Shown: positions 1 to 32,000 of the stretch, piece by piece
How positions within the stretch are numbered: the first letter of the stretch is position 1
How the letters are laid out: the number at the start of each line of letters is the position of its first letter
The notes under the pieces: model-generated
What the model was told of the DNA's origin: nothing
The model's database searches: none
Seen by the model: only the letters and a program-made list of their open reading frames with translations
Made by a program: the position numbers and the translations under genes
Assembly: GCF_014280195.1 (NCBI RefSeq)
Contig: NZ_CP047960.1
Location: forward strand, 540,001 to 572,000
DNA from: Synechococcus sp. A15-24
GTDB lineage: Bacteria; Cyanobacteriota; Cyanobacteriia; PCC-6307; Cyanobiaceae
Reading direction: 5' to 3'
DNA length: 32,000 nt

Positions 1-33
1 CTGGAGCGTGGCCTGCGCTGGCGTGCTGAAGGC

Positions 34-852
34 ATGTACCGCGGTCGCTACGCCCCCTCGCCCACGGGCGCCTTGCATCTCGGCAATCTCCAGACCGCTC
101 TGTTGTCCTGGTTGCAGGCGCGCCAGGCCGGTGGTGTCTGGCTGTTGCGCATCGATGATCTCGACACCCCCCGCAACCGGCCCGGTGCTGTTGAGGCGAT
201 CCAGGACGATCTGCACTGGCTCGGGCTCGACTGGGACGGAGAGCCGATTCTGCAGAGCCGCCGCCGTGGGCTGTACGCCTCCTGGCTCTCCTGGTTGCGC
301 CGCAGCGGCGCCCTGTTCCCCTGCCGTTGCTCACGACGGGAGCTGGCAGGTCTGGCGCGCTACCCCGGCACCTGCCGTGATGGCGGTGCTGGCTGGGGGT
401 GGCGTGATCGCCGTTTGCCCAGCTGGCGGTTGCGGGTTCCCGGCCGTGATCCAGATGGCAGCGGTGACGTGGTGGTGCGCCGTGCCGACGGGTTCATCGC
501 CTACCAGTTGGCCACCGTGATCGACGAACTGGCCCTGGGCATAACTGATGTGGTGCGCGGTGAGGACCTGCGCGAGGCATTGCCCGCCCAGCGGAGTGTG
601 TATCGGGCTCTGCAGCAGCAGCCCCCCCGCTTTCACCACGGTCCGTTGCGTTGTGACGCCGAGGGGAGGAAGCTGTCGAAACGTGAGGCCAGCAGCGGGC
701 TGATGCCCTTGCGTGAGCTGGGTCTGGATGCCCCTGCAGTGGTCGGTCTTCTGGCCTCTGGCCTTGGTTGTGTGGGGCCTGGAGCCCAGCTCTCGGCGAT
801 CGAATTGCTGGATGACTTGACTCAGAAAGGGATCCGTGCTGGCCATTCTTAA
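34..852 (+). CDS. gluQ: Glutamyl-Q tRNA(Asp) synthetase (truncated GluRS paralogue)
   Basis: ATG at 34. The N-terminus 'YRGRYAPSPTGALHLGNL' is the class-I HIGH-type signature of GluRS/YadB proteins. 'KLSKR' (KMSKS-like) lies near the C-terminus. At 272 aa the protein has no anticodon-binding domain, as expected for GluQRS. Confidence 0.88.
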   Translation: MYRGRYAPSPTGALHLGNLQTALLSWLQARQAGGVWLLRIDDLDTPRNRPGAVEAIQDDLHWLGLDWDGEPILQSRRRGLYASWLSWLRRSGALFPCRCSRRELAGLARYPGTCRDGGAGWGWRDRRLPSWRLRVPGRDPDGSGDVVVRRADGFIAYQLATVIDELALGITDVVRGEDLREALPAQRSVYRALQQQPPRFHHGPLRCDAEGRKLSKREASSGLMPLRELGLDAPAVVGLLASGLGCVGPGAQLSAIELLDDLTQKGIRAGHS

Positions 853-918
853 GGAAGGCTTCGGGATCGTGCGGCTCAATTGGCCTCACACTGATTTCAA
901 CGATCCAGCGCACCGGTT

Positions 919-1107
919 ATGAGCACCTGCACCATCTGCGGAGGCAGCGGGATTCAACGCGTGTCCGGCCAGCGTTTCCAAACGTGTCTGGCCTGCCTCG
1001 GCCAGGGTCAGATCAGTGCCGCCATTCAGGCGGTTCCTTTGAATCAGCTGTCCACTTCGGATATGACCGTCACGCCGCTGAGTGGTCTGGTTCCTCAGCG
1101 GTCCTGA
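919..1107 (+). CDS. Small stand-alone DnaJ-type zinc-finger protein (two CxxCxGxG motifs)
   Basis: 62-aa ORF with an ATG start. It contains 'CTICGGSG' and 'CLACLGQG', 13 residues apart, which matches the CxxCxGxG repeat of the DnaJ cysteine-rich domain. No J-domain is present. Confidence 0.55.
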   Translation: MSTCTICGGSGIQRVSGQRFQTCLACLGQGQISAAIQAVPLNQLSTSDMTVTPLSGLVPQRS

Positions 1108-1119
1108 TCAGAGCCGTGT

Positions 1120-1305
1120 TCAGCCCAGCGGGGCCTTCTGTTTGTTGCGCACCACGAAGAAGGTGGCCGTGCCGACAACAACGACCAGCGGCACGGCGGT
1201 GAACAGCAGCAGAGCGATCGCGGTCCAGTCGGTGTACACGGCTGAGCTCGGGGGCAAAGTTGAGTCATCATCACAGCAAACCGCCTCCTGGTTTCGTGAT
1301 GGCAC
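1120..1305 (-). CDS. Hypothetical small single-pass membrane protein (start uncertain)
   Basis: The C-terminal half, 'WTAIALLLFTAVPLVVVVGTATFFVV', is followed by a basic 'RNKQK', giving one clear TM helix. In-frame candidate starts are ATG 1305, TTG 1257 and GTG 1239. The longest version overlaps the 5' end of the divergent gene at 1299, so a shorter product of about 39-45 aa is more likely. No family was recognised. Confidence 0.3.
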   Translation of the reverse strand: MPSRNQEAVCCDDDSTLPPSSAVYTDWTAIALLLFTAVPLVVVVGTATFFVVRNKQKAPLG

Positions 1306-1613
1306 GACCCGTCACAGTCGTTGCATCTCTGCTGGTTCTCAGCTGCGCAGGCGAAGTTAAGGCTGCCGGTCTGGCCGCTGTGCAGGCTGACGCCCGCCTC
1401 TGCCTGCAAGGCAGGCAGCCAGCCGCCTGCGAACGGGCGCTGGATCACACTGAGCAGCTTCAGCGCCGAGCGGCGGACCTCGAGGCCTATCCCTGTCAGA
1501 CCCTGCTGCTGGCTCTGCAGGCCGATGTGATCCTCCAGCAGCTCGGCCAGGGCCGCGGCGAGCGAGCCCTGGCCGATCTCAGTGCTGCCGGCCGCGGATG
1601 TGCCGGGTTGTGA
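1299..1613 (+). CDS. Hypothetical secreted protein or lipoprotein, Cys-containing
   Basis: An internal ATG at 1299 gives 'MARPVTVVASLLVLSCAGE', a signal peptide with a lipobox-like LSC. The mature part has three further Cys residues. The TGA stop at 1611-1613 lies 3 nt from the convergent MscS stop. Confidence 0.5.
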   Translation: MARPVTVVASLLVLSCAGEVKAAGLAAVQADARLCLQGRQPAACERALDHTEQLQRRAADLEAYPCQTLLLALQADVILQQLGQGRGERALADLSAAGRGCAGL

Positions 1614-1616
1614 GGG

Positions 1617-3221
1617 TTAGGGGAGCGTTTTTTGAATCTCCACACTGGTGGGTAGGGGGATTTCGATGCCATTGGCGGCGAAGCAATCAAGGATCCCCTT
1701 GTTCACGCGTGCAAGAGCACTGAAGAATCCACCGACATCGGTGTAGGTCGACTCCATCAAGACCATGAAATCCAGGCTGTAATCCGAGATGGCGGAAAGG
1801 CGGCAAACACTCAGGGTCAGGTTGGGATCGTTGTTGATGATGTCGGCCAGAAGATCGGGGATGCGATCCACCATCTCCAGAGGTGTGTCTCGAGCAACTC
1901 TGATCGATTGCTTGAGGTTTTTCACAACGGCAATGATTAGCTTGATATCTCCAAGAATGGATTGTCGGACGCTTAAGTAGTCCTCCCAACTGGAAATGCG
2001 CACTTCGGCCAGCACTGTCAGGCTGAGCGCGCCACTCGGGCTTTCGTCGTAGTGGGCGCAATGACTTGTGAGCGATTGAATCCCCGCCAGGTAATCGCAG
2101 CTACGTTGGGTGATGGCATTCAGCTGGCCAATGCCAAGGCCTAAGGGAAGTGATAGAACAAATTCGATGGTTTGGAGAGGATGCTGCAGCCCGCCCCTCT
2201 TCTGCAAGGTCTGGCGTGTGAAATTAACGATCGTCGTGTCATCCACCTTGTTATTGGGAATGGTGACATTTGCTGAAAGGGTGGAGAGCTCGATTGAGCG
2301 CAGCCCGATCCGTTTGACGAAGCCAAGCTTGTCGCCAACCTGGCAGAACTCTCCAACACGAATGGGGCGATCGGACTGGATGGAGATGCCGGCAAAGATG
2401 TTGCCAAGCAACTTGGATGCTCCCAAGCCAATCGCCAAGCCTGGTACGGCTGAAAAGGCCAGAACGGTATTGCTTGGCATTCCAAGTCGCAGCAAAAGTT
2501 GGTAGATGATCAGGACTGCTGTCAGCGCGCCGAGGAAGCGACATATCGGTAGAAGAACGTTTTGGATGCGTTTGCGCTCCAGGTCTGATTTGCTGCGTTT
2601 GAAACTCAGGATCCAGTGAGAACTGGTGCGGCCCAGGGCCTCGAACAGCAGGATGATGGATCCGCCGAACGCGACATAGGCCAGCATGTCGAAACAGAAG
2701 TCGATATTGCGAAGCCACCATCCGGTGATGTTGATTTTGTTATCGATCAACCGAAGTGTGAAAACCGAGAGAGGTGCGATGGGCGCAATCAGAAAAAAGC
2801 GTCTCCAGGCAGTATTTTCGACTTTCCAGAACCGAACTTTCCGATCGGAGGTGAAGTCTTTGACGTAGCGGAATGTGTTCAGGAATGTGTAAATCAGAAG
2901 CCCCACAATGGGCAGGTAAATTCCAATAAAAATCAGTGTTAGTGTGATTTGGAGGAGGCTCTGTTCACCTATCGGTAATTCTAGAAATGAGCGAATGTCC
3001 TTGGGCAGCAGGAGATAGGCCTTGGGTGGAACCAGGTATCCAGGGGTGTAGGTGTAGGTGGAATACCCATGGCGTGGCGTAGGAGTTGCTCTCACTGGCA
3101 GTTCCCGTTTCGCGGATACTGGCGACGTATTGGTAGCCCTTGTCGACATTGTCGAGGGTTCGTTTCGTGAACTGGTAATAGGGAATATCAGCTCCTTCTT
3201 GAAGTTTCGAAGCCAGGGCAA
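1617..3221 (-). CDS. MscS-family mechanosensitive ion channel (multi-TM N-terminal part; true 5' end uncertain)
   Basis: The MscS core signature is 'LGNIFAGISIQSDRPIRVGEFCQVGDKLGFVKRIGLRSIELSTLSANVTIPNNKV', covering the pore helix and the beta-domain (PN motif). About five TM helices precede it. The longest ORF overlaps the upstream ORF by 257 nt in another frame (see findings). Confidence 0.85.
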   Translation of the reverse strand: MPWLRNFKKELIFPITSSRNEPSTMSTRATNTSPVSAKRELPVRATPTPRHGYSTYTYTPGYLVPPKAYLLLPKDIRSFLELPIGEQSLLQITLTLIFIGIYLPIVGLLIYTFLNTFRYVKDFTSDRKVRFWKVENTAWRRFFLIAPIAPLSVFTLRLIDNKINITGWWLRNIDFCFDMLAYVAFGGSIILLFEALGRTSSHWILSFKRSKSDLERKRIQNVLLPICRFLGALTAVLIIYQLLLRLGMPSNTVLAFSAVPGLAIGLGASKLLGNIFAGISIQSDRPIRVGEFCQVGDKLGFVKRIGLRSIELSTLSANVTIPNNKVDDTTIVNFTRQTLQKRGGLQHPLQTIEFVLSLPLGLGIGQLNAITQRSCDYLAGIQSLTSHCAHYDESPSGALSLTVLAEVRISSWEDYLSVRQSILGDIKLIIAVVKNLKQSIRVARDTPLEMVDRIPDLLADIINNDPNLTLSVCRLSAISDYSLDFMVLMESTYTDVGGFFSALARVNKGILDCFAANGIEIPLPTSVEIQKTLP

Positions 3222-3816
3222 TCATCGACCCAGCTAGGCGCCAGAAACCCTTTTCGGTGCGGCTTGGAAGTTCAATCGGTGTCTCGGAGTTACTGAGGAC
3301 ATAGTCGAGAATCTCCTTCAGTTTTAGAGCAGCTTCTTCCTGTGTGTTCTCGCGGATGCTTTCGGGTAACTCCGAGGCATCGATCGTCTGTACAGCTGAT
3401 CGGAACAGGCGCTCGGCCTCTTCAATTTTTTGACGTGACTTCGCGCTCCACCTCAAGCCTGGGTCGGTTCGGGCTTCATCCGCAACACTGCGAACCAGTT
3501 GCCCTGCTCGGGCCATGGCCGAATAGAACTTGATCAGGCTGAGTCGGGGATTGGTGTCAACGACCTGACCCAGAAAGCCGCTGTCCCAGCGGCTTCGCCA
3601 GGTCTCCAGGTCGGCATAGAAAGGTTGATCTTCGAGCCGGATTGGTGCGGCTTGGCTGTCGACAGCCGTGTTGATTGGCGCTGCAACAGCGTCGACTGCT
3701 GTGTACCCAACGGAGGGCGTCAGCCCGACGCCGATCCAAGCGCTCAGCAGCACAAGAGCTGCCAGCAAGCCAGCCTTGAACTGGCGTCTCAAACCCTTGA
3801 ACGTCATGAGGGTCAC
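2965..3816 (-). CDS. Signal-peptide-bearing helical protein. It is either a separate periplasmic protein or the frame-shifted N-terminal domain of the MscS channel.
   Basis: The N-terminus 'KAGLLAALVLLSAWIGVGL' looks like a signal peptide and is followed by about 230 aa of protein-like, helix-rich sequence. The last ~45 codons ('...WVFHLHLHPWIPGSTQGLSPAAQGHSLISRITDR') look non-native and coincide with the open MscS frame. Confidence 0.55.
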   Translation of the reverse strand: MTLMTFKGLRRQFKAGLLAALVLLSAWIGVGLTPSVGYTAVDAVAAPINTAVDSQAAPIRLEDQPFYADLETWRSRWDSGFLGQVVDTNPRLSLIKFYSAMARAGQLVRSVADEARTDPGLRWSAKSRQKIEEAERLFRSAVQTIDASELPESIRENTQEEAALKLKEILDYVLSNSETPIELPSRTEKGFWRLAGSMIALASKLQEGADIPYYQFTKRTLDNVDKGYQYVASIRETGTASESNSYATPWVFHLHLHPWIPGSTQGLSPAAQGHSLISRITDR

Positions 3817-3856
3817 GTCAAAGGATCTGGCCGGAGGTTAAAGGCAATGACGCGCG

Positions 3857-4585
3857 TTAGCCCCGCCTCTCCCGGTGCATCCAGCTGATCCAGTCCGCTG
3901 AGATCTCCTGAGGGCATGCGGCTTCACATTCGAGGTGGCTGCTGCAGCTTCCGAATCCTTCCGTCACCATTTGGTCTTGCATGGCTTTTGCCCTGGATGC
4001 CCGTTCCGGTTGGCCCTGGGGGAGTTGCCCCAGGTGCGCCAATTTGGCGGCCACGAACAGGCTGGCGGACGCATTCCTGCAGCTGGCCACACAGGCTCCG
4101 CAGCCGATGCAGGTGGCTGTGCTGAAGGCGCTGGTGGCCTGGTCGCGTCCCACCGGCAGGGCATTGCCATCCGGCGCCTGGCCGGTGCCGGTGGAGCAGT
4201 AGCCACCGGCCGCGATCAGTCGGTCCAAGGCAGAGCGGTCCACCATTAGATCCTGAATCGCAGGGAAGGCCTTGGCCCGCCATGGCTCAAGCGTGAGTTC
4301 CGCGCCGTCCTCGAATTCCCGGAGATAGAGCTGACACACCGACGTGGCAATACGGGGGCCGTGGGCCTGGCCGTTCACGAGGAAGCCGCAACTGCCGCAG
4401 ATGCCCTCCCGGCAATCGTGCTCAAAGCTCACCGGTCGTTCCCCGGCGCTGATCAGCTGCTCGTTCAGTTGATCGAGGGCCTCCAGCAGCGACACATCCG
4501 GCGAAACATCGGCAAGTCCATGACGCTCGTACCGGCCGGGTTGGTCTGCGGCGGGCTGGCGCCAGATGCGCAGGGTGATCTTCAT
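3857..4585 (-). CDS. sdhB: Succinate dehydrogenase/fumarate reductase iron-sulfur subunit
   Basis: Three Fe-S cluster motifs are present: '[10 protein letters not shown]' (2Fe-2S), '[11 protein letters not shown]' (4Fe-4S) and '[12 protein letters not shown]' (3Fe-4S). The ATG at 4585 overlaps the sdhA TGA (ATGA). Confidence 0.92.
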
Positions 4586-6498
4586 CGGTAGCTGCGGGTG
4601 CTCGGTTGCAGGGCGGTGAACTGCAACGTTTCGCTGTGGCGGATCGGCTCCGCACCATCCTGGTGTTCCCAGGCAGCGATGTGGGCGAAGTTGACGTCAT
4701 CGCGCCGTGCTTCACCCTCCGGGCTCTGGTGCTCCTCACGGAAGTGGGCACCGCAGGACTCCTCCCGCGCCAGGGCATCGCGCAGCATCAGCTGTGCCAA
4801 CCCGAAGAAATCACTCACCCGCAGCGCTTTCTCCAGTTCCGCGTTGGGCCCTGCCGCTTCTCCCGGCACCCGCACTTCACCGTGGAAGCGCTTCTCCAAA
4901 GCCTCCACCTGGCTGAGTCCGTCCCGGAGACCTTCGGCATCGCGGCTGATGCCGCAGCTATCGATCATCACGGCCCCGAGTTCCCGGTGGAAGCTGTCCA
5001 CAGGAGTTGTGCCTCCACTGCCCAGCATCGTCTCGATCCGACGGAGGGTGCTCTCCAGGGCTTCTCGGCAGGCCGAATGATCAGGCGTGACGTCCGGGGC
5101 TGCGTTGCCCGCCAGCCAGGCTGTCACCGTGGACGGGGCAATGAAATACCCGTCGGCCAATCCCTGCATCAACGCACTAGCCCCCAGGCGGTTGGCGCCG
5201 TGTTCGGAGTAGTTCGCCTCCCCGAGCACGAACAACCCCGGGATCGAGCTCATCAACTGATAGTCCACCCACAGGCCGCCCATCGTGTAGTGGGGGGCGG
5301 GGTAAATCCGCATCGGTTTGCGGTAGGGATCGTCGCCGCTGATCCGCTCGTACATCTTCATCAAGTTGCCGTAGCGGGCGGCGATAGCCTCGCGGCCTTC
5401 CGTCTTGATCGCATCGGTGAGATCCAGAAACACCGAGAGGCCACCGGGCCCGACGCCCCGCCCTGCATTGCACAGCTCCCGCGCCCGGCGGGAGGCCACA
5501 TCCCGTGGCGCCATGTTGCCGTAGCTGGGATACAGCCGCTCCAGGAAATAGTCGCGCTCCTGTTCCGGGATGTCCTCGGCGGATCGCTGGTCGCCCGTTT
5601 CGAGCGGCAGCCAAATGCGGCCGTCGTTGCGCAGGCTTTCGCTCATCAGCGTGAGCTTGCTCTGGAAGGCATCACCGCTGGGAATGCAGGTGGGGTGGAT
5701 CTGGGTGAAGCAGGGGTTGGCGAACAGGGCGCCCTTGCGGTGGGCCCGCCAGATGGCGCTGGCGTTGGATTTCAGCGCATTTGTTGAGAGGAAGTAGACG
5801 TTGCTGTAGCCCCCGGTGCAGAGCAGCACCGTGCGGGCGGTGTGAATTTCCAACGCACCGCTGAGCAGATGGCGGGCTACCACGCCCCGCGCAACACCAT
5901 CAACGGTGATTAGCTCGAGCACATCACGGCGGGTGAGCAGTCGGACCCGGCCAAGCTCCACCTGACGCATCAATGCCTGGTAGGCGCCATAGAGCAACTG
6001 CTGACCGGTCTGACCGCGGGCGTAGAAGGTACGGCTCACCAGGGCGCCGCCGAAACTACGGGTGGCCAGGCTGCCGCCGTATTCTCGGGCGAAGGGCACG
6101 CCCTGGGCCACGCATTGATCAATGATGCCGCTGCTGATTTCCGCCAGCCGCTGGCAGCCGCTTTCACGGGCGCGGAAATCACCTCCCTTGAGCGTGTCGG
6201 TGAACAGGCGGCTGACGCTGTCGCCGTCCACGGCGACCGATCGCGCCGCATTGATGCCGCCCTGGGCCGCCACCGAATGGGCCCGCCGCGGGCTGTCGTG
6301 GAAGCTCAGCACCGTCACCCGGTAGCCCTGCTGGGCCAGGGTGGCGGCGGCAGAGGCACCCGCCAGGCCGGTGCCCACCACCAGCACATCGATCTGGCCT
6401 TTGCGCAGGGGGCTGATCAGGGGCAGTCCCTCCTTGGTGCGCTGCCAGGCATCGGCGATCGGTCCGGCAGGAATGCGCGGGTCGGGCAGGCCGCTCAT
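4582..6498 (-). CDS. sdhA: Succinate dehydrogenase/fumarate reductase flavoprotein subunit
   Basis: '[15 protein letters not shown]' is an FAD Rossmann motif, and '[14 protein letters not shown]' is the covalent-FAD histidine motif. I placed the start at ATG 6498, not the ORF-track 6699. That ATG forms an ATGA overlap with the sdhC stop, and the 67 upstream codons are Arg/Pro-rich and lie inside sdhC. Confidence 0.93.
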
Positions 6499-7187
6499 GC
6501 GACACCTCCCAGGGCCAGCAGCACACTGATCGTCAGGAAACCGCCGCCGACCAGGGCGGCGAGAACGCCTGCTACTGCGCGCAGGGCGCTGCTGTTGGCA
6601 GGTGTCAGCCAGCCCAGGCTGCGGTGGGCAGCTTCGGCTCCGTGCAGCAGATGCAGGGCCAGGGCCACTGCCGCAGCGACATAGAGGAAAGCGTTCCACG
6701 GCTGCTGCAGCACCTGGATCAACGTGGCGGCTTCCTCGCCAGCTGCGGGGCGGGGCCAGCGCAGCTGGCGCAGGTGCATCACAAGAAATCCCAGGGTCAC
6801 CATTCCGGCCACCACCGTGCTGCGGCTGGCCAGGGCTGCCAGAGGGGATTGGCGACGACTTCTGAGGGTCGCGGTGTTGCCGGCTCTGCGGTTGGCCATG
6901 GCCTTGGCCAGGGTGAGGCTGATGTGAACGATGGCCAGCAGCAGCAGGCCGCTCTCAACCACAGGCAGCCATGTGCTGCTGTGCAGGGCAGTGGCGTAGG
7001 CCTCGAACTGCTCAGGGGCCAGCACCGCTGGAAGCAGGCCAATCAGATGCACCAGCACAAATAGCACCAGCAGCAATCCGCTGAAGGCGGCACCCGTGCG
7101 GACAAGGGATGCAGGGACCTTGGCTATAGGGATGGTGACCAAAGCAGGCTCGGCACGTCCGTGATTGGGTCCATGCTCCCTGATCAC
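6495..7187 (-). CDS. sdhC: Succinate dehydrogenase/fumarate reductase membrane anchor, single large di-haem cytochrome b (b558 / Bacillus type-B like)
   Basis: There are about five TM helices. His residues in consecutive helices (ORF positions 47, 88, 138, 179/182) are spaced about 41-50 aa apart, as expected for four haem ligands. The gene sits directly upstream of sdhA with an ATGA overlap. The start is uncertain: ATG 7187, or TTG 7142. Confidence 0.72.
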
Positions 7188-8307
7188 GGCAACCGTTGTG
7201 ATTCCTCAACGGCGTTGTCATGGTGGGTTGAGAGCAGAGTCGCCGCAGCTCGTGCCCGTTGTGCCACATCGCCATCGCTGGTGGATTGCCCTGGTTGCCG
7301 CTGCATTTGCCCTCACGCTGGCCTTGGGGTTGGGGCGGCCGTCGCAGGCGCCGCCCCCACTAGCAGAACGTTCGGATGCTCATGCGGCGATTGACTGGGG
7401 CACGGTGAAGGCTGCGCCGACTGCTCCAGCTGAGCCGCTGCTGCAGATGGGTGCCTACATCACCAACATCAGCGACATCGACCTGATGGATGACCAGTTC
7501 TCCATTGAACTGCTGCTTTGGACCATTTGGCATGGAGAAACGGATCAGAACCCCAGTGATCAATTGCGCGTCCTCAACGGCATCTACAACGGAGATATTC
7601 AGCGCTTTGAGCGGATCCGCCGGGATCAGACTGATGGTCATAGTTGGAGCCTTTACAAGGTGCGTTCACCGGTGGTAAAGCGCTGGCGCCTGCAGCGTTA
7701 TCCCTTCGACGATCAGCTGCTGCACGTTCAGATCGGTCTGGATGATCCTCTGCAGCCGGTGAACCTGGACGTGGTGCCCACGCAGCCCTGCAGCGTGACC
7801 CCCAGCCTGCTGCTGCCGGGTTGGACCCTGAAAGATCCGACGGGTTACGCCTCCAGCATCAGCCTGATGAATGATCTGGGCCGTCCTCCCGCCGCCGGCG
7901 TCGCCGTGCGCCGGCAACCCACCGTGTCGTTTGACCTGCCGATCCAGCGGCGCAGCCTGCTGTTCGTCGCGCCCGATTTCCTCGGCTATTTGTTGGCTGT
8001 CGGCCTTTGCTGCATGAGTCTGCTGATCACCCGCAGCCGGGATGATCTGATCCTCGCGGCGGTGGTGTCCGCCGGCGGTAACTACGTGTTCATTGCCGGC
8101 AATCTTCCGGTGACGGCGATGACGGGCTTCATCGGAAATCTGCAATTGATCATTTTCCTGGGGATTCTTTACGTCGTCGGTGCTGATGAATTGATCGACA
8201 ATCAGCTCAGTCTGATCAGTACAAGGGTTGCCGAGGGGCTGCGGGTGCTGTTGCTGCCCAGTTATGTGGCGATGACCTTGCTGGGCATCTGGTGGATCAT
8301 TCCATGA
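7165..8307 (+). CDS. Prokaryotic pentameric ligand-gated ion channel (Cys-loop receptor superfamily) homologue
   Basis: A signal/anchor segment 'WWIALVAAAFALTLALG' is followed by a beta-rich ~175-aa ectodomain. It contains 'FSIELLLWTIW' and the hallmark 'YPFDDQLLHVQIGL' (compare FPFDxQ in the Cys-loop). 'IQRRSLLF' and four TM helices follow: M1 'FLGYLLAVGLCCMSLLI', M2 ending in 'GNLP', then M3 and M4, with a very short M3-M4 loop as in the bacterial members GLIC/ELIC. The likely true start is GTG 7252 or 7261, because ATG 7165 would overlap the sdhC 5' end. Confidence 0.75.
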   Translation: MGPCSLITATVVIPQRRCHGGLRAESPQLVPVVPHRHRWWIALVAAAFALTLALGLGRPSQAPPPLAERSDAHAAIDWGTVKAAPTAPAEPLLQMGAYITNISDIDLMDDQFSIELLLWTIWHGETDQNPSDQLRVLNGIYNGDIQRFERIRRDQTDGHSWSLYKVRSPVVKRWRLQRYPFDDQLLHVQIGLDDPLQPVNLDVVPTQPCSVTPSLLLPGWTLKDPTGYASSISLMNDLGRPPAAGVAVRRQPTVSFDLPIQRRSLLFVAPDFLGYLLAVGLCCMSLLITRSRDDLILAAVVSAGGNYVFIAGNLPVTAMTGFIGNLQLIIFLGILYVVGADELIDNQLSLISTRVAEGLRVLLLPSYVAMTLLGIWWIIP

Positions 8308-9374
8308 CACAACCAACAGCGCCCCACCCATCCGGCTACTGGACGTTGTTGACCTCCGGGCTCACCGTTGTGATTGCTTTGGTGGGCGTATTGTTGATTC
8401 AGCCGCGTCTGAGTGAACGTCGGCTCAAGATCGACGATCAATACATTCTGACAGCAACCGAAGTGCGGTCTCTGCCAGCGGGAACCCTCTCCGTGGTGTT
8501 GGATCGTTCGCCCGGCGAGGACCATAACGATTTCAAATATCGACTGCTGGAGCTCGTGCTCAAGCGCAGTGGTCGCCCCTTCGCCCTTGGGCTCAGTGAA
8601 GTGGTGGTCGCGCAGGATGAAGCCGTTGCGGCGTTGGAACAAGGCGTCGCCAGCTTCAGCCGCAATCCCTTTGCCTTGAGCATTGGGGTCTATGGCGCTG
8701 GCGTGGATGTGAACCGACGTCTGCTGCCAGTACCCATCCCCGTGACCGGAGGCATCCTCGGACTGCGCAGCGGTTGGACGCATCAGAGTCAGATGGCGCG
8801 ACTGGCCACGATCCGGACCAGGCAGGATCTCGGCGACATCGTTCTGCTCCAGGGACTGGGCTGGAGTGATGTAGACATTTTTGATGCGGCTGGCCTACGC
8901 ACCTTCACCGCACGCTCAGAAGATCTGTTTCGTCTGGTGGATCACCAACGGGTGCAGTTGTTCCCCAGGGGTATTGCGGAGTTGGAGCGGGAGGCGCAGC
9001 TGATGGCGTCATCCACATCGGACACCGCTTTGGATCCACATCTGCTGCTTGCCTATCCCTTCGCCGGCTTCTTTTACGTCAGCCCTGACAATCAACCGCT
9101 GGCGGATGCGATCAGAACGGGATTTGAACGGGCGATCGCTGATGGCTCCTATCAGCGATTGGTGGAGGAGCTGATTTTCACCCCCTGGTTGCGCCGCACG
9201 CTCGTGCTCAAGAATCGCCGAGTGATCGTTCTGGCCAATCCGGTGGCGGCTGATGTTCTTCCCGCTGTAGAGAGTCGCCATTGGATCGTGCCCTGGCCTG
9301 AGCTGTTGAACGAGGAGATCGAGACAGGAGAGCAGTTGTGCGCTGCGCAAAAGTTGAAGGCTCTTTGCTCTTGA
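8304..9374 (+). CDS. Membrane-anchored periplasmic solute-binding protein, family 3 (type II PBP) like
   Basis: ATG 8304 overlaps the channel TGA (ATGA). An N-terminal TM anchor 'YWTLLTSGLTVVIALVGVLLI' is followed by a pattern typical of SBP_bac_3-like proteins: 'PVPIPVTGGILGLRS', 'LQGLGWSDVDIF', 'FRLVDHQRVQLFPRGIAELERE', 'LLLAYPFAGFFYVSPDNQPLADAI..GFERAIADGSYQRLVEEL'. Confidence 0.72.
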   Translation: MTQPTAPHPSGYWTLLTSGLTVVIALVGVLLIQPRLSERRLKIDDQYILTATEVRSLPAGTLSVVLDRSPGEDHNDFKYRLLELVLKRSGRPFALGLSEVVVAQDEAVAALEQGVASFSRNPFALSIGVYGAGVDVNRRLLPVPIPVTGGILGLRSGWTHQSQMARLATIRTRQDLGDIVLLQGLGWSDVDIFDAAGLRTFTARSEDLFRLVDHQRVQLFPRGIAELEREAQLMASSTSDTALDPHLLLAYPFAGFFYVSPDNQPLADAIRTGFERAIADGSYQRLVEELIFTPWLRRTLVLKNRRVIVLANPVAADVLPAVESRHWIVPWPELLNEEIETGEQLCAAQKLKALCS

Positions 9375-9531
9375 GATGGATGTGAATCTGATTCCCATGA
9401 TTGATTTTATTTCAAAATTTTTGAATTTGGGGATCAGGCTCTTTTGCTTTTCTGGTCCTGCAAATCGTCGGGCCTTTAGGCGTCAAAGCAGGTGGGATTC
9501 ACTGGCAAATATTTTCTATGTTTATTTGAAG

Positions 9532-9553
9532 CAAGGGCAGATTGTTGCCCTTG
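9532..9553. terminator. 8-bp stem / 6-nt loop hairpin between the binding-protein gene and the 3' end of tRNA-Thr; possible bidirectional terminator
   Basis: CAAGGGCA (9532-9539) pairs perfectly with TGCCCTTG (9546-9553). The hairpin lies in an A/T-rich context, 10 nt from the tRNA 3' end. No long U-tract follows on either strand. Confidence 0.4.
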
Positions 9554-9562
9554 ATTGTTAAA

Positions 9563-9635
9563 AGCCGATGACCTGACTTGAACAGGCGACCCACGCTTTA
9601 CGAAAGCGTTGCTCTACCGGCTGAGCTACATCGGC
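9563..9635 (-). tRNA. trnT: tRNA-Thr (anticodon CGU)
   Basis: The reverse complement reads GCCGATG-TA-GCTC-AGCCGGTA-GAGC-A-ACGCT-TTCGTAA-AGCGT-GGGTC-GCCTG-TTCAAGT-CAGGT-CATCGGC-T. This gives a full cloverleaf with a 7-bp acceptor stem, a GTTCAAG T-loop and anticodon CGT. CCA is not encoded. Confidence 0.9.
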
Positions 9636-9654
9636 AACAATAGCAATTTAACAT

Positions 9655-9966
9655 TTGAGACTGTGCCTGGCCGCCGTTTTGGACGAGAACCCAACATCAC
9701 GGAAAGAATTGGCCCCGGCGTTGCGGGACCGTTTGATCCGTGAATCACGCACCCCCTGGCGTGGGCTCCGGCGTTTGGTCTGGTTCGCGTTGTTCGCCTC
9801 CGCCGGCCTGGGACTGTTCACCATGCTCTTCCGTGCTTCCGCTGGCGACAGCGTCGAGATCTCCGACTTCGGGATCCAGGGGGGTGCTCTCCTCCTCTTC
9901 AGCAGCCTGCTCTGGTTCGATCGCAGCCGTGATGTCGATGTCGATCAGGGCGGTGGCGACGGCTGA
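9655..9966 (+). CDS. DUF3493-like small two-TM protein (cyanobacteria/plastid-lineage family)
   Basis: 'LRDRLIRESRTPWRGLRRLVWFALFASAGLGLFTMLF' followed by a second TM 'GGALLLFSSLLWF' matches my recollection of the DUF3493 layout. Only a TTG start (9655) or downstream TTG starts are available, so the start is uncertain. Confidence 0.55.
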   Translation: MRLCLAAVLDENPTSRKELAPALRDRLIRESRTPWRGLRRLVWFALFASAGLGLFTMLFRASAGDSVEISDFGIQGGALLLFSSLLWFDRSRDVDVDQGGGDG

Positions 9967-10728
9967 GTCGTCCTCGCTGGTTGCTGCGTCGATGGACGCT
10001 GTGTCTTCCGGGACATCGGAGGTTGGCTCCTGATCCGGCCCGTTGGTTGGTTCCGGAGTGGGTTCCGGTTCGTTTGAAGGCTCCGGAGTAGAGACGGGGG
10101 GTGGTTCCGGAGTGGGCGAGGGGGTCGGTTCCACTGGCTCCGGCCAGGTCAAGGGGGCGAATTGCAGGAGCTGTAGGCCAAAGCTCGTGCGTTCCTGCCG
10201 CAGCTGATCAAGGCTCCACGGTTCAGCGGCGGAGTCGTTCTGTGGTGCTTGGACCAACAGGAGCACCGCCTGCACCAGTTGCTGGATCTGCCAGATCAGT
10301 AAGGCCAACAGTGGCGCCGTCAGCAGCAAGCTCACCAGTCGTGAGCTGCCCTGCAAAGGCGAGAATTCGTGGATCAGCCCTGCAGATTCATCCAGCCACC
10401 ACAGCAGCGGTAGCAGCAGAACAGTGCAACCCACCAGCGCTGAGCGGCTTCCCCATTGGCTCTCGGAGGCGCTGAGCCTCAACTGATCGCTGCTGCGGGA
10501 CGCCACGGGAAGGCGCAGCAGCAGCAGGGATCCCCAGTCCGCAGGACGTTGCCACAGCGCGATGGCAGGCGCCACAACGCCGACTCCCCAGATCAACAGA
10601 CGCTCCACGATCGGCACAGGGCCTGGATCCGCTCCTGCCAAAAGGAGGCGGATCAGCAGCAGTTCCAGGGGGATCACGCCGATGGCTAGGCACTGAAGCC
10701 AAAGCAGGGGTTCGCGGCGGGATTGCAC
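9745..10728 (-). CDS. Multi-TM membrane protein with a long acidic/Pro-rich low-complexity C-terminal tail
   Basis: The N-terminal ~170 aa contain about five TM helices ('LLWLQCLAIGVIPLELLLIRLLLAG', 'LLIWGVGVVAPAIALW', and others). They are followed by 'PEPVEPTPSPTPEPPPVSTPEPSNEPEPTPEPT...EEEES...'. The gene starts 14 nt downstream of the infB stop on the same strand. The layout resembles what I recall as the cyanobacterial 'low-complexity tail membrane protein' family. Confidence 0.6.
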   Translation of the reverse strand: MQSRREPLLWLQCLAIGVIPLELLLIRLLLAGADPGPVPIVERLLIWGVGVVAPAIALWQRPADWGSLLLLRLPVASRSSDQLRLSASESQWGSRSALVGCTVLLLPLLWWLDESAGLIHEFSPLQGSSRLVSLLLTAPLLALLIWQIQQLVQAVLLLVQAPQNDSAAEPWSLDQLRQERTSFGLQLLQFAPLTWPEPVEPTPSPTPEPPPVSTPEPSNEPEPTPEPTNGPDQEPTSDVPEDTASIDAATSEDDSAVATALIDIDITAAIEPEQAAEEEESTPLDPEVGDLDAVASGSTEEHGEQSQAGGGEQREPDQTPEPTPGGA

Positions 10729-10742
10729 GGCGGAACGGAGCC

Positions 10743-13700
10743 TCAGGTGGTGAGTTTGCGGCGCTGGGTGACCATCTTGAAGGCCTCAATCCGGTCGCCG
10801 TCTTCCCAGTTGGCAAAGCGATCGGTGCCGACACCACACTCGAAGCCGGTGGCCACCTCCTTGACGTCGTCCTTGTTGCGGCGCAACGAGTCGAGGTCGC
10901 CGTCGTACACCACCTGGGAGCCGCGATGGACACGCACCTTGCAGTTGCGTTGCAACTTGCCGGTGGTGACGTAGCAGCCCGCGACGGCGCTCTTGCCAAT
11001 GGTGAACACCGCCCGCACTTCGGCTTCGCCGAGGGCTTCCTCCACCAGTTCGGGCTCCAACAAGCCCTCCATCGCTAACTGGATGTCCTCCAGCAGCTTG
11101 TAGATCACGTCGTAATCGCGCACATCCACGCCGGTGGCATCTGCTGCCTTCTTGGCACCAGAGGCCATTGAGGTGTTGAAGCCCACGATCACGGCGCCGG
11201 AGGCGGCCGCCAGGTCGACGTCTGTTTCGGTGACCTCTCCCGGTGCCGATAGCAGCACACGAACCTGGACCTCGTCCTTGGGCAATTGCTCAAGGGAGCC
11301 AAGGATTGCTTCCACAGAGCCCTGGACATCAGCCTTGAGGATCAAGTTCAGCTCCTTCAGCTCGCCTTCATTGGCCTGACCTGACATCGCTGTGAGCGAC
11401 ACCCGGCGCGAGGCCATCTGCTGCGCTAAGCGTGTGGCGCGAGCATCCGACGCACGATCTCCCACAACAGCCCGTGCTGATTTCTCGTCGGGATACACCT
11501 CGAATTCGTCGCCAGCGGTCGGAACCTCGCTGAAACCGAGGGCCTCAACGGCAAACGAAGGACCAGCCTCTTTAAGACGTTGGCGGTTGTCGTCGACCAT
11601 GGCCCGAACCTTGCCGAGCACCGGCCCGGCCGCCACGACATCGCCGGTCTTGAGGGTGCCGTTCTGCACCAGCAGGGTGGCCACAGGACCCTTGGCCTTG
11701 TCGAGGTGAGCCTCGATCACAGTGCCGCGGGCCAGGCGATCCGGATTGGCCTGAAGGTCTTCCACTTCGGTGACCAGCAGCAGCATCTCCAGCAACTTGT
11801 CGATGTTCTCGCCCTTGATGGCACTCACTGGCACCATCACCACATCGCCGCCCCAGTCTTCCGCCAGCAGGTTCTGCTCGGACAGCTCCTGCTTCACCCG
11901 GTCGGGGGAGGCCCCTTCCTTATCAATCTTGTTAATTGCCACCACAATCGGCACCTCTGCAGCCCGGGCGTGGCTGATGGCTTCCAGCGTCTGGGGGCGA
12001 ACGCCGTCGTCAGCGGCAACCACCAGAACGGCCACGTCCGTCACCTTGGTGCCGCGGGCCCGCATGGCCGTGAAGGCTTCGTGGCCCGGGGTGTCGAGGA
12101 AGGTGAGCTTGCGGGCTTCGTCGTTGTGGTCGATCTCGACCTGATAAGCACCGATGTGCTGGGTGATGCCGCCGGCCTCGCCGGCAGCGACCCGCGCCTT
12201 GCGGATCGCATCGAGAAGGCTCGTTTTGCCGTGGTCGACGTGACCCATGACCGTGACCACGGGTGGACGACGGATGAGGTGTTCCTTGTCGGCTTCTTCG
12301 ATCATCTCGACGGTCTTCTTGGCCGCCTCCTCCACGTCGTCCTGGAGCACCGGAACGCCGAATTCATCGGCCACCGTCTCGATGGTGTTCATGTCCAGGG
12401 TCTGGGTGACCGTGGCAATGATTCCTTTGAAGAACAAGGATTTGATGATCTCGGAGCTCTCGACGCTGAGCATGTCGGCCAGCTCCTGCACCGTGAGGTT
12501 GTCCTCCGGAACGATCAGCATCTCCGGCCGCACCTGCTTGGCCTCGCGGGCAGCGCGCAGTTCCATCGCCCGACGCCGCTGGCGTTGACGCGTGGTTTCC
12601 TTCTTCCGCTTCCGCATCGCCGCCATCGGCTTGGGAGCGGCCTTTTTCTGCGACTTCGGCTTGGCGGGGCGAGCCAGGCTGGCGGACAGCACAATGGCTT
12701 GCTGTTCGCCGGCGAATCCTCCGGTTTCAGCGGTCAGAGCATCGTCGTTCTCGCCGATGATGTGGACCTTCTGGCGCTGCTTCTGTGGCGAACGGCTGCG
12801 CAGGGCTTCCAGCTTGGCGCTGTCATCCCAGTCCGGACGTCCAGGGCGGCGTTGGCCGCCGGGTGCACCGGGACGGAAACCACCGGGGCGACGCGGTGCG
12901 GTTGGGGCTGTAGGGCGTGCCACCGGTGGCGTGGCCGTTCCGGCACCGTCGCCAGTTTTGGTGGGGGCATCGGGCCGGCGGGGGGCCGGCGCCGTGGGGC
13001 GTCCAACGGGCTTCTGCAGTTGCATGAGCTCGCCCGGTGCCACGGGTTTGCGCATGCCGCTTGGCATGCCAGGGCGTTGCGGGCTGCCGGCACCGGGGCG
13101 TGTCGGTGGGGCCGGACGACCGCCGATTCCGGTGGAACTGCCGTCCCGGCGGATCGGCTTGCCCACCAGCTCCAGGGTGTTGCCGCCGCTGCGGGTCGGC
13201 GCGCCAGGTCGTGTTGGACGCCCAGGACTTCCGGGACGCTGCGGGACACCGGTTCCAGGGCGTTGCGGTGCACCAGCTCCGCTGCGGGTGGGTGCTCCGG
13301 TGCCGGGACGCCGCGGAACAGGCTTGCCCACCAGCTCAGGACGAGGTGTGGGGCGCGTGGGTGGCCCCGCTTTGACAGGTGCACCTGGACGCGCTGGTGC
13401 TGGAGCCCCTGGACGGGTTGGAGCACCGGGGCGAGGTTCTGATCCAGGGCGGGAAACGATCTGTGGCTTCTGTCCTGCGCCTGGCGTTGGGCGGCTGGGG
13501 ACAGCTGCAGGCCGTGGTTTGGGTTGATCGGCCGCGGGACGCGCGGGTGCCGGACGGGCCGGGGCCGGTCGTGCCGGGGCTGGTTTGGCGGCAGCGGGTT
13601 TGGCTGGTGCGGGCTTAGCGGCAGCTGGTTTGGCTGGCGCGGGTTTTGCAACCGTTGGCTTAGCAACCGTTGGCTTGACGACTGAGGGGCGAGCCGGTGG

Positions 13701-14303
13701 AGTCGTTGGTTTCGACGGCGCAGAAGCCGCGGCGGGCGTGGCCGGCTTCGGCTTGCTGACGACCTCAGGCTTGGCCGGCTGAGGACGCGGTGGCGGAGCA
13801 GCGGCAGGTCTCGGCACTGGTTTGGCCGGTACTGCTGGGGCCGCTGCCTTCGCTGGTGCTGGACGGGCCGGCGCCGCTGGAGCTGCAGGCTTCGCTGGGG
13901 CTGCAGGCTTAGACGCTGATGCTGCAGGCTTCGCTGGGGCTGCAGGCTTAGACGCTGATGCTGCAGGCTTCGCTGGGGCTGCAGGCTTAGACGCTGATGC
14001 TGCAGGCTTGGCTGGTGCTGCGGGTTTCGCCTGAGCCGGTGCTGGTTTGGCGGGAGCCGCTTTCTTGACTGACAGGATCGCCTTGCCAGGAGCTGGTTTG
14101 GCCGGTGCAGGTGCAGACGCTTTGCTGGCGTTGCCTTTCGACTTCAGCAGGCTGCGGATCTGTCCGGCTTCGGCGTCACTGATGGAGCTGCTGTGGCTCT
14201 TGGCTGCGATCGACAGCTTCTCGGCCGCATCCAGCACGTCCTTGTTCTCAAGGCCCAGGTCCTTGGACAGCTCGTAAATTCTGACTTTGCCGCTGCTGGT
14301 CAT
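10743..14303 (-). CDS. infB: Translation initiation factor IF-2 with a ~600-aa Pro/Ala/Lys-rich N-terminal extension
   Basis: The N-terminal domain is '[30 protein letters not shown]'. The G-domain has '[12 protein letters not shown]', 'DTPGHEAF' and 'NKID', and the C-terminal domains are conserved through to '[10 protein letters not shown]'. Confidence 0.97.
13882..14009. repeat. Perfect 39-bp tandem repeat, 3.3 copies, in frame inside infB
   Basis: The unit 'gctgcaggcttcgctggggctgcaggcttagacgctgat' occurs at 13882-13920, 13921-13959 and 13960-13998 without a mismatch, plus an 11-nt partial fourth copy. It encodes ([13 protein letters not shown])x3 on the minus strand. Confidence 0.95.
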
Positions 14304-14372
14304 TCAGGTCGGATCTCCGGTCGGGCCGGGCACGGTGTGCCGCGGTGGCCACACGCAATGTGGGGCCAATGT

Positions 14373-14651
14373 TCAGTTTGCCTCAGCGGTCACGTCCGTG
14401 GCATCACGGAGCCGCTGTCCCAACGCTGCGAGGACGTCATCGGGCACCTGACAACGCAGGGCTTTCTGAAGTCGTTTGCGGCGCCTGGCCTCCTCGAGGC
14501 ATGCCTCGCGTTGACAGAGGTAGGCCGATCGACCCATCCCTCTGTCAACACGGACCCCATCCTGATGGTCTCGGATCACCCTCCAGAGGGAGCGGCGATC
14601 CAGAAGCTGGCGGCAGGCCACACAGCGACGCAGGATGGGGCGTTGATTCAC
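14373..14651 (-). CDS. ylxR: YlxR/DUF448-family RNA-binding protein of the nusA-infB operon
   Basis: 'RRCVACRQLLDRRSLWRV...GRSAYLC' is the typical YlxR motif, and the gene lies between nusA and infB. The GTG start at 14651 overlaps the nusA TGA (GTGA). Confidence 0.85.
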   Translation of the reverse strand: MNQRPILRRCVACRQLLDRRSLWRVIRDHQDGVRVDRGMGRSAYLCQREACLEEARRRKRLQKALRCQVPDDVLAALGQRLRDATDVTAEAN

Positions 14652-16075
14652 CGGGCAACCTCGCCGTCGTCCTCAGGGGCAGGTTCCTCGCTGGTCGGCT
14701 CCTCTCCGGGCAGCTCTTCAGAAGCGGTGGCCTCGATCTGCTCGCTTTCGCCCAACTCGTCTCCCTCCACGTAATCCTCATCGTCTTCAGGCAGCGGATA
14801 GAGCTCCCGCAGGCGGGCATCTTCTTCGGCACGTGCGGCCTGCTCCGCGGCCAGCCGTTCCTCCGCCTCCATCTGCAGCGCCTCTTCCTGTTCTCGTTGA
14901 GAGATCAGCTCGGCGACCACGGCGTCTTCTGCGGCCTGGTCGTACTCCGTGGAGTTCTTGATGTCGATCTTCCAGCCCGTGAGGCGTGCCGCCAGCCGCA
15001 CGTTCTGCCCCTCGCGACCGATGGCCAGGCTGAGTTGGTCGGGGGGAACCAGCACATGGGCGTGCTGACCGAGTGGATCCACCAGGCGAACCATTTCAAC
15101 CCGCGCCGGACTGAGGGAGTTGGCGATGTACTGGCCGGGGTCCTGGGACCAGCGGATCACATCGATCTTCTCGCCGCGCAGTTCGTTCACCACCTGCTGG
15201 ATGCGTGAACCGCGGGCACCGATGCAGGCACCCACCGGATCCACTTCCCGTTCGATGCTGTCCACTGCCACCTTGGTACGGGGGCCGACGGACCGTGATG
15301 GTGGGTTGGCTTCCCGTGCCACCGCCACGATGCGGACCGATCCCTCCTGGATTTCGGGCACCTCGTTTTCAAAGAGGTAAACCACCAAGCCCGCATTGGA
15401 GCGGCTGACAAACAGCTGCGGGCCGCGCCGCGGCACCTCGCTCACCTCTTTGAGGAACACCTTGAAGGTGGCATTGGCGCGGTAGTTGTCGTTGGGGAGC
15501 TGATCGCGGCGAGGCAGTTCGGCTTCCACTTCAGGCCTGCCCAACCCTGAGCTCACGGCCATGATCACGGATTGACGCTCAAACCGGATCACCCGTGCGG
15601 TCAGCACAGGGTCTTCCAGATCGGCGAACTCCTCCTGGATCATGCGGCGCTGTTGATCCCGCAGCTTCTGGGCCAGCACCTGCTTTGTGGTGGCAGCCGC
15701 CATGCGGCCGAAATCATCCTTCTCCGGAGTGACGTCAAGCACCACGGTGTCGCCCGCCTGAGCGTCGTCCGCCACCTGCATCACCTCCTCCAGGGCGATC
15801 TGGTGGTCTTCACTTTCCACCTCCTCCACGATGATTTTGCTCGCCAGAACCCGGTAGCCCTCTTCCTCCAGGTCGAGTCCGACATCGAAATTGCTGAAGT
15901 ACTCCTCGTCAAAGGGGTCTTCGCTGATGCCTAGATACATGGTGCGCCGATAACGCTCGTAGCCCTTCAGCAGGGCTTCGCGCAGGGCCGCTTCCACCAC
16001 CTGAGGCGGCAACTTCTTCTCTTCGCTGATGTCGTCGATCAGGTTGCTGAGGCCTGGAAGCAGAACGAGAGCCAT
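14648..16075 (-). CDS. nusA: Transcription termination/antitermination factor NusA with an acidic C-terminal tail
   Basis: The NusA N-terminal domain, S1 domain and two KH domains are present ('[27 protein letters not shown]', '[25 protein letters not shown]'). The last ~95 aa are Glu/Asp-rich. Confidence 0.96.
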
Positions 16076-16122
16076 TGGGTCGAGGTGTCAGAGGTGATGA
16101 GAAAGCTGTTCGGTTCGACTGG

Positions 16123-16623
16123 TTACGAGCCGGGACTTGTGAGGCGGACACTGAGCACGTGATCGCGGGGCAGGCGTTTGATCCGGCCGCGGATGTTGAT
16201 CTGCAGCGTGTCCTCGTCTCGCTCCAGCAGCAGCCCTTCCAGCCGCTGTTCCGTGTCATTTCTGTCGCGATGCACGACTTCCACAGGAAAACCCCGGAAG
16301 GTCTGAAAGTCGCGATCGCTGGACAGGGTCTCCCCGATCCCAGGACTGCTGATCTCCAGAACATAGGCCTCGCTCAGCAGCTGAGCGCTCTCCAGAGCCT
16401 CTCCAAGGGTTCCACTGAAACCGGCGCAATCATCCAGGTTGACGTCAACATCGTTGCTGCGGCGGATGTGGACCTCCAGCGTCATCGGAGCCAGATGCGT
16501 AAGCAGCTGGATACCGCACAGTTCAAAGCCCTGATCTGCGGCCACGGATGTGGCCAGGGACTCGAGTTCAGGAAGCAGGGGATGCGGCAATGGAAACTGA
16601 GGTCGGGCAAGCCCGACGTGCAT
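16123..16623 (-). CDS. rimP: Ribosome maturation factor RimP
   Basis: 'YVLEISSPGIGETLSSDRDFQTFRGFPVEV' is the RimP core (compare LEVSSPG), and the gene lies immediately upstream of nusA. Confidence 0.85.
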   Translation of the reverse strand: MHVGLARPQFPLPHPLLPELESLATSVAADQGFELCGIQLLTHLAPMTLEVHIRRSNDVDVNLDDCAGFSGTLGEALESAQLLSEAYVLEISSPGIGETLSSDRDFQTFRGFPVEVVHRDRNDTEQRLEGLLLERDEDTLQINIRGRIKRLPRDHVLSVRLTSPGS

Positions 16624-16696
16624 TCAGTTGTGGCCGATCTCCCTCGGGAGCTGCGCGTCGGACACAAATTCAATGTATCCGACGGCCTGACGAATG

Positions 16697-16954
16697 TCAG
16701 CTCTTCGGCAGATCAATGGATGGTGCATCGGGGAAGGCATCGCCCTTCTGCTCAACACCCCTGAGGTCGGGATCCTGATTGATGCACTGGCGCTGTTGAT
16801 CAGGCGTTTTGAGGTATTGGCATACCCGGCTCCAAAGCTTGCTGCGGGTCCCTTTCGGACCATTGCTGAACTGCACGGCATCTAGCGTTCCACCATTGGA
16901 TTCAATAGACACCTGGCAGAGAGGGCAGCAAAGAATCTCCGGTGTGGCGGTCAC
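16697..16954 (-). CDS. Hypothetical small Cys-rich protein (possible zinc ribbon)
   Basis: 85-aa ORF with a GTG start, located upstream of rimP. It has 'CCPLC' followed by 'C(QYL)' and 'C(INQ)', a plausible 4-Cys metal site. No family was recognised. Confidence 0.45.
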   Translation of the reverse strand: MTATPEILCCPLCQVSIESNGGTLDAVQFSNGPKGTRSKLWSRVCQYLKTPDQQRQCINQDPDLRGVEQKGDAFPDAPSIDLPKS

Positions 16955-16972
16955 GGTTCAATGGCAAAGCAC

Positions 16973-16998
16973 GACGGGACACTAATCAGTGCCCCGTC
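16973..16998. repeat. Imperfect 11-4-11 inverted repeat in the divergent intergenic region (function unknown)
   Basis: GACGGGACACT-AATC-AGTGCCCCGTC, with 10 of 11 stem positions complementary. It lies 19 nt upstream of the GTG at 16954 and 137 nt upstream of the protease ATG at 17135. Confidence 0.3.
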
Positions 16999-17044
16999 TG
17001 TTGCGCTGGTTGATCAGTTGCAACCTTGAACGGAAATGCGGTAA

Positions 17045-18226
<1,182 letters not shown>

Positions 18227-18263
18227 AACCCTTGCTACGGTCGCGCCCAACCAATCCGGTTCG

Positions 18264-18983
18264 ATGGCCGATCTCCAGACCCAGATGAAGCAAGCGGTGG
18301 CCGATGCCGCCGTTGAGCAGATCAAGGACGGCATGGTTCTGGGTCTCGGGTCTGGTTCCACGGCTGCCCTGATGATCAAAGCCCTCGGGGCGAAGCTGGC
18401 CTGTGGTGAGCTGAAGGACATTGTTGGTGTCACCACCTCCTTCCAAGGTGAGGTTCTTGCCGCGGAGCTCAACATCCCTCTGCTCAGCCTCAATGCGGTT
18501 GATCGCATCGATCTGGCCATCGATGGCGCCGATGAAGTGGATCCAGGCTTTCAACTGATCAAAGGCGGCGGTGCCTGTCACGTTCAGGAGAAGCTGGTGG
18601 CAGCTCGCGCCGATCGGTTCGTTGTGGTCGTGGATTCCACCAAGCTCGTGGAGCGATTGAACCTGGGATTTCTGTTGCCGGTGGAAGTCTTACCCGGTGC
18701 CTGGCGTCAGGTTCAGCACCAGCTGGCAGCTCTCGGCGGCAAAGCCGAACTGCGCATGGCCCAGCGCAAAGCTGGCCCGGTGGTGACCGATCAGGGCAAT
18801 CTCGTTCTCGATGTGACAATGAACGGTGGGATTTCCGATCCGGCGGCACTGGAATCAACGGTGAACAACATTCCCGGTGTTCTGGAGAACGGGTTGTTCG
18901 TTGATCTCGTTGATGAGGTGCTGGTTGGAGAGATCACCGATGGGTCTGCGGGGGTTCGCAGCCTGGAGAAGCGGCTCAGCTGA
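18264..18983 (+). CDS. rpiA: Ribose-5-phosphate isomerase A
   Basis: '[12 protein letters not shown]', 'AIDGADEVD', '[15 protein letters not shown]' and 'GVLENGLF' are canonical RpiA motifs. Confidence 0.93.
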
Positions 18984-20289
18984 GCCGCTTGCGGACGGAC
19001 TCCGCATGGCTGTGCAGTCCTTCGCTTTCCGCCAGTTCACACACCGCTGAGGCGGTGGCATCCAGAGCTGCACGGTTGAACTGGATCATCGAGGTGTGGC
19101 GCATGAACGTCTCCACGCTGAGGGCACCGCTGAACCGGGCCGCGGCGCATGTGGGCAACGTGTGGTTTGGGCCAGCCAGGTAATCGCCAACGGCCTCCGG
19201 TGACCAGGGACCCAGAAAGATGGCTCCGGCGTGTTGGATCCGATCGGCCACGGCCTCGGGACGCTCCACCAGCAGCTCCAGGTGCTCTGGAGCAAAGCTG
19301 TCACTGAGCTGGGCGCAGGTCTCGAGGTCGTCACAGACCACCACCAACCCCCAGTCTCGAAGTGAGGCTTCGCAGATCTCGCGGCGGGGATGATCCTCCA
19401 GCTGTTGTGCGATGGCGCTGCCTATTCCATCGGCAAGCTGGTGTGAGGTGGTGATCAGCACGGAGGAGGCGAGGGGATCATGCTCCGCCTGAGCCAGCAG
19501 GTCGGCCGCCACCTGCTCCGGTTGGGCGCTCTGGTCAGCGATCACGAGAACTTCGCTGGGACCAGCCAGCGAATCGATGCCCACCTGGCCGTAGACCGCC
19601 TGCTTGGCCAGGGTTACATATATGTTGCCCGGGCCGCTGATCACATCCACCTTGGGAACGCTTTCGGTGCCGAAAGCCATCGCAGCAATGGCCTGAGCGC
19701 CACCGATGCGCATCACCGTGTGAACGCTGGCCAGATGCGCGGCCGCCAGCACGACGGGACTCACCTGACCATCGGACCCGGCGGGGGAGCAGATCACAAC
19801 CTGTTCAACGCCGGCCACCCGTGCCGGGACCGCATTCATCAGAACGGTGCTGGGGTAAGCAGCCCGTCCACCGGGCACGTAGAGACCTGCCCGCTGCACC
19901 GGTCGCCAGCGCCGTCCCAACTGCTCGCCGTGGGCCCCTTCCATCCGGATGTCCTCCGGACGCTGCCGCTGGTGAAACTCGTTGATGCGGCGATGGGCCA
20001 GTTCCAGCGCATCGCGCAGGTTCTCCGGCAGGGCCTTCCAGGCTTTTTCCAGCTGGTGTTTGGGGACTGAAACTGGATCGGGCCGGAATCCGTCGAAGCG
20101 CTCCGTGAAGTCGCACACGGCAGCATCGCCCCGTTCATGAACCGCCTTGAGAATGGCGTCGACCCGGTCCTGAACATCCCTTTGCTGGCTGGTCTGGGTC
20201 CGGCGCGTCAACCGTTGCAACTCAGCCTCAGCCTGCTGTGGATCCCGGACGCAGCGCAGAGGGAAGGCCAGAGATCGGCTCTCGGACAA
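18976..20289 (-). CDS. hisD: Histidinol dehydrogenase
   Basis: 437 aa. '[25 protein letters not shown]', '[12 protein letters not shown]', '[11 protein letters not shown]' and '[11 protein letters not shown]' are HisD signatures. The start is TTG at 20289. The 3' end overlaps the rpiA stop convergently by 8 nt. Confidence 0.95.
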
Positions 20290-20343
20290 GACAGATGGAG
20301 ATTCGGTTCAATCAAGCTAGAGCCCGAACCAGTCACCAGCTGA

Positions 20344-20679
<336 letters not shown>

Positions 20680-20701
20680 TCGACCGAAGCCGGCAGAATG
20701 G

Positions 20702-20722
20702 GGCTGAAAGCGCGTTTCAGCC
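20702..20722 (+). other. 8-bp hairpin between rpsT and tatD that sequesters the leader motif just upstream of the tatD GTG
   Basis: GGCTGAAA (20702-20709) pairs with TTTCAGCC (20715-20722) around a 5-nt loop. No U-tract follows. Confidence 0.35.
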
Positions 20723-20725
20723 TCT

Positions 20726-21514
20726 GTGTCGTCCACACCAACGTTGATTGACAGTCACTGTCACATCGTTTTCAGAAACTTCGACGACGACCTCGATGAG
20801 GTGGCCTCCCGCTGGCGCGAAGCAGGGGTCAAGGCCCTGTTGCATGCCTGCGTGGAGCCGTCCGAAATTCCTGCGATTCGGGCACTGGCTGATCGCTTCC
20901 CTGAGATGCGTTACTCCGTGGGGGTTCATCCCCTGGATACGGAGCACTGGCGTGACGACACCATTGCGGTGCTGAGACGTGCATCGCTGGAGGACGAGCG
21001 GGTCGTTGCCATTGGCGAACTGGGGCTTGATTTATTCCGTGACAAGAACCTCGAGGAACAGCTGCAGGTGCTCCGTCCGCAGCTGGATCTGGCGGTGGAG
21101 TTGGATCTGCCGGTGATCATCCATTGCCGTGATGCCGCTGAGCCGATGCTCAACGAGCTTCGTGCACGCGTTCCTGACGGTCGCTGTCCCCGTGGGGTGA
21201 TGCACTGCTGGGGCGGGACCCCCGATGAGATGGACGGCTTCCTGGAGCTCGGTTTCTACATCAGCTTCAGTGGCACGGTCACCTTCCCGAAGGCTGTCCC
21301 CACCCATGACTGTGCGCGTCAGGTGCCGGAGGATCGCTTTCTGGTGGAAACGGATTGCCCCTTCCTGGCGCCGGTGCCCCGGCGGGGCAAACGCAACGAA
21401 CCTGCTTTTGTGGCGTCGGTGGCCAACCGGGTGGCTGAACTCCGCGGTGTCGACCTCGACACGGTTGCGGCCAGCAGCACCGCCAACGCCCGTCGTTTGT
21501 TCGGTCTTCCATAA
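20726..21514 (+). CDS. tatD: TatD-family metal-dependent hydrolase/DNase
   Basis: 'LIDSHCHI', 'GVHPLD', 'AIGELGLD', 'PVIIHCRDA' and 'LVETDCPFLAP' are TatD/amidohydrolase metal-ligand motifs. The start is GTG 20726, or TTG 20744. Confidence 0.9.
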   Translation: MSSTPTLIDSHCHIVFRNFDDDLDEVASRWREAGVKALLHACVEPSEIPAIRALADRFPEMRYSVGVHPLDTEHWRDDTIAVLRRASLEDERVVAIGELGLDLFRDKNLEEQLQVLRPQLDLAVELDLPVIIHCRDAAEPMLNELRARVPDGRCPRGVMHCWGGTPDEMDGFLELGFYISFSGTVTFPKAVPTHDCARQVPEDRFLVETDCPFLAPVPRRGKRNEPAFVASVANRVAELRGVDLDTVAASSTANARRLFGLP

Positions 21515-21668
21515 ACTGAGTGGAAAGCATTCAAGTCTGATGTGTAAGATGATGTATTGGCCTGGCCATGGATCCGGTTCGCCGAATCCGTGGAGCCCGA
21601 AGCGTCCATTCCCTTCCGGTGCACTTGTCGTCGTCAGCTGATCTGACCCTCGATCTCTGAGCTCAATT

Positions 21669-21713
21669 GCGGCGCTGCCGGTCCCTTAATCGGGACGGGC
21701 AGCCGCCGCTTTT
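21669..21713 (+). terminator. Strong GC-rich hairpin plus T4: intrinsic terminator or attenuator between tatD and rpoB
   Basis: The stem has 16 bp in three helices (6+5+5), interrupted by one bulge and one mismatch, with loop TTAATC and then TTTT at 21710-21713. It lies 155 nt after the tatD stop and 79 nt before the rpoB ATG. On the opposite strand no T-tract follows it. Confidence 0.55.
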
Positions 21714-21791
21714 GCTGTCTCGGAGCGATGTGGTTGTGCTGATGGTGTTCGTCCAGGTCGTGTCCCTTTCGTCCTCTCTGCCGGTCCCCGC

Positions 21792-25085
<3,294 letters not shown>

Positions 25086-25135
25086 CGGACCGAACGGATC
25101 ACAACGACTGACACCCCTTCCTCCAACCGCCGTCC

Positions 25136-31182
<6,047 letters not shown>

Positions 31183-31217
31183 TCACCGCCTCCTGCCATC
31201 CCATCGCTGAACCATCG

Positions 31218-31370
31218 ATGCTTGAGCCCAATGACATTCCCCAGCGTCGTTTGCCACGGTTTGGCTTCCACGGTCACACCGAGAAGCTCAATGGACGTGC
31301 CGCCATGCTTGGTTTCATCACCCTGCTCGCGGTGGAGATCAAGCTTGGCCACGGTCTTTTGATCTGGTGA
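31218..31370 (+). CDS. hli: High-light-inducible protein (HLIP; single-helix CAB/ELIP/HLIP family)
   Basis: This 50-aa ORF was not in the supplied track because it is under 60 aa. The sequence is '[50 protein letters not shown]'. It carries the chlorophyll-binding helix motif E-x-x-N-G-R-x-A-M-L-G-F. Confidence 0.85.
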
Positions 31371-31375
31371 GCCAG

Positions 31376-32000
31376 ATGTTGCTCGGTCGCAGCGCGGCCG
31401 AGCTGGAGAGCTGGGCGGTTGCTCAGGGGCAGAAGCCCTTTCGTGGGCGGCAGCTGCACGACTGGCTCTACGCCAAGGGAGCCCGATCCCTGTCGGAGAT
31501 CACCGTCCTGCCGAAGGCTTGGCGGGAGTCTCTCAAGGAAGACGGTGTTGAGGTCGGTCGCCTGAATGAGGTGCATCGCTCGGTTGCCGCAGACGCGACG
31601 ACCAAATTGCTGTTGTCCACCGATGACGGCGAGACGATCGAGACCGTTGGCATCCCCACTGATCAGCGGCTGACGGTCTGTGTGTCCAGCCAGGTGGGCT
31701 GTCCGATGGCCTGCCGTTTCTGCGCCACCGGTAAAGGCGGCCTGCAGCGCTCGCTGCGCACCCACGAGATCGTTGATCAGGTGCTCAGCGTGCGAGAGGT
31801 GATGGATCGCCGGCCCTCCCACATTGTGTTCATGGGCATGGGGGAACCTCTCCTCAACAGCCGGGCAGTTCTCGATGCCATTCGCTGCCTGAATGACGAC
31901 CTCGGGATTGGTCAACGTCGGATCACGGTGAGCACCGTTGGCGTGCCGAAAACCCTTCCGCAGCTGGCCGAGCTGGCTCTGGCGACCCTCGGTCGGGCCC
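31376..32000 (+). CDS. rlmN: 23S rRNA/tRNA (adenine-C2)-methyltransferase RlmN, radical SAM; 3'-truncated by the window end
   Basis: I translated this by hand; it is absent from the track because there is no stop within the window. The sequence '[32 protein letters not shown]...[28 protein letters not shown]...[11 protein letters not shown]' contains the CxxxCxxC radical-SAM motif and the RlmN N-terminal domain. An alternative in-frame GTG at 31367 would overlap the hli stop. Confidence 0.9.

Follow-up and report, generated by a model that had tools for sequence, protein, structure and literature searches.

Organization of the locus

The 32,000-nt stretch of DNA that was analysed (the window) harbors, in direct succession, a gene coding for a putative subunit of a pentameric ligand-gated ion channel (pLGIC) and a gene coding for a membrane-anchored protein with a predicted type-II periplasmic binding protein (PBP) fold. 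The features of the first gene and its surroundings are the following, channel residues being numbered throughout along the longest, 380-aa version of the ORF.

7215..7227, + strand: motif TTGTCATGGTGGG between sdhC and the channel gene, ~25-37 nt before GTG 7252 (MAFFT alignment of the sequences preceding the gene)
7252..8307, + strand: gene of a candidate divergent pLGIC subunit, 351 aa from GTG 7252 (ORF, orthologue N-termini, profile and model matches)
7267..7332, + strand: hydrophobic N-terminal segment (residues 35-56 in the 380-aa numbering) following RHR (AF2 helix)
7438..7950, + strand: predicted beta-sandwich extracellular (periplasmic) domain, residues 92-262 (AF2 strands, pLDDT ~80-92; alignment to the GLIC ectodomain)
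7699..7713, + strand: Pro-loop YPFDD in the beta6-beta7 loop, equivalent of the Cys-loop without its cysteines (alignment to GLIC RYPFDSQTLH)
7972..8298, + strand: predicted four-helix transmembrane domain, with M1 at 7972-8028, M2 at 8038-8097, M3 at 8110-8217 and M4 at 8221-8298 (AF2 helices; alignment to GLIC M1-M3)
8304..8307, + strand: ATGA junction, the channel TGA (8305-8307) overlapping the ATG (8304-8306) of the second gene

The longest ORF version runs from TTG 7165 to 8307, and its 5' part overlaps the divergent sdhC gene. The true start is likely GTG 7252 rather than TTG 7165, as judged from the N-termini of the orthologues, which lie at the equivalent position. In the MAFFT alignment, many orthologous loci have the motif TTGTCATGGTGGG ahead of their channel gene, and a simple scan of the upstream region found no sigma-70-like promoter. 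An earlier interpretation made from the letters alone (hereafter the sequence-only reading) had described an ATGA shared by the channel stop codon and the start of a 356-aa ORF, which is indeed present, and had regarded the binding protein as orphaned from any transporter, in agreement with the lack of ABC permease and ATPase genes across the 32-kb window.

The putative channel

The channel has no match at E <= 1 in Pfam, including PF02931 (Neur_chan_LBD) and PF02932 (Neur_chan_memb), and scores 17.3 bits against the NCBIfam model LGIC_1, whose cutoff is 500. The product of the second gene is likewise without a match in Pfam, including PF00497 (SBP_bac_3), and in NCBIfam. The HMM test proposed with the sequence-only reading thus fails for both proteins, and it is only the profile and fold evidence that rescues the pLGIC call. 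A profile of the channel family retrieves from the PDB only GLIC chains among the 60 matches listed (best E 3.5e-4), and a wider profile, which includes the window channel and was built from the relatives found by the family profile (1156 hits), matches GLIC across its full length (residues 9-311 of 317) with an E-value of 2.7e-28. The AF2 model shows, as had been anticipated for the monomer, a beta-sandwich followed by four transmembrane helices, the transmembrane part being modelled with only moderate confidence (pLDDT ~50-66); a Foldseek search of the PDB with this model recovers GLIC (E 1.6e-15, probability 1.0, ~320 columns) and GLIC chimeras (~1e-15). One distant relative, P0387, passes the Pfam Neur_chan_memb threshold with 37.7 bits. 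The miss by the curated models is therefore a matter of model sensitivity, since relatives reached by the family profile do match.

The Pro-loop belongs to the segment YPFDDQLLHVQIGL (residues 179-192). Y179, P180, F181, D182, R262 and P315 are invariant across the channel family and align with their GLIC equivalents, and the wider family keeps the P and D of the Pro-loop, the Arg ahead of M1 and the Pro between M2 and M3 invariant or nearly so. R262 is part of an RR pair that precedes M1. The AF2 helices span residues 270-288, 292-311, 316-351 and 353-378, so that the M3-M4 loop is almost absent; M2 begins with SRDD and the M2-M3 loop holds an NLP motif. Motifs, AF2 model and GLIC matches agree with the pLGIC layout first read into ORF 7165-8307, apart from the corrected start, and together they support a genuine, very divergent pLGIC, related to the neurotransmitter-gated channels of animals. 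We infer that its subunits form pentamers, the predicted channel presumably being a homopentamer. The N-terminal hydrophobic segment would be a signal peptide or signal anchor that puts the beta-domain outside the cytoplasm; the proteobacterial homologue described below has a classic signal peptide, MKTCVIFNLFLFLFLNFNNLYA/SP.

The SRDD motif at the start of M2 is common to the window channel and this proteobacterial homologue and absent from the wider family. Its DD had been taken as a weak hint of cation selectivity, which does not follow from it; the charges at the pore mouth are mixed: R/H(-2') S(-1') R(0') D(1') D(2').

The anchored binding protein

The second gene shows the following features.

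8304..9374, + strand: gene of a membrane-anchored protein with a predicted type-II PBP fold, 356 aa (ORF; AF2 pLDDT 81, pTM 0.76; Foldseek)
8340..8399, + strand: single N-terminal transmembrane helix, residues 13-32 (hydrophobic 19-mer in 26/26 homologues, including the proteobacterial one)
8481..9182, + strand: predicted two-lobed binding-protein fold, approximately residues 60-293 (AF2 secondary structure; ~250-260 columns align with solved class-F solute-binding proteins, SBPs)
9183..9371, + strand: C-terminal extension of ~60 residues past the canonical fold (invariant columns; coverage by solved SBPs)

The top Foldseek matches of the model are AncCDT-1, the GlnPQ substrate-binding domains (SBDs), ArgBP, GlnBP, the GluR0 ligand-binding core and MltF (E ~1e-10). 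All of the best 50 PDB matches listed are class-F binding proteins or their derivatives, except for one TRAP solute-binding protein (E 1e-10 to 1e-8). These matches support a type-II PBP fold of class F, the class of the polar-amino-acid binders. Sequence searches of the PDB returned nothing significant, and hhalign against GlnH, HisJ and ArgT aligned only 30 C-terminal columns, corresponding to the last helix, with a probability of 1.2%. The original assignment to the family-3 SBPs consequently stands for the fold and fails for the sequence, and the kinship to canonical SBPs, as judged from the model, is at the fold level only.

The single N-terminal anchor recognized beforehand is retained in every homologue compared, and the N-terminus of the window protein shows neither a lipobox nor a clear cleavage site. 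The helix is followed by a juxtamembrane QPRLxERR, in which P34, R39 and R40 never vary and R35 hardly does (>=90%). At the other end of the protein, solved SBPs (220-240 aa) cover only ~250-260 columns of the 356-aa model; W327, P330, W331 and the pair Cys346/Cys355, all in the C-terminal extension, are invariant in the picocyanobacterial alignment.

A search by eye for a conserved Arg/Asp pair of the type seen in amino-acid binders (Arg for the alpha-carboxylate, Asp for the alpha-ammonium group) found none, and nothing was found to support the amino-acid or amine ligand previously suggested. The cleft may be degenerate and non-binding. The protein could then be a non-sensing accessory subunit serving assembly, stability or localisation, with a cleft that has lost small-molecule binding and a channel gated directly by its own ligand, pH or an ion. 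This is unlikely, although the Arg/Asp pair not seen by eye and a kinship to canonical SBPs so weak that hhalign finds the last helix only both speak for it; so do MltF, where the same fold is a non-transport module, and the solved prokaryotic pLGICs, which gate without partners (GLIC is proton-gated according to its PDB naming, DeCLIC is calcium-sensitive). Against it stand the confidently predicted two-lobe fold and the many invariant motifs of the cleft region, in an architecture that is usually kept for ligand binding.

The top structural matches include cyclohexadienyl dehydratase as well as AncCDT-1, the binding ancestor reconstructed for it. This raises another explanation, in which the flytrap protein would be a dehydratase-type enzyme derived from amino-acid binders that makes or removes a channel ligand in the periplasm. 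We regard this as highly improbable: the dehydratase matches are no better than those of ordinary binding proteins (all E ~1e-10 to 1e-9), similarity to cyclohexadienyl dehydratase or AncCDT-1 is absent at the sequence level, and genes of aromatic amino-acid pathways are absent from the vicinity.

Membrane topology of the binding protein

The distribution of Lys and Arg around the anchor helix does not clearly place the binding domain in the periplasm. Most orthologues carry 0-2 K/R on the N-terminal side and 3-5 on the C-terminal side, where the invariant QPRLxERR contributes them, and the positive-inside rule read naively would put the flytrap domain in the cytoplasm. With such an N-out, C-in topology, the domain would act on the cytoplasmic face of the channel or elsewhere, and there would be no extracellular sensor. 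Cytoplasmic proteins, too, can have type-II PBP folds, for instance in the effector domains of LysR regulators, and the channel has conserved acidic motifs on its cytoplasmic side (SRDD before M2 and ADELID after M3), both of which are consistent with a reversed protein. However, the two flanks have approximately the same net charge when the N-terminal amine and acidic residues are taken into account, the N-terminal side carries 3-5 K/R in several orthologues, the AF2 model of the channel exposes next to nothing on the cytoplasmic side, and the best structural matches are all periplasmic or extracellular proteins. Moreover, the invariant picocyanobacterial pair Cys346/Cys355 in the C-terminal tail suggests a disulfide, and hence an oxidising compartment. 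The reversed topology therefore appears very unlikely. The Cys pair and the periplasmic structural relatives favour a C-out binding domain, and we infer a periplasmic orientation.

Conservation of the pair

Conserved homologues number >150 for the channel and >150 for the binding protein. Adjacency of the two genes, which had been proposed as a check, was recovered in two phyla. In picocyanobacteria, the channel gene is immediately followed by the binding-protein gene in all 24 loci with downstream sequence (24/24), and the junction in every related locus is an ATGA, GTGA or TGATG overlap or a gap of <=14 nt. The pair is kept where the adjoining sdh operon is lost, and it occurs in a different context in Synechococcus UW140, giving at least two picocyanobacterial contexts. 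Both homologues are also present on a contig of 29% GC (31% identity for the channel; 23% and E 2e-27 for the binding protein), again with an ATGA junction and in a neighbourhood entirely different from the picocyanobacterial ones. This contig is assigned to a proteobacterium by its thrS-infC-rpmI-rplT-pheST genes in E. coli order and an L20 protein 74% identical to that of E. coli. No ABC transporter genes were present among its called genes or among the flanking ORFs scanned in UW140. The binding-protein gene is disrupted in the single-cell genome L017, through either sequencing error or decay.

Most picocyanobacterial loci belong to one syntenic region, so that much of the adjacency there reflects common inheritance and not independent association. 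Next to three more distant pLGIC relatives no binding-protein gene is found, indicating that the channel fold does not need a partner. Both observations would suit two co-transcribed proteins with independent functions, the channel working alone and the binding protein feeding a transporter or a sensor kinase from another locus, and orphan SBP genes whose transporter lies far away do exist. Such independence seems rather improbable nonetheless, given that overlapping codons join the two families in a proteobacterium at 23-31% identity and in a wholly different neighbourhood, that the pair is joined in the separate UW140 context too, and that the binding-protein family was found only beside this channel clade. 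A conserved transmembrane tether is also unusual for an SBP serving an ABC importer in a Gram-negative cell.

The stop-start coupling suggests that both proteins are made in matched amounts. The conserved coupling of the two genes fits an accessory subunit and a sensing partner alike.

Comparison with known systems

Genes of pLGICs ('ART-LGIC') have been described in conserved operons with stand-alone PBP-II genes, with a proposed cooperation of the two products in small-solute sensing (Tasneem, Iyer, Jakobsson & Aravind 2005, Genome Biol 6:R4); the study was computational throughout and gave no further mechanism. The sequence-only reading was correct in citing it for pLGICs fused to, or neighbouring, periplasmic binding domains. 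The receptor-channel arrangement as such is not new, because the operons are already described and the cooperation proposed there. The window pair has the same architecture and proposed logic, namely co-directional genes for a pLGIC and a stand-alone type-II PBP in a neighbourhood conserved across genomes, and is thus an unannotated addition to a known kind. The alignment of Tasneem et al. (2005) holds a 'Synechococcus sp.' sequence that may or may not belong to the present family. Added here with respect to that study are the conserved transmembrane tether, the stop-start overlap across loci, the finding of both families in a proteobacterium as well, and the fact that both escape Pfam.

GLIC of Gloeobacter violaceus (PDB 3EAM, 4HFB) shares the superfamily and overall fold with the window channel, at an identity of only ~15%. 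Both have no Cys-loop cysteines and a very short M3-M4 loop, together with an RYPFDxQxLH Pro-loop, the pre-M1 Arg and NLP in the M2-M3 loop. Unlike GLIC, which is named a proton-gated channel in its PDB entries and for which no partner gene is described, the window channel has S R D D at -1' to 2', Gly at 13' and 20', and the clade-specific motifs NPSD and NGIYDGDIQRF.

An extra periplasmic sensory or modulatory domain on a pLGIC core is also found in fused-domain pLGICs, such as the alpha-proteobacterial PBP-I fusions and DeCLIC, which is described as calcium-sensitive and whose N-terminal domain modulates gating. A fusion of this type with an N-terminal Bmp/PnrA-type PBP (P0296) was recovered among the relatives of the channel. 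There the extra domain and the channel core form one polypeptide, and the domain is of another fold class (PBP-I or the DeCLIC beta-lobes), whereas the window pair has a separate, membrane-anchored polypeptide with a predicted type-II class-F fold.

Ionotropic glutamate receptors, including the cyanobacterial GluR0, use a class-F-like flytrap as the ligand sensor of an ion channel, and the GluR0 ligand-binding core found among the structural matches is that of Nostoc. Their pore is a tetrameric P-loop pore that is not homologous to the window channel, with the flytrap inserted in the same chain. Membership of the window pair in the glutamate receptor or GluR0 family was rejected, the predicted pore being a pLGIC and the flytrap a separate polypeptide; the likeness would be one of working logic only.

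Finally, the class-F SBPs of ABC transporters (GlnH, HisJ, ArgT, GlnPQ SBDs) share with the second protein the two-lobe type-II fold and a C-terminal 'DG(S/T)Y' helix motif. The window protein differs from them by the lack of an SBP_bac_3 match and of adjoining ABC genes, by its 60-residue C-terminal extension, by a transmembrane anchor in place of the cleaved signal peptide, and by the absence of recognisable canonical ligand-contact residues.

A putative two-subunit sensor-channel

We propose, with a probability of roughly 0.6, that the pair forms a two-subunit periplasmic sensor-channel encoded as one operon module. The first gene would supply a pLGIC subunit with a periplasmic beta-sandwich and a four-helix pore domain, and the second, translated in step with it through the overlapping stop and start codons, a class-F-like Venus-flytrap domain that a single N-terminal helix anchors in the membrane. 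The two proteins would be in physical contact, the tethered flytrap sitting beside the periplasmic domain of the channel and capturing a small solute. Gating would then depend on the ligand: the closed, liganded binding protein could act on the outer domain of the channel and change its gating, or it could pass the ligand to the channel. The readout for the cell would be an ion flux or a shift of the membrane potential, and the logic of the module would be that of a split version of the PBP-pLGIC fusions of other bacteria.

A stricter version, which we advance only tentatively, makes the flytrap an obligate agonist-binding subunit of a 5:5 hetero-complex, the channel being opened by docking of the liganded, closed flytrap. 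The SRDD channel clade would in that case have lost gating by small molecules at the interfaces between its own subunits. If this stricter version were true, the channel would be a pLGIC gated by a protein-ligand complex, and a split-gene bacterial counterpart of the use that glutamate receptors make of a flytrap.

What bacterial pLGICs do for the cell has yet to be established, and so has the part played by the extra periplasmic domains that many of them carry; the fused N-terminal domain of DeCLIC is the sole accessory domain with a solved structure. Since both families are invisible to Pfam and labelled 'hypothetical', they escape domain-based surveys of pLGICs. The pair, present in abundant marine Synechococcus and in a proteobacterium, offers a naturally split test case of two small genes with strict co-inheritance and stop-start coupling. 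If the binding protein gates the channel, it would show how a Venus-flytrap sensor can couple to a Cys-loop-type pore, and the proposed sensor-channel, if real, would suggest that ocean picocyanobacteria answer a dissolved solute with a fast electrical signal.

The gene pair and its junction

Both ORFs and the motifs quoted in the sequence-only reading are present in the window, as is the ATGA junction at which the TGA of gene 1, the putative channel gene (8305-8307), overlaps the ATG of gene 2, the putative binding-protein gene (8304-8306). The start of gene 1 had to be corrected: TTG 7165 is merely the longest possible start and runs into the divergent sdhC, and close orthologues begin with MPVVPHRHRWW, equivalent to GTG 7252 and a protein of 351 aa. 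On this overlap and these N-termini, TTG 7165 was dropped in favour of GTG 7252. Residue numbers of gene 1 follow its 380-aa longest ORF.

Features around the pair (window coordinates)
6495-7187, minus strand, sdhC, divergent to gene 1
7165-8307, plus strand, longest ORF of gene 1, starting at TTG 7165
8304-9374, plus strand, gene 2 ORF, counted from its ATG
9563-9635, minus strand, tRNA-Thr (CGT), just downstream of gene 2
9655-9966, plus strand, DUF3493 (Lpa1/Rep27-like) ORF, with tblastn matches in other loci
9745-10728, minus strand, 327-aa proline-rich ORF, with tblastn matches in other loci

A divergent pLGIC

The Pfam domains PF02931 and PF02932, which the sequence-only reading had proposed as a check, are not matched by gene 1, and its score against NCBIfam LGIC_1 is 17 bits (cutoff 500). 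In a single-sequence search of the PDB, chains of GLIC, the proton-gated pLGIC of Gloeobacter violaceus, are the best 60 of 64 matches, at a weak E of ~0.07-0.9. A profile of 24 orthologues reaches GLIC at E 3.5e-4, with an alignment running from the Pro-loop to M3, and finds 1156 relatives at E <= 1e-3 (325 at E <= 1e-10) among 1.84 billion representative proteins; Pfam Neur_chan_LBD/Neur_chan_memb matches, sub-threshold or above, occur in distant ones. With gene 1 and 26 of these relatives combined in one profile, the match to GLIC reaches E 2.7e-28 and spans residues 9-311 of 317. The AF2 model consists of an N-terminal helix, a well-predicted beta-domain (92-262, pLDDT ~80-92) and four helices, and its top Foldseek matches are GLIC and GLIC chimeras (E 1.6e-15, probability 1.0, ~320 columns). 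The motif YPFDDQLLHVQIGL occupies residues 179-192, M1 is preceded by RR and M2 begins with SRDD; the family shows no variation in the Pro-loop YPFD, in the Arg before M1 or in the NLP proline of the M2-M3 loop. Identity to GLIC is ~15%. Because profile searches, predicted structure and signature residues agree, gene 1 is, judged from sequence and model, a genuine, very divergent pLGIC, as first proposed.

Alignment with GLIC gives the pore register R/H(-2') S(-1') R(0') D(1') D(2') ... A6' V9' G13' V16' G20'. The earlier hint of cation selectivity from the DD was overstated and is rejected, Arg/His, Ser and Arg standing before the two Asp. The inner pore mouth carries both basic and acidic rings, so that the sequence gives no ion selectivity.

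Among the relatives found with the channel profile, P0296 is a fused PBP-pLGIC with a Bmp-type N-terminal domain. Another, the 473-aa P0345, has an unusual architecture, with a Pfam Ion_trans domain (voltage-gated-channel-type TM) at 14-119 ahead of the pLGIC core.

A tethered flytrap-fold protein

Gene 2 has no Pfam or NCBIfam match, and single-sequence and profile searches of the PDB returned no significant match. AF2 models its product with confidence (pLDDT 81, pTM 0.76) as two alpha/beta lobes behind an N-terminal helix. Of the 50 Foldseek matches listed (E 1e-10 to 1e-8), 49 are class-F type-II binding proteins or proteins derived from them, the odd one being a TRAP solute-binding protein. 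The first assignment of gene 2 as a binding protein thus holds for the predicted fold and the N-terminal TM helix and fails for the sequence family. The matches include AncCDT-1, GlnPQ SBD1/2, ArgBP, GlnBP, the GluR0 ligand-binding core, MltF and cyclohexadienyl dehydratase. A rival reading, in which the product would be a dehydratase-like enzyme, finds its counterpart in the last of these, next to binding proteins such as ArgBP and GlnBP. When the family was aligned with E. coli GlnH, HisJ and ArgT (hhalign, local and forced-global), the last helix or nothing was aligned; this helix, DGSYQxL against DGTYxxI, is the sole sequence-level alignment. The ligand-contact residues are therefore unmapped and we propose no ligand; the amino acid or amine suggested from the sequence went too far.

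All 26 homologues checked have a hydrophobic 19-mer close to the N-terminus, and in the picocyanobacterial ones a conserved QPRLxERR comes after it. At the other end the protein runs ~60 residues past the canonical fold; Trp residues and a Cys346/Cys355 pair in this extension do not vary across the picocyanobacterial alignment. Beside the TM helix, most orthologues have 0-2 K/R on the N side versus 3-5 on the C side; in net charge the two flanks nearly balance, and the N side of some orthologues has 3-5 K/R as well. From these counts the topology of the flytrap is ambiguous, and a reversed topology is a rival to be weighed on the C-side excess of most orthologues and on the near-equal net charge.

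Conservation of the pair

A scan of species-representative genomes gave 25 loci, all in marine Synechococcus, Parasynechococcus or Cyanobium except one on a contig binned as Salipiger, which is taken to be mis-binned. Gene 2 lies directly downstream of gene 1 in each of the 24 loci with downstream sequence, and in every locus the two genes either overlap as ATGA, GTGA or TGATG or stand <= 14 nt apart. Most loci belong to a single syntenic region (sdhBAC / pair / tRNA / DUF3493 / infB); the pair persists in loci that lack the sdh operon, and in Synechococcus sp. UW140 it has a methyltransferase gene on one side and LOG-family and glycosyltransferase genes on the other.

The strongest evidence for the pair as a unit comes from outside the cyanobacteria. 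The channel homologue P0250 (31% identity) lies on a 29%-GC contig; after it, joined once more through ATGA, comes a gene 2 homologue of 359 aa with a TM anchor (23% identity, E 2e-27). The genes thrS-infC-rpmI-rplT-pheS-pheT on this contig are arranged as in E. coli, and its L20 is 74% and its ThrS 52% identical to those of E. coli; the contig is therefore proteobacterial. Since the UW140 and proteobacterial contexts differ, inherited synteny alone was rejected as the cause of the adjacency, and the two families, adjoining in picocyanobacteria and on this contig, travel together across phyla. The neighbourhood and the lack of adjacent ABC genes noted at first reading are both borne out: no ABC transporter gene was found in the 32-kb window, among the genes called on the proteobacterial contig or among the scanned UW140 flanking ORFs. 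The tight, conserved stop-start coupling suggests co-translation and matched amounts of both proteins. In one rival the two genes are co-transcribed but functionally independent, and this has to be set against the demonstrated co-inheritance of the pair, with its conserved membrane tether, in unrelated contexts.

The proteobacterial binding protein, used as a query for homologues, retrieved itself alone. The second AT-rich channel relative, P0257, is on a 1.3-kb contig that ends without downstream sequence and stands outside the partner-gene comparison. No binding-protein neighbour is present at the three more distant pLGIC relatives checked (~20% identity); a partner general to this pLGIC branch was thus rejected, and the partner is specific to the clade of gene 1 and P0250, which shares SRDD and NPSD motifs missing from the wider family.

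The operon sdhB-sdhA-sdhC (succinate dehydrogenase / fumarate reductase-like; within 3857-7187, divergent to gene 1) is missing in several loci (L002-L006, L010) that retain the pair and a flanking gltX-like gene. L017, from the single-cell genome Synechococcus AG-683-C23, keeps sdhB alone; its gene 2 (7007-8070) is split over two frames with a stop inside the TM segment, either a sequencing error or the sole case of decay of one partner.

Flanking DNA

The motif TTGTCATGGTGGG is found at 7215-7227, and across orthologues it lies ~25-40 nt upstream of the gene 1 start codon. It recurs at equivalent positions in L001, L009, L010, L011, L013, L016, L021 and L025, with variants such as TTGCCACCGTGGG, and is kept though the channel proteins share just ~60-75% identity. 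In the window it contains a tiny out-of-frame ORF (ATG-GTG-GGT-TGA), and we consider it a candidate promoter element, uORF or regulator site. No NtcA-type GTAN8TAC was present upstream in the window or 20 orthologous loci, a simple scan gave no promoter, two terminator-like matches were both at chance level, and Rfam identified no riboswitch or other RNA upstream, the downstream tRNA-Thr being the only match.

Within 9375-9654, the spacer between gene 2 and tRNA-Thr is AT-rich, against 62% GC for the window. The distance from gene 2 to DUF3493 varies from ~0.17 kb to 3.4 kb among orthologous loci (e.g. L001, L014, L015), so the downstream region looks like an insertion hot spot. The DUF3493 ORF and the 327-aa ORF overlap by ~220 nt on opposite strands; in most loci, L023 and L025 excepted, conservation of the latter stops after its N-terminal ~195 residues, which makes chance extension in GC-rich DNA the probable origin of its 3' part. 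Further on, infB (IF-2; 10743-14303, minus strand) encodes an N-terminal region that is very long and rich in Pro, Ala and Lys and contains near-perfect tandem repeats of a 13-residue unit. An MscS-family mechanosensitive channel gene (1617-3221, minus strand) precedes the pair by ~4 kb; its synteny extends to some loci (L001, L003, L025), with no evident link to the pair.

Proposed function and relation to known systems

A pLGIC gene next to a stand-alone PBP-II gene was described as a conserved neighbourhood in some bacteria by Tasneem et al. 2005, who suggested that the two cooperate in small-solute sensing; this kind of system is therefore already known, as a 20-year-old prediction, and its novelty was at first overstated. 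Synechococcus pLGICs were listed by Jaiteh et al. 2016, their neighbours undiscussed. Among pLGIC accessory domains, a structure has been solved only for the N-terminal one that is fused to DeCLIC, and full-text literature searches found no experimental study pairing a pLGIC with a separate binding protein. New here are a particular pair of families invisible to Pfam, the conservation of its tether and of its overlapping stop and start codons, and the persistence of the pair across phyla.

The sequence-only interpretation is thus partly supported, right in its identities and pairing. We give a functional partnership of the two products a probability of roughly 60%, and any particular gating detail far less. 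In such a partnership, the tethered flytrap would adjoin the periplasmic domain of the presumably pentameric channel and bind a small solute; once closed it would act on the channel, or its ligand would be passed to it, the output being an ion flux. The same coupling would suit a rival in which the gene 2 product is a non-sensing accessory subunit, and the flytrap fold leans towards a solute sensor. As a putative sensor-channel system the pair is no surprise, and it makes a good, well-defined experimental candidate.
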